Both the position numbers and the translations under genes were made by a program. The notes under the pieces were generated by a model. It was not told where the DNA came from. It did not search any database and saw only the letters and a list, made by a program, of their open reading frames with translations. From an uncultured Candidatus Saccharibacteria bacterium (GTDB taxonomy: Bacteria; Patescibacteriota; Saccharimonadia; Saccharimonadales; UBA4665): 64,000 bases of DNA. Shown here piece by piece: positions 1 through 64,000 of this stretch (positions are counted from its first letter, which is position 1; each line of letters opens with the position of its first letter). The stretch lies in assembly GCA_963835055.1 (NCBI GenBank), contig CAWIDU010000001.1:124182-188181 (forward strand). Reading direction: 5' to 3'.

Positions 1-637
1 TGGAGCGGAAGTCATCGTCCAGGCTTTGGCGCAGCATACTAGCTACCACTTTGCCATTGACGACGAAGGCTCGGATGTCGACGCCGGCGCTCTCAGCCAC
101 GAACTCTTGGACCAAGAAGCTCACTTCCTCGACGAAGAAAGCTTGCATCACGGCCAGGGCCGATTTGCGGGTTTCGGCCAGCACCACGCCATTACCGTGC
201 GTGCCGCGGGCCACCTTGATAATTACTGGCGCGCCGCCGACCTGCTCCAGAACGTCCTCGAAGTCGGCCGTCTCGCGGACGAAGACAGTCTTGGGAATAC
301 CGACACCGGCTTTAGCCAATAGCTGCAAACTGCGCAGCTTGTCACGCGAGCGGACGATGGCGATCGAACTGGTGGTGGTCGGCACGTTCTGCATCTCGAA
401 CTGCCGGACAATCGCCGAGCCATAACGCGTCAGCATCGGGGCAATGCGCGGAATAATAACATCGACATCGTGGATTTCTTCACCACGGTAATTAACGACC
501 GGATTATCCCGTTCCAGTGTTACATAACAGGTGGCATAGTTAACAATCCGGACGCTGTGGCCGCGCTTCTCGGCTTCTTCTTTGAGCCGCTTGGTCGAAT
601 AATTGCCTGGGCCTTTGGATAAAATAACTACTTTCAT
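1..637 (-). CDS. rimK: RimK-family ATP-grasp ligase (ribosomal protein S6 glutamate ligase-like), partial; C-terminus lies outside the window
   Basis: ATG at 635-637. Hand translation MKVVILSKGPGNYSTKRLKEEAEKRGH...GAPVIIKVARGTHGNGVVLAE...VQEFV is typical RimK/ATP-grasp. The ORF runs off the window edge. Confidence 0.8.
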   Translation of the reverse strand, partial: MKVVILSKGPGNYSTKRLKEEAEKRGHSVRIVNYATCYVTLERDNPVVNYRGEEIHDVDVIIPRIAPMLTRYGSAIVRQFEMQNVPTTTSSIAIVRSRDKLRSLQLLAKAGVGIPKTVFVRETADFEDVLEQVGGAPVIIKVARGTHGNGVVLAETRKSALAVMQAFFVEEVSFLVQEFVAESAGVDIRAFVVNGKVVASMLRQSLDDDFRS

Positions 638-646
638 GTCTTAGTC

Positions 647-1909
647 CTATCTCGCTAATTTACGCTCTAAGTAGGCGGCGAAGGCGGCTTGTTTCTCGGG
701 AGCAAACTTGCCCGTCGCCAGTTGCGGTCCATCATTAACTTCCAGACAGTACCACAGTTTCGTATTTTTGTCCTGAACAATATCCACGCCGGCCACTTGG
801 CGCTCGAATAATTGGGCAGCCGACAGACACATTTTCTGAACTTTGGGTGGCAGGCTTTCAATCGGCACCAGGCTAGCCTTGCCGTCACGTTTGATAACCA
901 GCGCGATCTTATTGCCGAAAACCAGCACTCGATAATCATGATCGTTGGGCACGAAAGCCTGCGCCATACAGATAACTTCGTCGGCAGCAGCTGTCCGGCA
1001 AGCCTTCTGGAAGGAGCGCTCGTTGCTAATCACATAGCTGTGACGGCCACGCCGGCCATTAATATCTTTCAGAATAAACGGTAAGCCCAGCTCGCGCTTG
1101 ATGAAGTTGAAGCTTTTCTCGAGATACGGCGGCAGTATGAAGACCACGGGCGGCACCGGAATACGGTTGTCGGCCATGACCAAGCTCTGGTACAGCTTGT
1201 GAGGTTTCGGTAAATGGCGAACTGCCTGGTCGACGAATGGCACCTGCCGCTTATCCAGATAGACCGCCACGACGGCCGCGATGGCCCGAGTTTTCGTCTT
1301 GAAATGCACCATGTCGAAGCTGGTCAGGTCGCGCTGCCCTTTTCTAATAACAATCTGGCTATCACGCCCGACGCTGAAGATCAGATCCTCGTAGGTCTGG
1401 CAGCTGACATGCAGATTCGGACTCTGCTGAGCCAAGCCTTTGGCGAACTTCTCGGTAACACCATGCCGTTTGTTACCGAGGACCAGGACCTCGAATGGTC
1501 GGCGGGCTGGTTTACGCGAGGCGTCGACCAGGAATTTGCCCTGAATCGTGCGGCGGCCAATCAGGATCGGATACTTATTATTCTTACGGTTGGCCAGAGT
1601 GAAGCGGGCCTTGATATTACGGCCGCCCAGAGTCAACTTGAGGTCGATCTTGTAGCGCAGCTCCGACTTTCCGAAAGAGTTCTTGACCGAGATAACCTCA
1701 TAATTGCGGGTGGTAATGACTTTGCCGGTATAGAAAGGCGAACTCTTGTCAAAAAGTGTAAAAGATAGGGTGTTATCCTGCTCGACGATGCGGCTGACCC
1801 AGACGGCGGAACTGTCGGCACCGGTGTCAATCTTGGCCGGGACGCCATGAATCTGGTCGTCCGGTAACGACACCAGCTCAACTGTACCGATCAGGGGTAA
1901 CTTATTCAT
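647..1909 (-). CDS. Fusion protein: N-terminal retropepsin-like 'ATP-dependent zinc protease' (RimB/DUF785-type) domain plus C-terminal RimK-like ATP-grasp domain
   Basis: 420 aa. The N-terminus VELVSLPDDQIHGVPAKIDTGADSSAVW carries the DTGA aspartic-peptidase motif of the RimK-associated protease family. The C-terminal half (FILKDINGRRGRHSYVI...AGVDIV) looks ATP-grasp-like. It sits immediately upstream of rimK. Confidence 0.7.
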   Translation of the reverse strand: MNKLPLIGTVELVSLPDDQIHGVPAKIDTGADSSAVWVSRIVEQDNTLSFTLFDKSSPFYTGKVITTRNYEVISVKNSFGKSELRYKIDLKLTLGGRNIKARFTLANRKNNKYPILIGRRTIQGKFLVDASRKPARRPFEVLVLGNKRHGVTEKFAKGLAQQSPNLHVSCQTYEDLIFSVGRDSQIVIRKGQRDLTSFDMVHFKTKTRAIAAVVAVYLDKRQVPFVDQAVRHLPKPHKLYQSLVMADNRIPVPPVVFILPPYLEKSFNFIKRELGLPFILKDINGRRGRHSYVISNERSFQKACRTAAADEVICMAQAFVPNDHDYRVLVFGNKIALVIKRDGKASLVPIESLPPKVQKMCLSAAQLFERQVAGVDIVQDKNTKLWYCLEVNDGPQLATGKFAPEKQAAFAAYLERKLAR

Positions 1910-1960
1910 ATTATTACTTATAAGGGTGTTATTATACCCTATTGCTTAAATTTGGTCAAT

Positions 1961-2077
1961 CTAGCCCTTGGCATGTAGGACACGAGTGTAAACCAGATAA
2001 ATGATGACCACGACAACCAGCAAAATAGCTATTAACAGCGGTATGAAGCCGGATTGATTCAGGGGCGAGCGCTTCAT
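1961..2077 (-). CDS. Possible 38-aa single-pass membrane peptide
   Basis: Internal ATG of ORF 1961..2389 gives MKRSPLNQSGFIPLLIAILLVVVVIIYLVYTRVLHAKG, with GAGG just upstream. The longer ORF version overlaps the GGDEF gene on the other strand. Confidence 0.3.
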   Translation of the reverse strand: MKRSPLNQSGFIPLLIAILLVVVVIIYLVYTRVLHAKG

Positions 2078-2143
2078 GACCTCTATTATTAATCCATAAG
2101 CGGTGTTTTGGCAACCAAAAGCCCCCCCCTGGGGTTGATATTT

Positions 2144-2896
2144 ATGAGCGCTTATGCTATAATTACAAACAGTATGCCCCGCTACATTGAAACCAGCCAA
2201 GCCAAGAAAGTCCACGAAACAGCACCTGCTGTTGTCAAAAGTCCCGGCCGGCCCTTGCTTCAGAAAATTTCCGATCGAATTCACTTCCGTCGCAATAGAC
2301 ATATATTGGAGCGTAGTGAATGGCATGCGCGCCGGGAAAACATATTGTTGCGCCAACAAAATGAGGCTGCGCGTAGCGATGCCCATCATGACGAGCTAAC
2401 TGGCTTATTAAACTTGCGCGGCCTTAAGGAATATCTCGAGCAGGTTGAATCCCCTGCCGCGCTCTTATATATTGACGGCACCAACCAAAAAGCCGTTAAC
2501 GACCGGTTTGATCATGATCGTGGGAATCAAGCTATTGAAGGCACGGTCGAAGCAATCAAGCGAGCCCTGCGTCCAGATGATGTACTAGCCCGCATTGGCG
2601 GTGACGAGTACCTAGCCGTCTTGAGCAAAGCCCGCCCTAGTGGTGATGATCCCGACAAATCGGCAGCCGACATCTTGAGTGGTACTCTGGGCCGCATAAG
2701 GAGCGATGAGAGTCCCTACTTCTTAAGCAGGCATCCGCATTTTGCAGCTGTTGGCTATGACATTGCTATCGGAGGCGCGCTCTGGGAAGAGGGCATGTCA
2801 ATTGACCAAGTACGTCTAGCCGCCGAAGCTGATATGACCGCAAACAAAGCCGAACAGCACGCTATCCACGGCCAGCATCGACCGCCTACGTCTTAA
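2144..2896 (+). CDS. GGDEF-domain diguanylate cyclase (GGDEY variant, RxxD I-site present), no recognisable sensor domain
   Basis: ORF 2108..2896; I prefer the ATG at 2144. Motifs seen: LTGLLNLRG, DRFDHDRGNQ, RPDDVLARIGGDEYLAVL. Confidence 0.8.
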   Translation: MSAYAIITNSMPRYIETSQAKKVHETAPAVVKSPGRPLLQKISDRIHFRRNRHILERSEWHARRENILLRQQNEAARSDAHHDELTGLLNLRGLKEYLEQVESPAALLYIDGTNQKAVNDRFDHDRGNQAIEGTVEAIKRALRPDDVLARIGGDEYLAVLSKARPSGDDPDKSAADILSGTLGRIRSDESPYFLSRHPHFAAVGYDIAIGGALWEEGMSIDQVRLAAEADMTANKAEQHAIHGQHRPPTS

Positions 2897-3972
2897 TTAT
2901 TATTAAATTCTTCTAGAGTTTGCCGCTGCTCGCGGCTGAGTCGGGTCGGTGTATCAACCAGAATCGTTACGATATGCGGGCCGCGACTGTTACCCTTGAG
3001 GTGCGGCACGCCGTGATCGGATAATTTGAAGTCGGAGCCGGACTGCGTACCAGCCGGAACTTTCATGCGAACCGGGCCATCGACGGTATCAACGTCAATT
3101 TCGGTGCCGAGAGCCGCGTCGACCATGCCGACGTGCTCTTCGCTGAGGATCAAGTCGCCTTCGCGGGTGAAACGCTTGTGCGATTTGACCCGAACATTTA
3201 CATAAAGATCACCTTTCGGACCGTTGGCGATGGCTTCGCCGTGCTCGCGCAATCTGATAGTCGCGCCGTCATCGATACCGGCCGGGATCTTGAGTTGGAC
3301 GGTTTGGCGTTTGCCCACGGTGCCTTTGCTGTGACAGACGGTGCAAGCTTTCTCAGGAATTTTGCCGCTGCCGTGACACTTGGGGCAGACGCTGGCCTGC
3401 TGGATATTGCCGAAAACGGTGCGCGTGACGTTGACCACTTGGCCGCTGCCGTGGCATTGGTCGCAGGTCTTTAATTCATAACCGGGTTCGACAGTTGTGC
3501 CTTTGCAGTGCTCGCAGGTGTCATCAAGGTGCAGGCTGAGGTCGACGTCGGTGCCGAAAACGGCTTGCTCGAAACTTATTTCTACCGCCGCTTCGACATC
3601 GCGGCCGCGGGCTTGGCGCTGTTGGCCCCCTGCACCACCGAAACCGCCGCCGAAGAAACTGCTGAAAATATCGCCCAGACCCAAGTCGCCGAAATCGAAG
3701 TTGACGTTCTGGCCCCCGGCGCCGCCGTATCCGCCGTCGAATGGATTGCCGGAGGCGCCGCCCACGCCGGCGTGACCGAATTGGTCATATCTTTTCCGTT
3801 TGTCAGTATCCTTCAATACTTCGTAAGCTTCGTTCAGCTCTTTGAATTTGGCTTCGTCGCCGCCACGGTCAGGATGGTGCTCGACAGCCGCCCGACGAAA
3901 AGCTTTCTTGACCTCGTCAGCGCTGGCGTCTTTCTTGACACCCAGGACTTCGTAATAATCACGTTTCGCCAT
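2893..3972 (-). CDS. dnaJ: Chaperone DnaJ
   Basis: J-domain with HPD (HHPDRGG), G/F-rich linker, four CxxCxGxG zinc-finger repeats; 359 aa. Confidence 0.97.
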   Translation of the reverse strand: MAKRDYYEVLGVKKDASADEVKKAFRRAAVEHHPDRGGDEAKFKELNEAYEVLKDTDKRKRYDQFGHAGVGGASGNPFDGGYGGAGGQNVNFDFGDLGLGDIFSSFFGGGFGGAGGQQRQARGRDVEAAVEISFEQAVFGTDVDLSLHLDDTCEHCKGTTVEPGYELKTCDQCHGSGQVVNVTRTVFGNIQQASVCPKCHGSGKIPEKACTVCHSKGTVGKRQTVQLKIPAGIDDGATIRLREHGEAIANGPKGDLYVNVRVKSHKRFTREGDLILSEEHVGMVDAALGTEIDVDTVDGPVRMKVPAGTQSGSDFKLSDHGVPHLKGNSRGPHIVTILVDTPTRLSREQRQTLEEFNNN

Positions 3973-4252
3973 TTTTTCGAGCCTGTTCGTACTTTATTGA
4001 ACCTTCAACTTTTCGAAAAACATACTCGCATCTTTCCGGCGGTATACCATATTCCTCTGAAATACGCCTCTCTAATTCATCCAGGCAAATATCTCGAGTA
4101 ACAGGATCTCCAAAATCTTCTCGGGCAAGCACGCTCAGCACTTCTCGAACTCTCCCATCTCGACACACCTGATGAACTGCCCAATCCTCTTGGGTCTTAG
4201 GGGGAATTAGCCCCCAAAGAAAATCTCCTGTAATTTCTCTCTCACCATTCAT
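3959..4252 (-). CDS. Hypothetical 97-aa protein, paralog-like to 4274..4567
   Basis: Same strand as dnaK/dnaJ. Its stop overlaps the dnaJ start by 14 nt. Shares the L-x-R-x-[IL]-x3-YG[IL]xP motif with the neighbouring 97-aa ORF. AT-richer than dnaJ/dnaK. Confidence 0.6.
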   Translation of the reverse strand: MNGEREITGDFLWGLIPPKTQEDWAVHQVCRDGRVREVLSVLAREDFGDPVTRDICLDELERRISEEYGIPPERCEYVFRKVEGSIKYEQARKNGET

Positions 4253-4273
4253 AGTCCTATCCTAGTGAGATGA

Positions 4274-4567
4274 TTACGCTTCGTTAGCATAGCCTGATGC
4301 CGCCTTTCGTACTTCGTACTCTTCGCAGGCGATTGCAAGCGATTCCGATATAATTTGCCTAGTTTGGCCAGGGCTTAAGCCATAAGTCCGTTGTAGATCA
4401 CGTTGAAGTTTATGCTCTGTCATATCAGTAATATATTGCGCGGTCTCCAGATCAACCTCAGGCGGCAGCTCTTCGGTGGTTTCAAGCCAGCAGTACCAGC
4501 GCAGCATGGGATGCTGTCTGGCGCTAAAAGTTCTGGATTGATGGTTGAGAAATACTAATTCGCCCAT
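4274..4567 (-). CDS. Hypothetical 97-aa protein, paralog-like to 3959..4252
   Basis: Same-strand ORF between dnaK and dnaJ; contains LQRDLQRTYGLSPGQ...EEYEVRK. I recognise no known domain. Confidence 0.6.
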   Translation of the reverse strand: MGELVFLNHQSRTFSARQHPMLRWYCWLETTEELPPEVDLETAQYITDMTEHKLQRDLQRTYGLSPGQTRQIISESLAIACEEYEVRKAASGYANEA

Positions 4568-4583
4568 TGTCTTATTTTACCAG

Positions 4584-4844
4584 TTAACTTCTAATAAGTT
4601 TTTTCTTGCGGCTAGAGATTTCGGAGACAACCTTTTCGACTTTGTCAAAATTGTCAGTAGTTGTTTCTAGTATTAATTTAACCTTGCGCGTTGTACCAAT
4701 TTGGCCCTGCCAATTATGTTGATTCTTAACCTCCATCAATTCAACATTGGTCACCAAATTTTTTTCCAAAAGCATGTCAGCAATCCGCTGAGCTTCCTGC
4801 CAGCTGCCACAGGTCAGAACCAGTTCAACAAAATTAGTCTGCAT
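4584..4844 (-). CDS. Small CutA-like (divalent-cation tolerance fold) protein, tentative
   Basis: 86 aa. VLTCGSWQEAQRIADMLLEKNLVTNVELM...W.G.I...KVKLILETT resembles the CutA1 pattern. Overlaps the upstream ORF by 11 nt. Confidence 0.5.
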   Translation of the reverse strand: MQTNFVELVLTCGSWQEAQRIADMLLEKNLVTNVELMEVKNQHNWQGQIGTTRKVKLILETTTDNFDKVEKVVSEISSRKKKLIRS

Positions 4845-5250
4845 CTAAACGCGCCTCGACAGCCTCGCCAGAATCCCTGATGGCTGCTATGCCTTTATTA
4901 AACTCAGTTTGGAAGTTAAGAAATTCAGCGGTTGAGGCGGGAATTCTATGCGCTCTGCTGTCATCTATGCTCCCCTCATCAGCGTTAATGGATACATCTA
5001 TAGAGCCATCTCCGTTGACAAGCCTCAACAGTCTTACGGTAATGGGCTCTTCGCCTTTCTCACCAACTAACATGATATCCGCGGCAGTCCAACTTTCGCC
5101 GGTTTCGGGGTCAATAGCCTGCCTAGCCCTGATTGAATAGCCAATTGCAGGATCTAGTAATGAAGAGCCCACGGTCGTAAATGGTTGATCGCCGAAAAGT
5201 TCATCAACGTCAGGACCCCCAAATCTCTGCCTAGGAGGGGTTTCTGACAT
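4834..5250 (-). CDS. Hypothetical acidic 138-aa protein
   Basis: ORF begins 1 nt after the dnaK stop, on the same strand. Very D/E-rich with no recognisable motif. Confidence 0.6.
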   Translation of the reverse strand: MSETPPRQRFGGPDVDELFGDQPFTTVGSSLLDPAIGYSIRARQAIDPETGESWTAADIMLVGEKGEEPITVRLLRLVNGDGSIDVSINADEGSIDDSRAHRIPASTAEFLNFQTEFNKGIAAIRDSGEAVEARLDAD

Positions 5251-5251
5251 G

Positions 5252-7171
5252 CTAATCTTTCTCGTCTTTGTCGTCGACGACTTCGCCTTCGATGGGTTCG
5301 TCTTTGGAACCGGGCTTGGCAGAATCTTCTGAATCTTCGGCTGGGGTTTCTGAGGCCTCGGCGGCTTCGTACATTTTGGCGCCGATGGGCATTAGTTTGT
5401 CATTTAGTTCTTTGGCGGCGGCTTCCAGGGCGTCTTTGTCGGCGCTGTCGTCGGCCACGACTTTCTTGGCGGCTTCGACGGCCTCGTCGAGTGTCTTGAT
5501 GTCATCTTCGGCGATCTTGTCGGCGCTGTCTTTCTTCAACTTCTCGGCTTGGTAGATGGCGCTGTCCAGCAGGTTGCGGGTCTCGATGGTTTCGCGCTTG
5601 GCTTTGTCTTCGTCGGCGTGGGCTTCGGCTTCCTTGGCCATTTTCTCGACTTCGGCCTTATCAAGGTTTCCCGAACCTTGGATGGTAATGCTCTGCTCTT
5701 TGCCGGAGCCTTTGTCCTTGGCGGTGACGTTGAGGATGCCGTTGGCGTCGATGTTGAAGGTCACCTCGACCTGCGGCACGCCGCGCGGCGCAGGCGGGAT
5801 GCCATCCAGTACGAAGCGCCCGAGACTCTTGTTGTCGGCAATCATTTCGCGCTCGCCTTGAGCAACGTGGATTTCAACCTGTGGCTGGTTGTCAGCGGCT
5901 GTTGAGAATGTTTCCGACTTGCTGGTTGGGATGGTGGTGTTGCGCTCGATCAGCTTGGTCATAACGCCGCCGAGGGTTTCAATGCCGAGTGATAGTGGCG
6001 TGACGTCTAGCAATAGAACGTCTTTGACGTCACCCTGCAGAACACCGCCCTGAATGGCGGCACCGATAGCTACGACTTCGTCAGGATTGACGCCCTTCAT
6101 CGGGTCTTTGCCGAAGATGCTCTTAACTTTTTCCTGAACGGCCGGCATGCGCGTCATACCACCGACCAAGACGACAGCGTCGATATCGCTGGCTTTGAGG
6201 CCAGCGTCTTTGAGCGCCTTTTCACAGGGCGCGGCGGTCTTGTCGATTAATTCGGCGACCAGGCTTTCCAGCTTGGCGCGGGTCAGCTTGTGCTCGAAGT
6301 GCTTGGGGCCTTCGGCGTCGGCCGTCAGGAATGGCAGGTTGACGTTGACTTCTTGGGCAGTGCTGAGCTCAATCTTGGCCTTTTCGGCTTCGTCGCGCAG
6401 ACGCTGCATGGCGGCATTGTCATTGGTGATGTCGATGCCGTGCTCTTTCTTAAATTCGTCGGCGAAGTAGTTGATGATGACGCGGTCGAAATCGGCGCCG
6501 CCGAGATGAGTGTCGCCGTTGGTACTTTTAACTTCGAAAACGCCGTCACCCAATTCCAGGATGCTGACGTCAAAAGTTCCGCCACCGAGGTCGTAGACGG
6601 CAATTTTCTCGTCTTTCTTGTCGGCTTTGTCGAGACCGTAAGCCAAGGCCGCGGCCGTCGGCTCGTTGATGATTCGCTTGACTTCCAGGCCAGCAATTTT
6701 TCCGGCATCTTTGGTGGCTTGACGTTGGGAATCATCAAAGTACGCGGGAACGGTGATGACGGCTTCGGTAACTTTGTCGCCCAGGAAGCTCTCGGCGTCA
6801 GTTTTCAACTTGCCGAGGATCATGGCGCTGATTTCTTCGGGGCTGTATTCTTTGTCGCCCATTTTGACTTTGACGTCGTTGCCGCTTTTGACAATTTCGT
6901 AGCCCATCAGCTTGATATCACGTTGGACGGCTTTGTCGCTGAAATTGCGGCCAATCAGGCGTTTGACTTCATAAATCGTATTCTTGGGATTAGTCACCTG
7001 CTGGCGGCGAGCCACTTGGCCAACCAAGCGTTCGCCATTTTTGTTAATCGCCACAACTGATGGCGTGGTGCGGGCACCTTCGCTATTAGCGATAATTTCC
7101 GGCTTGCCGGACTGCATAACGGCCATCGCCGAGTTGGTTGTTCCTAAATCGATTCCAATAATTTTTGCCAT
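5252..7171 (-). CDS. dnaK: Chaperone DnaK (Hsp70)
   Basis: 639 aa; [28 protein letters not shown] signatures and an acidic C-terminal tail. Confidence 0.99.
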
Positions 7172-7203
7172 AAAATTGCCCTTCCCTATTGATTAACAGT
7201 TAA

Positions 7204-7230
7204 TTAGCAGTCAAAAGTTACTACTGCCAG
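7204..7230 (-). promoter_or_regulatory. Degenerate second CIRCE-like inverted repeat
   Basis: TTAGCAGTC-N9-TACTGCCAG. The left arm matches CIRCE in 8/9 positions and the right arm in about 6/9. It lies directly downstream of the main CIRCE, over the putative -10/+1 region. Confidence 0.35.
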
Positions 7231-7257
7231 TGTAGTTAATTAGCACTCGGGTGTCAA
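7229..7257 (-). promoter_or_regulatory. Putative sigma-70-type dnaK promoter embedded in CIRCE
   Basis: Minus strand reads TTGACA (7252-7257), a 17-nt spacer, then TACACT (7229-7234). The -35 hexamer lies in the CIRCE spacer. Confidence 0.45.
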
Positions 7258-7266
7258 GAGTGCTAG
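7240..7266 (-). promoter_or_regulatory. CIRCE operator (HrcA binding site) upstream of dnaK
   Basis: TTAGCACTC-GGGTGTCAA-GAGTGCTAG versus the consensus TTAGCACTC-N9-GAGTGCTAA. Confidence 0.85.
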
Positions 7267-7293
7267 ATGTATTGATTTTTACAACTATGGCTT

Positions 7294-7683
7294 TTAGTCA
7301 AGATTGAAGAAAACCCGGATATCTTCTCCTACAGTTATAGGAGGTCCCAGCTCCCCAATATATGTCTTGCGGCCCGGTGGAGTTTCAATATATGACATTT
7401 CTTCGCCATCTGGGCTGATCCAGGGATGCCGCGTCACCCAGGCGCAGAGCCCGCCAAATTCTTCTGGCAGCCCGCCGCGCGCGATCCACTCTTCATACAA
7501 TTCTTCTAGTTCTTCTTGGGCAATGCTGCGAAAGCTATGCGCACTAGGTTCAACGTCTAAACGATGGAGGGCTTCGTCAAGCCGGGCGTAATTTGAGCCA
7601 GTGATGAGTGTCTCGCCGTCATCTAAGAAGTCGGTCTGTTCGAGACCGAGGCCTTGGTAAGGATTGGGGTGTTGTTCGTTCAT
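7294..7683 (-). CDS. Hypothetical acidic 129-aa protein
   Basis: Same-strand ORF between grpE and the dnaK promoter. Its start overlaps the grpE stop by 4 nt. No recognisable motif. Confidence 0.6.
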   Translation of the reverse strand: MNEQHPNPYQGLGLEQTDFLDDGETLITGSNYARLDEALHRLDVEPSAHSFRSIAQEELEELYEEWIARGGLPEEFGGLCAWVTRHPWISPDGEEMSYIETPPGRKTYIGELGPPITVGEDIRVFFNLD

Positions 7684-8150
7684 GCGGCTTCCGTCTTGAC
7701 ACGCACGATGGCGTGGCGCAGAACTTCGTCGCCGAGTTTGTAGCCGGCTTGCAGTTCTTCGCTGACGATTTCGTGCTGGCCGGCGCCTTCTTCTATGCTG
7801 ACGGCCTCGTGCAGGTGCGGGTCGAAGTGCTGGCCGACGGTTTCGATACGCTCGACGCCCATTTGTTGGATAGTCGCCTCGAATTGCTTGACGACGGCTT
7901 GGACGCCTCGGATATAATCATTGTTTTCCAGATCTTTCGGCGCGTGCTTGAGGGCCCGCTCGAAGTTGTCGATGACCGGTAGCAGCTCACGCACAACATC
8001 GGCTTTCAACCGAGTTCGCAAACCAGTGATTTCTTCCTCGTGCCGACGGCGCAAATTGACGGCATCGGCTCGCTCGTGCTGGAGGGCTTGGGTGAGCTCA
8101 GCAAGCCGTAAACTATCGGCTTTGGGTTTCTTGGGCTTATTAGGTTTCAT
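7680..8150 (-). CDS. grpE: Nucleotide exchange factor GrpE
   Basis: ORF 7680..8243; I prefer the internal ATG at 8148-8150 (MKPNKPKK...). VVRELLPVIDNFERAL and the C-terminal beta domain are typical of GrpE. Confidence 0.9.
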   Translation of the reverse strand: MKPNKPKKPKADSLRLAELTQALQHERADAVNLRRRHEEEITGLRTRLKADVVRELLPVIDNFERALKHAPKDLENNDYIRGVQAVVKQFEATIQQMGVERIETVGQHFDPHLHEAVSIEEGAGQHEIVSEELQAGYKLGDEVLRHAIVRVKTEAA

Positions 8151-8382
8151 AGCGCTCCAAAAAATTTGCCCGTAAATGCTCAACCAGGGCCCCGGCCAGG
8201 ACGGCGGTTGATATAAGTAATAATCCACCGACGCCGCTAGCAATGTCTTGGCGCATCAATCCTTCCACCGATTCGGTGGGCGAAGGTGTTTGCTCGAGAT
8301 GCCAAGCTCCGCCTTCGTCCTTGTAGAAAAATCCGCCTCGACAATCGATAATTTCTCGCTTAGATTGAGAAGATTTTCTCAT
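8140..8382 (-). CDS. Hypothetical 80-aa protein with a C-terminal-half TM helix
   Basis: Same-strand ORF between hrcA and grpE. VGGLLLISTAVLAGALV is a hydrophobic segment. Overlaps the grpE start by 11 nt. Confidence 0.5.
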   Translation of the reverse strand: MRKSSQSKREIIDCRGGFFYKDEGGAWHLEQTPSPTESVEGLMRQDIASGVGGLLLISTAVLAGALVEHLRANFLERYET

Positions 8383-8693
8383 AGGAAAAGTTCTCCGCGT
8401 ATGGCTTCAGATCTTTCATGATCTATCATAAATTCAACGGTAGCCACTCCTACCTTGTGAGAAGCCTCAATTTCAGCATCTGAAAATTCTAGACTTAGCA
8501 GAGTTCGATATGCTCTTTGATAGCCTTCTATATATCCTGGCACGTCAAAGATCACGCCGGGCTCGCTGGCTTTGCGAGCACTTGGCACCAGGTGGACAAA
8601 CATAACATCTGAGCCGTGATCAACTCTTTCATCACTGTCGGCATCGACAAAGTCTGCGGCTGTAAGTTCTGGTTCTTCCTCGAAACTAGGCAT
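8379..8693 (-). CDS. Hypothetical acidic ~104-aa protein
   Basis: ORF 8379..8732; I prefer the ATG at 8691-8693 (MPSFEEEPELT...), which overlaps the hrcA stop within ATGCCTAG. Confidence 0.55.
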   Translation of the reverse strand: MPSFEEEPELTAADFVDADSDERVDHGSDVMFVHLVPSARKASEPGVIFDVPGYIEGYQRAYRTLLSLEFSDAEIEASHKVGVATVEFMIDHERSEAIRGELFL

Positions 8694-9390
8694 ACAAGCC
8701 CTCCTCCAATTCTTGGCCGGCGCGGGAGACAAGGGTCATGACGTCGCGGTAACTCTGACGGGTTGGGCCGAGAGTGCCGATGTAGCTGCGGTCGCTGAAT
8801 GGGCTACGGAAACGGCAAATGATTAGGCTGACGCCAGCACTGCGACCGATTGGGTTTTCGCTGCCGATGTAGACGCTGAGTGGTTCGTTGGGCGCTGCCT
8901 CGCGCAGCCACGGCTCGAGATTGTCCAGTAGATTGGCAACTTGTTGGACTTGGGCGCCGCCGATGAATTCCGGCTGACCGAAGAGGTTGCCTAGGCCACT
9001 GATGTAGAGCTGGTTGCCGATGGTCGCCAGGCCGAGGTTGTGGGTCAGCTCGACCAGGGTGTCGACAGCATTGCGGATCATGCGCTCCGGCGCGCCGGCT
9101 TGCTGGACACGAGCCGACAGAGCTTTCTCAGCTCGGCCGGGCAGTAGTTGCTCAGTGTCGTCATGCAGGCTGTTGACGTAGAAGCGGTAACCGCGGTCGG
9201 TCGGAATGCGGCCGGCGCTGGTGTGCGGCTGCATGATGAAACCCAGACGCTCCAACTCGGCCATTTCGGCGCGGATGGTCGCCGAGCTGACATTGAAAAG
9301 TTTGGCCAGCAAGGTGCTGCCGACCGGGCTGGCGACTTCGGCGTACTGCTCGATAACGGCGCTCAGAATTTTCTGCTGGCGTTCAGTCAT
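8686..9390 (-). CDS. hrcA: Heat-inducible transcription repressor HrcA (short form, 234 aa)
   Basis: N-terminal wHTH MTERQQKILSAVIEQY...GSTLLAKLFNVSSATIRAEMAELERLGFI..PHTSAGRIPTDRGYRFYV and C-terminal GTLGPTRQSYRDVMTLV. Confidence 0.9.
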   Translation of the reverse strand: MTERQQKILSAVIEQYAEVASPVGSTLLAKLFNVSSATIRAEMAELERLGFIMQPHTSAGRIPTDRGYRFYVNSLHDDTEQLLPGRAEKALSARVQQAGAPERMIRNAVDTLVELTHNLGLATIGNQLYISGLGNLFGQPEFIGGAQVQQVANLLDNLEPWLREAAPNEPLSVYIGSENPIGRSAGVSLIICRFRSPFSDRSYIGTLGPTRQSYRDVMTLVSRAGQELEEGLYA

Positions 9391-9413
9391 AAGGCTCTCG
9401 TTTATGTCTGTAT

Positions 9414-9441
9414 CTTATAATTTTTAGCACTCGGGTGTCAA
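9414..9441 (-). promoter_or_regulatory. Putative sigma-70-type hrcA promoter embedded in CIRCE
   Basis: Minus strand reads TTGACA (9436-9441), a 16-nt spacer, then TATAAG (9414-9419). Confidence 0.5.
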
Positions 9442-9450
9442 GAGTGCCAG
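9424..9450 (-). promoter_or_regulatory. CIRCE operator upstream of hrcA
   Basis: TTAGCACTC-GGGTGTCAA-GAGTGCCAG. The left arm and spacer are identical to the dnaK copy. Confidence 0.85.
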
Positions 9451-9553
9451 CAGGCAATTATAGCTTGACAGTTCCTCTTCTGTGCTGAATAATCCATAAG
9501 CAGTAAGCGTAGCTAGTAACTACAAAACCTAAAAACTAGAAAATAACACAAAT

Positions 9554-11167
9554 ATGACATTCAAAAAACTCAATGCTCGGGGTTTCTCCCACGACATAGT
9601 GATGGTACTCTTCGTAATGATCTTCGCTATCGTTGGTGTTGGATACCTGGTAGCCTCCCATGCCGCTACCTCCACCACGCCTTATACCTCCACCAATCAA
9701 TTTAGTAGCTTTGTCTATGTGCCGCCGGCTAAAATTACCTGTCGGCGGGTATCGACGGTGCCTAACCTGACGCACTCCAACACCCAAAACCTGACCTTAC
9801 AGTTCAACACTAATAACTCTTGTTACCAATCTAGTACTACTGCTATGTACGAATTAACTCTGCCAGCTAACACCGTCGCTAATTCCCTCACCATGAATGT
9901 CTCCTATATAAACAATGGCTATAACACGGACTTTGTAGCGGCTGGTACTCCCTCCAACATGGTCTGGAAGGTTAATACCCATAGTACCCAAACTAACCAA
10001 TCAGTCACTATTACCCTATCCAACAGCCCCACCGTTATCTACTTTGGCCTAAGCGGTAGTGGGGCTAGCGGCGGCTTCAAAGGCAGCTACCCAGCGATAC
10101 GTAACTTCATAGTTAACTCCTACACCTTGAACGGCACGACGACTGTTACGACAGCTAACCCTACTCCGCCACCTTCATCACCACCAGTGTCGACAGGTGG
10201 TTCATGCTCAACCACCACTCCAGCTACCCCCAGCACAGACTCCGGACTACTGTTCAATGGAACGCAGATAAGCGAATACAACCTCGACCAATCAGTTCAT
10301 CTCGTACTAGCACCGGATCCTGTTAGCGGGACCTGCGATTCAGTCTTCGAAATGGCGGTCAATAACGGTGATACAAATGCCAACTATGGGTCAGTCGAAC
10401 CGACCGATAACCCACGGTCTCAACTGCTGGGGCCAGCAACTCTGACTGCCGGCGAGAATTACTGGTGGTCCACCAAGTTCTTGTTGCCATCAAGTGCCAT
10501 ACTGCCAAGTGATCCCTTCCCGACATCTTTCCCAGCCAGCGGCTGGATGAGCCTCATGGAGGGCGCTTACGGGCCGCCTTTCAACGGCTCCCCACCCGTT
10601 TCGTTTGGGGTTGGCGAAGTGAATGGCGTCGAACAGATCGGCTGGCAACGTAACGGTAATGTCAGTGCTAATGGTGCTAACAATAAGTATGACGAGCCCT
10701 ATACCACGCCAGCGGCTCCATATATTGGCCAGTGGACATACGTCCTATTCAACGAGCAACTCGGTACCTGCCCTCAAACTCAGGCCGAACTGTCGGCCAA
10801 CACCTGTCCCAGCGACCCTGGGTATATAAAAATGTGGCTCAGTACTGATCCGACTACCTTAGGTACCTCGGCTACTCAACTCACATTCTTCAATAGTGGC
10901 ATATACAACTTCAACAGTATTGCCCCGACACAACAGGTAAACATGTCAACCTTGGATAATAGCAATGACTGTGCTCTCAGTTACAATGCAACATTTTGTA
11001 CCACTGGTACCGGCTATAACAATAACTTTGACGTTATCCAGCAGTATCGGGAGTCTAATATGGGTGGTGAGTTCAACGATACTGTCACAACTTACGAGGG
11101 ACCGCTGATTATGGGACAGACCGAGGCCTCAGTGCTGAACGCTATTACCTCCGACGCCGGCGACTAG
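9554..11167 (+). CDS. Secreted or anchored 537-aa protein with a 'KLNARGFSHD' N-terminal signal; C-terminal ConA-like / polysaccharide-lyase-like domain (tentative)
   Basis: N-terminus MTFKKLNARGFSHDIVMVLFVMIFAIVGVGYLVASHAA, then a P/S/T linker. The C-terminal NPRSQLLG...ENYWWSTKFLLPSS...GWMSLMEGAYGPPFNGSPPVSFGV resembles the PF14099-type jelly-roll. Confidence 0.8.
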   Translation: MTFKKLNARGFSHDIVMVLFVMIFAIVGVGYLVASHAATSTTPYTSTNQFSSFVYVPPAKITCRRVSTVPNLTHSNTQNLTLQFNTNNSCYQSSTTAMYELTLPANTVANSLTMNVSYINNGYNTDFVAAGTPSNMVWKVNTHSTQTNQSVTITLSNSPTVIYFGLSGSGASGGFKGSYPAIRNFIVNSYTLNGTTTVTTANPTPPPSSPPVSTGGSCSTTTPATPSTDSGLLFNGTQISEYNLDQSVHLVLAPDPVSGTCDSVFEMAVNNGDTNANYGSVEPTDNPRSQLLGPATLTAGENYWWSTKFLLPSSAILPSDPFPTSFPASGWMSLMEGAYGPPFNGSPPVSFGVGEVNGVEQIGWQRNGNVSANGANNKYDEPYTTPAAPYIGQWTYVLFNEQLGTCPQTQAELSANTCPSDPGYIKMWLSTDPTTLGTSATQLTFFNSGIYNFNSIAPTQQVNMSTLDNSNDCALSYNATFCTTGTGYNNNFDVIQQYRESNMGGEFNDTVTTYEGPLIMGQTEASVLNAITSDAGD

Positions 11168-11182
11168 GCTGTTCTAGCTCTA

Positions 11183-11905
11183 CTAAACATTCGTTGCTAG
11201 ATAGTCGCGGATGGCTTTGGTCAGTTGTTGAGCCACCATTCGAGCTTTACTTTCGGTAGCAGTTCCACGCGATTTGTCCTGGACGATCGCCTGAACTTCC
11301 TCAAAAGTACCGTCTAAGTCAGCATTAACGACCGCTATATAATAATCAGTGGATAGTAGTTCTTTGATTTCCGCCAAAGCGGTTTCTAGCCGGCGTCGCA
11401 TATCCTTTTCATCAACTACGTTGTTGCGCTGACGCAGGCGATTTCGCCAGGTTTCAAAATCAGGTGGCAATAAAAAAATTGCCATGATGTTCGGATCAAT
11501 AGCCTTGTACTCGGCGACGCCTTGGACTTCAATGTCAGCTAGCGCGATCTGGTGGGCGTCATGGGCTGCTTGGATCTCAGCTACACTGGTGCCATAAAGG
11601 TTGTCACTGAAAATTTTGGCTTCCACAAAAGCCTGCTCATTAAGCAACTGAGCTGCTTGAGTCTCGTCGATGAAATGGTATTCCCGGCCATCTCGTTCTT
11701 GAACGCCGTGGTTGACGCGCGGCGACCGGGTAGTATGCGACACAATGTGATGATAGCCGCCGGCAGCTAGCAATCCATCTTTTAGAGCACTTTTACCGGA
11801 GCCGCTAGGACCGACCAATAGCAGGATAGGCGTGCTCTTGATTAACTCGATGGTCGACGGGCTCGGTTGATACGTATCTAACTTTTGAAGGAGAGTCGAT
11901 TCCAT
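11183..11905 (-). CDS. gmk: Guanylate kinase
   Basis: GPSGSGKS P-loop; HTTRSPR...G.EYHF; 240 aa. Confidence 0.85.
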   Translation of the reverse strand: MESTLLQKLDTYQPSPSTIELIKSTPILLLVGPSGSGKSALKDGLLAAGGYHHIVSHTTRSPRVNHGVQERDGREYHFIDETQAAQLLNEQAFVEAKIFSDNLYGTSVAEIQAAHDAHQIALADIEVQGVAEYKAIDPNIMAIFLLPPDFETWRNRLRQRNNVVDEKDMRRRLETALAEIKELLSTDYYIAVVNADLDGTFEEVQAIVQDKSRGTATESKARMVAQQLTKAIRDYLATNV

Positions 11906-11956
11906 CGCTCATTTGTAACAGATTTACCGCGGAATGGAAAGCCCTTACGCTTCGTT

Positions 11957-12622
11957 TTAAATATACTTGTCTTGGCCGAACAGCCGTGGGCGCATGAATA
12001 GGGCCCGCAACAGTATGATATTTAGGTGCAAAGCAGCGATCAATATGCCACCCGCCAGGACTGGGTAGCCAATCGAGACGGCCAGACCGTGGTGGTTGGC
12101 AGCCACGCGGGTTAGGCTGAAAGCCAAAGGCAGGACGCCGTGGATGGTAAAGCTCAGGAAAGCAAACAAGATCAGTAGGGCGACTGCCCGTAGGACGAAA
12201 CCCTGGGCCGCCGATTTCAATAGGGTGCGACGATTAACATTGACGTACGTCATTTCGGCTTCCAGATCGGCGACGTTGCGCAGGGCGCTGAAAAGTCTGA
12301 TAGCCAACGGATAAACAATGACGCCGACGCCGGCCCAAAAGATAAACAGCGGGATATCACTGACCAATGTATTGGACGAGAAGTTGTTATTGAGAGCTTG
12401 CGAGGTGGTGCTGACCGAACTACCGCTACTAAGGCTATGCAAGTTAAATAATTTCTGGACGCCCTGGTTGCTGTAGAAATTGGCACCGGCCACGCCAATC
12501 ACGGCGGCCACACTGGCACCTACCACTGCTAGACCGCTAGCCCACGATGGTTTCAGCAAGGTAATAAATTGCTGGCGATTGCCGCCTCTGGCGCCGGGCG
12601 ATTGTTTGACGTTGTTAGCCAT
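11957..12622 (-). CDS. Multi-pass membrane protein, function unknown
   Basis: 221 aa with at least four hydrophobic segments; no recognisable motif. Confidence 0.7.
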   Translation of the reverse strand: MANNVKQSPGARGGNRQQFITLLKPSWASGLAVVGASVAAVIGVAGANFYSNQGVQKLFNLHSLSSGSSVSTTSQALNNNFSSNTLVSDIPLFIFWAGVGVIVYPLAIRLFSALRNVADLEAEMTYVNVNRRTLLKSAAQGFVLRAVALLILFAFLSFTIHGVLPLAFSLTRVAANHHGLAVSIGYPVLAGGILIAALHLNIILLRALFMRPRLFGQDKYI

Positions 12623-12751
12623 AACTAGTTTTATTGTATGCCAGCCAGTTTTGAAAAGGAAATCAGCGGCCGGTGCATAACTTCTTGACAGCCAGAGTAA
12701 GATTGTTATGCTTAGACTAGTTCTTCAAAATTAAAATTGCAGAAAGCAAAC

Positions 12752-14830
12752 GTGAAATTACTGAAGCTCAACCGACAGGGCTTTTCGCACGATATTATGT
12801 TGGTTGTTTTCGTAGTCATCTTTGCCGTTGTCGGCGTCGGTTATATAGTGGCCGGCCATGCCGCCGAAGTCGCCCCGGATCTCGGCGTCAACACCGCCAA
12901 CGGCGCTAGTTGCGCTGGTGGCTTGAGTGGCTGGGCATCTGAAGGTCTATCTAGCAGCTCAGAAGTTATCAATATTTATGTTTATGCCAATGGGGCGCCC
13001 GGCAATCCGGCCAATACTGGTAGTGGTACTTTTGTCGGTGAAACTAACAATGGTGGGCATGGTTATCCGGCCACTAACCCGAGCTGGTCAATGGCTATAC
13101 CGGCCCAGTTTCAATATCAAACAACTACCTATTATATTTACGCCATTAATCAAGGTGGCACAGAGACCGGCTCTGGCGTTGGTGGGTCAATTTACGGCGC
13201 TGACCCGATTACTTTGTCGGCCTGTGCTACCCCTCCACCCAGTCCGTCGGCGCCGCCGGTGCTTGGCATAAATTCGGCTTCTTGCAGTGGCGGCCTGAGT
13301 GGCTGGGCCTCGGCCGACCTATCTAGCAGCACGGAAGTTGTTAAGATTGATGTCTATGCCAATGGGGCGCCGGGCAATCCGGCCAACACCGGCAGCGGTA
13401 CTTTTGTCGGCGAGACAACGAATGGCGGGCACGGTTATCCAGCTTATAACCCAAGTTGGTCAATGGCTATACCGGCCCAGTTCCAAACCTCCAATAACAC
13501 TTTTTATATCTATGCCGTAAACCAAGCCGGGGTAGCCACCGGACCAGCTGGTGGTGGTGTCAGTGGCAGCGGCAATGTTTACGGCCCCGACCCAGTAACT
13601 ACGACTGCTTGCGTCACGGCGAGTACTGGTGGCGGCAGCAGTGGCAGCACAACTAGCAACACTGGATCGGGCAGTGGTTCCAGCTCCACCAAAAGCGGAT
13701 CCGGCAGCAGTGGTAGTGGAGGCAGTTTGGACGGCACGACTGGCGGCACGAAAGCCGGCAGTAGCGACAGCGGTTTGGACAGCACTACTGGCGGCACAAC
13801 GGCAACAGGTGCTAGTAGCAACACTGGCGGTAAGACTGCCAGTGGTTCCAGCGGCGGCCAAGCCACCGTTAAATCCAAGAGTCTGAGTACTACTATCGCC
13901 CAGGATACCATTTGCCACATCCCGGGTTTAAGCTCTGTTCTCAAGAGCCTTTGTACCCGGACCCAAGTCGTCCAGGAAACCACCAACTTCGTTGGCAAAG
14001 CCGTAATTGACGGCTACTATGGCCTTAAATCACGCCCCGTAAAGACTACTGGCCTCGGCGGAGGCGGTCAATCGACGGGTATCCCAACTGGCCAGCAATG
14101 GATAGCTTCCGGCTATAAAGCGCTGCCTAATTACTACTATGTTCAAGGCTGGCAGAACGCTTTGGCAACCGGAGTATCGGCCGAATTAACGCAAAACGAT
14201 CCGAAACTGGCGGCTTTTAACACCACTTCCGGCGACCATTCATTGATGCAGATAGCTATCCTCGCGCCAAGCGGTCAGGATGACGTGGAATTTGGCTGGA
14301 TAGTTGACGACTATTCGGCTGGTATGAGCGACAAAAAGCCGCATCTTTTCGTCTACGCCGAGCAAAACGGCTACAACAGCGGCAACGACTGTTACAACAG
14401 CTGTGGTTACGTACCGATCCCCAACAGTTTGAACTTGCAGCCTGGCGATAACGTTAACATTGATTCGTCAGCTCAGTATGCCATTCAGTACGTCGCCGGT
14501 GTTTGGCAGATTGTTTATAACGGTGTTGAGCTTGGCTACATTCCTGGATCGTACTGGTCACAAGCTAGTAATAATCCTGTTAACTTCACCTTTGGCGCAG
14601 ATGAAGGCGCCTGGGGTGAAGTTTACACTCAGACACCGAAATTTTGCAGCCAGATGGGCACCGGTATTATGGGACTAGACAAAGGGTCTGCTATGATTAG
14701 CAACTTTAACCTCGTAGGAGCGGGGGTGGCGCCAAACTTCAGTCCGGTATTGGCCAGTAATCCAACGGCCTGGAACCTTGGCTTGCCCACCAATACTTCA
14801 TTCACCCTTGGTGGTCCGGGGCAGTGTTAA
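12752..14830 (+). CDS. Secreted protein: 'KLNRQGFSHD' signal, two tandem 124-aa repeats, G/S/T linker, C-terminal neprosin (DUF239)-like peptidase domain
   Basis: ORF 12737..14830 starts with TTG; I prefer the GTG at 12752, giving MKLLKLNRQGFSHD. The C-terminal DHSLMQIAI...VEFGWIVD...PHLFVYAEQNGYNSGNDCYNSCGYVP...WQIVYNGVELGYIPGSYW...GAWGEVY fits the neprosin/DUF239 pattern. Confidence 0.85.
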   Translation: MKLLKLNRQGFSHDIMLVVFVVIFAVVGVGYIVAGHAAEVAPDLGVNTANGASCAGGLSGWASEGLSSSSEVINIYVYANGAPGNPANTGSGTFVGETNNGGHGYPATNPSWSMAIPAQFQYQTTTYYIYAINQGGTETGSGVGGSIYGADPITLSACATPPPSPSAPPVLGINSASCSGGLSGWASADLSSSTEVVKIDVYANGAPGNPANTGSGTFVGETTNGGHGYPAYNPSWSMAIPAQFQTSNNTFYIYAVNQAGVATGPAGGGVSGSGNVYGPDPVTTTACVTASTGGGSSGSTTSNTGSGSGSSSTKSGSGSSGSGGSLDGTTGGTKAGSSDSGLDSTTGGTTATGASSNTGGKTASGSSGGQATVKSKSLSTTIAQDTICHIPGLSSVLKSLCTRTQVVQETTNFVGKAVIDGYYGLKSRPVKTTGLGGGGQSTGIPTGQQWIASGYKALPNYYYVQGWQNALATGVSAELTQNDPKLAAFNTTSGDHSLMQIAILAPSGQDDVEFGWIVDDYSAGMSDKKPHLFVYAEQNGYNSGNDCYNSCGYVPIPNSLNLQPGDNVNIDSSAQYAIQYVAGVWQIVYNGVELGYIPGSYWSQASNNPVNFTFGADEGAWGEVYTQTPKFCSQMGTGIMGLDKGSAMISNFNLVGAGVAPNFSPVLASNPTAWNLGLPTNTSFTLGGPGQC
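12911..13620 (+). repeat. Tandem in-frame duplication, period 372 nt (124 aa), two copies
   Basis: C(A/S)GGLSGWAS...VYANGAPGNPANTGSGTFVGET.NGGHGYPA.NPSWSMAIPAQFQ...YIYA.NQ.G appears twice. The Cys codons at 12911 and 13283 mark the period. Confidence 0.9.
13617..13875 (+). repeat. Low-complexity Gly/Ser/Thr-rich linker coding region
   Basis: Translation is TGGGSSGSTTSNTGSGSGSSSTKSGSGSSGSGGS...GGKTASGSSGG. Confidence 0.85.
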
Positions 14831-14831
14831 T

Positions 14832-15239
14832 ATGAAACTACTTATGCCACGGCGCAAATTATCAGAGCAAGGTTTCGAACATCTTAGTATGCTGCTGTTA
14901 ACGATGGTGATCGTCGTCATTGTCGGCGTTTTCCTGGCTGTCAGCCATCGGTCAAATAATAGTTGTACCGGTCAAACTTGGGCACTCAATTCTAACGGAC
15001 AATGTGTAATGTATGCCCAGCAGCTGGCTAATGCTTATTTCTCGAAAGCCGCACCGCTACCGATGGACGGCAATTACAGCGCCCAGACCGTTGGTCTGGT
15101 CAAGAACTTCCAGTCAGCCATGAACCTTACGGCTAGCGGTACTGTTGACGCCAAGACCTGGGGCAAATTATGTTCCACCACCAAAACCAGCCCCAACCTC
15201 TATGGTTCTTGGGCGGCGGCTAAAGCTGCCGGCTGTTAA
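14832..15239 (+). CDS. Small secreted protein with a peptidoglycan-binding (PG_binding_1-like) domain and a 'KLSEQGFEH' signal
   Basis: ATG at 14832, 1 nt after the upstream stop. MKLLMPRRKLSEQGFEHLSMLLLTMVIVVIVGVFLAVSH. DGNYSAQTVGLVKNFQSAMNLTASGTVDAKTWGKL matches the PG-binding repeat. Confidence 0.75.
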   Translation: MKLLMPRRKLSEQGFEHLSMLLLTMVIVVIVGVFLAVSHRSNNSCTGQTWALNSNGQCVMYAQQLANAYFSKAAPLPMDGNYSAQTVGLVKNFQSAMNLTASGTVDAKTWGKLCSTTKTSPNLYGSWAAAKAAGC

Positions 15240-17019
15240 TCACGTTTCAGTAAAACAGTGAAAGCTTCGGCCGGCAGGTCGACGCGGCCAAATCTTTTTA
15301 ATCTTTTCTTGCCCTTGGCTTGCTTGGCCAGGACCTTCTTTTTGCGCGAGACATCACCGCCGTATAGTCCGGTCGTTACGTCTTTGCGGTAGGCACTAAT
15401 GTCTTCGCGGGCGATAAATTTGCCGCCAATGGCCGCTTGCAGGCTGACCTGGAAATTCTGGCGCGGGATGATATCTTTCAATTTTTCAACAGTGTTGTGG
15501 CCCAGGGATTGAGCTTCGCTGCGGTGCACCATAATACTTAGCGCGCTAACCATGTCGCCGGCGACGTAGAAATCAAGGCGTACTAAATCTTCGGCTCGAT
15601 AATCGGCCAGTTCATAATTAAATGAACCGTAGCCGCTGGTCAGGCTTTTGAGCTGGTCATAAAAATCAGTCAGCAGGTTGGCAAGCGGCGCTTCGAAACT
15701 AACCAGCGCTTGCTTGTCGACATAGCTGAGGTTAGTCTGACGGCCGCGCTTGCCGCTAATTAGCTGGATGACGCCGCCAACGTAAGCCTGGGGCACGACG
15801 ATTTCGCCGTTGATCCACGGTTCGCGGATTTCCTTGATTTTCGCCGGGTCGGGCAAGTCGGCGGCACTCTTGATATCCAGCTCTTCCCCATTTAGCAAAA
15901 CCACTTGGTAATCGGTCGATGGGTTGGTGACCAGCAGGTCGAGGTTGTATTCGCGCTCTAACCTTTCGCGGACGATGTCCATATGTAACAGGCCAAGGAA
16001 ACCAATTCGGACGCCAAATCCCAGGACCGGCGAATTCTCCGGTGCGAATTGCAGAGCCGAATCGCTGAGCTGAAAGTTTTTCGATGGCGTCTTTTAATTC
16101 CTGGTACTGCTCGTTGGATTCCGGGAAGAAGCCGGCATAGACGAACGGCTGGACGTTCTTGTAGCCGGGCAAAGGTTGGTGGGCTGATTTGGCCACCAAA
16201 GTCACAGTGTCGCCGACTTTGGCCTCGCGGGTGGATTTCAAATTCGTGACGATATAGCCGATTTCGCCGGCTTGTAACTTGGTGCCAGGTGTCATTTCTG
16301 GCGTCAGGGCGCCGACTTCCAGAGCGATGCCGCTGAGCCGAGGTGGCCATCATTTTAATCTGGCGAATTTTTGGCAATTTCGCCGTCAATCACCCGGAGG
16401 TACAGAATTACGCCGCGGTAATCATCATAATAAGAGTCGAAAATCAGCGCCCGGGTTTCTGGTTTTTCGGAAAACTTGGGTGCTGGGATATCGCTGACAA
16501 TTCTTTCCAGAAACTTCTCCACGCCCTGCCCGGTTTTGGCCGAAATATGCAAGATTTCCTCGGGCTTACAATTTAGAAGGCTAATAATTTCGGCACTGAC
16601 TCGCTCGACGTTAGCCGCCGGCAGGTCAATTTTATTGAGGACTGGAATCAGTCGTCAGGTTGGCGGCCATCGCCAGATAAACATTGGCCAGCGTCTGGGC
16701 CTGGATGCCCTGGGTGGCGTCGACCACCAGCAGCGCGCCTTCACAGGCCTGCAAGGCTGCGCGAAACTTCATAGCTGAAGTCGACGTGGCCGGGCGTGTC
16801 GATTAGATTGAATTCGTAATCCCGGTATTTCATGCGCACCGGCGCCAGCTTAATGGTAATGCCCTTCTCGCGCTCCAGGTCCATCTTGTCTAGCAGCTGG
16901 GCTTTCATGTCGCGCTTGGCGACGGTGCCGGTCAACTCCAGCAAGCGGTCGGCCAGCGTCGACTTGCCATGGTCAATGTGCGCGATAATACAAAAGTTGC
17001 GGATGTGGTCTTGTTGCAT
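15236..17019 (-). pseudogene. lepA: Elongation factor 4 (LepA) broken by about five single-nucleotide insertions
   Basis: LepA-like translation is spread over ORFs 16741..17019, an unlisted frame, 16355..16552, 15958..16389, 15756..16295 and 15236..15982. The junctions lie near 16748, 16653, 16363, 16331 and 16064. Confidence 0.9.
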
Positions 17020-17147
17020 GTCCTGACATTATAAAGCCTACCCGAGGGAAAGCTGCCTAAAAGATTGACAAAGGTGTTAGTTTTCTGTAAACCTTTAAGC
17101 ATAAATGTAATTAAAATTAATGACTACAAAAAGCAAAAAGAGAGCAT

Positions 17148-19589
17148 ATGGAACCAACTAATTCCGACCAACCGCACGGAGATAATGTTATTGCGTCAGA
17201 ACCGCCTAAAACTAAAAAGCTATCATTCAACAATTCTATCTGGAAAAAGCCCCAGTTTTTCGCAGTTGTATTACTTGTAGCTGTGGTTGGGGTTTATGTT
17301 GTGGTTAGAAGCTTCGCTTCAACCGTAGCTGAGACCAATGTCTGGAATACGACTGCCGAATGGAATGCCGGCACCCTCAGCAACGTGGCTGTCGCCAATA
17401 ACGCGGTTTCGCTGGCGGCTTCGAGCAATGTAACACCGCCGCCGCCCAATCCCACTCCTACCACCAACCTAGCCCTCAACCGTCCAGTGGTTGCCTCATC
17501 AATTCAGAATGGGAATTTTGCCGGCGCGAATTACTATTTCCCGGCCGCCAATGTCAATGACGGCAATACCGCCACCCGTTGGAGCTCTAACTATTATCTG
17601 AATCCTACCGCCAGCCAGATAAGCTATGCGAATAACCAGTGGATCTACGTCGATCTGGGAGCAACTTACAATGTCAACGAAGTTAAACTCAATTGGGAGG
17701 CAGCTTACGGCCAGGCTTACCAAATCCAAGTCAGTAATGATGCCAAGAACTGGACGACCATTTATAACACCACCACCGGCACCGGTGGTGTTAATGATTT
17801 GACCGGTTTAACTGGCACCGGGCGCTATGTCAGGATGCTCGGTGTTAAACGCGGTACCCAATGGGGTTACTCACTATGGGAAATGGGCGTCTATGGAACA
17901 GTGGCCTCCACACCGACGTCAGACCTGGCTCTTAATAAGCCAGTGACGGTTTCCTCGACCCAAGACGGAACCTATGGTGGGGGCTTCTACAATGAACCAG
18001 CCTCCAACGCTGTTGACGGTAATACTTCTACTCGCTGGAGCAGTAACTACAGTGACCCGCAATGGATCTATGTCGACCTAGGTGCAACTTACAATATCAG
18101 TGAGGTAAAGCTCAATTGGGAGACAGCCTATGGTAAGGCTTACCAAATCCAAGTCAGTAATGATGCCACTAACTGGACTACTATCTATAGCACCACTACC
18201 GGCACTGGTGGTATTAATGACTTAACCGGTCTTAGTGGTTCTGGCAGATATGTCAGGATGTACGGTACCGTTCGTGGCACAGTTAATGGTAACCAGTGGG
18301 GCTACTCACTGTGGGAGATGAGTGTTTATGGGACGCCGCCAGCCGCGAGCACATCGGTTCACGCGAATACTACCCCCGTTTATAACTCTGCTGGTACCAT
18401 TACCCTCGGCTTCGACGCTGGTAGTACAGTTAGCTGGACTGGGCTGACGCCGGTGGCCACGACACCTTCCGGCACTAGCATTACCTATCAAGCCCGGACC
18501 AGTTCTGACAATTCAACTTGGTCGGCCTGGAGTAGCAATGTGGCCAGCCTAGCCGGCAGCCGGTACATACAGATCCAGGCCAGTCTTGGCACTACTAATA
18601 CGGCTATCACGCCCGTGTTGTCCAGTCTGACACTTGGTTACAATATTACCGTTGCCGCGCCGACTGCCTCGCTGCAAGTAGGCTCACCGGCTTCTAGCAG
18701 CGCCACTATTACTTCTGGGCAAAGCACCCAATTAACTTGGAGTTCTACCAACGCTACCAGCTGTACGGCGTCCGGTGCGTGGAGTGGCAACCAAGCTACA
18801 TCCGGTTCAGCTACAATTTCGCCAACGGCTACTTCTACCTATGGCTTAGCTTGTAGCGGCGCGGGCGGCACATCTAGTACAAGTTCAGTAACCGTTACAG
18901 TTAATAGCACCACCGGCGGCACAGCCCCGGCATTGCCCTCTGGTGTCACAGGAACCTTCGTCGGCAGCGAAACTGGTGCCCAGCTATATGCAGATTCAGG
19001 TTGGCAGAAGTCCACCAACGGCAATCTGACGCCATCATCGGGTTGTGCGGCCACCTCAGCCACGATAACGGTTTCGGGCACCTATATGGATTTGTACACG
19101 CCGGCATCTCATGCCTGGGACTGTGCCGGTATTGAGTCGAACGCTACCGTCGAACCGGGCCATATCTATCAGCTCCGGGAAAATATTCCGGCGGCGGCCA
19201 ATGGCTACATAGCCGACTATCCTTCCTGGTGGACGACAGATGCTCCGTGGGACAACGAGATTGATATGGCCGAAGAGAATGCTTGGAACTACTCAGTCGT
19301 TCCCCCCGGTGAAATGTGCCTAGACATCCATCTTAACCAGGGTAGCCAGAACACATCTGCTGACTGCCAGACTGAGGCCGGCGGTTGGCAAATCTACACC
19401 TTCGTTTGGAACGCTAACGGTAACGTCACGATGTACTACAACGGCGCCAAGATAGTGCCGGAAGGCGGCCCGACTGCCTCCACCGGGACCAATCAGCACA
19501 TGATACTTTGGAATGACAACACTGGTGGTGTTGGCATGATCAACTCCACCGTCCAGGTTGACTACCTGGCAACCTGGACAACTAACTAG
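17148..19589 (+). CDS. Secreted 813-aa protein: N-terminal anchor, two F5/8 type C (discoidin) domains, S/T-rich Ig-like region, C-terminal GH16-like ConA-fold domain
   Basis: DGNT.TRWSS...QWIYVDLGATYN..EVKLNWE.AYG.AYQIQVSNDA.NWTTIY appears twice. The C-terminal PSWWTTDAPWDNEIDMAEE fits the GH16 ExDxxE motif. Confidence 0.85.
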   Translation: MEPTNSDQPHGDNVIASEPPKTKKLSFNNSIWKKPQFFAVVLLVAVVGVYVVVRSFASTVAETNVWNTTAEWNAGTLSNVAVANNAVSLAASSNVTPPPPNPTPTTNLALNRPVVASSIQNGNFAGANYYFPAANVNDGNTATRWSSNYYLNPTASQISYANNQWIYVDLGATYNVNEVKLNWEAAYGQAYQIQVSNDAKNWTTIYNTTTGTGGVNDLTGLTGTGRYVRMLGVKRGTQWGYSLWEMGVYGTVASTPTSDLALNKPVTVSSTQDGTYGGGFYNEPASNAVDGNTSTRWSSNYSDPQWIYVDLGATYNISEVKLNWETAYGKAYQIQVSNDATNWTTIYSTTTGTGGINDLTGLSGSGRYVRMYGTVRGTVNGNQWGYSLWEMSVYGTPPAASTSVHANTTPVYNSAGTITLGFDAGSTVSWTGLTPVATTPSGTSITYQARTSSDNSTWSAWSSNVASLAGSRYIQIQASLGTTNTAITPVLSSLTLGYNITVAAPTASLQVGSPASSSATITSGQSTQLTWSSTNATSCTASGAWSGNQATSGSATISPTATSTYGLACSGAGGTSSTSSVTVTVNSTTGGTAPALPSGVTGTFVGSETGAQLYADSGWQKSTNGNLTPSSGCAATSATITVSGTYMDLYTPASHAWDCAGIESNATVEPGHIYQLRENIPAAANGYIADYPSWWTTDAPWDNEIDMAEENAWNYSVVPPGEMCLDIHLNQGSQNTSADCQTEAGGWQIYTFVWNANGNVTMYYNGAKIVPEGGPTASTGTNQHMILWNDNTGGVGMINSTVQVDYLATWTTN
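17466..18335 (+). repeat. Tandem duplication of the discoidin-domain coding unit (period 423 nt)
   Basis: The 32-nt string ggcttaccaaatccaagtcagtaatgatgcca is identical at 17714 and 18137. The surrounding protein repeats are about 75-80% identical by eye. Confidence 0.9.
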
Positions 19590-19592
19590 CGG

Positions 19593-21254
19593 CTAGATTT
19601 GCACCTTGACCGGTTTGAAGATAATTTTGCGCAGGCGGGCGAATAACGGACGCACTTCGTCGAGGCCGAACAGCGCTGAGACGCAGACGTGGACAGTGAA
19701 AGTCACAGCCGCAATAATCGCCAGCTTGGAGCCGAGAGCGATAATACCCTTGTCGGCAATTTGCAATGGATAGATTGAAACCATAATGAAGCCAGCCACC
19801 ACGCTGAAGCCGCTGACCGAGGCGATTCGCCACAACCCACCCCAGAAATAGCCATCGAACAACTGGTGGTCGCGCATCAGCATAATAGTCGATAGGATGA
19901 AAACCTCGGTAGCAGCAACGATTGATTGGGCGATTGCCAAGCCGGAGACGCCGTACTCGCCGGGCCGCGTCAGTATGATGGCCAGGAAAATGTTCAAAGC
20001 AATGGCGAATAGTGAGACGAACAACGGCGTGCGGGTGTCTTTCTGGGCGTAAAACCAGCGCGAGATGATGGAATAGATAATCCGGAAGAAAATGGCTGCC
20101 ACCAGGAAGCCGAAAATGGTGGCGATCTGTTCGTTGCCGCGGGCGTAAATCAACCGGGCTAAGTAGCCGCGGCCGAAGTAGCAAACAATCACCAGCGGCG
20201 CGGCGATCCAGATCATGGCTCGCAGCACGCGCAGGAAATCACGCCGGAAAAGATCGGGCCGGCCCTGGCTGAGTCGGGCGTTGAGCCGCGGGAAAGCCGC
20301 CGTGCTGATGGCCGTGCCGAGCAGAATGATCGGCGCCGTGCTCAGAATGTAGGCGTTGCTGAAATTGCTAATCGAGCCAGCGCCCAGGCCGCTGGCGATG
20401 TGCGTTTCGACAATGTCTTCGACTTGGTCAACGCCTTGGTCCAGCGAGCGCGGTGGCAGGTTGCGCAGCACGGTGTGGAAACCGGTGCCGCGCCACTTGA
20501 TACCCGGCTGCCAGCGGAAGCCAGTCTTCCACAGCCCGCTGGAGATTACGACTAGTTGCAGAATGGCTCCGGCCAGCGCCCCGATGCCAAGGCCCACCAG
20601 TCCGATGCTATTCTTGAAAATAAAAATGCTGGCGATAATCGACAAGTTATAAAACAACGGCGCGGCGGCATAGAAAAAGAAGCGGCCCAGAGTCTGCTGG
20701 ACAGCCGATAGGATACCGGAAATGGTAAATAATAGCGGGTTGAAAGCCAATAGCCGCATAATGGTCGCCGCTGTGTTCAGCTGGGCCGGCGTTAGTCCCG
20801 GCGCCACGACGTGCCGGATTAATGGTTTGGCGAAAATCAGAATAATAATCGCTACGGCGAGCATGATCATGGCCAACAGGTTCATTAGCGACGACGACAG
20901 CTCCCACATGCCTTTCTTGTCACCGTTATATAGGCGGTCAGACAACACCGGGATGAAAGCCACGCCCAAGGCGCCAGCGGCTAGCGTAAAGAAGAAGAAA
21001 TCTGGCACGCTAAAAGCCGCGAAGTAGGCGTCGGTGCTATGCGGCCCAGTGAGGGGAAAATTACCATTGACCAACTTAGTGCGCAGGAAACCCAGCAGCT
21101 GGCCAGTGAAAGCCGTGGCCATTAATAGCGCCGCCACATTACTGAGGCTGGTCGGTTTCTTTTTTTCTGCGGGGGTTGGGTTCAAATCACTTCCAGTATA
21201 AAACAGCCGACCGCGCGATAACAGGCCAAATGGCGCGCTTGTAGACTTTTTCAC
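19593..21254 (-). CDS. murJ: Lipid II flippase MurJ (MviN)
   Basis: 553 aa, multi-pass. GFLRTKLV...TDAYFAAFSVPDFFF...GALGVAFIPVLS is typical of MurJ. Confidence 0.9.
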   Translation of the reverse strand: MKKSTSAPFGLLSRGRLFYTGSDLNPTPAEKKKPTSLSNVAALLMATAFTGQLLGFLRTKLVNGNFPLTGPHSTDAYFAAFSVPDFFFFTLAAGALGVAFIPVLSDRLYNGDKKGMWELSSSLMNLLAMIMLAVAIIILIFAKPLIRHVVAPGLTPAQLNTAATIMRLLAFNPLLFTISGILSAVQQTLGRFFFYAAAPLFYNLSIIASIFIFKNSIGLVGLGIGALAGAILQLVVISSGLWKTGFRWQPGIKWRGTGFHTVLRNLPPRSLDQGVDQVEDIVETHIASGLGAGSISNFSNAYILSTAPIILLGTAISTAAFPRLNARLSQGRPDLFRRDFLRVLRAMIWIAAPLVIVCYFGRGYLARLIYARGNEQIATIFGFLVAAIFFRIIYSIISRWFYAQKDTRTPLFVSLFAIALNIFLAIILTRPGEYGVSGLAIAQSIVAATEVFILSTIMLMRDHQLFDGYFWGGLWRIASVSGFSVVAGFIMVSIYPLQIADKGIIALGSKLAIIAAVTFTVHVCVSALFGLDEVRPLFARLRKIIFKPVKVQI

Positions 21255-21281
21255 CCCGGCCTATACTATCTGGGAAGGACA

Positions 21282-22340
21282 ATGCTAATGGATCCGCTAA
21301 AAACATACATCACGCAAGCTCGCCAACAAGGTCAAACGAACGGCCAAATTCTGGAGACGCTGGTCGGCGCCGGCTGGGATGCCGGCATGGTCAGAGACGG
21401 GCTGGGCATGCCGCCGCTTCGACCAATGGTCGGATCGGTTCCGGTCGAGCCAGCGGTTCGGCCGCTAATCAGTACCACTCGGCCATCCCTGGCCGCCCAG
21501 AATAAATTACAAGCCCGACTGAAAGCCGGGATCAGCGTCATTATACTGCTGGCCGTCGTTGGCCTGATCTATGCCTTGGTCAATCGCCAGGCCAGTTATC
21601 AGGCTGTAGCTCAGGAATTTATCAGCGCCTTGCAGAAGAAAGATAAGGCCAAGGCCGACAGCCTAGAGAGTCCGGCTCTGAAAACTTTTCTCCAGAAAAA
21701 TGCCAACGCCGCCAGTTTCTACACTGTTTGCCAACAATCCGGCAGCCTTTGTACGGCCAGCTTCAATAATTCTTACCTGGCCAAAGCTACCAAAACCTAT
21801 AGGGACTACACGGCTGCCAGTGGCACCAAGGGTAAAGAGATTATCTATACGGTTAAGCAAACGGCGAGCGGCGCGGCCGCTGGGGGTAGCGGCTGCAGTA
21901 GCGGCAGCACTGAAACGATCACCCTAGCTTTCGTGCCAAAAGGCCACTCCTGGCTAGTTGATTTTATCGACCAGGACATCGATGCCCAGGCCCAGCTCTG
22001 CGGATTAGGCGGCAGTCAGAGCAGTGTCAGCACATCAAACTCAAGCGCCGACAATGACGCCCAGGCCAAGTCCCAAGCTGAAGCCATCGAAAGTATGCTG
22101 GAGAGTTACTTCACTAATTACGGTTACTATCCCGGCGATCTGACACCTGGCCCGTTAATCAGCCAACCCGGATTTTCCGGAGGTTCGGCCAGCAATTTCA
22201 CGGCGCCAAGCGGCACCAAGTTTATTTATAGTCCTTCGCCGAGTGGTTGCACGACCGACAATCAGCAATGCCAGCACTACACGCTCGAAGCTGCTGAAAC
22301 CAACGGCACGGTCATCGACACCATTAAATCGTTTAATTAA
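21282..22340 (+). CDS. Membrane-anchored extracellular protein with a pilin-like C-terminal module
   Basis: One TM segment (ISVIILLAVVGLIYALV). The C-terminal DNDAQAKSQAEAIESMLESYFTNYGYYPGDL resembles the pilin-globular-domain start motif but has no prepilin signal. Confidence 0.75.
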   Translation: MLMDPLKTYITQARQQGQTNGQILETLVGAGWDAGMVRDGLGMPPLRPMVGSVPVEPAVRPLISTTRPSLAAQNKLQARLKAGISVIILLAVVGLIYALVNRQASYQAVAQEFISALQKKDKAKADSLESPALKTFLQKNANAASFYTVCQQSGSLCTASFNNSYLAKATKTYRDYTAASGTKGKEIIYTVKQTASGAAAGGSGCSSGSTETITLAFVPKGHSWLVDFIDQDIDAQAQLCGLGGSQSSVSTSNSSADNDAQAKSQAEAIESMLESYFTNYGYYPGDLTPGPLISQPGFSGGSASNFTAPSGTKFIYSPSPSGCTTDNQQCQHYTLEAAETNGTVIDTIKSFN

Positions 22341-22342
22341 AT

Positions 22343-24226
<1,884 letters not shown>

Positions 24227-24261
24227 GACTGAAATATTATACCTCAGCCATTATTTTCTGC

Positions 24262-25149
24262 CTAGCGCTCCCGGCCTTCGAGTGCCAAATAACTCTTGTG
24301 CACCGCCATGGAATGTCCCCGCCGAACATCGAAATGCTGCCCCGGCCGGGCCGTCTTGGCAGCCACCACCAGCCGCTCCAAGCTCCGCCGGTCGAAGCCG
24401 GACAAATTATGGGCAATCAACCAGGCGGCCATCACCTCGCGGGCCACCTCGTGTGGCAGGTGAATGAACCAAGCCCGGTCCAGCCGGCCGCGCCGCGACT
24501 GGGTGTGCAGCGCCCGGACCAGGGCGTCGTCGATTTGCCGGTTAATCCCCCGCAGCTCTGTGATGTTGCCGGCCAACTTAACTCGGCTGGCGGCATCGAG
24601 CCGCGGCAGCAAATGGCGCCGGATACGGTTGCGGGCGTATTTCTCGTCCTGGTTGGTGCTGTCCTCGCGCCAATGCAAACCCTGTTCCCGGGCATAGGCG
24701 ACAATGTCCTGCTTGGACACGCCGAGCAGCGGCCGCTCGATGTCGTGCCGGCTGGCCAGTGATGTCAACCCACGGCGACCGCTGCCCCGCAGAACGTTGA
24801 AAACAGCTGTTTCCAGCACATCGTCGCCGTGGTGAGCCGTAACGATCGCTCGGGCGGCGCTAGTCTGGCGAATTTTATACAAAAAGTCATAGCGCGCCCG
24901 CCGCGCAGCCGCTTCACTGGCATTTTCCCCCAAATCCGCCCGGTCATAGACGAAAGGCAATTTGTAGCGCTTCGCCAAATTCTGGACGAACAGCCGATCC
25001 TCAGCCGAATCCGGCCGGATGCCATGGTCGAAATGGGCGACGATTAGCTTCAACTTCGGATTTTTCCGCAAAACATCCAATAGCGTCACCGAATCCACGC
25101 CACCGCTAACAGCCAAAACGTAGGTGCCTGGCTGCAAAGATAAATCCAT
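24262..25149 (-). CDS. tilS: tRNA(Ile)-lysidine synthase TilS (short form)
   Basis: PP-loop VSGGVDS; HFDHGIR; synteny next to ftsH. Confidence 0.9.
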   Translation of the reverse strand: MDLSLQPGTYVLAVSGGVDSVTLLDVLRKNPKLKLIVAHFDHGIRPDSAEDRLFVQNLAKRYKLPFVYDRADLGENASEAAARRARYDFLYKIRQTSAARAIVTAHHGDDVLETAVFNVLRGSGRRGLTSLASRHDIERPLLGVSKQDIVAYAREQGLHWREDSTNQDEKYARNRIRRHLLPRLDAASRVKLAGNITELRGINRQIDDALVRALHTQSRRGRLDRAWFIHLPHEVAREVMAAWLIAHNLSGFDRRSLERLVVAAKTARPGQHFDVRRGHSMAVHKSYLALEGRER

Positions 25150-25164
25150 CCTATAATTATAACC

Positions 25165-25704
25165 GTGAAGAACTTATATTATGTACGCCACGGCGAAAGT
25201 GAGTTTAATAAAGCTGGCAAATGGGCCGGATCAACTGATACGCCGCTGACCAAGAAAGGCCACGCCCAAGCCAAGCAGGCTGGCCAACTAGCCAAGGAAC
25301 AAGCATTGAAATTTGATGTCATTATCAGTTCTCCGCTCAGCCGCGCCCATCACACAGCCCAATACATTGCAGATGGTGTGGGCTATCCAATCGACAAAAT
25401 TCTTATTAAGCCCGAGTTAATGGAACGAGATTTCGGTAAACTGGAAGGTCATAGCCACCTTAAAGCTAGCGCCGCGTATTTGATTGATGAATCCTCAGTT
25501 GATAAATATGGCGGCGAGAGTTTGGCTGATATGCAGAAACGGGCCGATAAATTACTGGAACATTTACAAAGTTTGCCACATGACTCGATTTTAATTGTCG
25601 GTCACAGCTCTTTTGGCCGAGCCTTACGCCGCGCGATTAATAAAGAGCCGCTACATCACCGCGGTGAAAGCTATGATAACGGCAAGATTGTTAAATTGAT
25701 ATGA
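25165..25704 (+). CDS. Histidine phosphatase family protein (phosphoglycerate mutase-like)
   Basis: GTG start; YYVRHGESEFN...TPLTKKGHAQA (RHG motif). Confidence 0.85.
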   Translation: MKNLYYVRHGESEFNKAGKWAGSTDTPLTKKGHAQAKQAGQLAKEQALKFDVIISSPLSRAHHTAQYIADGVGYPIDKILIKPELMERDFGKLEGHSHLKASAAYLIDESSVDKYGGESLADMQKRADKLLEHLQSLPHDSILIVGHSSFGRALRRAINKEPLHHRGESYDNGKIVKLI

Positions 25705-26114
25705 ACGAGCCTCGGGTTCGTGTCGGCGTCGGTGTTTTCGTCTGGCGAAATGGTAAATTTATTATGGGCCAGCGGCTTGGTTCACATGGCGCCAATACCT
25801 GGAGCGTACCTGGTGGCCATCTGGAGTTCGGCGAAAGTTGGGAAGATTGCGCCATCCGTGAGGTGCGTGAAGAAACCGGCATGACTGCCAAGAACGTCCG
25901 CCTGCTAGCTGTTACCAACGACCTTTTCCATGGCGATAATAAGCACTACGTAACGCTCTGGGTGGAATGCGATTGGGTGATGGGCGAGCCGGCCATTACC
26001 GAACCAGATAAATGGGTCAACCAGGAATGGCGAACTTTCCAAACCTTGCCTTCACCACTCTTCGAACCCTGCTGGCGTAACTTGCGCCTGACCAAACCCG
26101 AGCTTTTCGCCTAG
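25701..26114 (+). CDS. NUDIX hydrolase
   Basis: Nudix box GGHLEFGESWEDCAIREVREETGM; ATGA overlap with the upstream gene. Confidence 0.9.
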   Translation: MNEPRVRVGVGVFVWRNGKFIMGQRLGSHGANTWSVPGGHLEFGESWEDCAIREVREETGMTAKNVRLLAVTNDLFHGDNKHYVTLWVECDWVMGEPAITEPDKWVNQEWRTFQTLPSPLFEPCWRNLRLTKPELFA

Positions 26115-26162
26115 CCAACAGATGTAAATCGTGCTATATTAACCCCTGTTGCACGTGCCCAG

Positions 26163-26239
26163 GCCGGGGTAGCTCAGTTGGTTAGAGCGTAGGACTCATA
26201 AGCCTAAGGTCGCGAGTTCAAGCCTCGCCCCCGGTACCA
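26163..26239 (+). tRNA. tRNA with CAU anticodon (Met, fMet or lysidine-modified Ile2; not resolvable by eye)
   Basis: Hand-folded cloverleaf. Acceptor GCCGGGG/CCCCGGU (G1-U72 wobble), D-arm GCUC/GAGC, anticodon loop CUCAUAA, T-arm GCGAG-UUCAAGC-CUCGC, encoded CCA. A31-G39 mismatch. Confidence 0.9.
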
Positions 26240-26293
26240 GAATTTTCCGGCACTTGCATTAAAGTCACATAATCTTTAAGCTAAGTCCAGTTT

Positions 26294-26812
26294 ATGGCTA
26301 GATTTGAACATTTCACTCCACCGCCAGCGTTAGCCGCATCTGAGAGACGTGACTGGCGAAATAATCCAACGGGACATGGTTTCCTAGTCGGACATCTGCC
26401 TGAGCCAACTCCAATCGCCCATACCGCCGAGAACGACCATTTTTTCTTGTACAACCCGGCAACGGATCGTTTCGAAGTTGTTTATCAAAGTTCCTATACT
26501 ATCGTTCAACAGCTAGAAATCACAGAAGAGATTAACCGGACAATGCCGTGGTTGCCGGACTTGCGCTTGCCGCGTGACAGACACCTGTCATTTATTGACA
26601 AGCGCGGCAACTTTTATAATTTGGCGCTATTGGAAGGTTTGAAAACCGAGGAAATTAGTAATGGGGCGCTCCACCAGAAACACACAGCTACATTTAATAT
26701 TGCTGCTGGCGATACCTACGAACCGCTGACGATTCCCATCGATGATATTTATTGCCTATCGCTCGCGGCTCACCCCAACACATGGGTATCCATGGGCGGC
26801 GATAATAGTTAA
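26294..26812 (+). CDS. Hypothetical 172-aa protein
   Basis: Clean ORF with no recognisable motif. Confidence 0.65.
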   Translation: MARFEHFTPPPALAASERRDWRNNPTGHGFLVGHLPEPTPIAHTAENDHFFLYNPATDRFEVVYQSSYTIVQQLEITEEINRTMPWLPDLRLPRDRHLSFIDKRGNFYNLALLEGLKTEEISNGALHQKHTATFNIAAGDTYEPLTIPIDDIYCLSLAAHPNTWVSMGGDNS

Positions 26813-26836
26813 CCCCTGTCTGCTATTATAATCAGC

Positions 26837-27424
26837 ATGCACTTCGGTATTATCATTTTGGTTTTCGGCGTCATTTTCGTCGCCGAGCTGCCGGACAAAA
26901 GTCTCTTCGCCTCGCTGATCCTCGGTAGCCGCTACCCGAAAAGTTACGTCTGGCTGGGCGCAGCGGCGGCCTTCTTGGTCCATGTCATCATCGCCGTCAC
27001 GGCTGGGAGATTACTGACCCTCTTGCCGCACCGCGTACTGGAATTGGTTATCGGCCTGATTTTCGCCAGCGGAGCCGCCTTGCTTTTCTCTGGCAAACAC
27101 GGTTTCGAAGAGCCGCCCCAGCCGCATTTGAAACCGAAGGAGCTGCATAGCTTTCGCAAGGTTTTCGGCACCGCTTTCGGTGTTATTTTCATCGGCGAAT
27201 GGGGCGACATCACTCAGCTCACGACCGCCAACTATGCCGCCCGCTACCATGATTCGCTCAACGTGGCGATCGGCGCCGTGCTCGGCTTATGGGCCGTCAC
27301 CGCGCTGGCAATCTTTTTCGGGACCAAGGCCCTAGGGCTGGTGCCGCCGCGTGTCCTGCAAACCGTCACCGGACTGGTGCTGATAATTTTCGCCGCCCTG
27401 AGCCTGGTTTCGGCTATCAAATAG
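26837..27424 (+). CDS. UPF0016/GDT1 (TMEM165) family cation (Ca2+/Mn2+) transporter
   Basis: Two E-x-G-D-[KR/I]-[ST]-type motifs (ELPDKS, EWGDIT) and a six-TM layout. Confidence 0.85.
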   Translation: MHFGIIILVFGVIFVAELPDKSLFASLILGSRYPKSYVWLGAAAAFLVHVIIAVTAGRLLTLLPHRVLELVIGLIFASGAALLFSGKHGFEEPPQPHLKPKELHSFRKVFGTAFGVIFIGEWGDITQLTTANYAARYHDSLNVAIGAVLGLWAVTALAIFFGTKALGLVPPRVLQTVTGLVLIIFAALSLVSAIK

Positions 27425-27459
27425 AAAAGTCCCGGGTTTTTGGGCCGGGACTTTTCTTT
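27425..27459 (+). terminator. Rho-independent terminator
   Basis: 11-bp perfect stem AAAAGTCCCGG / CCGGGACTTTT, followed by a T-rich tail, directly after the stop codon. Confidence 0.7.
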
Positions 27460-27714
27460 GGAGTAGCGTCTACAGCTTGCTTAGCAATCTGTCTACTTTT
27501 AGAAGACTGCCGTTAGACGTAGTCGCTAATTCAAACGCCAAACCGTTAGAGGTTGCCATATTGAACCGCTCCTATTTTTGTTTTTATATGTTTGTTTGTG
27601 ATCACGAAACAATACCTATTATACACGTTTTCGACCTTTTGTCAAAGTGTAGTTTTTGTTTCGTTCGATCTAGCCGTATGATAACGCTTAAGCTTATCAG
27701 TTGGCAAGTAGATT

Positions 27715-28056
27715 CTATGAATACTTCGTTGTACTTTTTACAGAGCGGTTGGTGGCCCAGACCGAACCGGCCGCGATAATTAGCAATAATATTGGCAGGC
27801 TTAGTAGGGCTGCATTGAAGTGGTGGGCCGCTAGCACCGGCGCCGGTGTGCCGGTTGAGGCCTGGCTGGTGGTGCCGAGCCGGACATTCGGCAGAGGCCC
27901 AGCGCTTAACGGTATGCCGCTAGTGCTATTAAGCAGGCCGCTGGCAATCCCCGGCTGGACATTACCGGAGGCCGCGCCGGTGCTGCTGCCGTTGGAAATT
28001 TGCGGACTCTGGGTCGTCGATTGGGAACCGGTGTTGGAGGTCGTATTCAGCGCCAT
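27715..28056 (-). CDS. S/T/G-rich 113-aa protein with a C-terminal TM anchor; last ORF of the pilus operon
   Basis: MALNTTSNTGSQSTTQSPQ...; C-terminal LSLPILLLIIAAGSVWATNRSVKS (hydrophobic stretch plus basic tail). Confidence 0.5.
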   Translation of the reverse strand: MALNTTSNTGSQSTTQSPQISNGSSTGAASGNVQPGIASGLLNSTSGIPLSAGPLPNVRLGTTSQASTGTPAPVLAAHHFNAALLSLPILLLIIAAGSVWATNRSVKSTTKYS

Positions 28057-28105
28057 TTACTACTCTATTGTAAAGCAAAACGCCGTGAAACGGTTAGCCG
28101 AAGGA

Positions 28106-28822
28106 TTAGGGATGGGTCAGAATTTCGCGCCACGACAGAATGTTGTAGCCGGCCGTCACTGGGTAGCTCGGCGGCGGGCCGTATTCCAAGTTGTAATCGT
28201 ACTGTGTGGTGTCGTTCAGGAAACCAGTGATGTAGCCGTTGGCGCCGCCGTTGGCGGCGTCACCACAAGGGCTGCCGCCGACCAGCCAGCTCCAGGTCCA
28301 GGTTTGGCGGGTGGCGACCGAGCCGTAAAAAGTCATCGACTGGTTGTTGCCCGTCCAGCCGCGGGCACAGGTAGTTTGCGAGGTGCGATAACCGGCCGGG
28401 TAGTTAGCGCTGTCACCGTTTTCACCGTATTCAACGTTACCGTTTTCAGCCAGCAAGGCGCCGTCGACTTCGTAATTGAACGAGCCGCTGCTATAACCGC
28501 TGGCCGAGGCCGGCGCGTAGGGCGCGATGAAGATCGAATCTTCGGCCACCAGGCCGATAGCGTCGCTACCGTTCTTGGTGCTGTACAGCAATGGGCCGGC
28601 GATGACGATATCTGTGTTGTTGCTGGTTGCCAGCCGGCCGGAGGCAATTGTTAGCCGGCCGTGGAATGTCGGGTTGCTGAGCACCCAGACATTGTCCTCG
28701 ACGAAAACCACGCCCGAGGGCGGCAGGCTAATCCCGGTGGCCACGGTGGTAGTCGTCAGGGCCGAGGTGTACGGCGTCAACTGGTCATTTTCGCGTTGAC
28801 TTTTACAGGTCATAGGTGCCAT
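28106..28822 (-). CDS. Pilus-associated protein (possibly the C-terminal part of the 28803..29687 gene)
   Basis: 238 aa, G/S/T/N-rich, beta-rich looking. Overlaps the upstream ORF by 20 nt in the frame expected for a 1-nt insertion. Confidence 0.6.
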   Translation of the reverse strand: MAPMTCKSQRENDQLTPYTSALTTTTVATGISLPPSGVVFVEDNVWVLSNPTFHGRLTIASGRLATSNNTDIVIAGPLLYSTKNGSDAIGLVAEDSIFIAPYAPASASGYSSGSFNYEVDGALLAENGNVEYGENGDSANYPAGYRTSQTTCARGWTGNNQSMTFYGSVATRQTWTWSWLVGGSPCGDAANGGANGYITGFLNDTTQYDYNLEYGPPPSYPVTAGYNILSWREILTHP

Positions 28823-29687
28823 TGGTGTTCAAGATAATCAGGTAGCCCTTGGTGGTGCTAAAACTGCTGCTGAGCTCCGGAATGTAGGCATTGGTACGGG
28901 TATTGGGCACTTGGCTGCAGGGATTGCTGCCATTGTTGAGCGAAGAAGTGCTGGAGTAGTCGCCGAAGGCAACCTTTTTCATGGTGCAGAGGCTGCTGCT
29001 GATTTGGTTGAAGTCAATGCTTGATGTCGGATAAATCCAGTCGCTCTTGGAACGCGTGTTGCAGTTGACCGGCGAGGTGACCGACGTGTTGCACCAGACA
29101 CCGTTCTCGCTGGTTGAACCATCGCCGCCGAGCTCCACTGACGGCACGTAGCTGCTGTTGGCACTGCTGACGGTCGAAGTGTTGGCGCCGTCCATCCTGA
29201 CCCCCTGATTGGAGAAGACCGGCCCATCGGCTGTTTCGGTGTTGCCGAACCACAGTGCCGAGTCGGAGACCACGCCGTAGCTGGCGAAGGACGGTGAGCC
29301 GAGCTGGGCCTGGACAGTGCGCGAAATCGACGAGTTGGCGGCCGTGCCGATGGAGCGCACGGTGGCGATGGTCGAGCCAGCTGCCGGCGGGCTGATGTAC
29401 AGGGTGTAGGTACCTTCGTTGACGCCGTTGGTATCAATGTACTGGTGGACGTACGGACCGTAGCCGTAGGTGCCGGGTGTCGTAGGCGTCGATTGGCCGT
29501 CCTTGTAATCGGTCGAGTTGTGGTTGAGATGCCACAGGTAATAATTCAGGCCGGCTTCGGCGATATTGAAAGCCTGTTGGCTTTTGACGGTGTTAGCGAC
29601 CACCGAAAAATTGGTCAGCGTCACCTCGATAACAGCCGAGGCCAGGATCGAAAAAGCGATTATGACTGATAGAACGGCTGGTATCAT
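28803..29687 (-). CDS. PilX-like minor pilin / pilus tip-associated protein
   Basis: N-terminal hydrophobic helix followed by SQQAFNIAEAGLNYYLWHL (PilX_N-like A-E-A-G-L motif). Confidence 0.7.
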   Translation of the reverse strand: MIPAVLSVIIAFSILASAVIEVTLTNFSVVANTVKSQQAFNIAEAGLNYYLWHLNHNSTDYKDGQSTPTTPGTYGYGPYVHQYIDTNGVNEGTYTLYISPPAAGSTIATVRSIGTAANSSISRTVQAQLGSPSFASYGVVSDSALWFGNTETADGPVFSNQGVRMDGANTSTVSSANSSYVPSVELGGDGSTSENGVWCNTSVTSPVNCNTRSKSDWIYPTSSIDFNQISSSLCTMKKVAFGDYSSTSSLNNGSNPCSQVPNTRTNAYIPELSSSFSTTKGYLIILNTNGTYDL

Positions 29688-30271
29688 AGGTTGGTTTTCC
29701 TGTTTCTGAGACTGACCGTGATGTTCAGTTGCTGGCCGGTCTTGGTATGGCTGCCCGGCTCGGCCAGGTTGACGCCGATTTCGACAACGCTGTGCTCGTC
29801 GCTGAGCGGCAGGGTCAGCGCCGTACCCGAAGCGTCATAATAGGTGAACAAATTGCTGCCGCTCGGCTGATAATAATTGGAAATTATAGTGTAGGTTTTC
29901 TCGGAGGCGGTAATCGGCGAGCCAGTCGGCGGATTGGCCGTCATCGGTGTGACATCGGCCATCAGCGCTGTACCATTGGCGCTGAGATAGTAATGGACAA
30001 TTGAAACATAGGTGTCAGCCGGCGAGAAGTAGGCGTAAACACTGAGATCATTGGACGATTCCGAAATAATATCGGTCAAGCCACGCAGCACTTGAGCCAC
30101 GCGCTGCGATTCGCTAGCTAGCTCGGTGAAATTGCTGGCGTCAGACTGGTAATGCGTATAAAGCGTCAAGTTATTGGTGAAAAAGGTGCCGAAAACGATG
30201 AACAGCAACACCGACAAAATGATGACTACCAGCAGTTCGACCAACGTGAAACCGGATTCAGTTCGTGACAA
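29684..30271 (-). CDS. Type IV pilin-like (pseudopilin) protein
   Basis: Prepilin signal MSRTESG/FTLVELLVVIIL (G-FTLxE). Confidence 0.85.
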   Translation of the reverse strand: MSRTESGFTLVELLVVIILSVLLFIVFGTFFTNNLTLYTHYQSDASNFTELASESQRVAQVLRGLTDIISESSNDLSVYAYFSPADTYVSIVHYYLSANGTALMADVTPMTANPPTGSPITASEKTYTIISNYYQPSGSNLFTYYDASGTALTLPLSDEHSVVEIGVNLAEPGSHTKTGQQLNITVSLRNRKTNL

Positions 30272-31820
30272 GTATGCCTCCTAACAATGGGCTGCCGGGC
30301 AGTGTCAGGGTGTTGCTACCAACTGTCACCACCAGCTGCGTGTTGCCAGCCGTGGCCGTCGATAGGTTGACTGTGCAACTAAGTTGGGTGCCGGCGCTGC
30401 TACCAGTGCAGGACGCCGGATAACTACTGCTGCCCTGCAGCAAACTGACATGCGTCGTGCAGCTGCTGGCGGTGCTGCTGCATGGCAGATTGGTGCCGGT
30501 CAGCGTGAAGGCGAAGCTGCTAAGCGAATCGCTGAGGCTGGCGGTCGACGGCGTCAGGGCATTGAGCCGCGGGAAGCTGGAATTGGTGGTCAGCATCAAC
30601 CGCACTTCCTGCAGATAGCCGTTGCCGTTGAAGCTATAGGTCGTACTCGGCGGGTTGCTGGCGCTATAGCTCGGCACGGTTATTGGATAGAGGGCGTTAT
30701 TGCCGCCATACGGCACGGCGGCCGCCAGATAATAAGTCGTGCCGCCGACACTGCAACTGGTGGCGCCGGCATCGCCGCAGAAAATGTAGTTTCCCGGCAC
30801 CAAGTTGGTCAGCCCGGCCAGGCCGTTAGTGTCAGTCACCGGCCGCGAGTCGCTGGGCGTCAGGGTGTCGTAATAGTAAGTCGTGTCGCTGGTGGCGGTG
30901 TATTTCTTGTAGCCGCCCTTGACGTAAACCTTGGCGCTGGGCAGCGGGTTGCCGCTGGTGTCAGTCGTTTGCAGCAACAGGCTATAAGTGCCCATCGGGT
31001 TGATGGTCAGAGTGACGATTGACGAATTCTGGGCAATCAGCTTCTGGTTGGGATAGGTCGGTACCAGGCTGCCCGAGGCCGCGATGGTCGACAGGCTGGA
31101 ATAGCCGCTCTCCGAAGCCGTAACCACGTAATCGGCATTATTGTCCGGCGTCATGTCGTAGAAAATCACGATGCCGTTCTCGTCAGTGGTGTCGGACACA
31201 TTAATCGCCGGCGAAACTTTGCTATTGACGGCGTTAACCGTAGCGCCTTCCACCGGATTGCCGCCGCTGTCGACGACTTTGACGAACAAGGCGCCGGTAT
31301 TGCTGGCTGTTTCGGCGACCAGCGCCGCAATGTCGGTATCGACGGAGGCTAGTTTGGTGCCGTTGAAAGTCACGTTGACGTTGACATCTTTGTAATCAGC
31401 CGGATTGGTGTCGGTGACAGGCGCGCCGCTGGGTGGCGGATAATTACGACAGTACTGTTGCTTCAGCGCCTGCGTTGGGTAGGAGCCGCAGCCGTCATAG
31501 GCATCGTCGGCGTAGCTGATATCCGTCGTGATGGTGTACGTATCGCCAGCCACTTTCTTAGTAATCGTGCCCGGAATCGTAACCGTCGACGGAATTGGGC
31601 CGCCTGCCACGGCCAGGTTGTTATAGGGCAGTGACTTCAAATATTCCATCTGATTGGTGGCCAGCGTCGAGGCCACGGCTTCGCGTTTGGCGGTCACAGC
31701 GCTATGCAATAGCGAAATGTAGAGATCGAAGAAGCCGAGGGTAATAATGATCAGGACCGAGAAACTGACTATCAGCTCCACCAGCGTGAACCCACCCTCG
31801 TCCTGTTTCATATCCTCCAA
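30258..31820 (-). CDS. Large (520-aa) prepilin-type protein with CarboxypepD_reg-like and IPT/TIG-like beta domains
   Basis: MEDMKQDEGG/FTLVELIVS prepilin motif. Repeats GNPVEGATVNAV...TDENGIVIF and GNPLPSAKVYV...TDTNGLAGLTNLVPGNY. Confidence 0.85.
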   Translation of the reverse strand: MEDMKQDEGGFTLVELIVSFSVLIIITLGFFDLYISLLHSAVTAKREAVASTLATNQMEYLKSLPYNNLAVAGGPIPSTVTIPGTITKKVAGDTYTITTDISYADDAYDGCGSYPTQALKQQYCRNYPPPSGAPVTDTNPADYKDVNVNVTFNGTKLASVDTDIAALVAETASNTGALFVKVVDSGGNPVEGATVNAVNSKVSPAINVSDTTDENGIVIFYDMTPDNNADYVVTASESGYSSLSTIAASGSLVPTYPNQKLIAQNSSIVTLTINPMGTYSLLLQTTDTSGNPLPSAKVYVKGGYKKYTATSDTTYYYDTLTPSDSRPVTDTNGLAGLTNLVPGNYIFCGDAGATSCSVGGTTYYLAAAVPYGGNNALYPITVPSYSASNPPSTTYSFNGNGYLQEVRLMLTTNSSFPRLNALTPSTASLSDSLSSFAFTLTGTNLPCSSTASSCTTHVSLLQGSSSYPASCTGSSAGTQLSCTVNLSTATAGNTQLVVTVGSNTLTLPGSPLLGGILVTN

Positions 31821-31852
31821 TTATAAGAAAGCGCCGCGCTTTTGCCTACTGG

Positions 31853-32107
31853 TTAATGAATGCGGGTCATCAGCCGCAAGTTGGCAACATATTTCAGCGC
31901 ATCAAGCTGCGGGTGACTATTGAGATAGTTCATGTGCTTCTCGACGAAAGATATGCGGTTATCGGGATAACGGTCGGTGTTGGGCGTGTAGCTCGACACG
32001 GTGTTGTACGTCTTATCAGCCGCCATGAGTTGCAATTGGCCTTTCACGGCCTGGCTCTCCTCGGAGTTAACGTAGTCGCTGCGCCTAGTGAACCCGGCCA
32101 TGATCAA
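31853..32107 (-). CDS. Hypothetical 84-aa protein, first ORF of the pilus operon
   Basis: Same-strand ORF 33 nt upstream of the large pseudopilin gene; no hydrophobic segment and no recognisable motif. Confidence 0.5.
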   Translation of the reverse strand: MIMAGFTRRSDYVNSEESQAVKGQLQLMAADKTYNTVSSYTPNTDRYPDNRISFVEKHMNYLNSHPQLDALKYVANLRLMTRIH

Positions 32108-32254
32108 ACTTTCACCTGTTTAGGCTTCTTGATCGCTTTGCGGCCTCGGTCTTTGGACACGGTAGTTCCTTGTTTCTCAACTGAGATAATCTACCGCTAA
32201 TTATACGCCCCTGTTTGACAGAAACCTAATCCCATACCATGACATATAAATGCC

Positions 32255-32803
32255 CTAGCTTTGAGTTTCAGGCTCTGACAGCCTGTACAGCAAGGCCTCG
32301 GGCCGTTTTTCGTATAACTCGAATCCGAGACTCTCAACCAGCGCCTTACTGGCTGAATTGCGCGGCTCCAAAATTCCGATGAATTCTTCAACCTCTCGCT
32401 CTTGCCGTGCATATTTAATAATTGCTCGAAGGGCTACGCTGGCGTAACCCCGGCTTTGGTACTGCGGAGCTATCCGGCAGCCAATTTCGGCCTGTCGTTT
32501 ATCAGTTTCATCTAGATAAAGCATTGCGAAACCAACAAATGGCAGTTTACGGGGAAGTTTGGTATCCCAGATACCCATATTGAGATTCTCAGGATTAGCT
32601 TCGCTCTCTCTTCGCCTTTCAGCTCGCAGCGCCTGAAAGGTCATATAATCCGGCGCCTCTGGCGAACTCGGTGGCGAAGGGTGTGTGAAGCGGCGAGTTA
32701 CCATGAACCAGGCCGCGTCTTCTACCTCTGTAACACTACGCAGAAACGTGCCTTCTCTAGAAGTCGGTAACAGCAATCTTGACATATTGCATATATAATA
32801 CAA
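32255..32803 (-). CDS. GNAT family N-acetyltransferase (RimJ/RimL-like)
   Basis: QSRGYASVALRAIIKYA...ASKALVESLGFE acetyl-CoA-binding pattern. Confidence 0.8.
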   Translation of the reverse strand: MYYICNMSRLLLPTSREGTFLRSVTEVEDAAWFMVTRRFTHPSPPSSPEAPDYMTFQALRAERRRESEANPENLNMGIWDTKLPRKLPFVGFAMLYLDETDKRQAEIGCRIAPQYQSRGYASVALRAIIKYARQEREVEEFIGILEPRNSASKALVESLGFELYEKRPEALLYRLSEPETQS

Positions 32804-32893
32804 TAAATCCTAATTATATACAATGAGCTACACTGTAATATTGCCTTTTATTACATTTGACATAACATAATACCTTGTATAACATAGTAGTGT

Positions 32894-33250
32894 ATGAATG
32901 ATACTACCGACTACAGCAGCCTCGCCCAATCAGAGACTCAAATGCGCAAAGGCGTACTGGTTTACTGCGTTTTGTTGTTACTAAAGGACGGTAAAGTTTA
33001 CACTTCCGAAATTATTCGGGCCCTGCGCGAAGCCGAATTAATTGTTGTCGAAGGCACCTTGTATCCCCTGTTAAACCGACTAGCCAAAGATAAGCTACTG
33101 ACTTATGAATGGCAAGAAAGTGAGCAAGGGCCGCCACGCAAATATTACTGGTTAACCGATGATGGTAAAAAGTTATTGAGCGACCTGAAAGCTACCTATC
33201 ACCGATTGCACACTTCGATTAAAAGACTAGAGGAAGGAAAAACCAAATGA
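32894..33250 (+). CDS. PadR family transcriptional regulator
   Basis: YTSEIIRAL...EGTLYPLLNRLAKDKLL...PRKYYWLTDDGKK. Confidence 0.9.
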   Translation: MNDTTDYSSLAQSETQMRKGVLVYCVLLLLKDGKVYTSEIIRALREAELIVVEGTLYPLLNRLAKDKLLTYEWQESEQGPPRKYYWLTDDGKKLLSDLKATYHRLHTSIKRLEEGKTK

Positions 33251-34572
33251 ATGAGGTAACCAAAATCCACCTGGGCCGTCAGCCATTCACTATTTCGGTC
33301 GACGCCCATCACGAGTTGAAGAGCTACTTAGCGGCCATCAAGAAGCAGGTGGAGGACAAGGACGTGGTTGACGAGATCGAGTTAAGAATGGCCGAGCTGT
33401 TGACCGAACGTGGGATAACTGGCAACAAGGTCATTTTGCCTGCCGACGTCGACTTCCTAAAGGTACAGCTGGGAAATCCGAAGGATTTTACGGATGAAGG
33501 GGAGGCTTCCGCGCAGACTGATACCAAGCAACCGGACACCAAACGGTTATTCCGTGACACCGATAATGCCATGATAGCTGGTGTTGCTTCCGGTCTGTCT
33601 CAATACTTCGGTATTGATGTGTTGCTCATACGCATTCTGTTCGTCATTGCCGTTCTGGCCACGCTAGGCTGGGGAATATTACTGTACATCGTACTTTGGC
33701 TATTAGTGCCTGAAGCGAGAACTTCCAGTGAACGCTTGCAAATGGCCGGCAAGCCCGTCAACGTTGACAGTCTCAAGGAAATCGTTGAGAGAGCTGATGT
33801 GAAAGGTGCAGTGCACCGCGCCAATGCAACCCTAGCTGATCCGATTAACGCCTTATTCAGGTTTCTTATCAAACTAGTTGGCCTCATTTTCATCCTCTCC
33901 GGACTTAGTGTCATCTTCGGATTAATCGCCGCCCTGACCTACTTTTTGATTAACCACAGTGCTTGGGTTCAGAATAATGTTTTCCCGGTAGGCTTTCGTG
34001 AAAACCTGCTACTGTACATGACCATGGCAGTGGTGGCTCTGATCGCATCATTCACCATTCTATTCGGCACCGCCATGTTCCGGCGCAAGTGGCCCATCCG
34101 AACTTGGGCAACGGGTGTACTGATTGGCTTAACATTCGTCGGGTTGGCGGTTGGTGGAGCGCTAGCCGGTGATGTTTATCCGAATGTCCACGGTCGCTAT
34201 AATGCCAACGTTCACTCTGTTATTCGCAAGACTGCAGCCTTCACGGCAGTTAATATTGGTAGGTCTGTAGAAGATATTAATTTCCAGCCCTCGAACACCT
34301 ACTCTGTCGGTATGACTTATTACGGCAACCCAGATTTGGCCAAAGTTAAAGCCACGGTACAAAACAAGACGCTGCTAGTTGACGCTAGCCAGTTTGATGA
34401 GCACCGTGGTTGCCGAGTAATCTGCATTCCACCCACCTATAACCTAGTGATTACTGTTTACGCACCGAATGCCTTACAGCTCTCCAATCAGTTTTTCGGC
34501 GCGCCACCTTTGCCCCCGAAACCATTTGACCCTATGCAGCTCCAAATCGACCAAAAATTTCCGTCGCAGTAA
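33247..34572 (+). CDS. PspC domain-containing membrane protein
   Basis: LFRDTDNAMIAGVASGLSQYFGIDVLLIRILFVI... is a PspC domain. ATGA overlap with padR. Confidence 0.85.
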   Translation: MNEVTKIHLGRQPFTISVDAHHELKSYLAAIKKQVEDKDVVDEIELRMAELLTERGITGNKVILPADVDFLKVQLGNPKDFTDEGEASAQTDTKQPDTKRLFRDTDNAMIAGVASGLSQYFGIDVLLIRILFVIAVLATLGWGILLYIVLWLLVPEARTSSERLQMAGKPVNVDSLKEIVERADVKGAVHRANATLADPINALFRFLIKLVGLIFILSGLSVIFGLIAALTYFLINHSAWVQNNVFPVGFRENLLLYMTMAVVALIASFTILFGTAMFRRKWPIRTWATGVLIGLTFVGLAVGGALAGDVYPNVHGRYNANVHSVIRKTAAFTAVNIGRSVEDINFQPSNTYSVGMTYYGNPDLAKVKATVQNKTLLVDASQFDEHRGCRVICIPPTYNLVITVYAPNALQLSNQFFGAPPLPPKPFDPMQLQIDQKFPSQ

Positions 34573-34613
34573 CCTTGGAACCCAAACCTTTATTTGGGAA
34601 ATGTCACTCTGTC

Positions 34614-35357
34614 TTAAGCAGCCAGCTGAAGTTTTTGTCGTTCTTCAGCTAATCTTGTTCGTGCAAGCTTATTCCTGAATTCAGGGCCATTGGCTGTGTC
34701 CACAACATCTACCACGCGGGGTCCTGACTTTTTCATCGCTGCCACAAAAAGTTCTCCCCTTGGGTTCATTTTTGCCAGTAAACGTAGTAACTTTTCGGAG
34801 CGTTCTATTCGTCTAAATTTATCTAGGTATTCGGCATACTCACCTAATCTGCCCGTAGCTTGAAGTACATCTTCAGCGGCAACATAGCGTAAATTTTCCA
34901 ACCCATTCGCCTGAGCATGAGTTAATACCCTTTTTGCATGATACCTTAATCCTACGGTCAATACTCCTGCCTCGGGCTGACGAGAAAGATAGTCTGCCAA
35001 TCCCCTAACATGGAGAACTGTGTTATCCAGCTTTTCCCCTTGGGCCTCGTCTAAGACAATTCTTTTACTAGCGGGAAAATCAGGTTTTAGCTGCAGCACT
35101 CTTTTTTCTTCAAGCTCAGAGGTGGACGGAAGGCCAGGATAGCAGGTTTCGCCAATCATTAGTAACTCTGCATCTTGATGATGTTCCCAAACTGCTTCTC
35201 CGGCATCTGTACTCGCTCTAGTTGGCATTGATAATACGGGAGTGAGCCTATTGTTAACAACAGTGATATTCGAGCTATAAGGAATAATTGCTATGTAGCC
35301 GATGTTACAAGCTGTAGATAGTGCCTCGTCTGCAGAAATAACCTCAGGTCTGCTCAT
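34614..35357 (-). CDS. Hypothetical protein (possibly DUF218/YdcF-like)
   Basis: 247 aa. IVLDEAQGEKLDNTVLHVRGLADYL...GVLTVGLRYHAKRV loosely resembles the DUF218 core. Confidence 0.6.
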   Translation of the reverse strand: MSRPEVISADEALSTACNIGYIAIIPYSSNITVVNNRLTPVLSMPTRASTDAGEAVWEHHQDAELLMIGETCYPGLPSTSELEEKRVLQLKPDFPASKRIVLDEAQGEKLDNTVLHVRGLADYLSRQPEAGVLTVGLRYHAKRVLTHAQANGLENLRYVAAEDVLQATGRLGEYAEYLDKFRRIERSEKLLRLLAKMNPRGELFVAAMKKSGPRVVDVVDTANGPEFRNKLARTRLAEERQKLQLAA

Positions 35358-35410
35358 ATACTATATTGTAACATATTATGCTTATATCAGCAATCTTCTG
35401 TCTCCACTAA

Positions 35411-35437
35411 AGACCTGGTGGGACTGGAACCTATAAG
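35411..35437. repeat. tRNA T-arm-like direct repeat, copy A
   Basis: AGACCTGGTGGGACTGGAACCTATAA; overlaps the stop codon of the hydrolase gene. Confidence 0.6.
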
Positions 35438-36192
35438 CCTGCAATCCATGTCCTCAGTAATTGCTTTACCTCGGACTGTTCGTGAGGCTCATAAAAACTA
35501 TGCTGCGCACCTTTAACAATATGTATTTCCTTTTTGCCCGGTAGTTTTTCGTAAAGAATTTTCTGATGTTCTGGTGGCGTGGAATCATCCCGTTCGCCAA
35601 CAATCATTATTACGGGCATAATCAGCTTGTCTACGCCATCTAGCAAGTTGTAATTCATACGGTCTTCCATGTGTGACCATTTCAGTCGCTTTTCTTGTTT
35701 GCCATCATGGCTCATGGTGACCCGAATGCCATTTCGTTTCCAAGCTTCCAAATCATTAGCTTTGGTTTGCATGCTTAATTCGCCGGATATAACTGTTGAA
35801 ATTGGTGCCAAGGCTTTCACTTTTTCCGGGTGCTTTTTGGCAAACAAGGCTACAGAAATTCCACCAAGGCTATGGCCGCACAAAATGAACGGTTCGATAT
35901 ACCAAGGTTGAGTAGCTGCCCAGGCAATGACATCTTCTAGGTCAGCGTAGTAGTTCGTAATTGTAGCATCCTCATATTTACCGCCTGTGCTTTCACCAAA
36001 TGTATGAACGGCGTCCCAGCTAACCACTGTGTAACCACTCTCTAGGAAAGCCTCAGCCATTGCCCGTACATGTGGCTGCTCTTTGTTGCCACTAAGTCCA
36101 TGGGCCACAAAAGCCAGCTTCCCATTTTCGGCCGATTTTTCGACTAGGACGCTAACTTTATTCCCGTCACGACTGGAAATAAAAGTTTTCAT
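35431..36192 (-). CDS. Alpha/beta hydrolase
   Basis: GHSLGG nucleophile elbow; 253 aa. Confidence 0.85.
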   Translation of the reverse strand: MKTFISSRDGNKVSVLVEKSAENGKLAFVAHGLSGNKEQPHVRAMAEAFLESGYTVVSWDAVHTFGESTGGKYEDATITNYYADLEDVIAWAATQPWYIEPFILCGHSLGGISVALFAKKHPEKVKALAPISTVISGELSMQTKANDLEAWKRNGIRVTMSHDGKQEKRLKWSHMEDRMNYNLLDGVDKLIMPVIMIVGERDDSTPPEHQKILYEKLPGKKEIHIVKGAQHSFYEPHEQSEVKQLLRTWIAGL

Positions 36193-36208
36193 ATCATGAA
36201 GTATAGCA

Positions 36209-36237
36209 AGTACCAGGTAAGACTAGAACCGTATTAA
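36209..36237. repeat. tRNA T-arm-like direct repeat, copy B
   Basis: AGTACCAGGTAAGACTAGAACCGTATTAA; lies 17 nt upstream of the hydrolase start. Confidence 0.55.
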
Positions 36238-36474
36238 CAGAGGTGGAAATAAAATGAGACTGGTCTTGGCACCAGCTCTTATCTGAGTTAAGTCGATGGA
36301 AAACACTCTCTGGGGGCTATAATCTGTTAGCCTGCTCTAGCAACTAGGAGTGGAGCTATGCCTAATATTGAATATAATGGAACGTTATTGATCGATTACA
36401 AATACAATTGGCACCGCAACTGCCAGACAATTTGCATCCTGGCCACCTATAACATGATTATTACAAGACTTGGA

Positions 36475-37110
36475 TTATCTATATTCTGCTCGTATAGTTT
36501 CTATATCGGGAAGAAGTTTACAAATTAAGGCTGACCCTATACGCCAGCCATACTCTTCGGGCTCTATTGGCTTGAGACCCCACAAACGACCCCTAAGAGA
36601 TCTTGCGACGCTTAAACTCTTTGCCGGCATTCCATCTTCAATAGCCGCAGCAGTTGTGTGGCGAATAAGCGCATTAGAAACACTTAAAAGACCGCTGTAT
36701 TGTGCGTCCTTAGATTTGAGCACGGTGTAAGCCGCCAAAAGACTCAGATTGCTGCGCTTTAGGGAACGCTCTGCACTTCTTACTATTCTTAATCTGTGAT
36801 TTGTTTCGAATACTCCATATGATTCAAGGCCTGGGTCGGTGAAACCGTTCATCAAATCCTGATAACCTTTTAGAAATTCATTTACATTTGTAGCACGCTC
36901 CTGGCCGGAACCAACAACAACAAAAGGTCGCCTCAACAACGGCTGCCCAATTCCATCCACACCTACCATACTCACACCGGCAGCAGCCACTATTATTGCC
37001 TCTTCAGGTTCAGCCTCTTCTGGTATATCCCAATGTGCGTAATGTTCATTATCATTACTAGCGTTAGCGTATGCTTGCAAAGACGGTGGAGGGGCGTTAG
37101 GTTTTGGCAT
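36475..37110 (-). CDS. Hypothetical 211-aa protein in a low-GC segment
   Basis: Clean ORF with no recognisable motif. A 60-nt sample I hand-counted is about 35% GC. Confidence 0.6.
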   Translation of the reverse strand: MPKPNAPPPSLQAYANASNDNEHYAHWDIPEEAEPEEAIIVAAAGVSMVGVDGIGQPLLRRPFVVVGSGQERATNVNEFLKGYQDLMNGFTDPGLESYGVFETNHRLRIVRSAERSLKRSNLSLLAAYTVLKSKDAQYSGLLSVSNALIRHTTAAAIEDGMPAKSLSVARSLRGRLWGLKPIEPEEYGWRIGSALICKLLPDIETIRAEYR

Positions 37111-37187
37111 GGAAACTCACATTTACCACATAATTTGACAAGATTGATAATATATCTAAAAACAAGTGATTGCAAGCAAGAGCAATT

Positions 37188-37214
37188 AGACCAAGCAGGA
37201 CTGGAACCAATTAA
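37188..37214. repeat. tRNA T-arm-like direct repeat, copy C
   Basis: AGACCAAGCAGGACTGGAACCAATTAA. The core GCAGGACTGGAACC matches the adjacent tRNA T-arm GCAGGACTCGAACC in 13/14 positions. Confidence 0.6.
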
Positions 37215-37233
37215 CTCCTTAGGGGATTTCAGG

Positions 37234-37264
37234 CAAACAAAAACCTCTGTCGTGATAACAGAGG
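37234..37264 (-). terminator. Rho-independent terminator downstream of the minus-strand tRNA
   Basis: Minus strand reads CCTCTGT-tatcacg-ACAGAGG followed by TTTTTGTTTG. Confidence 0.65.
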
Positions 37265-37276
37265 TCATAATGCTTA

Positions 37277-37351
37277 TGGTTGCGGGGGCAGGACTCGAAC
37301 CTGCGACCTCGTGGTTATGAGCCACGCGAGCTGCCGCTGCTCCACCCCGCA
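37277..37351 (-). tRNA. tRNA with CAU anticodon (best initiator candidate of the three)
   Basis: Hand-folded. Acceptor UGCGGGG/CCCCGCA (U1-A72), D-stem GAGC/GCUC (A11-U24), anticodon stem CGUGG/CCACG, loop CUCAUAA, T-arm GCAGG-UUCGAGU-CCUGC, encoded CCA. Confidence 0.9.
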
Positions 37352-37438
37352 CGTCGTCCGAAGGACGTGAAAACGTCAATGTATTTTAACAAACAGGGGT
37401 AGAAATGTCAATTGGCACTGGAGCGGTGCAAGAAAAAG

Positions 37439-37858
37439 TCAACCCAGGACTGGAAATGCTTCTGATATGGCTGGTAGCTGGGCGCTGGCCGGCGGCGGCT
37501 GGACCGGGTTAGGCAGGTCGGCTGTGTAGCTCAGCGCCACGCTGGCCGGCACGATCAGCTCTTGTTCGCCAGCAGCCCCCAGACCGAAATTCTGCCGGGC
37601 CGCCAGCTCCAGATACTGGTTGCTGTTGTAATAACTGTTTTGCAGCGACAGATTGGTGTTCTTGAGCTGTTGGATATTGTTCTGCTGCTTGAGCACCGAA
37701 ATTTGTTTCTGCAAGCCGTAGTTGGTCTGGATAGTTTTGATGCCGCTCCAACTGATCAGCAGGACGACAATCACGAACAGCAACTGCCCGACGAAGCGGA
37801 CGTCGTTGAGGCGCTGCAAGAACGCTAGAACCTTTTCGATGTACTTTTTTATTTTCAT
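37439..37858 (-). CDS. FtsB/DivIC-like septum formation initiator
   Basis: N-terminal TM segment, coiled coil (ISVLKQQNNIQQLKNTNLSLQ), then YLELAARQNFGLGAAGEQELIV. Confidence 0.7.
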   Translation of the reverse strand: MKIKKYIEKVLAFLQRLNDVRFVGQLLFVIVVLLISWSGIKTIQTNYGLQKQISVLKQQNNIQQLKNTNLSLQNSYYNSNQYLELAARQNFGLGAAGEQELIVPASVALSYTADLPNPVQPPPASAQLPAISEAFPVLG

Positions 37859-37931
37859 GGAACCGTAACCATCATTATATAACTTCTACCAAATTCTGCT
37901 ATACTCGTCATCTGTTACCAACTGGTCGCAC

Positions 37932-38007
37932 GGGGGTGTAGCTCAGTGGTTAGAGCAGTCGGCTCATAACTGATTGGTCCTTGGTTCAAATCCAAGCACC
38001 CCCACCA
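37932..38007 (+). tRNA. tRNA with CAU anticodon (elongator-type: Met or Ile2)
   Basis: Acceptor GGGGGUG/CACCCCC, D-arm GCUC/GAGC, anticodon stem GUCGG/CUGAU, loop CUCAUAA, T-arm CUUGG-UUCAAAU-CCAAG, encoded CCA. Confidence 0.9.
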
Positions 38008-38084
38008 ATTTTGCTGTCCACTTGAAATGTAGCTTATCGGAGCCTATAGTCAGAATTAGTAATAACTTAAACTCTCAAATAAAC

Positions 38085-39074
38085 ATGGCAAGCGCATTAG
38101 AAGTCAGCGGAGTTATACAGGCCGAGCAAAGAATGGGTGAAGTTATAGCTAAGCGCTACGAACTGCGTGACGTTATAGCGTCCACCAGTCAATCAATTAT
38201 TCATCGAGCGCTTGACTGTGTCGAAGGCGTGCCAGTGGCTATAAAAGAGTTTTACGAACCCGACAGTGATGCCCGGAATCGGGTAAATTTAGAGATCGCT
38301 ACTCACCTAGCCCTAACCGGTAAGCCGCATATTGCGCCGTTACATGACAATGAAGTTCATACCATGCCCGGCGACAACCAGCGAGCCATTGTCTTGAAGT
38401 TGGCCGGCGGCGGTTCGCTGGGCATGATAATGTCTCATACTGCTGAGTCGACCGGGACGATGGAAATGGCCGCTTTTGCGACACAGCAAGCTGCTAATCC
38501 CCGAACTACTAAAGTCGATGTCGATGTCGTGACCGAAATGGCCCTTGATATGGTCACGGCAGTCGAGTCGGTGCACGCCGCCGGCCTAATACACGGCGAC
38601 ATCAAACCCGGTAATATACTTTTCGATCATCAGGAAGGAGCGTGGTGGCTGGCTGATTTCGGCATTGTTCAAATCATGGACGGCGAAGTTTCGTCGGAGC
38701 TCAGAAGTGCCATCCAGAGCCTGGGCGCCACGGCCCTGGCGAAGTCATATAATCCATCAGAAACCATCGCAGGGACTTTCGGTTTCATCGCGCCCGAACG
38801 AGGCTTCGCCGGAGCTGAGGCTCAGCCGCCGAACGACATTTATGGCCTAGGTGTAACTATGTACCAAGCTACAACCGGAAGCTTACCTTACGACGAAATA
38901 AGTGACCTAAGGGAATACTTTTTACTAGTCCAGGGTAATCCGCCAGACGCAATTCGTACTTTCCGACCGGAAGTGCCGGTGGTCTTCGAAGCAGTCGTCA
39001 TGAGTTGCCTGGAACCCCAACCCAAAAATCGGCCGACTCTAGCGGATTTGCGTACTGAATTAATGTCTATCTGA
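38085..39074 (+). CDS. Ser/Thr protein kinase (Hanks-type), cytosolic, no extra domains
   Basis: I prefer the ATG at 38085, because the ORF-track start would overlap the tRNA. VAIKEF Lys, HGDIKPGNILF catalytic loop, DFG, APE. Confidence 0.85.
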   Translation: MASALEVSGVIQAEQRMGEVIAKRYELRDVIASTSQSIIHRALDCVEGVPVAIKEFYEPDSDARNRVNLEIATHLALTGKPHIAPLHDNEVHTMPGDNQRAIVLKLAGGGSLGMIMSHTAESTGTMEMAAFATQQAANPRTTKVDVDVVTEMALDMVTAVESVHAAGLIHGDIKPGNILFDHQEGAWWLADFGIVQIMDGEVSSELRSAIQSLGATALAKSYNPSETIAGTFGFIAPERGFAGAEAQPPNDIYGLGVTMYQATTGSLPYDEISDLREYFLLVQGNPPDAIRTFRPEVPVVFEAVVMSCLEPQPKNRPTLADLRTELMSI

Positions 39075-40023
39075 CTCTAGCTGTCTGTAGCAAGTCAAGC
39101 AACTGCTCGGTGCTGCTGGCGTGCATCAAATCTTCTCTTAGCTCCTTGGCGCCGTCGAAACCGTTGATATAAATTTTGCAAAATTTGTTGAGCGTCACAA
39201 TCGGGCGCTCGTTGTGCCTCCAGGTTTCGGCGAATAATTTAACATGCCTTTTGTACAAATCTATTTTCTGCTCAGGCGTGAAAGTTTGCCACGGGCTATC
39301 CTCTGCGAAAGCGAACGGGTCGGCGAAGACGCCACGGCCGATCATGATACCGTCCAACTTATATTTTTCGGCCAACTCCAATCCATGCTGGCGGTTTTCG
39401 ACGTCGCCATTGCCGATAATTAGCGTGCTAACTTTTAATTTATCCCTGATTTCCCGCACTTTGCCGATTTCATCCCAATGCGCCGGCACTTTGCTCATCT
39501 CGTTGCGGGTGCGGCCATGGATGATCAGGGCGTCCAAATCTTGTTTTAGTAAAAATTCCGGCCATGACAGATCAATTTCGCTCAGGCCGAGCCGCGTTTT
39601 GACCGAAACCGGCAGACCACCAGCGCCTTCACGCGTGGCCTTGATAATTTCGGCGGCTAGCGGTCGGTTATCGACCATCGCCACGCAGCAACCGTTTTTG
39701 ACGACGGCTTTGTCCGGGCACCCGAAGTTGATATCGACACCGTCGTAACCCATCTTCACTAAATCAGCAGCCGTTTTGCGGAAGTTTTCCGGCTGCTTGC
39801 CCCAAATCTGGGCAATGATCGGTCGGTCTTTCTCCGAAAATTTAAGGCGGAAATCCAGCTTGCCCCGTCCGTTGCTCTGCAAACCATCAGCATTCACGAA
39901 TTCAGTGAAAAACAAATCAGGCGGCGCGCAGTCAGCAATAATCTGACGAAAAACGGTATCCGTCACGTCATACAACGGCGCCAATACAAAAATGGGGCGC
40001 CGAGCGTCCCGCCATACATTCAT
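39067..40023 (-). CDS. dus: tRNA-dihydrouridine synthase
   Basis: LAPLYDVTDTVFRQI, INFGCP, K..G...M, HGRT motifs of the Dus TIM barrel. Confidence 0.9.
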   Translation of the reverse strand: MNVWRDARRPIFVLAPLYDVTDTVFRQIIADCAPPDLFFTEFVNADGLQSNGRGKLDFRLKFSEKDRPIIAQIWGKQPENFRKTAADLVKMGYDGVDINFGCPDKAVVKNGCCVAMVDNRPLAAEIIKATREGAGGLPVSVKTRLGLSEIDLSWPEFLLKQDLDALIIHGRTRNEMSKVPAHWDEIGKVREIRDKLKVSTLIIGNGDVENRQHGLELAEKYKLDGIMIGRGVFADPFAFAEDSPWQTFTPEQKIDLYKRHVKLFAETWRHNERPIVTLNKFCKIYINGFDGAKELREDLMHASSTEQLLDLLQTARVR

Positions 40024-40045
40024 GAAAACTTATTATAAAGGAGTT

Positions 40046-40345
40046 CTATGGAGCTGTGGAAATGAAAGCGGCTACAACCCTTACTGGCGCCACCCGTCTC
40101 AACTCTTCAATCGCTCGATCTCGTGGAGTCTCTAGATCAACTGATCTGGCTTCTACGGGCGGCGATGATTCTGTAGGGAACATTGCGGCTCTCACAGCCA
40201 TCGCTCCGTTGACATCACGCTTAACGGCATCATCACGAGCGCGCCGCTCCTTAAGAGCACCCGGCGACCAACCACCTAACAGATGCCTGCTATCCGCTAT
40301 TCTTCGTTCTCGTTGCCTATCCAATATATTTGCCCTCCTTAACAT
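40046..40345 (-). CDS. Hypothetical Arg-rich 99-aa protein (weak call)
   Basis: Competes with the + strand ORF 40056..40487. I chose it only because it shares a strand with its neighbours. Confidence 0.3.
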   Translation of the reverse strand: MLRRANILDRQRERRIADSRHLLGGWSPGALKERRARDDAVKRDVNGAMAVRAAMFPTESSPPVEARSVDLETPRDRAIEELRRVAPVRVVAAFISTAP

Positions 40346-40403
40346 AGAGCAGTATAGCTCTAGGAGCTGGACCCGCGCTGTAAGATTATCGACTTATGAT
40401 AAT

Positions 40404-40787
40404 TTAAGAATCTTCGTAGCCAGGAATTTGACGCCTAATATGATCTGGGATGCGGCCCCGATCAGCGAAAGCTTGGCCGCGGGCTGATAGGTGACGTTTC
40501 GGTAACTCGACGCGTGGAGGACGGGGCGCGGTGTTGACGCCGGCTTCAGCCGGAGTTTGTGAAGTGCGATCGACCATACGCTGGGTGAAGCCAGAGCCAT
40601 TTTCCAGGTTTTTGGCCTTTAGCTCAACTAGCTCGGGATCCAAGGTCGCGACATGGCTAGTGTCGCCTACGCGGCTGATTCTAATGTCCAGTTCGGCCTG
40701 GGCTGCTGCTCGGGCGGCTATTCGAGCAGCCGCTTCTTCTTCGGCGAATAGCTGGAGTTGATGAGGGTGGCCGTTTTCGATTGACAT
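40404..40787 (-). CDS. Hypothetical 127-aa protein
   Basis: ORF with an Ala-rich helix (EEEAAARIAARAAAQAE); no recognisable motif. Confidence 0.5.
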   Translation of the reverse strand: MSIENGHPHQLQLFAEEEAAARIAARAAAQAELDIRISRVGDTSHVATLDPELVELKAKNLENGSGFTQRMVDRTSQTPAEAGVNTAPRPPRVELPKRHLSARGQAFADRGRIPDHIRRQIPGYEDS

Positions 40788-40834
40788 GTCTGTATTATAT
40801 CACGCTTATGCAAATTTGACAAGAACTCAGAGTT

Positions 40835-41947
40835 CTATTCCCACTTGAAAACACGGAAGGCGACGGCGTAAATTATGACGAACCAGACGGCGATCAGGCC
40901 GAGTTGCGGGCCGATTTGCCAGAGATTTTTGCCCTCGGTGGTTAGGAAGCGCAGGCCGTCAATCACCGGTGTCAGCGGCAGATAGGTAGTAACATGCTGC
41001 AGCCAGTTGGGCATCAAGAAACGCGGGAAGAACGTGCCGGACAGGAAAAGCATCGGGAAAACGACAATGTTGCTGAGCGGCGCTGCTTGGCGCTCGTTCT
41101 TGGCCCAACCGCCAATCGCCAGGCCAAGACCCAGGATCATGAAAATGCTGAGGGCCGCGAAAATGGCTATTTCTAGATAGTTGCCATCAATCTTGAGATG
41201 AAAAACTTCGATGGCGACAATGAATTGGATAATAATCGAGATGATACCGATGGCCGCTTGGCTGAACATGGTGGCTAGGAAATACTGCCAGACGCGCAGC
41301 GGCGTGGTGTGCAGCCGGCGCAGGATGCCCTGCTTCTTGAGCTCCGGGAAAACGTTGACCGGGCCGAAAATACCGATGCCGATAATCGAGAAGCCGAGCA
41401 GGCCGGAGAACGTGTAGTCGAAACTGGTCAGACCTTTCTGGTTGATCTGTTGGCCGGTCGCCGAGAAAGGTTGTTGGACCTTGACGAATTTGGCGTTCAG
41501 CTGCTTGAAGCTGCCCTGCAGCACGGTGGTCAGGGTTTCGCCGGTGCCGGAGGTCGTCTCGTTGTAGAGGACTTCGGCCTGGCCGGAGGGGTAGGCCTGG
41601 CCCTTGGCGACGGCGCCGAAATTGGGCGGTAGGACGATGATGCCGTCGATTTGGCTTTTGCTCATCTTGTCCTCGGCGCTGGCAACGGTGGTCAGCGATT
41701 TGTCGATTTTGAATGTCTTGCTGGACTCTAGCTGGCTGGTCAGGCTGCGGGCGAAGCTAGTCGGTGACTGGTTAATCAGCGCCACATTGAAGCTGACATT
41801 GCCGCCGCCCTTGCTGAGGCTACCGAAAACAAACAGGAAAATCAGCGGGAATAGCACGGTGAAGAACTGGGCCAGCCGGTCGCGGAAAAAGCGCCGAGTA
41901 CTCAGCTTGGTGAAAACCATGACGGTTCGTAGTTGGTTGATCTTCAT
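40835..41947 (-). CDS. ABC-2 type transporter permease
   Basis: 370 aa with a large first extracytoplasmic loop and six C-terminal TM segments. Follows the ABC ATPase with a 1-nt gap. Confidence 0.85.
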   Translation of the reverse strand: MKINQLRTVMVFTKLSTRRFFRDRLAQFFTVLFPLIFLFVFGSLSKGGGNVSFNVALINQSPTSFARSLTSQLESSKTFKIDKSLTTVASAEDKMSKSQIDGIIVLPPNFGAVAKGQAYPSGQAEVLYNETTSGTGETLTTVLQGSFKQLNAKFVKVQQPFSATGQQINQKGLTSFDYTFSGLLGFSIIGIGIFGPVNVFPELKKQGILRRLHTTPLRVWQYFLATMFSQAAIGIISIIIQFIVAIEVFHLKIDGNYLEIAIFAALSIFMILGLGLAIGGWAKNERQAAPLSNIVVFPMLFLSGTFFPRFLMPNWLQHVTTYLPLTPVIDGLRFLTTEGKNLWQIGPQLGLIAVWFVIIYAVAFRVFKWE

Positions 41948-41948
41948 A

Positions 41949-42708
41949 CTAAGTCCTCAGCCCCCGGCCAGTTAAATCGATGAAAACGTCTTCCAGATTG
42001 GCTTGCTCGACCCGTTGGTCTTTCTTGAAACCGCGTTTCAGCAGCTGCTTAATCAGATTGTGGGGCGTGTCGAGGGCGATGATTTTGCCGTTGTCCATAA
42101 TGGCCACCCGATCACACAGAACTTCGGCTTCTTCCATGTAATGAGTCGTCATGATGACCGTCACGCCCTTGTCACGGACTTTTTTGGTCAGATCCCAGAG
42201 ATTCCGGCGGGCCTGGGGGTCGAGTCCGGTGGTCGGCTCGTCGAGGAAGAAGACTTTCGGCTGGTGGACGAGGGCGGCGGCGATGCTCAGGCGCTGGCGC
42301 TGGCCGCCAGATAGCTGCTCAGCGAAATTCTCGGTCTGTTTGCCTAGTTGTACATCGTCCAGAAACTCCTGGACATTGACCCGCTCACCATAAGCCGCGG
42401 CGAACATTTCAATGATTTCGGTGATTTTCTGTTTGTCTTGGAAGGCTGGCGACTGGGGTTGGACGCCGATGATTTTCTTGACCTCATTGGGGCTGCTCGG
42501 CAACATTTAACCCGTTAAGGGTGATTGTACCGCCATCAATTGGTCGCATAGTCTCGATCATCTCTAGCGTCGTGGTCTTGCCGGCGCCGTTGGGGCCGAG
42601 AATGCCGAAAATTTCGCCTTTTTGGACCTCGAAGGAAATGCCGTCAACGGCGACTTTGTCACCATAGACCTTTTTCAGATCTTTGACTTTTAGAATTGCA
42701 TCAGCCAT
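41949..42708 (-). pseudogene. ABC transporter ATP-binding protein interrupted by one single-nucleotide insertion
   Basis: The N-fragment 42484..42708 carries Walker A (GPNGAGKTT). The C-fragment 41949..42506 carries LSGGQRQRL and FFLDEPTTGLD. The frame break lies near 42498-42503. Confidence 0.85.
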
Positions 42709-42728
42709 GTACTTGAATCAATTATAAC

Positions 42729-42758
42729 AAAAAAACACCCAGCCGAAACTGGGTGTTT
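42729..42758 (-). terminator. Rho-independent terminator after the 64-aa gene
   Basis: Minus strand reads AACACCCAG-tttcgg-CTGGGTGTT followed by TTTTTT. Confidence 0.7.
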
Positions 42759-42776
42759 TATAAACTAACCGAGAAC

Positions 42777-42971
42777 TTACTTGCGCTTGACGGTCAGGAA
42801 ACCGTTGCGTGGGTTTTCGTTAACTTCCATGCCGGCTGGCAGATCAGAGGCTTCTGGGCGCTCATCCTTGCTGAAGTAGTAGATTGTTTGCTTCTTGCCA
42901 CCGCGCAGGGTAACGCTCTTGGAATTTAAGTGATATGTAACACCCTTGGAGTTAGTGTGCTTGTATGCCAT
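42777..42971 (-). CDS. Small basic 64-aa protein, unknown function
   Basis: MAYKHTNSKGVTYHLNSK...; a clean ORF with its own terminator. Confidence 0.65.
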   Translation of the reverse strand: MAYKHTNSKGVTYHLNSKSVTLRGGKKQTIYYFSKDERPEASDLPAGMEVNENPRNGFLTVKRK

Positions 42972-43147
42972 GTAGCTCTCCCTCTCCTTACCGTTAGTAA
43001 TGTACCCCTAACATACTCTGGTGGGATTTTGTTTGTCAACCCCTAATTGGTTTTCGCTGTCTGTAATTTTACAGTTGCACCGGCCGTCCAGCTATACTAC
43101 ACTGATTGCAGTAAACATAAGTAATAAAGAGGTGGAGTAAACAAGGT

Positions 43148-43750
43148 ATGGATTTTTCGAATCGTCCCGCACAAGCACCGGCCGCCCCGGCTGCGCATTC
43201 TAGCGCTGGGTCTTCCAGCGGCAGAAAGGGTAAAAATCGAGATAAGTGGGCACGTGTTGGCGTTGTCTCAGCGGTGGCCTCAGTGGTCATTCTGCTGGTC
43301 GGGCTAGTCGTGCTAATCGGTTTCGGCAACAGTAATAACGAGGGAAAGTACGTCGACACGTCCAAACTCCAGGCCGTCTTCCTTAATACTGGCCAGGTTT
43401 ACTTCGGTAATATCACCGCCCTTAACAGCAGATACTTCGTCCTGACGAACATTTACTACCTGCAAACCACCAGCAATTCTGCCAGTTCGACCACCGCTGC
43501 CGCCTCAAGCACTGCCAGCAATAACGTTACCCTAGTCAAGCTAGGTTGCGAGATCCACCAACCGTACGATCAAATGATCCTCAACAGCACCCAGGTGACT
43601 TTCTGGGAGAACCTACAGTCCTCCGGTCAAGTCGCCCAAGCGGTTTCGACTTTCCAGAAGGACAACCCCAACGGTCAGAAGTGTAGCGACCAGAGCAGCA
43701 GCTCATCTTCGACGACTAACTCTGTACAAAGCGCCGGCACCAAACAGTAG
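43148..43750 (+). CDS. Membrane-anchored 200-aa protein, unknown function
   Basis: RBS AAAGAGGTGGAG. One TM segment (VVSAVASVVILLVGLVVLIGF) and an S/T-rich linker. Confidence 0.75.
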   Translation: MDFSNRPAQAPAAPAAHSSAGSSSGRKGKNRDKWARVGVVSAVASVVILLVGLVVLIGFGNSNNEGKYVDTSKLQAVFLNTGQVYFGNITALNSRYFVLTNIYYLQTTSNSASSTTAAASSTASNNVTLVKLGCEIHQPYDQMILNSTQVTFWENLQSSGQVAQAVSTFQKDNPNGQKCSDQSSSSSSTTNSVQSAGTKQ

Positions 43751-44299
43751 CCAGCTAGCGATGGCTAGTAACATGGTCCAGCCAGCCAGGTCTGACGACC
43801 AGGTCGGACTGACGAAATCGAACTCGTATAGCGCCGTCGGAATGGTAGGCAGCGCGGTGTCGTGGCTCTCGACATATTGCTCGATACACGGCACGCGGTA
43901 GCGGCCGGAGAAACCGGTTGGGATTTGAGCTTGGCAGTAGCCCTGGGCATCGGTGTAAAGCTGGCTATTGGCTTGGGCGGCGCTAGCGCTCTCGGCGTCA
44001 AGCAGCCGTTGATAGGTATACTTGAGCTGAATGGGCGGATAGACGGCGCTCGAGCCGCTACTCAGATTAGTATTCATATGGGTCGTGACGTAGGCCTGCA
44101 GCCGCTGTAAGGTGCCCTGGACATCACCATTGTTCTGGTCAGCGGCATAGACGGCGTTGCGCAGCTTGAGCATGTGCTCGTTGTTGGCCCTGAGGGCGAA
44201 AACGCAAGTAAGCGTCATAATCACGGCGAAGGCCAACAAATACCACGGCTTAACTTTATGGATTTTCGTCCACAGGTGATGGAGGTGGCGCTTGTTCAC
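43703..44299 (-). CDS. Membrane protein with N- and C-terminal TM segments, unknown function
   Basis: 198 aa. The 3' end overlaps the convergent gene by 48 nt. Confidence 0.7.
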   Translation of the reverse strand: MNKRHLHHLWTKIHKVKPWYLLAFAVIMTLTCVFALRANNEHMLKLRNAVYAADQNNGDVQGTLQRLQAYVTTHMNTNLSSGSSAVYPPIQLKYTYQRLLDAESASAAQANSQLYTDAQGYCQAQIPTGFSGRYRVPCIEQYVESHDTALPTIPTALYEFDFVSPTWSSDLAGWTMLLAIASWLLFGAGALYRVSRRR

Positions 44300-44331
44300 G
44301 CTTAAGATTATATCTTATGTATACTTAAGCT

Positions 44332-45618
44332 ATGCACATCTACTTTTCTGGGATTGGTGGCGCCGGCATGGGACCGCTGGCTCAAATCGCCCACCAAGCG
44401 GGTTACAAAGTTTCCGGCTCCGACCAACAAGCCTCACAATATATTGATTATCTGAAGCAGCATGGCATCGCCGACATTCACATCGGCCAAACGCCTGAAA
44501 ACATCGCCGCCACGCATGACAAAACGCCCATCGACTGGCTGGTCTACAGCTCGGCCATAACATTAGACAATCCAGAGCTGAAATTTTGCCAGGAGCAGGA
44601 TATTAAAACCTCCAAACGCGACGAATTTTTGAAACAAATTTTGACTGATCATAAATTACAAATGATCGCCGTTGCCGGCACTCACGGCAAAACAACGACC
44701 ACAGCTCTGGTGACTTGGCTGTTCACCGAGCTGCAAGAGCCGGTTAGCTATCTGTTGCCGGCCAAAACCAGTTTCGCTGAGATGGGCAAGTTTGAAGCCA
44801 AGGGCAAATATTTCATCTACGAAGCCGACGAGTTCGACCGCAATTTCCTGGCTTTCGAGCCATATGTCAGCATCATTACCGGGGTCAGCTGGGATCACCA
44901 CGAGATTTTCCCGACCCGCGAAGATTATCAGGAGGCTTTCAAGGAATTTATCAGTCAGAGCGAATGGACAGAGTTGTGGCAAGAGGATTACGACTACCTC
45001 GGCCTGGAGCCGAATGACCATTACGCCATCATGGACGCCGCCAACCCCGACATCGATAGGTTAAAACTGGCTGGCCGCTACAACCGCCTCGACGCTTGGC
45101 TGGCCGCCAAGGCCGTTCGACAACTGACCCAGAAACCGCTGGAAGAAATTCTGGAATTAGTTAATCGCTTCCCTGGCGTATCGCGCCGCATGGAACAGAT
45201 TATCCCGAACCTCTACTCCGATTACGCCCACACGCCGGAGAAGATCCGCGGGGCCCTGAGCGTCGCCACGGAAATGGCGGCCGCCAAAGGGCAAAAAGTC
45301 ATCATTGTTTACGAGCCGCTGACCAACCGCCGGCAGCACTACATGCTCGATGAGTACAAGGATGCTTTCGCCGGTGCTGGCCGAGTCTACTGGCTGCCCA
45401 GTTACCTGGCCCGCGAAGATCCGGCCCAGCGCGTCATCCCACCAGAGGAGTTAATTTCGCATCTCGACGACCCTAGCCTCGCCGAGCCAATGGCCCGCGA
45501 CGAGAAGTTGAAAGCCGCCATTCAGAAACATTTAGATAATGGCGACATGGTTGTCGGCCTAGCCGGCGGTGGCGGCGATTCCCTAGATGATTGGCTACGA
45601 GAAGAATTTGCCGCATGA
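44332..45618 (+). CDS. murC: Mur ligase family protein, MurC-like (UDP-N-acetylmuramate--L-alanine ligase)
   Basis: FSGIGGAGMGPLA N-terminus, AVAGTHGKTTTT P-loop, EADEFDRNF, DYAHTPEKI. Confidence 0.7.
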   Translation: MHIYFSGIGGAGMGPLAQIAHQAGYKVSGSDQQASQYIDYLKQHGIADIHIGQTPENIAATHDKTPIDWLVYSSAITLDNPELKFCQEQDIKTSKRDEFLKQILTDHKLQMIAVAGTHGKTTTTALVTWLFTELQEPVSYLLPAKTSFAEMGKFEAKGKYFIYEADEFDRNFLAFEPYVSIITGVSWDHHEIFPTREDYQEAFKEFISQSEWTELWQEDYDYLGLEPNDHYAIMDAANPDIDRLKLAGRYNRLDAWLAAKAVRQLTQKPLEEILELVNRFPGVSRRMEQIIPNLYSDYAHTPEKIRGALSVATEMAAAKGQKVIIVYEPLTNRRQHYMLDEYKDAFAGAGRVYWLPSYLAREDPAQRVIPPEELISHLDDPSLAEPMARDEKLKAAIQKHLDNGDMVVGLAGGGGDSLDDWLREEFAA

Positions 45619-46037
45619 AAAAAGTTTATTTCGCCTGTTCGATCCGTGGCGGGCGAGATGATGCTGATACCTATAGCGACTTGGTGGCAGTCATCAAAAA
45701 ATACGCCGAAGTCCTGACCGAGGTTTTCGCCGACAAGGAGTTGACGACCGCCGGATCAGCCGGACCGTCGGGTGATATTTGGAGTAAAGATATCCGCTGG
45801 ATAGGCCAGGCGGATGCCTTGATCGCCGAGGTTACTAAACCGTCACTTGGCGTCGGTTACGAAATCGCGCGGGCCGAAAAAATGAGTAAGCCAGTTCTCT
45901 GCCTGTTCCGGCCGGAGGGCGAACGCAAGCTGTCAGCCATGATTGACGGCAGTCCGGGCGCCACAGTTTTCGAATACATTGACATGACCAGCGCCGAGCA
46001 CGCTATTAGTACGTTTCTCGGTCAGCTTAAAGTTTGA
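45615..46037 (+). CDS. 2'-deoxynucleoside 5'-phosphate N-hydrolase (DNPH1/Rcl-like, nucleoside deoxyribosyltransferase superfamily)
   Basis: ATGA overlap with the upstream gene. VYFACSIRGGRDD...AEVTKPSLGVGYEIARAE...PVLCLFRP. Confidence 0.8.
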   Translation: MKKVYFACSIRGGRDDADTYSDLVAVIKKYAEVLTEVFADKELTTAGSAGPSGDIWSKDIRWIGQADALIAEVTKPSLGVGYEIARAEKMSKPVLCLFRPEGERKLSAMIDGSPGATVFEYIDMTSAEHAISTFLGQLKV

Positions 46038-46488
46038 TTATTTGCCGCGGGTCGGCCGGAAAGTTTTTGCTGTCAAACAACACTATTTTTGTCGGTGACA
46101 ATTTATAAAATCTATGAGCGTTTTTACCCTCTTTGATATCGCTCAGTAGCGTTTCACGATGGCCATGCTTATGCACAAAGGCTGGGCCGACTTCGTTTGT
46201 CAGTGGCTCGTCCGTCATCACGGCATTGCCGATAACCGACAGGCCGATGACGTAATCTTCATCCGCCGTATTTTCATGCACTAGCAAGGCAGTGGCGACT
46301 TTGGGGTTTTGCTGCACGTGTTGTGAATGAAGGCGTGCTTCGGTGCTTATCCAGTAAAGGTTGAACTTGTCGTCGGCATAAAAATGAAGGTTGCAGACCC
46401 ACGGCTGATTATCCATTGCCGTAGCGAGCTGCATGACATTAACCTGCTGCAAATATTGGCGCACTAATTCTTCAGCATTCATAGTCAC
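46027..46488 (-). CDS. Pyridoxamine 5'-phosphate oxidase-like FMN-binding protein
   Basis: VMQLATAMDNQPWVCNLHFYADDKFNLYWIS pattern of the PNPOx-like split barrel. Confidence 0.7.
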   Translation of the reverse strand: MTMNAEELVRQYLQQVNVMQLATAMDNQPWVCNLHFYADDKFNLYWISTEARLHSQHVQQNPKVATALLVHENTADEDYVIGLSVIGNAVMTDEPLTNEVGPAFVHKHGHRETLLSDIKEGKNAHRFYKLSPTKIVLFDSKNFPADPRQIIKL

Positions 46489-46491
46489 AGT

Positions 46492-46944
46492 CTACTCTTT
46501 CCAGCCCCATTCGGCATAGGTTTTGCCGAGGGCAACTTGGGCGAGAATAAAACGGCTGTTTGGTACAACATTCTTTGGCAATTCATTTGGATCAAACCAC
46601 ACAAGCTCCCCATGCGTTTGAGGTTCAGCGTTATGTAGCTCGCCTTTCCACTTGGTAACCTCAAAAACTAAGTCAACCCAATCACTGTCATCTCCATGCC
46701 GATGAACTGTCAGCACCGGTCTGAGATCAGAGGGCGTATATGAAACACCTGTTTCTTCTCGACCCTCCCTTACTGCAGTCTGCAAAAGACTCTCGCCTAT
46801 CTCAGTCTTACCGGCCGGCAACGCATAATGATTATTCATCCAGCCGGTGTTTTGGCGCAATACAAAGGCAACTTTGTTGCCTTTCCGAAATATCAAATAG
46901 GCGGCAATATACGGCGTTGCAGTAGCATATTTGGCCCGTTTCAT
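46492..46944 (-). CDS. NUDIX hydrolase
   Basis: Nudix box GKTEIGESLLQTAVREGREETGV. Confidence 0.85.
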   Translation of the reverse strand: MKRAKYATATPYIAAYLIFRKGNKVAFVLRQNTGWMNNHYALPAGKTEIGESLLQTAVREGREETGVSYTPSDLRPVLTVHRHGDDSDWVDLVFEVTKWKGELHNAEPQTHGELVWFDPNELPKNVVPNSRFILAQVALGKTYAEWGWKE

Positions 46945-47273
46945 CGGTTGTCGCCGCTGCCGCCGATGACGCCGCGCTCTTGGCGGCTTTTGAGCTTGGC
47001 CAGATTGTCAGCAGCGACCTTGTCGAAAGATACGCCTAACTGGTGAGCGAGTGTTGCCAGGTACCACAATACGTCGCCGATTTCCTTGGCTAATTCGGTC
47101 TTGTCGGCGGCCGAAACTTCGCCGTTCTTGTCGCGGATAATTTTCTTAACCTTTTCGGCGATTTCGCCACTCTCGCCAGTGACGCCAAGCACCCAGTGCA
47201 TGATGTCTTTTAATTCATCCCCGGTGTATTGTGCAGTGGTCAGCGCCAGTTTCTGGTATTCGTCGAATGTCAT
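46941..47273 (-). CDS. MazG-like nucleotide pyrophosphohydrolase (small, single domain)
   Basis: GESGEIAEKVKK...EIGDVLWYLATLA. Confidence 0.85.
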   Translation of the reverse strand: MTFDEYQKLALTTAQYTGDELKDIMHWVLGVTGESGEIAEKVKKIIRDKNGEVSAADKTELAKEIGDVLWYLATLAHQLGVSFDKVAADNLAKLKSRQERGVIGGSGDNR

Positions 47274-47869
47274 TTAATAATTCTCCCTGCCTCATCAATT
47301 TTAACAGCTCCCTCGCGGATAATTTCGATGGCGTCGTCAACGATGCGAATGATGGTCGATGGTTGGTGGTCGGACAGATCGCCGCCATCGCTGTAGAAAT
47401 CAACTTTGTCATCGAAGTAACGTTGGGCTTCGGCCGCGGTGGTGGCCGGTGGCTGGCCGGGCGGGTTGGCGCTGGTAGTCAGCAGCGGACCGGCTTGGCT
47501 CAGTAGTTTTTGAAGTTCGTGATCGGCTGGCAGGCGAATTGCTAAGCTCATGACGCCCAGGTGCAAATATTCCAGGTTTGGCTCGCCGCACGGAATGATG
47601 ACGCTGACGGCGCCCGGCCAGAATTGTTGGACGGCGCTCAGGTAGCGGCGTTTGATGCCCAGCTCGACTAGCTGGTCAATGTTGGCGGCGATGATAGTGC
47701 CTGGTTTATGGTCTCTGGTTTTCAGAGCGTAGAGTCGGGCGACGGCCGCTGGATCGGCGGCGCGGGCCACCAAACCGTAAACCGTGTCCGTCGGGATGAC
47801 GCCAACGGCGCCGGGTTTTAGTAATTTTTCGGTGGCTCCAGCAAGAGACATGCTAGTGGGTTTTGACAT
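47270..47869 (-). CDS. tsaC: L-threonylcarbamoyladenylate synthase (TsaC/YrdC)
   Basis: GVIPTDTVYGLVARA, LKTRDHKPG..I, TTSANPPGQPP. Confidence 0.85.
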   Translation of the reverse strand: MSKPTSMSLAGATEKLLKPGAVGVIPTDTVYGLVARAADPAAVARLYALKTRDHKPGTIIAANIDQLVELGIKRRYLSAVQQFWPGAVSVIIPCGEPNLEYLHLGVMSLAIRLPADHELQKLLSQAGPLLTTSANPPGQPPATTAAEAQRYFDDKVDFYSDGGDLSDHQPSTIIRIVDDAIEIIREGAVKIDEAGRIIK

Positions 47870-48107
47870 AGGCCACGGTGGCCAAGCCGGCCAGAGCTAG
47901 CACGATGACGACAGTGGCGAAAATGGCCATGCCAACGCCGTGACCTGGCTGCTTGGGCGCTTTCGGCGGAGGAGGGGGCGGAGCCTTACCGACTGGTTTG
48001 TCCGCCGGCTTGTCCGTTGGTCTGTCGGCCGGTTTGTCATCCAATTTGTCAGGCGGCGGCGCGGTGACGACGTCCATAACCGGTGCGGGTCGGGGGTCCG
48101 TATCCAT
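47853..48107 (-). CDS. Proline-rich 84-aa protein with a C-terminal TM anchor
   Basis: Internal ATG at 48105-48107. DKPADRPTDKPADKPVGKAPPPPPPKAPK is followed by MAIFATVVIVLALAGLATVAYV. Confidence 0.5.
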   Translation of the reverse strand: MDTDPRPAPVMDVVTAPPPDKLDDKPADRPTDKPADKPVGKAPPPPPPKAPKQPGHGVGMAIFATVVIVLALAGLATVAYVKTH

Positions 48108-48149
48108 ATGGCTAGATTGTAGCACGCATTGTATGATGAGAGTTAGCCA

Positions 48150-48992
48150 ATGATTCAATACAGTATTTGGTGGACCAAACGCTTCGTTGTCCTGTTGCCT
48201 GGAATTGTCATCGCTTACTTGTCGGTACGCGATATTTTTCCGTATATCCATCATCGGTTGCACTTCGGCGGCTTGGCGATCCTGGCAACTTACGCGCTGG
48301 CGGCCTATGTCTTGGTGCCAGCTGTCATTCGTATCATCCGGATTATCCGGCCGCCGGCCCATTTGCCGCTGTACTGCGTGACGCCGGACGGCTTCGCCTC
48401 CGATCCGTTGAACGTTGGCATCATCGCCAACCGTCTGGAGTTAATTCAAGTCATGGAAAAAGCTGGCTGGCAATCGGCTGACCGCCACAGCTTCAAGAAC
48501 GTCGCCAAAGTTATTATCTACACCGTTATCGGCCGGCCCTATCCGACGGCACCGGTCAGTAACATGTACTTGTTCGGCCGCAAGCAGGATATGGCTTTCG
48601 AGTCGTCCGTGGAGGGCAACAAAGCTGGCCGTCATCACGTGCGCTTCTGGGCAACGACTTATAAGGACCAGGCGCCGCTCAGTGTCCGGGCAATTTCTTG
48701 GCAACATCGCCGGACGCACGTCCAGGGCGATAACCTGCTGTGGGTCGGCGCGGCGTCGATGGACATTGGTATTTCGCTAATCCGTCATAACTTCCAGTTC
48801 ACCCACATGATTGACCCCGATACCAACCGCGAGCGGGAAATGATCGTTGCTCAGCTGCGCCAAGCGGGGGCGGTGCGCAAGGTCGAATCGGTTCGTCTCA
48901 GCAAAGCTTACCGGCTATTAAACCGCGTTTGGAACGGCTCGCTACATTCCGATGGCCAGATGGCGATCGTCCACTTGCGCCAGAAAAGCTAA
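48150..48992 (+). CDS. LssY C-terminal domain-like membrane protein
   Basis: N-terminal TM segments. GFASDPLNVGIIANRLELIQVMEKAGW...MYLFGRKQDMAFE...GRHHVRFW. Confidence 0.6.
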   Translation: MIQYSIWWTKRFVVLLPGIVIAYLSVRDIFPYIHHRLHFGGLAILATYALAAYVLVPAVIRIIRIIRPPAHLPLYCVTPDGFASDPLNVGIIANRLELIQVMEKAGWQSADRHSFKNVAKVIIYTVIGRPYPTAPVSNMYLFGRKQDMAFESSVEGNKAGRHHVRFWATTYKDQAPLSVRAISWQHRRTHVQGDNLLWVGAASMDIGISLIRHNFQFTHMIDPDTNREREMIVAQLRQAGAVRKVESVRLSKAYRLLNRVWNGSLHSDGQMAIVHLRQKS

Positions 48993-48995
48993 ATT

Positions 48996-51062
48996 CTACA
49001 GCCCACCGTAGCCGTAACCATAGCCGTTGAAGTTCTGGGCTGGTTTGTAGTAGTCGCTGATCTTGAGCGGTGATTTGCCGGTGGCTAGGCCGCCGACCGG
49101 CATGATGTAAAGCTCGCTGCTATTCTTCGACACCAGCAAGTAGTTGTCGCTGTACCAACCGTAGGGTGAGTAATCGCTGAGGGTGGCGATTTGCTTGGAG
49201 CTGGCGGCGTTGGCGTCGCCGGTGAACAGCGTGTTCTTGCCGTCGCGCAGTTCGGTCCAGAAAGTTTGGTTGCCGGAGGGTGATAACAAGAAGGTCGGGT
49301 AGGTTTGGTTGAAGTCGTTTTGGGTCAGACTGGACGTCGAGATCGCCTGATTGGCGAAAGTATAGTAGGTCGTGGTGTTATCGCTGTTGAAAACATCGTA
49401 GTAAACGGTTTGCGGCTCATAGAGCACGCCTAGGATAGATACGACACCGCTAGCGGCGAATGATTGGTAATCTTTCTTGCCCTGACCATTGGGCTGGATA
49501 CCGCGGATGGTGTCGGTCAGGCTGCTGAGATCGAAGCCGTTGCCGGTCGTGTCATAAGTCTGCCACTGCGTGGTGTACATTAGCAGGTTGTTAACGATGT
49601 AGAAATTCTGGAACGATTGGTAGCCGTAGCTGGTGGCCACGCCCTGGGCTTGGTCCTGGTCCAGCTGGTTGAGCTGCGCGGTGTCGGCGTCGTAGCTTTT
49701 GATAGCTTCATGGCCGGTTTGTGACAGCGCCGTGGTGTTGCTCTCGGCATCGTACAGGAAGTCGTGCCCGTCCCAGCCGATGAGCGTGAAATTGGCATCG
49801 CTACTATCGAACTCCGTGACCTTGGCATTGCTGGTGTTGATGAGGTAAAGCGCCGGCCGGTTGCCGGCGCGTTGTGATTCCAGGACCAGGTAGCGCCAGT
49901 CGCGTGAAGCCAATAGGGTCGTGTTGTTGGGATCTTCTTGACCGGTGCCGGCCAGGACGGTCTGACGGCCGGAATCGTCGAGGTTGGTTTTGACGACGTC
50001 AATTTTGCCGCTGAGGTTGGACAGGAAGTAAACTTGGCCGCTGGCCAGTAGTGGAATGCTGTTGGCCGCCACGGCTTTGTTAGTCACCGTCAGACTGCCC
50101 TGCATCGTATTGTAGCCGCTCAGACTGGCGGTGAACTTCGCGGTACTCAAATCGGCCGGCAGGACTATGGTGGCCTGGCCATCTTTGCCAGTCTTGGCCG
50201 AGGTGTTCAGGACTTTGATATCGACGTTGGCCAGCGCTTGGCCGCTGATTTCGTCAAGCACCGTGATCGGTACCTGGCGCCCGGTGGCCACCAACTGAAT
50301 GGCCGCGGCCTTGGCCTTCAGGCCGACAGACAGGCTGCCGGCATAGCCGGTGTAATACTGCTTGGTGATGGTCAGATGCTTCTTGCCGACCGGCACCTTC
50401 AAGCTGACCCTGCCCGCAGAATCGGTCTTCCCCGTGGCACTGCCCAGACTGACGGTGGCGCTACTGACAGGCGTGTTGGTCTTGCTGTCGGTAATAGTCA
50501 AACTAACCGGCTCCTTGATAAACAAACCAAGCACCGCATAGCGCGTGAACGGCAGGGCGAAAATAATCACCAGTAGCGCGACTACCAAACCTACCCAGGC
50601 CCGCCAATCGTGAGCCCAGCGCTCCAGCTTGCCTTTCCAGCCGTGGACGAACTTCCGTTTGACCGGCGGTTTCACTGTGGCGTCCTCGACTTCCAGCATA
50701 GTGTCAGCGTCAGTGGCAGCGATATCGTCGACAGCTTTGCCGGTAGCATCATCATCGAAACCGGTAGCATCGGGATCGGGCTTGGCTGGCTCGCTGGGGC
50801 TGCCGGCCGGTTGGCTGGTAGACGGCATCGGCTCAATATCGGCGTTCTTCTGGACACCGAGCTGCTTGAGCAGTTTGTCGGAAACTTCGGTCGCCGTCTT
50901 GGGATCCTTGAAAATATCAATCGGCGGCCCGCCGACACTCGGTTTCTGAATATCGCCGGGTTTCGGCGGCTGACGCCGGGCATCCATCATGTTGTCGACC
51001 CGCTCGCGCAGAGCCTGATCTTCAGGCGGTTCGGCTGAGCGGGAGTCTTTCTTGCCTAGCAT
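48996..51062 (-). CDS. Large membrane-anchored extracellular protein (CarboxypepD_reg-like plus beta-propeller-like regions)
   Basis: 688 aa. Disordered cytoplasmic N-terminus, one TM segment, TITDSKTNTPVSSATVSL..TDSAGRVSL, then repeated beta-strand-rich sequence. Confidence 0.8.
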   Translation of the reverse strand: MLGKKDSRSAEPPEDQALRERVDNMMDARRQPPKPGDIQKPSVGGPPIDIFKDPKTATEVSDKLLKQLGVQKNADIEPMPSTSQPAGSPSEPAKPDPDATGFDDDATGKAVDDIAATDADTMLEVEDATVKPPVKRKFVHGWKGKLERWAHDWRAWVGLVVALLVIIFALPFTRYAVLGLFIKEPVSLTITDSKTNTPVSSATVSLGSATGKTDSAGRVSLKVPVGKKHLTITKQYYTGYAGSLSVGLKAKAAAIQLVATGRQVPITVLDEISGQALANVDIKVLNTSAKTGKDGQATIVLPADLSTAKFTASLSGYNTMQGSLTVTNKAVAANSIPLLASGQVYFLSNLSGKIDVVKTNLDDSGRQTVLAGTGQEDPNNTTLLASRDWRYLVLESQRAGNRPALYLINTSNAKVTEFDSSDANFTLIGWDGHDFLYDAESNTTALSQTGHEAIKSYDADTAQLNQLDQDQAQGVATSYGYQSFQNFYIVNNLLMYTTQWQTYDTTGNGFDLSSLTDTIRGIQPNGQGKKDYQSFAASGVVSILGVLYEPQTVYYDVFNSDNTTTYYTFANQAISTSSLTQNDFNQTYPTFLLSPSGNQTFWTELRDGKNTLFTGDANAASSKQIATLSDYSPYGWYSDNYLLVSKNSSELYIMPVGGLATGKSPLKISDYYKPAQNFNGYGYGYGGL

Positions 51063-51133
51063 AAGCTTAATTACCTCTCAGTCTAGCAAAAATTCACGCT
51101 AGAGGTAAGTGAAATGTCCTTTACAATGGAATC

Positions 51134-51769
51134 ATGCCCTTAGCCTCGCCGTCCGAATTGAAAAAAGCAGCTGAGCATTTGGCAGCCGCTGATCCGGTGC
51201 TGGCGACGATCATTAAGAACATTGGCTTGGCCACGCTAAAAGCTCATAAGGATTACTACGGCGCTCTAGTCAATTCCATCATCAGCCAGCAACTGAGCGT
51301 CAAAGCCGCCGATGCCATCGAGAAGCGGTTCCTGGCTTTGTTTGATAATAAATTCCCAACGCCGGAGCAGATTTTGACTATTTCGGCTGACCAGTTAAGG
51401 GCCATCGGTTTCAGCTACATGAAAGCCAACTACGTCCATGATTTGGCGCGTCACATCCTAGATGGAAAACTGAAATTTGAAAGTTTTGATAAATTGAGCA
51501 ACGACGAAATCATCGCCGAGTTAACCGACGTCAAGGGCATCGGCGAGTGGACGGCGCACATGTTCCTGATGTTCTGCATGGGCCGGCTGGATGTTTTGCC
51601 CACCGGCGACTTGGGCATCAGAAACGGCGTCACGAAATTATACGGCCTGAAAAAAGCCGCCACGCCGGAGCAAGTCATCAAGCTCGCCAAGAAAAATAAA
51701 TGGGCGCCTTACCAATCCGTGGCCAGTTGGTATATCTGGCACCCGCTGGACAATAAGCCGGTAGTTTAG
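51134..51769 (+). CDS. HhH-GPD family DNA glycosylase (AlkA-like 3-methyladenine glycosylase II)
   Basis: ISQQLSVKAA; LTDVKGIGEWTAHMFLMF (HhH-GPD); TGDLGIRNG catalytic Asp. Confidence 0.85.
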   Translation: MPLASPSELKKAAEHLAAADPVLATIIKNIGLATLKAHKDYYGALVNSIISQQLSVKAADAIEKRFLALFDNKFPTPEQILTISADQLRAIGFSYMKANYVHDLARHILDGKLKFESFDKLSNDEIIAELTDVKGIGEWTAHMFLMFCMGRLDVLPTGDLGIRNGVTKLYGLKKAATPEQVIKLAKKNKWAPYQSVASWYIWHPLDNKPVV

Positions 51770-52635
51770 TTCAGCTGTAGCGATTCCAGAATGGCTAGCG
51801 TCTGCTGGAAAATAGTGGCGTTCGTCCAGGTACTGTTGGTGATGGCCAGCGGCGTGGCACTGGTGCCAGTGCAGGCTGTGCTGGCGCAGTCGTAGAAACT
51901 GGCACTGATAATCGGGTCGACGGAAATTGCGCCGGAGCTCAAGGCAGTGCCAGCCGCCATCTGGTTGATACCGCTAACAATTACTTCTTGGAAAGAGCCG
52001 CTCAGCGCGCCGGTGACTGAGAAATGCACGAAAGTCAGGTACGGATATTGATGCTGGCTGGCCGTCGGCTTGCTGTAAGCGAACTGCACCGAGTTCTGGG
52101 CCACCGTCGGCGAGCCCTTGTCCAGTTCGCTAAGCGTGTCGGTGCCGGGCCGGATACTGAGCACGACCTTGCCGGTGACGCTCTGACTGGCCGCCGAGGT
52201 TAGGCTGACTAGCGGCGAAGTCAGGGTGATGGTCTGGTCGTTGGGGTTGCCGTTAGAAACCGGCGTCACGCTCCAATTGCTGGGATAGCTAAAACTTAGA
52301 TTCAAATCTTTGCCGTTGGAAACGTAATTGGTCAGTGCGGCCGAGGTGCCGGTGCTGCTGGGCACGACTGTGGCGGCCGTCGTTTTCTTAGCCGGCGGCG
52401 CGGCGGCTTTGTGCTTGCTCAAACCAAAACCAGCTGCAGCAATTACGATAATCAGCACAACCGCGATAGCAGCGTAACGCGGCCACTTAGCTTTCGGCTT
52501 ACGCGGCGGGACGACATTCTTAAGATAATCGACCCGTTGCTGACGCTCCTCATCGGGCGTCAGCTCGGGCTCTTCGGGCGACTCAGTTGGTTCCGGTGTC
52601 GGAAGCACTGGCGCCGGTGATGGTGGATCATCCAT
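51766..52635 (-). CDS. Membrane-anchored extracellular protein, unknown function
   Basis: 289 aa with a Pro/Glu-rich N-terminus and one TM segment (YAAIAVVLIIVIAAAGFGL). Confidence 0.75.
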   Translation of the reverse strand: MDDPPSPAPVLPTPEPTESPEEPELTPDEERQQRVDYLKNVVPPRKPKAKWPRYAAIAVVLIIVIAAAGFGLSKHKAAAPPAKKTTAATVVPSSTGTSAALTNYVSNGKDLNLSFSYPSNWSVTPVSNGNPNDQTITLTSPLVSLTSAASQSVTGKVVLSIRPGTDTLSELDKGSPTVAQNSVQFAYSKPTASQHQYPYLTFVHFSVTGALSGSFQEVIVSGINQMAAGTALSSGAISVDPIISASFYDCASTACTGTSATPLAITNSTWTNATIFQQTLAILESLQLN

Positions 52636-52721
52636 ATCTCCAGTATACGCTGGTTATAACAGATTAAACTGAATATTAATTAACTTCGGTGGCCATCTGT
52701 TGTTTTATTCTTATATATATG

Positions 52722-53099
52722 TCACAAACAGTGCTCTCTGAGCCAATCTGTAATAACAGATACGTCCAGATGCTCAGTGGCTACCTGCACAGCGAAATCT
52801 TCCAGTTCTTCCGGCGAGCAATTGAACATTTTGCCGTTCATGATTAGAAAAATGCCGCAAACCGTCACAGCTGTCCGCTTGTTGCCATCAACGAAAGGAT
52901 GGTCACCTATCAAATTACGTAAATAAACAGCTGCCTTTTCATAAATGCCCGCATACTGTTCTTTGCCAAAAGCTGATTGGCGCGGAGCAGCAACGAGCGC
53001 TTCTAGCCGATGCTCGTCACGCACGCCATGACTGCCGCCATAATCCTCAATGACTTGAGAATGCAGCCGCAGAATTTCTTCGAGGCTCAAATAATTCAT
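52722..53099 (-). CDS. doc: Doc (death-on-curing) Fic-family toxin
   Basis: Fic motif HPFVDGNKRTA; 125 aa. Confidence 0.9.
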   Translation of the reverse strand: MNYLSLEEILRLHSQVIEDYGGSHGVRDEHRLEALVAAPRQSAFGKEQYAGIYEKAAVYLRNLIGDHPFVDGNKRTAVTVCGIFLIMNGKMFNCSPEELEDFAVQVATEHLDVSVITDWLREHCL

Positions 53100-53305
53100 T
53101 AACGGTCGGCTAGATTTTTGAGCGTCTGACCGTACTTAGCGACAAAAGTTTCGTAATCTTTCATCAGCTTGTCATGCTTGGGCTTTTGAGTTGGCTCAAT
53201 AGAGTATTTCACTTCGTCGCCAACACGCAAACCGAGCTCCTCAAGTTGTTTCTTGGGGATAGTAATACCGGCGCTGGTGCCAATCTTAATGATTTTCTGT
53301 GTCAT
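53099..53305 (-). CDS. AbrB/SpoVT-fold antitoxin (Phd/MazE-like)
   Basis: IIKIGTSAGITIPKKQLEELGLRVGDEV. The stop overlaps the doc start by 1 nt. Confidence 0.85.
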   Translation of the reverse strand: MTQKIIKIGTSAGITIPKKQLEELGLRVGDEVKYSIEPTQKPKHDKLMKDYETFVAKYGQTLKNLADR

Positions 53306-53491
53306 ACGGACATTATAATAAAATTATAATTTCTTGTCCAGTGGTTTTGCGGATTTCTTAAATTTGTGCTTCAATAAATTTGAATGTGGCCGTCCGCATC
53401 AGCCCATGCGCCCTACCGTTCCTGGCGACTAACATGGCAGGACATCCAAGACCACCGAACGGATCTTCATTAACATAATAGGAGATTCGTT

Positions 53492-53668
53492 ATGGCAGGA
53501 CATCAAGGCGTTAGCGCCCAGGATGCCAAGTTTTACGACGAGCACATGAAGCACTGGCGTGCTTGGGGCTCGTGGTTTAGCTGGGGTTCGCCAGTCGGAT
53601 TGGGATTATTCTTCATCTCAGTCGGCTTCACGCTCTGGCTCCTCAGTCAAGCTTTCGGCTGGAATTAA
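53492..53668 (+). CDS. 58-aa Trp-rich membrane peptide (not in the ORF track)
   Basis: AGGAG 8 nt upstream of the ATG. MAGHQGVSAQDAKFYDEHMKHWRAWGSWFSWGSPVGLGLFFISVGFTLWLLSQAFGWN. Followed by a terminator. Confidence 0.5.
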   Translation: MAGHQGVSAQDAKFYDEHMKHWRAWGSWFSWGSPVGLGLFFISVGFTLWLLSQAFGWN

Positions 53669-53685
53669 GCTTCCCCGCCGGCAGG

Positions 53686-53715
53686 AAAACAGCGCAGCTT
53701 AGGTTGCGCTGTTTT
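53686..53715. terminator. Bidirectional rho-independent terminator
   Basis: AAAACAGCGCA-gcttaggt-TGCGCTGTTTT lies between convergent genes. Confidence 0.65.
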
Positions 53716-53733
53716 GGTAATAACCTTACGGAA

Positions 53734-54066
53734 TTAATAGTTAGGTAAACCTTGGCGATGCCTTATGGCTAAGGCTGTTAGATTGTCCCTCCAATATCTA
53801 TCAGCGTAGGTTTGCACCCATTTTGTCCCAAGATTATTTTCCCGATGAGCAACGTAAACAGTTCTGTTGCCCTCGCTGACATACACTTGTTGCGGGTTCG
53901 CTTTTACGTAGTTGTACGCTTCGAGCCTGGTCCACGTGCCACGCGAACCGTTGTCATCTACCCACCAAAAAGTCCCTAGGTGGGCATGGTGAGTCCCGCT
54001 TGAATTTACAAAAGCGGCGTCATATATGCGTTTCACGGTTTCATCCTTTCGGCGGGAAAGGGTCAT
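53734..54066 (-). CDS. DUF3892-like protein
   Basis: 110 aa; ...VYVSEGNRTVYV...WVQTYADRYWRDNLTAL pattern. Confidence 0.6.
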   Translation of the reverse strand: MTLSRRKDETVKRIYDAAFVNSSGTHHAHLGTFWWVDDNGSRGTWTRLEAYNYVKANPQQVYVSEGNRTVYVAHRENNLGTKWVQTYADRYWRDNLTALAIRHRQGLPNY

Positions 54067-54271
54067 TCCCGTAGCTGTTACGTTGACTAATTTTGCCGTT
54101 TTCGTTGTGGATCAAGTGTTCGGATTTATTGTTAATGGCCATCTGACGGCCAGCCGCTTGCGCTTCTGCCTTCGTCTCATAGACCTTTGAAGGCTTATTG
54201 GCGCCCTCACTGACATTCCGCCAGTTGTGCGCCTGATGATTATATGTTGTGTGAATATTTTTGTGTGCCAT
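54041..54271 (-). CDS. DUF2188-like protein
   Basis: 76 aa. W.NVSEGANKPSKVYETKAEAQAAGRQMA...HLIHNENGKI. RBS AAGGGGG. Confidence 0.65.
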   Translation of the reverse strand: MAHKNIHTTYNHQAHNWRNVSEGANKPSKVYETKAEAQAAGRQMAINNKSEHLIHNENGKISQRNSYGNDPFPPKG

Positions 54272-54567
54272 AATGGCACCCCCTTATCTCTAGCAACTGC
54301 TAGGTTATTTGGTGTGCTAGAATAAGGGCGTACCAGGGTTCTCAATCTTAGTACACAGACACCAGTTCGCGCTGGTGTCTTCTTAATTTCTAGCTCTTGT
54401 TAATGACACTGGAATGTACCCTCCAGCATTCGAGCCTCAAATTTTCGTTTGAATACTCTTTTCTGATTTTACCTCACTGCTCGCAAATTGCAAGTAAAAC
54501 GCTAGTTCTAAGTAGAGAATCTTTATATAAGACATGCCTCTTAGAGATATACCTTCTTAGATTTAAC

Positions 54568-54597
54568 TTGTACGTTTCGTTTGCTGAGTGCTATAGT
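54568..54597 (+). promoter_or_regulatory. Candidate promoter giving a near-leaderless transcript
   Basis: TTGTAC, 18-nt spacer, TATAGT. The -10 element ends 11 nt before the ATG at 54609, and no RBS is visible. Confidence 0.3.
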
Positions 54598-54608
54598 ATG
54601 GCTAGATT

Positions 54609-54875
54609 ATGGACGATGATAATTCGAGTACGCGATATAACGCTGAGCATTACACGCCGGAGGCGAAGAGAGATCGCTTCAAGCGTATTGCCGAAAGACG
54701 GACCAACAGAATCCTGAATGACCTTCGCCTACTTGGCAATACAGGCAATAAAACCTTATACCAATATAATCAAGTTGATATTGATAAAATCTTTGCAATT
54801 ATTGAAACAAAGCTAACTGAGACTAGAGCTAAATTCCAGACCAAGAAAAGAGAAGATCCTTTTACGCTTGATTAG
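54609..54875 (+). CDS. Hypothetical basic 88-aa protein
   Basis: Clean ORF in a low-GC islet; no recognisable motif. Confidence 0.55.
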   Translation: MDDDNSSTRYNAEHYTPEAKRDRFKRIAERRTNRILNDLRLLGNTGNKTLYQYNQVDIDKIFAIIETKLTETRAKFQTKKREDPFTLD

Positions 54876-54916
54876 GGCGCTAAGCGGTTGATGTCGCGGG
54901 TCATTTATTAATTAGT

Positions 54917-55852
54917 TTAATAAACATTGTTTTGCGGCTTGCCGTCTAGACAGGCTTTTATGTTGGCGATGAAAATTTCTTGTTTGGCGATCCGGGCTTC
55001 GTCGCTTAGAAAAGCAATCGGCGGATAAGTCACGGTGTTTTTGAAACCTTTGATTTTATCCAACTCGGAGGCCTCCATTTCGTCTGGGTGGTCAAAAATA
55101 AAGGTGATGTCATTCTTCGATAACTGTTCCACAAGCGCGTCGGTTTCGATAACTGGCGGCGGCACTGTGCTAATCAAAATGCTGCCCGATTTAATCAGCC
55201 CGAGATTTTTACCGTTCAACAAACCAGTCGTTTCTTCCGTCTCAGCCACATTAACTGAAATATAGGTACAGGTTTTGAGCAACTCATCGAGCTCCTGATA
55301 GGTAAAAGGCACTTGTTTCTTATTGCGGGACCAGTAACTGACGTTGGCACCAAAACCGGCGGCCAATTCGGCAACACGGTTACCGATACTGCCTAGACCG
55401 ATAACGCCAAATTTACTATTCTTGAGTTCTTGTGCGGTAATGCCGTCAAAGTCATAGTTACCGGCTCTTGCTCGCTTCAATCCCTCTTCAATGTCTCTGA
55501 TTTGATAAAGAATGGCGGCAATCGTAAACTCGGCGACTGATTCGGTGCTATAGCCGGCAAGGTTGCAGACTGGAATATTTCTTTTGGCGGCAGCCTCTAA
55601 GTCAACCGTGCCGTAGGCGGTGGCTAAAATGTTAATGAGTTTCAGGTTTGGCGCGGCGTCGAAAATATCTTGGCCGGTCGGTATTTGAAAACCAAGCAGC
55701 AAAGCGTCGCAATCCTTGAGCTCTGTCATCAGTTTCGGATCATCTCGGCTCAATGAAACTTTTATTTCAGCTAACTCATTCAATTGATCCCAATATTTTT
55801 TATCAAACGAGTCGTCCGAAATATTAACTAAAACTGCTTTTTTAAACTTCAT
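54917..55852 (-). CDS. D-isomer-specific 2-hydroxyacid dehydrogenase family protein
   Basis: GVIGLGSIGNRVAELAAGFGANV Rossmann motif; 311 aa. Confidence 0.9.
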   Translation of the reverse strand: MKFKKAVLVNISDDSFDKKYWDQLNELAEIKVSLSRDDPKLMTELKDCDALLLGFQIPTGQDIFDAAPNLKLINILATAYGTVDLEAAAKRNIPVCNLAGYSTESVAEFTIAAILYQIRDIEEGLKRARAGNYDFDGITAQELKNSKFGVIGLGSIGNRVAELAAGFGANVSYWSRNKKQVPFTYQELDELLKTCTYISVNVAETEETTGLLNGKNLGLIKSGSILISTVPPPVIETDALVEQLSKNDITFIFDHPDEMEASELDKIKGFKNTVTYPPIAFLSDEARIAKQEIFIANIKACLDGKPQNNVY

Positions 55853-55885
55853 GGCCGCCTCCGGATTATGGTGTAATTATAGCAC

Positions 55886-56482
55886 TCACAGTATGGCCGG
55901 TAGCGTGTAGCCAGCCATAAGTATGCCTAACCCGTGACCGACGACGGGCAGACGCCGATTATCAACACCGGGTATCAGCATGGTTTGATGCGGTACTACG
56001 AAATCAAATAACTGATGAAAGATAAAGAGTCGTTTTTTCTGATCGTCAGTCAAGTTAGGCATTGTTTCCGTTTCGCAGAATTTTACCGAATCATAAAAAC
56101 TTTGGCTGGCACGCGACGTTCCACGGTGCGCCATGGTTGATAATTTACGCCAATCCAATGGATTTAGGTCGCCTTCGCTAAGGCGACCGCACATATTTAC
56201 GGCCATAACGTTCTTAGTTTTGAGCTCCCCAAAGACATTGAAGGCCATACTGCCGCCGGCACTCGAGCCAATGATAGCCAACCTTCCCTGTCCGGCCAGC
56301 AGTCGTTCGGCTTTTTGGGTAGTTTCGTCTAAATGTTCTTGGAAGCTTTTGTCGGACAACCAATCCAAATGAGCATGCTCAATCTTATAACCGTGGTGTT
56401 CCAAATTTCCCAGAACCCAATGTTGTCTTTGCTGCCACTCCCCATTGCCAAGGCCATTAATATAGAGAACGGGTGTGGCCAT
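55886..56482 (-). CDS. Alpha/beta-fold esterase-like protein
   Basis: I prefer the internal ATG at 56480-56482, because the longer ORF overlaps aspS. IIGSSAGG nucleophile elbow. Confidence 0.7.
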   Translation of the reverse strand: MATPVLYINGLGNGEWQQRQHWVLGNLEHHGYKIEHAHLDWLSDKSFQEHLDETTQKAERLLAGQGRLAIIGSSAGGSMAFNVFGELKTKNVMAVNMCGRLSEGDLNPLDWRKLSTMAHRGTSRASQSFYDSVKFCETETMPNLTDDQKKRLFIFHQLFDFVVPHQTMLIPGVDNRRLPVVGHGLGILMAGYTLPAIL

Positions 56483-56483
56483 T

Positions 56484-57788
56484 TTATGGCGCGAGGCGGT
56501 TGATGTCGCGAGGGAAGAGGATGGCTTCTTTGATGTTGGCCAGGCCGATGACTTTTTCGGTGAAGCGGTCAATGCCGAAGCCGCAGCCGCCGTGGGACGG
56601 CAGGCCGTGCTTCATCGCGGTGACGAAGTGGGCGAAACCGGGCGAAGCCGGATCGACGCCGGCGGCTTTCATTTGGGCAATCAAATTATCGTGACGGTGT
56701 TCGCGCTGTGGCACGGTGGCGATCTCTACGCCGCGGAAAAGTAAATCGGCGGAGCGGGCAGTGTCGTCCTCGCCTTTCATGTGGTAGAACTTCATTTTGC
56801 TGGACGGCAGGCCGGTGGCGAAGACCGCTTCGCAACCGTCATGTTTCTTAGCGTATTCGCAAATCCACTTCTCTTCGTCGGGCGTCAGGTCAATTTCCTG
56901 GCTAGTGTCTTTGCCGGTTTCTTTCTGGTACAGTTCGTGGATTTGCTTCATGGAGTAACGTGGGAATTCCGGTTTAACTTTCAGCTCCGGGGCATTCAAA
57001 CTTTTCAGCTCGGCGCCGTGCTCTTTGTAAATCCGGGTCAGCACGTCATAAACCATGTCCTGAACCAGGTTGAGCACATCATTGTGGTCCTTGATGAACC
57101 CCATCTCGATGTCCAGCATGGTGACTTCCGATACGTGGCGGGTGGTGGCGCTGAGTTCAGCCCGGAAAGCCGGCGCAATCTCGAAGACGCGCTCGAACAC
57201 GCCTACCATGATTTGCTTGTACAGCTGTGGGCTCTGGGCCAGGGTGGCTTCTTTGCCAAAGTAGTCGAGTTTGAAAACTTCAGCGCCGCCCTCAGCGGCA
57301 CCGGCAACTATTTTCGGCGTGTTAATTTCGACAAAGTCATTTTTATAAAGAAATTCACGAATATAACGAGTCAGCTCGCTGCGGATTTTGAAGATTGCTG
57401 TTTCCTGGATGTTGCGCAGGCCGAGCACGCGGTGGTCGAATAGGGTATCGAGGTTGTCCGGTTTGTGGCTAAGCGGCTTGTCGATTTCGATTGGCGGCTC
57501 GTCGGTGACTGGCACCAGAATTTCCAATTTGGCTTCGTGCAGCTCGGCGCCTCCGGGAGCCCGAGGCTCTTCCACCACTTTTCCGTCAACCGCTAAGACA
57601 GTGCCGATGTGCAGGCCGCGTAATTTCTCGACTTCTTTCTTGTCATCAAGCACAACTTGAATCAGGCCACGGCGGTCGCGGACGTTAATAAAGGTCAGGC
57701 CGCCGAGCAGCCGCTTCTTGTGCAGCCAGCCTTCGATGTGGACGGTTTGGCCGGCGTGGTCTTGAACGTCAGAACTGAGGACTCTCAT
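56484..57788 (-). CDS. aspS: Class IIb aminoacyl-tRNA synthetase, archaeal-type aspartate--tRNA ligase (AsnRS not excluded)
   Basis: 434 aa. OB-fold N-terminus (GWLHKKRLLGGLTFINVRD), QSPQLYKQ, FRAE..ATTRH..E..MLDIE, GGCGFGIDR. Confidence 0.8.
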   Translation of the reverse strand: MRVLSSDVQDHAGQTVHIEGWLHKKRLLGGLTFINVRDRRGLIQVVLDDKKEVEKLRGLHIGTVLAVDGKVVEEPRAPGGAELHEAKLEILVPVTDEPPIEIDKPLSHKPDNLDTLFDHRVLGLRNIQETAIFKIRSELTRYIREFLYKNDFVEINTPKIVAGAAEGGAEVFKLDYFGKEATLAQSPQLYKQIMVGVFERVFEIAPAFRAELSATTRHVSEVTMLDIEMGFIKDHNDVLNLVQDMVYDVLTRIYKEHGAELKSLNAPELKVKPEFPRYSMKQIHELYQKETGKDTSQEIDLTPDEEKWICEYAKKHDGCEAVFATGLPSSKMKFYHMKGEDDTARSADLLFRGVEIATVPQREHRHDNLIAQMKAAGVDPASPGFAHFVTAMKHGLPSHGGCGFGIDRFTEKVIGLANIKEAILFPRDINRLAP

Positions 57789-57796
57789 AATCCTGG

Positions 57797-58855
57797 CTAT
57801 TTTAACACTTCCTCATCTGTTTTGACAGGGGTCTCTACCATTTCTTCGGAGGTTTCTTCTGGCTCGGCTTTCGGCTGGTGGCGACTGGCGACAGCGGCCC
57901 GGTCAGCGTATTGGTCAAATTCTTCGCCCGGCAAGTGGCCAAGCAGCTGGCGCAGGATGTTCTCGACAGTGACGATGCCCAGCACGGCTTCCTGCTCGTC
58001 GACCACCACGAACACCGGATGGTTGGTGACGAAGAAAGCCTTGAGCGCCTCGCTCAGCGAATCCTGGACGTGCAGATAATAAACGATGGCGTCCATCGAG
58101 CCGCGGACCACGCCGCTGCTACGGATGCCCAGCTGATCGATGGCCAGTGTCCCGAGAACATCGCCCTTGGGCGTTTCACGGACCAGGGCGTATTGCTGGT
58201 TGGTCTGGTGCAGTTCGTCAATCAGTACCGGGCCGACGGCGTCCGACGGCTTGACGGTTTTGAGTTCCTTCCGCGGCGTCAGAACGTCGGCGATGGTGTG
58301 GTCGTCGAAGCTGAGCGCGCGGCGGGCGATTTCCAGTTCATCATTACTGAGACGGTTGTCGGACTGGGCCTGCTGGCGGGCAATTAGGCGCAACAGGTCT
58401 TCCCTTTCATACAGATGGGTGTGCGAGGGCCGGTGAAAACGGTTAGTCCCCACGTCGCCCAGCCGACTAAGCAACGGATTGAAATGGCTGAGTAACCAGA
58501 CGATTACCGGATTAACCAGCGTGGTCAGGCGCCGGCCGAGACCGCTGACCTGGGACGCTGGCAGCAACGCGAAGAATAGCCATAGCAAGAAACCGATCAC
58601 CACCAGGCTCAGCCAGACTGGCAACGCCCGGACGAAGAAGTCGAAGCTGGCGGCGGCGGTCAAGCCGATGTACAGCCACAGCAAAACCCGCAGGCTGCTA
58701 CCATAGGCCACGGCCTGGTACAGTTTGGCTGATTGATGGTCCTTCTGGCGGGCCCGGCGCTTGAGCTCACGCGTCGGCAGGTGGTAATAAGTTTTGCGGA
58801 CAATGACGCCGCCAATGGCCAGCAGCAGGAAGACGAGCGCCAGGATAATGTTCAT
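57797..58855 (-). CDS. CNNM/HlyC-CorC family transporter (DUF21 plus CBS pair)
   Basis: N-terminal four-TM DUF21-like region followed by a CBS-pair-like region (IADVLTPRKEL...VVVDEQEAVLGIVTVENIL). Confidence 0.8.
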   Translation of the reverse strand: MNIILALVFLLLAIGGVIVRKTYYHLPTRELKRRARQKDHQSAKLYQAVAYGSSLRVLLWLYIGLTAAASFDFFVRALPVWLSLVVIGFLLWLFFALLPASQVSGLGRRLTTLVNPVIVWLLSHFNPLLSRLGDVGTNRFHRPSHTHLYEREDLLRLIARQQAQSDNRLSNDELEIARRALSFDDHTIADVLTPRKELKTVKPSDAVGPVLIDELHQTNQQYALVRETPKGDVLGTLAIDQLGIRSSGVVRGSMDAIVYYLHVQDSLSEALKAFFVTNHPVFVVVDEQEAVLGIVTVENILRQLLGHLPGEEFDQYADRAAVASRHQPKAEPEETSEEMVETPVKTDEEVLK

Positions 58856-59073
58856 GCTCTTAGCTTAATACCCGGACAGCTTGATTTGCAAAACATAAAC
58901 GGTTTTGATACTATCTAAGCACTTCGGAGATCCTGGGAGGATCAGAAGACAAAAACAATAAAAAGTGTGAAAAGAGTGCTAATGACGGCTATAAAAATAA
59001 AAACTGTTAATACTCAGGCCACGGCCGTGATGGTCAGTGTCGATCGACCGACCTGGCGCGAGTTTCTGTATTA

Positions 59074-59745
59074 CTAGGCTTTGGCTTTTTTGGCGATTTC
59101 GGCGTTGATCAGCTGCTCGAAAGCGCTGACTGATTCGCCGGGGCTGACCGCTTTGCCGTCGAGGTAGAATGACGGCGTGGCGTTGACACCCAGCTTGTTG
59201 CCAGCGGCTTCATCAGCAGTAATTAGGTTGTTGACGGTGTCACTGGCGTAATCAGTCTTGAACTGCGTAACATTGAGCCCCAGCTGTTGGGCGAAAGCGT
59301 TGAAGTACGGCGTTGGGTCGCTGGCGCCAATCCAGCTGTTGGGCGGCTCACCGCCGTTATAGTAGGCGTCGTTCTGCTCGTACAACAGGTCATGCATTTG
59401 CCAGAATTTGTCTTGCAGGCCGGCAGCTTCGGCGGCCCGGGCGCCGGCGAAAGCGTTGGGGTGCAGGCTGACCAGCGGAAAGTTACGGAACTGGAAGCTA
59501 ATCTGAGTGTTATATTCGGCTTGAACCTGCTTGACGATCGGGTAGTATTGGCCGCAGTACGGGCACTGGTAATCGCCGTACTCGACCAGCGTGATACCGT
59601 CCTTGCCCTGGCCTTCGACATGGCTAGTTGGCGTGCTAGAACTGGACTTACTGCTACTAGGGGTATTAGACTTGCCACCGAAAACGGCGATGCCGACGAA
59701 AATCAAGATGATGGCGGCCAGGATGGCCATGAATTGCTTGGACAC
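59074..59745 (-). CDS. DsbA-family thioredoxin-like thiol:disulfide oxidoreductase, membrane-anchored
   Basis: CPYC active site; N-terminal TM segment. Confidence 0.85.
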   Translation of the reverse strand: MSKQFMAILAAIILIFVGIAVFGGKSNTPSSSKSSSSTPTSHVEGQGKDGITLVEYGDYQCPYCGQYYPIVKQVQAEYNTQISFQFRNFPLVSLHPNAFAGARAAEAAGLQDKFWQMHDLLYEQNDAYYNGGEPPNSWIGASDPTPYFNAFAQQLGLNVTQFKTDYASDTVNNLITADEAAGNKLGVNATPSFYLDGKAVSPGESVSAFEQLINAEIAKKAKA

Positions 59746-59844
59746 TGCTACTTCCTTTCAAGTCACTTGCTGCGTTTCAGTATATCGCATTTCGGCGGCG
59801 AATGTGTTGAAATTTTTCTGGTGCGTTTCAGTTATTTTTCAGCT

Positions 59845-61263
59845 CTAATATTTCACGGTCTTGCCGCATGTCGTACAACCTTTTTTTGTCTGCTTTAAAT
59901 CATAGTAGACCGTTTTAGCACCGCACTTACATTTCCGTTCTGTGTCTTTGATAGAATCCTTAACATTGAAACCAAGCTTTTTGATATCTGATTCATCACT
60001 GCTCCCGGCAATTATTGCTTCAAGCCCGCAACTACCGGCGCCACAGAAACCACCACCCGGTGCAGCTGTTTCAACTTTTTGATATAGCTCTAATGCCTCT
60101 TGGCTACGGCCGATTGATTCCAGGTAAATTACCTGGCGCAAGCCTTCGGCAGTCTTATCGTCAAACACTTGAGAGGCCAACGCCGTGTTATGGCGAGCCA
60201 TGTTCATTAGCATTTTTTTAACAAATTTTTCGACTATGGCGGGAGCTTCGCGTGGATCAGTATTATTCACGGCCAAGCTCAGCACAAAGTCCGCTACCAT
60301 GCTGGAATGGCTCTCCAGCTTTTCTTGTCGGGCTCTGGCCTCAGCCCGAACATTGCCGTAATTCTTGGGGTGGTCGGGCGGAACTTCTTCGCCCATAAAT
60401 ATGTTGGTACACCATTGCTCACTAGCGACCGCATCCAGAATCGGAACAAAACTTGTAACCAAGTCATCGCTTGCCAGCAACTGCGTGCCGTGCAGGCCAG
60501 TTTTGTCTTTATCCATCAAGTCGACACCTAAGCGCTGCAACGCATCTTGGAAGATTTCATGGGTGAAGTATATGCCGGGTAAACCAATCTGTTCCTCAAA
60601 CCGACCAGCGCTGGCTTCGTCAAACAAGAAATCACGAATCATGACTTTCTCGATTTCCGGCACATAACCGTTATAGCCGCGATGCTCGGCGCCAGCTATC
60701 AGATCGCTTCGATAAGCTTCAATGGCTGCGTCAGTACATTCGGAGATAGTCCGGATACGCATGCCCTCCAGGGCAATACCGCCAATTCTTCGAAGAATTT
60801 GCGGCGTCGCCTCCTCGACTCGTTCGTTGACCCGACGATCTTCATCTTCTGGTGTATCTTGAGGAGTCAGGGCGTTCTTAGTCATTTGACCAATAAACAG
60901 GCCGTGTGAATAAAAATCCTCGGTCGCCGGATCAAAGCCATGATAAACAACCGGGAAATACTCCCCGGTATTTTTTCGATACCATTCGGTTAATAAACGA
61001 TGGCAGTCGAGCCACAGACCAGCCGATAATTCTTGATGTTCGGCACTATCTTCGCCGTGCTGGTCTCGAGCAGCTAATACTTTAGACGCGGTAGACAGAA
61101 CATCAATGGGGAGAGGTACGTATTGCCACTCGCCATTCTCGATCTGTTGGCGACGTGCTTCCAGTGTCGTCCAGGCTTCGTTACGCACAGCCAGCCGCGC
61201 AGCGGCTACCTCTGGCAAATCATCAATGTTTGTGTATCGAATTGTTTCGGCTGCGACGGCCAT
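59845..61263 (-). CDS. Orphan 472-aa protein with a C-terminal Cys4 zinc ribbon
   Basis: The last 30 aa are KCKCGAKTVYYDLKQTKKGCTTCGKTVKY. I recognise no other motif. Confidence 0.75.
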   Translation of the reverse strand: MAVAAETIRYTNIDDLPEVAAARLAVRNEAWTTLEARRQQIENGEWQYVPLPIDVLSTASKVLAARDQHGEDSAEHQELSAGLWLDCHRLLTEWYRKNTGEYFPVVYHGFDPATEDFYSHGLFIGQMTKNALTPQDTPEDEDRRVNERVEEATPQILRRIGGIALEGMRIRTISECTDAAIEAYRSDLIAGAEHRGYNGYVPEIEKVMIRDFLFDEASAGRFEEQIGLPGIYFTHEIFQDALQRLGVDLMDKDKTGLHGTQLLASDDLVTSFVPILDAVASEQWCTNIFMGEEVPPDHPKNYGNVRAEARARQEKLESHSSMVADFVLSLAVNNTDPREAPAIVEKFVKKMLMNMARHNTALASQVFDDKTAEGLRQVIYLESIGRSQEALELYQKVETAAPGGGFCGAGSCGLEAIIAGSSDESDIKKLGFNVKDSIKDTERKCKCGAKTVYYDLKQTKKGCTTCGKTVKY

Positions 61264-61269
61264 GGAAAT

Positions 61270-61297
61270 AAAAAACCCTCTGCTCTGGGAGCGAGGG
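61270..61297 (-). terminator. Terminator-like hairpin 6 nt upstream of the 59845..61263 start codon
   Basis: Minus strand reads CCCTCGCTC-cca-GAGC(A)GAGGG followed by TTTTTTATTTCC-ATG. Confidence 0.5.
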
Positions 61298-61495
61298 CGA
61301 AAAAGTCCGAAAACTTTTGACTGCTCTTGCTCGAGAGACTTGATCGCCAGATCGGACTTATCACGTCAATTAATCGACGCGAAACACCGTTGCGGCACAG
61401 CGTGAGAATCGCACTCACTTCCGGCTTATTTGTTAAGTATCCGCAGTTTACACCCGCGCCAGCAAGTTGCATATGGTATTAATTACGGCGGATTG

Positions 61496-61969
61496 TCAGG
61501 TGGTTTGGCGCTGCTTGAGCGCCGTCAGGCGGGGCATGAAACTCTGGGCCGCGCCCTCCATACCGAGAACTTTGAGCGCGCCGATTAGCACATACAAATG
61601 GTCGAAGCCGGACTCCGCCAGCTCGCCGCCGAGGCTCTCGACTTGCTGGAAAGCATGCTCCACCTTCTCGACCAGCCATTTCTCTTCGCTGGGTGCGATT
61701 TGGTTGGAGCTGACCTTGGTGGTCGTGCTGCCGGCGACCAGCTCTAGCGAGCGCGCCGAGCGGTCACGTTTGCGAATATGGCCGCGCTTGATCAGATTAT
61801 TGACGTGCAACGCGACAGTCGCCACCGAGTTATATTTCAGCCCGCTCATGATTTCGCGGTAACTCGGGCTGTAGCCGTGCTCGTGAATGAAAGTTTCAAT
61901 GAAGTCTAGTAATTCTTTTTGCTTCTTGGTCGGCCGTACTGTTTGAGTTGCTGTTTGCTTTTCGTTCAT
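61496..61969 (-). CDS. LexA-type winged-helix DNA-binding domain protein lacking the S24 peptidase domain
   Basis: KKQKELLDFIETFIHEHGYSPSYREIMSGLKYNSVATVALHVNNLIKRGHIRK is a LexA_DNA_bind domain. The C-terminal ~85 aa are helical with no Ser/Lys dyad context. The ORF-track alternative is a GTG start at 61987. Confidence 0.75.
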   Translation of the reverse strand: MNEKQTATQTVRPTKKQKELLDFIETFIHEHGYSPSYREIMSGLKYNSVATVALHVNNLIKRGHIRKRDRSARSLELVAGSTTTKVSSNQIAPSEEKWLVEKVEHAFQQVESLGGELAESGFDHLYVLIGALKVLGMEGAAQSFMPRLTALKQRQTT

Positions 61970-62034
61970 GCTTACATTATGCCACACCGTTCAACGTTGT
62001 AATAATACATAACTTATTATATAATGAAGAAGTT

Positions 62035-62784
62035 ATGCGTCGTTCTACGGCCAAGCTTATGCACCAAGCCACCAACATTGCCTTTTGGATAGAAAATCCA
62101 GAATGGAGCACCGACAATGCAGTGGCTGACTTTGCCCGGCGCGGTTTGTATCCGCTGCCATTTAAGATTCATGATGTTTTGAAGGAATTATTCTTTGATA
62201 CCGACAAGGTTGCTGCCGTTAATGGCGAGACCGTTGTTACCTATAATAATGGTAACGATACCGTTGATAAGTTTATGCTTCGCTACCCGGGCAAAATGCC
62301 GCTCGAAACTTTTCGCGCCAAAGTGACTAGCGAAATTGGAACAGTAACACACTATTTGGCTGGTGTAGCCTTACCAACTCAAGTTAGTATTAAAAATGCT
62401 CGGGTATTTCGTTCACGTGATGCTGCCGTGCCCGCTGTCACTCAAACTCAACAGCGAGTCGATCTTGCCGCTAATCCGGTTTTGGATCTAGAAATTGCCC
62501 AAGCCGCACCATCAAAGTTGCGCGATCAAACCGCCATCAATCTAGAACAGCTAGTTAATGGCGCTGGGTGGCTAGCCGAAGATTATGGCTATTACCCAGA
62601 CACTGCTAATTCTGGCGGCAATTTGCGACGCAACATACTGGACGGCTCGGTAGTACTGATTGACGTTATGCCCTTTTATGCTAACGGTAGCCGGCTGGTT
62701 GGTGATAGACCGCCCAATGTAATCGAACACGTTACTGAGAACTTAGAATCCTATCGAGATTTTGTTGGTCAGTTTGGCGGCTAA
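62035..62784 (+). CDS. Hypothetical 249-aa protein (weak atypical-kinase-like catalytic-loop resemblance)
   Basis: ATG at 62035 (MRRSTAKL). YPDTANSGGNLRRNILDGSVVLIDVMP resembles the RIO/APH-type D..N...IDF arrangement. Confidence 0.65.
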   Translation: MRRSTAKLMHQATNIAFWIENPEWSTDNAVADFARRGLYPLPFKIHDVLKELFFDTDKVAAVNGETVVTYNNGNDTVDKFMLRYPGKMPLETFRAKVTSEIGTVTHYLAGVALPTQVSIKNARVFRSRDAAVPAVTQTQQRVDLAANPVLDLEIAQAAPSKLRDQTAINLEQLVNGAGWLAEDYGYYPDTANSGGNLRRNILDGSVVLIDVMPFYANGSRLVGDRPPNVIEHVTENLESYRDFVGQFGG

Positions 62785-63167
62785 GTAGTCTTTTTCTTTT
62801 CGGGGAAAACCCAATACTTGTACCACAGCCAGCTCCAGACTGTGAAGAAGCCAGCGGAGATGAAGAAGCCGACGTAGGGCGAAATGCCGATGGCTTTCAG
62901 GGCGCCGATGATGGCGTAGTCGATGATGAAACCGATTGATTCAATGAAAACATAGCGGCCGGCGTGTTGCATTTCGCTGAGATGGTGTTGCTCGGAGAAC
63001 GCCCAGAAGCGTTGGACCAGGTAATTCAGCGACCAGCCGATGACGTCGCAGACAACTTTCGACGGGAACCAGCTCCAGTGCAAAACCGAGTAGCAGAAAG
63101 CGAAGATGACAAAGCCGGACCAGAAATACAAGCTGCCGCCGGCCATATATTTGGCGAATTGTTTCAT
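62781..63167 (-). CDS. GtrA family membrane protein
   Basis: Internal ATG at 63165-63167 with an ATGA overlap to the upstream gene. Four TM segments; YLVQRFWAF motif. Confidence 0.8.
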   Translation of the reverse strand: MKQFAKYMAGGSLYFWSGFVIFAFCYSVLHWSWFPSKVVCDVIGWSLNYLVQRFWAFSEQHHLSEMQHAGRYVFIESIGFIIDYAIIGALKAIGISPYVGFFISAGFFTVWSWLWYKYWVFPEKKKTT

Positions 63168-64000
63168 GGTTTCGGTGCCAGGGCGATGCCGGCGAGGCCC
63201 CACCAGACGTAGGCTAGGGTATCATCGGCCCAGGCGTGGGTTAGCAAGTTGACGACAGTCAGGCCGATGAAGCTGGCCAGCAGCGCCAGCGCCAGCGGCT
63301 CGGCACGCCGCAGCCAGAGCAGGTAGCCGACGCCGAGGTTTATTAATAGGAATACGGCCAGGCCGAGCCAGCCCATTTCCTGGCCGATTTGTATGTAGAA
63401 ATCCTCGGCGACGCGGACTTTGTGGCCGTTATAAACCGACGCCGGTCCAGCCGTGCCCGGACCGCGGCCTAGCGGCTGATGGATAATTTCGTGCAGGCCG
63501 CTGCGCAAGGCGCTGGCGTGGCCTTGGTCGGAGGTCGCCGCGACGGCGGAGTGGCTTTGGGTGTGCAGAAAGATGTTTTGGACATAGGCGTTGTGGCGGA
63601 AGCCGACAGCCAGAGCGGCTACGATCAAGACCACGGCCGCCAGGCCGGCCAGAAGTTTTTTACGGTAGGGTTTTAGTTTGTCGTGAAGCAAGCAGACGGT
63701 TAGCAAGCTAAGCAATAGCCCGAGCCAAGCACCGCGCGAGAAGCTGAAGAACAGTACGACCAGGCCGGCCAGGAAGAAGACGAGTAATTTCCATTGGCGC
63801 CAGCGGTTAGCCAGCAGCACGACCAGTGCGCTGAGCGGTACCAATAGGTAGGCGCCAAGCGGATCGGCGCCACGCAGCGTCGACATGATACGGATGTAAT
63901 GACTGTTATGGTTAATGGTTTCGTAGGGCGCAATGGTGGCCGGGCCGTAACCGAAATGGCTGAGGAAGTCGCGCGGCAGAATGAAAGCTTGCAGCAGGCC
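63164..64000 (-). CDS. O-antigen ligase/Wzy-like membrane protein, partial; N-terminus lies outside the window
   Basis: FSFSRGAWLGLLLSLL Wzy_C motif. The frame stays open from 63886 to the window edge (GLLQAFILPRDFLSHFGYGP...). Confidence 0.8.
   Translation of the reverse strand, partial: GLLQAFILPRDFLSHFGYGPATIAPYETINHNSHYIRIMSTLRGADPLGAYLLVPLSALVVLLANRWRQWKLLVFFLAGLVVLFFSFSRGAWLGLLLSLLTVCLLHDKLKPYRKKLLAGLAAVVLIVAALAVGFRHNAYVQNIFLHTQSHSAVAATSDQGHASALRSGLHEIIHQPLGRGPGTAGPASVYNGHKVRVAEDFYIQIGQEMGWLGLAVFLLINLGVGYLLWLRRAEPLALALLASFIGLTVVNLLTHAWADDTLAYVWWGLAGIALAPKP

Follow-up and report, generated by a model that had tools for sequence, protein, structure and literature searches.

Small fast-evolving genes interleaved with the chaperone genes of an HrcA/CIRCE operon in Saccharimonadia

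The hrcA-grpE-dnaK-dnaJ operon of an uncultured Candidatus Saccharibacteria bacterium contains seven small same-strand ORFs, designated A to G, in the junctions between its chaperone genes. Our analysis suggests that all seven probably encode genuine small proteins and form a regular part of a Saccharimonadia-specific HrcA/CIRCE heat-shock operon. Interleaving of fast-evolving genes in most of this class suggests that they are small, unknown partners of the chaperone machinery and not foreign imports.

Organization of the operon

The stretch of DNA analyzed here (the window; 64,000 nt) is part of an 804-kb Saccharimonadales contig. All four chaperone genes were identified by Pfam, and their canonical order, reported in the first-pass annotation, is kept. 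The seven small ORFs described there were also found at the same coordinates. Features of the operon are listed below in the direction of transcription.

9412-9450, minus strand: promoter 1 with CIRCE, upstream of hrcA (CIRCE 9424-9450, 2 mismatches; promoter-like site 9441-9412, 10/12)
8686-9390, minus strand: hrcA, short form, 234 aa (Pfam HrcA 4.4e-15, HrcA_DNA-bdg 7.3e-6)
8379-8693, minus strand: ORF A, 104 aa, pI 4.3; 8-nt overlap of its start with the hrcA stop
8140-8382, minus strand: ORF B, 80 aa; 4-nt overlap with A, 11-nt overlap with grpE
7680-8150, minus strand: grpE (Pfam GrpE 3.1e-37); start is the ATG at 8150
7294-7683, minus strand: ORF C, 129 aa, pI 4.3; 4-nt overlap with grpE; closes unit 1
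7229-7266, minus strand: promoter 2 with CIRCE, upstream of dnaK (CIRCE 7240-7266, 1 mismatch; promoter-like site 7257-7229)
5252-7171, minus strand: dnaK, product identical to P0001
4834-5250, minus strand: ORF D, 138 aa, pI 4.3; starts 1 nt past the dnaK stop
4584-4844, minus strand: ORF E, 86 aa, CutA1-like; overlaps D by 11 nt
4274-4567, minus strand: ORF F, 97 aa
4270-4290, minus strand: 3' end of F, ATGCTAACGAAGCGTAATCAT; possibly a relic dnaJ start
3959-4252, minus strand: ORF G, 97 aa; 14-nt overlap with the dnaJ start
2893-3972, minus strand: dnaJ, ORF; Pfam DnaJ domains in orthologs

The short form of hrcA is shared by relatives (233-235 aa), the aligned GrpE N-terminus lines up with those of relatives, and the relatives of DnaK at 88-92% identity are named Saccharimonadales. 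Most small ORFs appear to be coupled to their neighbors, as previously proposed, through overlaps of 8, 4, 11, 4, 11 and 14 nt. Elsewhere, neighboring genes are separated by +1, +16 and +21 nt, with 122 nt at the promoter gap.

With regard to composition, the small ORFs are indeed poorer in GC than the chaperone genes, although the difference (0.39-0.52 vs 0.55-0.61) is smaller than hand counts had indicated. GC3 ranges from 0.32 to 0.51 in the small ORFs vs 0.64-0.75 in the chaperone genes. The strongly acidic nature of A, C and D was borne out (pI 4.34, 4.30 and 4.28, respectively), and the products of F (4.95) and G (4.84) are acidic as well.

CIRCE elements and transcription units

The CIRCE inverted repeat was searched as TTAGCACTC-N9-GAGTGCTAA, for which 0.01 matches were expected by chance. 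Two elements were detected, and both overlap promoter-like sites; in promoter 1, the -35 TTGACA lies inside the CIRCE spacer. Together with the HrcA repressor encoded in the same operon (Pfam), these features correspond to an HrcA/CIRCE regulon. The two CIRCE promoters divide the operon into two units, hrcA-A-B-grpE-C and dnaK-D-E-F-G-dnaJ, and the matches to CIRCE and promoter place the small ORFs within them, in agreement with the heat-shock control suggested by the first-pass annotation. Besides these two, no same-strand consensus promoter was found for the small ORFs, and terminator-like sites in the operon showed no excess over the shuffle expectation. Among Saccharimonadia loci, 63/66 have CIRCE upstream of hrcA, and 51/67 have it no more than 250 nt from dnaK.

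Distribution of the extra genes in Saccharimonadia

Gap statistics were based on about 65 Saccharimonadia species loci and 15 outgroup loci. Junctions of at least 180 nt were common in Saccharimonadia between grpE and dnaK (54/67) and between dnaK and dnaJ (45/51), and occurred in 23/69 loci between hrcA and grpE, where a spacing of -8 nt was found in most loci. These long junctions are mostly filled with same-strand ORFs, whereas the 15 outgroup operons are mostly tight, with short junctions. All 15 hrcA-grpE gaps of 180-350 nt were open in a single frame vs 0.85 expected from shuffles. The genomic contexts of six DnaK relatives, which were read, also support a class-wide arrangement.

The contents of these slots are variable: 170 of the 249 slot ORFs were singletons at a BLASTP threshold of 1e-3. 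Wherever context was readable, homologs of the small ORFs occupied the same slot of the same operon. The same slots elsewhere in Saccharimonadia hold plainly unrelated genes, such as those for dockerin-repeat surface proteins, and by eye other slot products resemble a helicase, a GNAT protein, a VKOR-like membrane protein and an NYN protein. Slot position alone is therefore no proof of chaperone function.

Coding status of the seven ORFs

Several properties might be expected of chance or mis-called ORFs in non-coding spacers: the ORFs are small, a Pfam domain is present only in E, and B has neither a homolog nor more than a weak margin in the codon frame test. However, the codon score was best in the ORF frame, among the three sense frames, for all seven ORFs, and homologs were found for six (A, C, D, E, F and G). 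The conserved slots, the openness of ORFs across species far beyond the shuffle expectation, the short outgroup junctions and the confident AF2 models for C and G likewise argue against this explanation, which is already largely refuted and in our view very improbable. Genes are called for all seven ORFs in public records, except for the long start of F. In addition, the window contains 17 small low-GC3 ORFs, and 7 of them fall within the operon, which represents 10% of the window (binomial p = 9e-4).

Among 1.84 billion representative proteins, nine homologs were identified for C, seven for G, two for F and one each for A and D; none were identified for B. The first-pass annotation had raised the possibility of novel co-chaperones, and the small ORFs indeed matched no described co-chaperone family in profile and PDB sequence searches and, for C and G, in structure searches. 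There were no Pfam or NCBIfam matches for A-D, F and G, or for any C- or G-family member, and no significant PDB sequence matches for small ORFs other than E. None of the ORFs belongs to the profiles of known DnaK-system modulators that were searched (J-domain, GrpE, CbpM/MerR_2, HspR).

Conservation of individual families

Homologs of C (best at 50% identity, 2.5e-25) are located directly 3' of grpE, and about 11 members of the family were present in 5.8e9 proteins. An AF2 model of C is all-helical (pLDDT 80), with no structural match in PDB or BFVD. The model of G is also helical (pLDDT 89) and has no match in PDB; thus, both families are predicted with confidence to fold into helical proteins. 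Homologs of A and D retain their positions: P0136 (6e-8) occupies the same hrcA-grpE slot as A, with 8-nt overlaps, and P0143 (8e-5) directly follows dnaK, as D does, ahead of a CutA1 gene. B has a hydrophobic, TM-like segment at its C-terminus (KD 2.13).

The CutA-like assignment of E was verified with Pfam CutA1 (PF03091; 1.8e-11, 44.2 bits vs a gathering score of 22.4) and with the solved CutA 1p1l (3.4e-7), although its NCBIfam equivalog score (45 bits) is below the cut-off of 120. E covers only positions 4-74 of the 99 in the CutA1 profile and thus falls short of the full-length domain of about 100 aa; it aligns only with residues 5-72 of solved 102-aa CutA chains and is therefore C-terminally truncated. 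Its slot is occupied by counterparts in 8 other species, and also in L002, L007 and L092.

Because dS was saturated in most species comparisons, selection was measured in one pair only, the window and its close relative L096 (dnaJ 89% identical at the amino acid level, dS about 0.9). In this pair, dN/dS was 0.34 for F vs 0.09 for dnaJ, showing that F is under purifying but relaxed selection; for E it was 0.60, and E may be a truncated CutA that is decaying. The F homolog in L096, P0128 (48% identity, 3e-22), is located directly upstream of dnaJ. The 97-aa start of F is supported because the N-terminus is conserved.

G precedes dnaJ in L024 and L062. In L096, no G is present between F and dnaJ; relative to L096, G represents an indel of roughly 300 nt. 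Homologs of G end in GEA in five of seven cases and in GAA in one, one frame off the MAKRD-type start of dnaJ; the C-termini of this family are fixed by the overlap with dnaJ. At the end of F, 18/21 positions of the sequence ATGCTAACGAAGCGTAATCAT agree with the dnaJ start that F overlaps in L002 and L096 (ATGCCAACGAAGCGTGATTAT), and this sequence is possibly a relic of a dnaJ start. F and G had been considered paralogs on the basis of shared motifs; profile comparison points to weak relatedness only (hhalign E = 0.003, 63 columns, probability 10.6%).

It is conceivable that the frames are kept open mainly to deliver ribosomes from the end of one chaperone gene to the next chaperone start by termination-reinitiation, with the peptide sequence largely irrelevant. 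The ORFs fill the junctions end to end with 4-14 nt overlaps, their GC3 is low, most slot ORFs lack similarity between species, and the short hrcA-grpE gaps, although unrelated in sequence, each keep one frame open. In addition, the SD-like sequence upstream of dnaJ is weak, and G overlaps this gene. However, protein-level conservation of the C, F, G and E families extends beyond saturated synonymous divergence, dN/dS is 0.34 for F, the folds of C and G are predicted with high confidence, and grpE and dnaK have SD-like sequences of their own, with dnaK also having its own promoter. Moreover, chaperone genes abut directly in many species, as with the -8 nt hrcA-grpE junction, so a spacer is unnecessary. 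As a general explanation, ribosome delivery is unlikely, but it may hold for B, A and D.

Inheritance or acquisition

The first-pass annotation regarded the extra genes as horizontally acquired, AT-richer foreign cassettes that now ride on HrcA/CIRCE control. Several observations would fit such an origin, including GC and GC3 below those of the flanking chaperone genes, patchy distribution among species, the G indel between close relatives, and sharp boundaries of similarity, as DNA similarity between species ends exactly at the ends of the chaperone genes. However, many non-core genes throughout the window belong to the same low-GC3 class, and in this genome a low GC3, as in the ORFs, is usual for non-core genes. 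Once dS between species reaches 1 or more, fast divergence alone predicts the loss of DNA similarity.

Signs of mobility were also lacking in what was searched. No homolog was detected outside Saccharimonadia-type dnaK operons among the 1.84 billion representative proteins, none of the seven ORFs matched PHROGs or PADLOC profiles at E <= 0.1, and C, as noted, has no structural match in BFVD. We found no attC-like or flanking mobile-element repeats, no IS, no recurrent inverted or direct repeat at the junctions and no integrase gene among the neighbors checked. The ORFs overlap or lie no more than 21 nt apart, unlike integron cassettes, and the 5' part of dnaJ shows no mosaic signal. In the absence of a phage, defense or integron signal, the ORFs therefore look vertically inherited and rapidly diverging. 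The proposal of acquired cassettes was thus left without support by the class-wide arrangement, fixed slots, missing mobile signal and ordinary GC3, and we consider it quite unlikely.

A model for the small genes

Regarding the ORFs as regular members of the operon, we propose that transcription starting at the CIRCE promoters reads through into them and that many would be translated by termination-reinitiation where genes overlap by 4-14 nt; the small proteins would therefore be made alongside the chaperones once HrcA repression is lifted. Inherited vertically, they would look like orphans because they evolve several-fold faster than the chaperones. Turnover may proceed where junctions overlap, through tandem duplication and deletion, with the F/G pair and its putative relic dnaJ start as an example.

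A chaperone-accessory role similar to that of DafA or CbpM is plausible. By analogy with these proteins, the conserved ORFs (C, F/G, D and the CutA-like E) might be small, acidic, helical accessory factors that bind or tune DnaK, DnaJ or GrpE, an assignment that we regard as tentative and as less likely than not. The others more probably hitch-hike, taking advantage of a strong stress-inducible operon.

Comparison with known systems

The operon resembles the Bacillus-type HrcA/CIRCE operon (class I heat-shock regulon) in its gene order, HrcA, and CIRCE overlapping a sigma-70-type promoter, and outgroup Firmicutes loci represent the tight form of this arrangement. It differs in the second CIRCE promoter before dnaK, in the short HrcA of 234 aa, and in the one to four extra small genes inside each junction. 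Extra genes of the B. subtilis operon are located downstream of dnaJ and not between chaperone genes.

DafA is encoded in the dnaK operon. In Thermus thermophilus, this protein is a DnaK-DnaJ assembly factor that forms a DnaK3-DnaJ3-DafA3 complex (PMC3727329). It is, like the products of A-G, a small and lineage-restricted protein; chaperone binding by A-G is putative. CbpM probably belongs to the MerR_2 family. Encoded with the J-protein CbpA in the E. coli cbpA-cbpM operon, CbpM is a small co-transcribed inhibitor of CbpA that binds the J-domain (PMC4063869). It resembles F and G in being a small protein encoded adjacent to the gene for a J-domain protein; however, F and G are located upstream, not downstream, of dnaJ, and have no Pfam or PDB sequence match.

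E resembles CutA1 (PF03091) in scoring above the Pfam gathering score and in matching solved CutA chains, but roughly the last 25-30 residues of full-length CutA1 are missing. Full-length copies of 105-111 aa occupy the slot of E in other species.

Taxonomically restricted (orphan) genes can be explained by fast divergence and failure of homology detection. The small ORFs resemble such genes in being short and fast-evolving; beyond the nearest relatives no homologs can be detected, and those that are found are always syntenic. Unlike usual orphans, they cluster, throughout the class, in fixed slots of a single operon that is essential and conserved.

Organization and control of the operon

Seven small ORFs, designated A to G, are interleaved with the chaperone genes of the hrcA-grpE-dnaK-dnaJ operon. 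A six-frame ORF list reproduced exactly the coordinates that the first-pass annotation had assigned to the four chaperone genes and the seven extra ORFs, all on the minus strand, together with the gene overlaps it had claimed (8, 4, 11, 4, 11 and 14 nt).

Genes of the hrcA-dnaJ operon in the window (six-frame ORF list, with Pfam matches where named)
8686-9390, minus strand: hrcA (Pfam HrcA)
8379-8693, minus strand: ORF A
8140-8382, minus strand: ORF B
7680-8150, minus strand: grpE (Pfam GrpE)
7294-7683, minus strand: ORF C
5252-7171, minus strand: dnaK
4834-5250, minus strand: ORF D
4584-4844, minus strand: ORF E, CutA1-like (Pfam)
4274-4567, minus strand: ORF F
3959-4252, minus strand: ORF G
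2893-3972, minus strand: dnaJ

The inserts had also been described as AT-rich. This contrast was consistent (GC content 0.39-0.52 in the small ORFs and 0.55-0.61 in the chaperone genes), although smaller than hand counts had suggested; the corresponding GC3 ranges were 0.32-0.51 and 0.64-0.75. GC3 was bimodal across the window, with conserved core genes at 0.65-0.77 and many others at 0.35-0.55, and A-G all fell in the lower mode. Three consecutive minus-strand ORFs of 211-253 aa at 34614-37110, with GC3 of 0.35-0.43, lower than in any other long ORFs of the window, mark another block of non-core composition. The products of A, C and D were acidic, as had been proposed (pI 4.3), and those of F and G had pI values of 4.8-5.0.

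CIRCE elements were detected upstream of hrcA (9424-9450) and within the 122-nt gap between C and dnaK (7240-7266), against a chance expectation of 0.01. Each overlaps a sigma-70-like promoter. The two elements have an identical 9-nt spacer that contains the -35 hexamer TTGACA on the coding strand, so that operator and promoter are fused, apparently having been duplicated as one unit. Given these two CIRCE promoters, the lack of further consensus promoters on the operon strand and the lack of an excess of terminator-like sites in the operon over shuffled sequences, the genes are likely co-transcribed as two units, hrcA-A-B-grpE-C and dnaK-D-E-F-G-dnaJ.

A third, weaker CIRCE-like element with three mismatches was found at 24262-24288, where a PP-loop (TilS-like) gene has its 3' end. 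An FtsH gene (22343-24226, minus strand) starts approximately 35 nt downstream of this element, which is closely followed by a TATAAT, and FtsH may be a member of the HrcA regulon in this genome. HrcA itself is just 234 aa long (233-235 aa in all Saccharimonadia relatives), and its Pfam domain match is confined to profile positions 89-215; HrcA proteins of Firmicutes have about 340 aa. Divergent from hrcA is a 537-aa Ser/Thr/Asn-rich ORF (9554-11167), which has no Pfam match and carries a hydrophobic segment at its N-terminus. Relatives have guanylate kinase next to hrcA on the upstream side; in the window gmk is found at 11183-11905, and the 537-aa ORF therefore looks inserted between gmk and hrcA. 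The window contains only three tRNA genes, all tRNA-Met (CAT), at 26163-26239, 37277-37351 and 37932-38007, presumably of the initiator, elongator and tRNA-Ile2 precursor types.

Coding potential and homologs of the small ORFs

With other window ORFs as the training set for a codon-usage model, the annotated frame was the best of the three sense frames for all seven ORFs, with a small margin for B. Exact products of six are already present among the public gene calls of an 804-kb contig; the public call for F starts at an internal ATG and is shorter (77 aa; positions 1243-1476 of the compared locus L001). However, F homologs (proteins P0128 and P0141 and the one encoded in contig L002) retain the N-terminus MGEL.(Y/F)LN, which supports the 97-aa start. 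Small ORFs with low GC3 were concentrated in the operon, which makes up 10% of the window and holds 7 of its 17 such ORFs (p = 9e-4).

A concatenated query of A, B, C, D, F and G, searched exhaustively with HMMER against 1.84 billion representatives, recovered every self protein and only 20 others. Nine were homologs of C (best 50% identity, 2.5e-25), seven of G (best 4.6e-11), two of F (best 48% identity, 3e-22), one of A (6e-8) and one of D (8e-5); none was found for B. Profile search of 5.8 billion proteins enlarged the C family only slightly, to about 11 members, and a metagenome scan with a narrower C alignment gave no extra contexts, returning a single spurious high-GC contig (L090).

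All homologs with readable context occupied the same junction as their counterpart in the window. C homologs directly follow grpE; the A homolog is flanked by hrcA and grpE and overlaps each of them by 8 nt; the D homolog directly follows dnaK and precedes CutA1, a 107-aa ORF and dnaJ; and the F homolog overlaps the dnaJ start. The G family ends in GEA in five of seven homologs and in GAA in one. These endings are the +1-frame reading of a MAKRD-type dnaJ start, and hence these members must overlap dnaJ as G does.

E was the sole ORF among A-G with a Pfam domain, which bears out its first-pass description as CutA-like (CutA1, 1.8e-11, profile positions 4-74 of 99). NCBIfam agreed with CutA, below the equivalog cut-off. 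Solved CutA chains aligned to E only over residues 5-72 of about 102, indicating a C-terminally truncated CutA-like protein. CutA-like genes formed the commonest small-ORF family in such junctions, with nine members, all between dnaK and dnaJ.

Distribution of junction genes in Saccharimonadia

DnaK of the window was identical to a protein encoded on an 804-kb NCBI/ENA contig, and its closest relatives (88-92% identity) were named Candidatus Saccharimonadales or Saccharibacteria. Unannotated small genes were present at the same junctions in all six relatives whose gene contexts were read, and numbered 3 to 8 in the five relatives whose contigs span the whole operon. We then scanned GTDB species genomes with a GrpE alignment, whose reach comprised Saccharimonadia and a few distant outgroups (about 65 Saccharimonadia and 15 outgroup loci, the latter from Firmicutes and Blastocatellia), located the four chaperone genes in each locus and counted junctions of at least 180 nt. 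Within Saccharimonadia, these were observed in 23 of 69 loci for hrcA-grpE (otherwise typically an overlap, -8 nt), 54 of 67 for grpE-dnaK and 45 of 51 for dnaK-dnaJ, reaching up to 7.7 kb and being filled mainly by same-strand ORFs. Outgroup junctions had medians of 53, 65 and 120 nt (15 loci), and the few larger ones may reflect crude start-codon assignment. Thus, the window is a well-populated example of a class-wide architecture rather than a one-genome oddity.

Union open-frame coverage was alike in real and shuffled sequences, but a single-frame test on the short hrcA-grpE gaps did separate them: each of the 15 gaps of 180-350 nt had a frame that stayed open across 95% or more of the gap, where shuffles predict 0.85 such gaps. 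CIRCE was found upstream of hrcA in 63 of 66 loci, within 250 nt of dnaK in 51 of 67 and also before dnaJ in 11 of 51. A small ORF was placed between the CIRCE promoter and dnaK in L002 and in another locus, L007.

The content of these junctions varied. Among junction ORFs from species loci, 170 of 249 were singletons (BLASTP, 1e-3), and all-against-all phmmer with reversed-sequence decoys revealed no further links among 170 small ones. In other species these positions hold plainly unrelated genes, among them dockerin-repeat surface proteins and sequences with a resemblance, judged by eye, to a helicase, a GNAT, a VKOR-like protein and an NYN protein. A hydrophobic segment is present at the C-terminus of B and also of several unrelated ORFs from the hrcA-grpE junction of other species.

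Large insertions of 2.7-7.7 kb were observed at the grpE-dnaK junction (loci L021, L041, L058, L060, L063, L067 and L017), and one of 2.6 kb at the hrcA-grpE junction (L035). Except for L017, these encode arrays of paralogous 300-650-aa proteins that carry hydrophobic segments at the N-terminus and in which Ig-like regions and dockerin-like GDANNDNAVGPADF repeats can be discerned by eye; this family, with 23 members, is the largest cluster among all junction ORFs. In addition, two adjacent hrcA-grpE ORFs of locus L011 (7478-7995) and one of L062 (1144-1509) share (E/L)R.(L/M)EAGR(T/N) ahead of a C-terminal hydrophobic segment (phmmer, 1e-4). The L011 pair is another tandem duplication inside a junction, and these ORFs could possibly belong to a wider class of B-like small membrane proteins.

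Divergence and turnover next to dnaJ

DNA similarity between the window and its relatives ends at the ends of the chaperone genes and resumes at the dnaK promoter/CIRCE region and the first dnaJ codons. Synonymous sites were saturated in most pairs, making dN/dS uninformative there; in Nei-Gojobori comparisons of A, C and D with their homologs, pS was saturated at 0.8-0.96 and a non-homologous control pair gave similar pN. Usable pairs were the window with L002 and with L096, a short contig whose dnaJ has a dS of 0.91 from that of the window. Between the window and L096, dN/dS was 0.09 for dnaJ, 0.34 for F and 0.60 for the truncated CutA-like E. F is under purifying but relaxed selection, and its amino acids change about five times faster than those of DnaJ. 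The best hrcA nucleotide identity between GTDB species was 86%, and F-like proteins become undetectable at such distances. Rapid divergence of this kind explains most of the orphan status of these genes without transfer.

The order before dnaJ is CutA'-95aa-F-dnaJ in L096 and CutA'-F-G-dnaJ in the window, such that G corresponds to an indel of about 300 nt that falls precisely between the stop codon of F and codon 2 of dnaJ. In L002 and L096 the dnaJ start is overlapped by F (ATGCCAACGAAGCGTGATTAT), and at 18 of 21 positions it agrees with the 3' end of the window's F (4270-4290, ATGCTAACGAAGCGTAATCAT). F and G had been regarded as paralogs, and a relation was indeed detected, although a weak one (hhalign E = 0.003, 63 columns, probability 10.6%). 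The simplest reading of these sequences is that an ancestral pre-dnaJ gene was duplicated in tandem along with the first dnaJ codons, and that one copy was later deleted in sister lineages through recombination between the two dnaJ-start repeats. In the two closest relatives (L002 and L096) DnaJ starts with MPTKRDYY, whereas MAKRDYY is the start in most other species and in the window; this additional codon would fit a hybrid start left by deletion of G between these repeats. Import of G together with a dnaJ start would predict a mosaic in the 5' part of dnaJ, and a test for recombination there was negative.

Predicted structures

Models built from family alignments were all-helical bundles for both C (mean pLDDT 80, above 90 for residues 30-90) and G (mean pLDDT 89). 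Foldseek returned no PDB match below E = 1 for either and no viral structural match for C. Profile and sequence searches of PDB sequences, a Pfam scan of every family member, and PHROGs and PADLOC scans gave no match. C and G thus represent two new families of small helical proteins, confidently modelled and lacking structural relatives among PDB entries. A shared G-hydrophobic-S/P-x-x-E motif noticed by eye in A-like proteins, C, F and G received no support from hhalign (C versus G, E = 0.59) and is probably a generic helix-capping pattern.

Origin and possible roles of the small ORFs

The first-pass annotation had interpreted the small ORFs as acquired cassettes. Acquisition from a foreign source is not supported: we found no homologs elsewhere among the 1.84 billion representatives and no mobile-element signatures, and the composition of the ORFs is typical of non-core genes of the same genome. 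Integron-like, phage and defence readings were likewise rejected, with no PHROGs/PADLOC, viral structural or repeat/mobile-element signal. Instead, the data fit a view in which the small ORFs are genuine protein-coding genes that have long belonged to the heat-shock operon of Saccharimonadia and are passed on vertically; they would be expressed with the chaperones, evolve fast and be turned over by local duplication and deletion. A pure role as translational bridges may apply to A, B and D, whereas for C, F, G and E it is contradicted by conservation at the protein level.

Operon position, presumed coupling, size and charge led us to propose, tentatively and as less likely than not, that the conserved small proteins are accessory factors of DnaK, DnaJ or GrpE. 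The presence of unrelated genes in the same junctions of other species weakens this proposal. A broader and less probable idea is that the junctions serve as a conserved "nursery". Whatever sequence lands in a junction would automatically come under a strong stress promoter and, through coupling to the chaperone gene upstream of it, would also be translated. Reading frames would therefore be kept open, undergo duplication and divergence, and now and then give rise to new small proteins, of which some (C, F/G and D) might have become lineage-specific modulators of DnaK, DnaJ or GrpE.

Few bacterial features are as conserved as the DnaK-DnaJ-GrpE system and its hrcA operon, and it is unexpected that a class of episymbionts with reduced genomes routinely interleaves this operon with fast-evolving small proteins. 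If some of the small proteins bind chaperones, these would be new regulators of Hsp70 in organisms whose regulators are very few; if the nursery idea holds, ultra-small episymbiotic bacteria would possess a hypervariable, still-evolving layer of Hsp70 regulation. If they do not bind chaperones, the operon would offer a clean natural system for studying how genes that are young or evolve fast are sheltered by translational coupling and strong promoters, and how apparent orphans come about through divergence rather than transfer.

A full-text search, in which literature coverage was incomplete, brought up no account of small ORFs within the dnaK operon of Saccharibacteria. Precedents for accessory factors are DafA (PMC3727329) and CbpM (PMC4063869). 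Orphan-looking small genes in a conserved operon are already known; what appears to be new here is the class-wide, junction-specific pattern in the hrcA-dnaJ operon and the two helical families.

Follow-up and report, generated by a model that had tools for sequence, protein, structure and literature searches.

The window, the whole 64,000-nt stretch of DNA from an uncultured Candidatus Saccharibacteria bacterium that was analysed here, contains the following gene:

15236-17019, minus strand: lepA (translation elongation factor 4), full length, in six frame segments

The gene opens with an ATG at 17019 and closes with a TAA at 15238-15236 on the minus strand, and at 1784 nt it is 5 nt longer than the 1779 nt found in relatives. 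Under translation table 11, it falls into ORFs of 92, 46, 65, 179 and 248 aa, and the longest open frame over the match to the LepA C-terminal domain measures 285 aa, compared with 593-669 aa in 28 of 29 relatives. A preliminary description of this DNA had called the neighbours of lepA intact. This holds for the three ORFs next to lepA (12737-14830, 14778-15239 and 17148-19589), but elsewhere in the window an ABC-transporter gene is split near 42492. The ORFs at 12737-14830 and 17148-19589, which flank lepA, are large, intact and encoded on the plus strand, and their products are apparently secreted. One of the flanking ORF products (697 aa) has internally repeated segments and no Pfam match, and the other (813 aa) features two F5/8 type C (NedA-like galactose-binding) domains.

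The interrupted gene is a member of the LepA/EF4 family (TIGR01393) by its profile match, its C-terminal domain and its G-domain. Four pieces of lepA match TIGR01393 collinearly (profile positions 2-92, 125-219, 234-317 and 318-594, with 155, 116.1, 90 and 360.7 bits, respectively); each piece alone scores below the cut-off of 533.9 bits, whereas their rough sum of 722 bits exceeds it. PF06421 (LepA_C) is matched over profile positions 2-107 of 107 with 139.6 bits and follows a PF00679 (EFG_C) match of 71 bits, while PF00009 (GTP_EFTU) is matched by the first piece (119.1 bits) and by the second (29.3 bits). The translation also includes AHIDHGKST and DTPGH, which we take to be the G1 and G3 motifs. 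The window gene shares with LepA/EF4 proteins a collinear match to profile positions 2-594, the G-domain and the C-terminal domain specific to LepA, and differs from them by five frame interruptions as deposited. The deposited sequence lacks the single uninterrupted frame of about 592-600 codons, and this interruption is a property of the deposited sequence that is attributed to sequence error.

The preliminary description had proposed that lepA carries five single-base insertions and no deletions, and three lines of evidence agree with this. When intact LepA proteins from 12 relatives were aligned to the window by tblastn, the gene followed the frame path -3 > -1 > -2 > -3 > -1 > -2, with exactly one base left over at each junction that could be placed exactly. 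One of these relatives (L002) derives from the unpublished genome G001, and the frame path is the same with the other 11. DNA alignments of lepA were made with all 12 relatives, with nine closer metagenome loci and with L089 alone, the metagenome locus with the best C-terminal LepA protein match. Each of the three alignments contained five columns with a base only in this genome, and none contained a column with a gap in this genome alone. The third line of evidence is the gene length itself, with its excess of 5 nt. The positions of the insertions were refined using L089 DNA and the closest intact proteins, P0001 and P0002 (93% identical), which gave the following sites:

16748-16754, minus strand: insertion 1, extra T at 16753/16754, or G at 16748/16749; column unique to this genome
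16649-16652, minus strand: insertion 2, most simply A at 16652; column unique to this genome
16361-16367, minus strand: insertion 3, extra C at 16362/16363 in TCG-CC-AG
16332-16336, minus strand: insertion 4, extra C at 16332 or G at 16333
16070-16075, minus strand: insertion 5, extra G at 16070 (TCA-G-CTCAGCGAT)

At insertion 1, removal of the T at 16753/16754 restores the SLQACE of P0001 and P0002, whereas removal of the G at 16748/16749, the base chosen in the preliminary description, yields SLAACE. For insertion 2, tblastn leaves the single base 16652 between frames and no residues are lost. Without one C, the region of insertion 3 encodes IAKNSQIKMM as in P0002, and the DNA of another locus (L091) reads TCGCAG here. 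At insertion 4, P0002 reads TSAQGIALEVG and the L089 DNA reads CCCA-CGGCATCGCT. At insertion 5, the L089 DNA is the same over the 3 nt before and the 20 nt after, save for the G at 16070. Correction of this site joins KLS to LSDSALQ (KLSLSDSALQ), exactly as in P0001 and P0002, and places the insertion 6 nt upstream of the junction first drawn between KLSAQ and DS. An octamer, GCTCAGCG, that two of the insertions were said to follow was indeed found at 16338-16331 and 16070-16063. The two insertions do not both follow it, however: the extra G of insertion 5 is its first base and the extra base of insertion 4 is its sixth or seventh. The octamer occurs 102 times in the genome and lies within 14 nt of only one of the 128 genome-wide frame changes described below. 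The lepA gene of L089 is intact and carries a 60-nt in-frame insertion at codons ~67-86 that is absent from the window and the other relatives and includes short tandem repeats (ATTTGAG twice and AATCCCA repeated).

Comparison with lepA of other genomes, which had been put forward as a check, showed that most relatives have an intact gene. The frame stays open for at least 593 aa in 28 of the 29 relatives with a LepA_C match; in G022 the frame with this domain is 227 aa long, and G018 (61% complete) gave no match. These tallies include the unpublished genomes G001 and G014 and are unchanged without them. Across metagenome loci, 56 of 80 contain an uninterrupted full-length lepA ORF, and many of the other 24 have too little upstream sequence. 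A same-species sibling was sought in metagenome contigs, which may lack records very close to this genome, and in a protein collection, where the best matches to the window LepA reached only 92% (L089) and 95% (P0001 and P0002) identity over the C-terminal 277 aa. Public sequencing runs were searched for window positions 13000-19000, and none was listed. By the names of its closest LepA proteins, the lineage belongs to Candidatus Saccharimonadales.

To read through the interruptions, the pieces of LepA were joined and the junction regions were filled with X (17 X). The resulting protein contains no stop codons, in line with the earlier observation that the segments between breaks are free of in-frame stops. 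It is 92.5% identical to P0001 in an ungapped comparison and 93% identical over 575 tree-alignment columns. The read-through protein groups with P0001 and P0002 (SH-aLRT 99) in a tree of 35 LepA sequences, and its end branch of 0.034 compares with 0.071 and 0.070 for these intact sisters and a median of 0.071. Neither of the two signs of relaxed constraint that were looked for in lepA, in-frame stops and raised amino-acid substitution, was therefore found. As in a programmed +1 ribosomal frameshift of the prfB type, a +1 shift would be required for the full protein, but the window gene differs in having five sites rather than one and no common shift motif. A search for a programmed frameshift in lepA found no conserved shift site, and the frame is uninterrupted in 28 of the 29 relatives.

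The genome comprises 865,209 bp in two contigs (53% G+C) and has a marker completeness of 87.35%, whereas eight same-family relatives with at most 10 contigs (G002, G004, G009-G012, G015 and G017) have a completeness of 95-100%. Frame changes across the genome were counted by ungapped tblastn followed by collinear HSP chaining, where the queries were ORFs of at least 100 aa from G011, an intact one-contig relative (800,000 of its 805,326 bases). Robust events were those with a score of 35 bits or more for each flanking HSP, a query gap of no more than 15 aa and a net length change of no more than 2 nt, and they were deduplicated within 40 nt. The analysis was also run with G012 ORFs as queries, and G011 and G012 were compared with each other as controls:

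G011 ORFs against this genome: 128 robust events in 181,670 aligned aa
G011 ORFs against G012 (control; 693,606 of ~830,000 bases): 1 event in 155,105 aa
G012 ORFs against this genome: 103 events in 171,201 aa
G012 ORFs against G011 (control): 0 events in 163,874 aa

The two sets of events overlap, as 81 of the 103 G012-based events lie at most 40 nt from a G011-based event. The counts are lower bounds, since two lepA insertions 31 nt apart were merged as one 'net +2' event in both runs, and other 'net +2' events may likewise represent pairs of insertions. Gapped tblastn under-counts (lepA appears as one event) because gapped extension crosses short out-of-frame pieces. This genome thus has an excess of frame changes over comparable genomes, with essential genes among those affected, and the damage is assembly-wide rather than specific to lepA (128 and 103 events against 1 and 0 in the controls).

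The G011 queries with the most events were rpoC, rpoB, gyrA, secA and the gene for cytochrome o ubiquinol oxidase subunit I (cyoB), and the other most affected queries encode a ClpB-like chaperone, FtsK, ribosomal protein S1, UvrB and EF-G. When gapped tblastn was used, rpoC, rpoB, gyrA, secA and fusA were each found at a single locus, spread over two or three frames. The genes for RNA polymerase, gyrase and SecA are essential. Because the only copies of rpoB, rpoC, gyrA and secA are broken several times each, the frame changes, taken together, must have arisen as sequence errors rather than in the organism. Within the window, two genes in addition to lepA were associated with a frame change:

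41949-42708, minus strand: ABC-transporter ATPase gene, +1-class frame change near 42492, inside the ABC_tran domain
28109-29702, minus strand: pilin-like (PilX_N) gene, frame change near 28770-28806; a weaker case

The ABC-transporter ATPase gene is split into ORFs at 42484-42708 (74 aa) and 41949-42506 (185 aa), which both match PF00005 (profile positions 2-50 and 56-137), and its frame change was recovered with two independent references. The PilX_N-like gene was identified by an HSP chain to a 536-aa G011 ORF, in frame -1 and then -2 with a net change of -5, and it failed the robust filter. A DivIC-like gene on the minus strand may also shift frame near 37492; its second piece scores only 35 bits, and this case is weaker than those of lepA and the ABC transporter.

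The events are unevenly distributed: among the 76 10-kb bins that have 500 aligned aa or more, 45 are event-free (chi-square 355 on 75 df). Grouping of events at gaps below 3 kb gave 32 groups, 16 of which are single events, while the larger groups extend over 0.2-13 kb. Clusters cross gene borders, for example at 720-729 kb and 766-779 kb, and the densest are all found on contig 1:

720-729 kb: fusA, rpoC and rpoB
385-389 kb: gyrA
478-482 kb: secA
432-434 kb: S1 and IF-2-like genes
627-629 kb: cyoB

Within clusters, the density is approximately one event per 100-200 nt. The lepA gene has five events in ~680 nt (approximately one per 136 nt), while 13 robust events fall within 1.2 kb of cyoB sequence. 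When non-overlapping G011 ORFs were considered, 91 of 126 events (~72%) were net insertions and 35 were net deletions. The shared polarity of the five lepA breaks, to which the preliminary description had drawn attention, is therefore unremarkable, as five insertions out of five would arise with a probability of about 0.19 (0.72^5).

Several sequence contexts were considered as a cause of the events. A homopolymer cause was rejected, as the distribution of the longest run within 8 nt on either side of the 128 events is that of random coding positions. A motif or methylation site was likewise rejected, as even the most frequent k-mer reaches at most about a fifth of 90 well-localised events; CTCGC (8 observed, 1.6 expected), TCGC, GCAGC and CAGC are mildly over-represented near events. 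Local G+C content is 0.563 at events and 0.547 at random aligned positions, a difference too small to explain the patches. The context GACG-A-CTGAT is common to lepA insertion 2 and contig 1 position 627888, which is too weak to constitute a motif. Inside the HSPs of 511 putative real genes, 54 stops were counted; this count is uncleaned, and most of the stops are at HSP ends or in doubtful short ORFs.

We infer, with a probability of roughly 90%, that the five lepA insertions are consensus errors left uncorrected in the deposited assembly rather than mutations of the organism. This reading follows from the scale of the frame changes, the essential genes affected, the clustering of events, the lowered completeness, the lack of signs of decay in lepA and the intact genes of relatives. 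The interruption is almost certainly not a real biological feature, and a genuine loss of lepA is not supported; judged from its sequence, the organism's own gene is most likely intact and functional. The preliminary description had offered local assembly errors as an alternative to decay, and the error part of that suggestion stands, although the errors extend beyond lepA (at least 103-128 frame changes genome-wide). The assembly would contain error patches of a few hundred bases to ~13 kb between long indel-free stretches, and inside these patches single-base indels would occur approximately once per 100-200 nt, with ~70% of them insertions. The lepA gene would sit in one such patch of ~680 nt. 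The patches may consist of error-prone long-read sequence that was left unpolished or that bridges parts which short reads left unresolved.

Noisy long-read sequence is the most likely technical cause of these errors. An insertion bias without homopolymer association would resemble random-insertion long-read errors more than errors of the homopolymer type. Patchy, mostly non-homopolymer, insertion-biased errors suggest noisy long reads that were not covered by short-read polishing or assembly, or a consensus that was disturbed by related strains. As in indel errors of long-read or hybrid assemblies, single-base indels here split conserved genes into adjacent out-of-frame ORFs, essential genes are affected and completeness is lowered despite high contiguity, whereas the patchy rather than uniform distribution differs. 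Indels that fragment genes have been described as a problem in long-read assemblies (PMC12007338, PMC9262707). The events in this genome have no homopolymer association, unlike nanopore indels, which PMC9262707 attributes to homopolymer regions. Indels outside homopolymers do not fit the commonest nanopore-type error, and this counts against the consensus-error reading, as does the mild excess of a few k-mers (CTCGC, GCAGC and TCGC) close to events.

The insertions may instead stem from at least two co-occurring strains whose consensus was collapsed or mis-polished, with reads cross-mapping on conserved genes. This would also be an artefact, and we regard it as a possible but rather doubtful source of the indels. 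It would account for the higher conservation of affected genes, which have 74.5% aa identity to G011 as opposed to 62.0% for unaffected genes, and for the presence of clusters in long conserved genes such as rpoB, rpoC, fusA, gyrA, secA, lepA, uvrB and clpB. However, frame changes are easier to detect in conserved genes, which partly explains why such genes seem to be preferred, and the conserved EF-Tu-like (717-718 kb) and TypA-like (44-46 kb) loci align in one frame. A further alternative is that only the other frame changes are assembly errors, while lepA is a genuine and very recent pseudogene; very recent decay of lepA was one of the two readings in the preliminary description. The lepA gene is dispensable in E. 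coli under laboratory conditions (PMC4245954, PMC4324249), so viability alone cannot decide against this. The three adjacent ORFs are intact, and the lepA cluster is somewhat isolated, with few other events in the first 300 kb of contig 1. Like a bacterial frameshift pseudogene, the window lepA has single-base frameshifting indels in a dispensable gene, but it differs in having no in-frame stops despite five independent indels and in a substitution rate that is not raised, with an end branch half that of its intact sisters. It also differs in that the five events are of one kind and match the assembly-wide error profile. Their spacing (~1 per 136 nt) and insertion polarity equal those of the rpoC, gyrA and secA clusters, which cannot be real, and identical damage is found in essential single-copy genes. 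We consider recent decay of lepA improbable: the gene is also open in 28 of the 29 relatives, its breaks cannot be told apart by spacing or kind from those of essential genes, and it shows no relaxed constraint.

The remaining explanation, that the indels are real and tolerated, would involve wholesale gene decay, or ribosomal frameshifting, quadruplet decoding or transcript editing. The dominance of insertions (91 of 126 events) and the otherwise fully conserved appearance of the interrupted genes are compatible with this, yet 35 of the 126 events are net deletions, no context is shared (even the commonest k-mer is found at about a fifth of sites at most), the events fall only in patches (45 of 76 bins are empty) and, save for one event in G012, the relatives G011 and G012 have none. 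We find this explanation barely credible. A cell in which the only copies of rpoB, rpoC, gyrA and secA are repeatedly broken would not be viable without correction, and we know of no correction mechanism that handles both indel signs at arbitrary sites. Expression of the essential genes by frame restoration, at the level of RNA or the ribosome and at many non-conserved sites, is similarly far-fetched. It would constitute a new kind of pervasive recoding if the indels were real in the DNA and the genes were still expressed.

Under the consensus-error reading, this species-representative genome carries at least ~100-130 frame-breaking errors that are concentrated in patches. They would lead to wrong gene calls, pseudogene counts, completeness estimates and metabolic reconstructions at the affected genes, which include lepA, rpoB, rpoC, gyrA, secA, fusA, cyoB, uvrB, rpsA and an IF-2-like gene. 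Genes that seem missing or decayed here should be given no biological interpretation before the genome is re-polished. A true loss of lepA would be a rare exception among the most conserved bacterial proteins. Within the error cluster that covers the IF-2-like gene, an in-frame stop is present at contig 1 position 433738, inside the GHVDHGKT-LLD motif; this stop could be a substitution error or the result of two nearby compensating indels.
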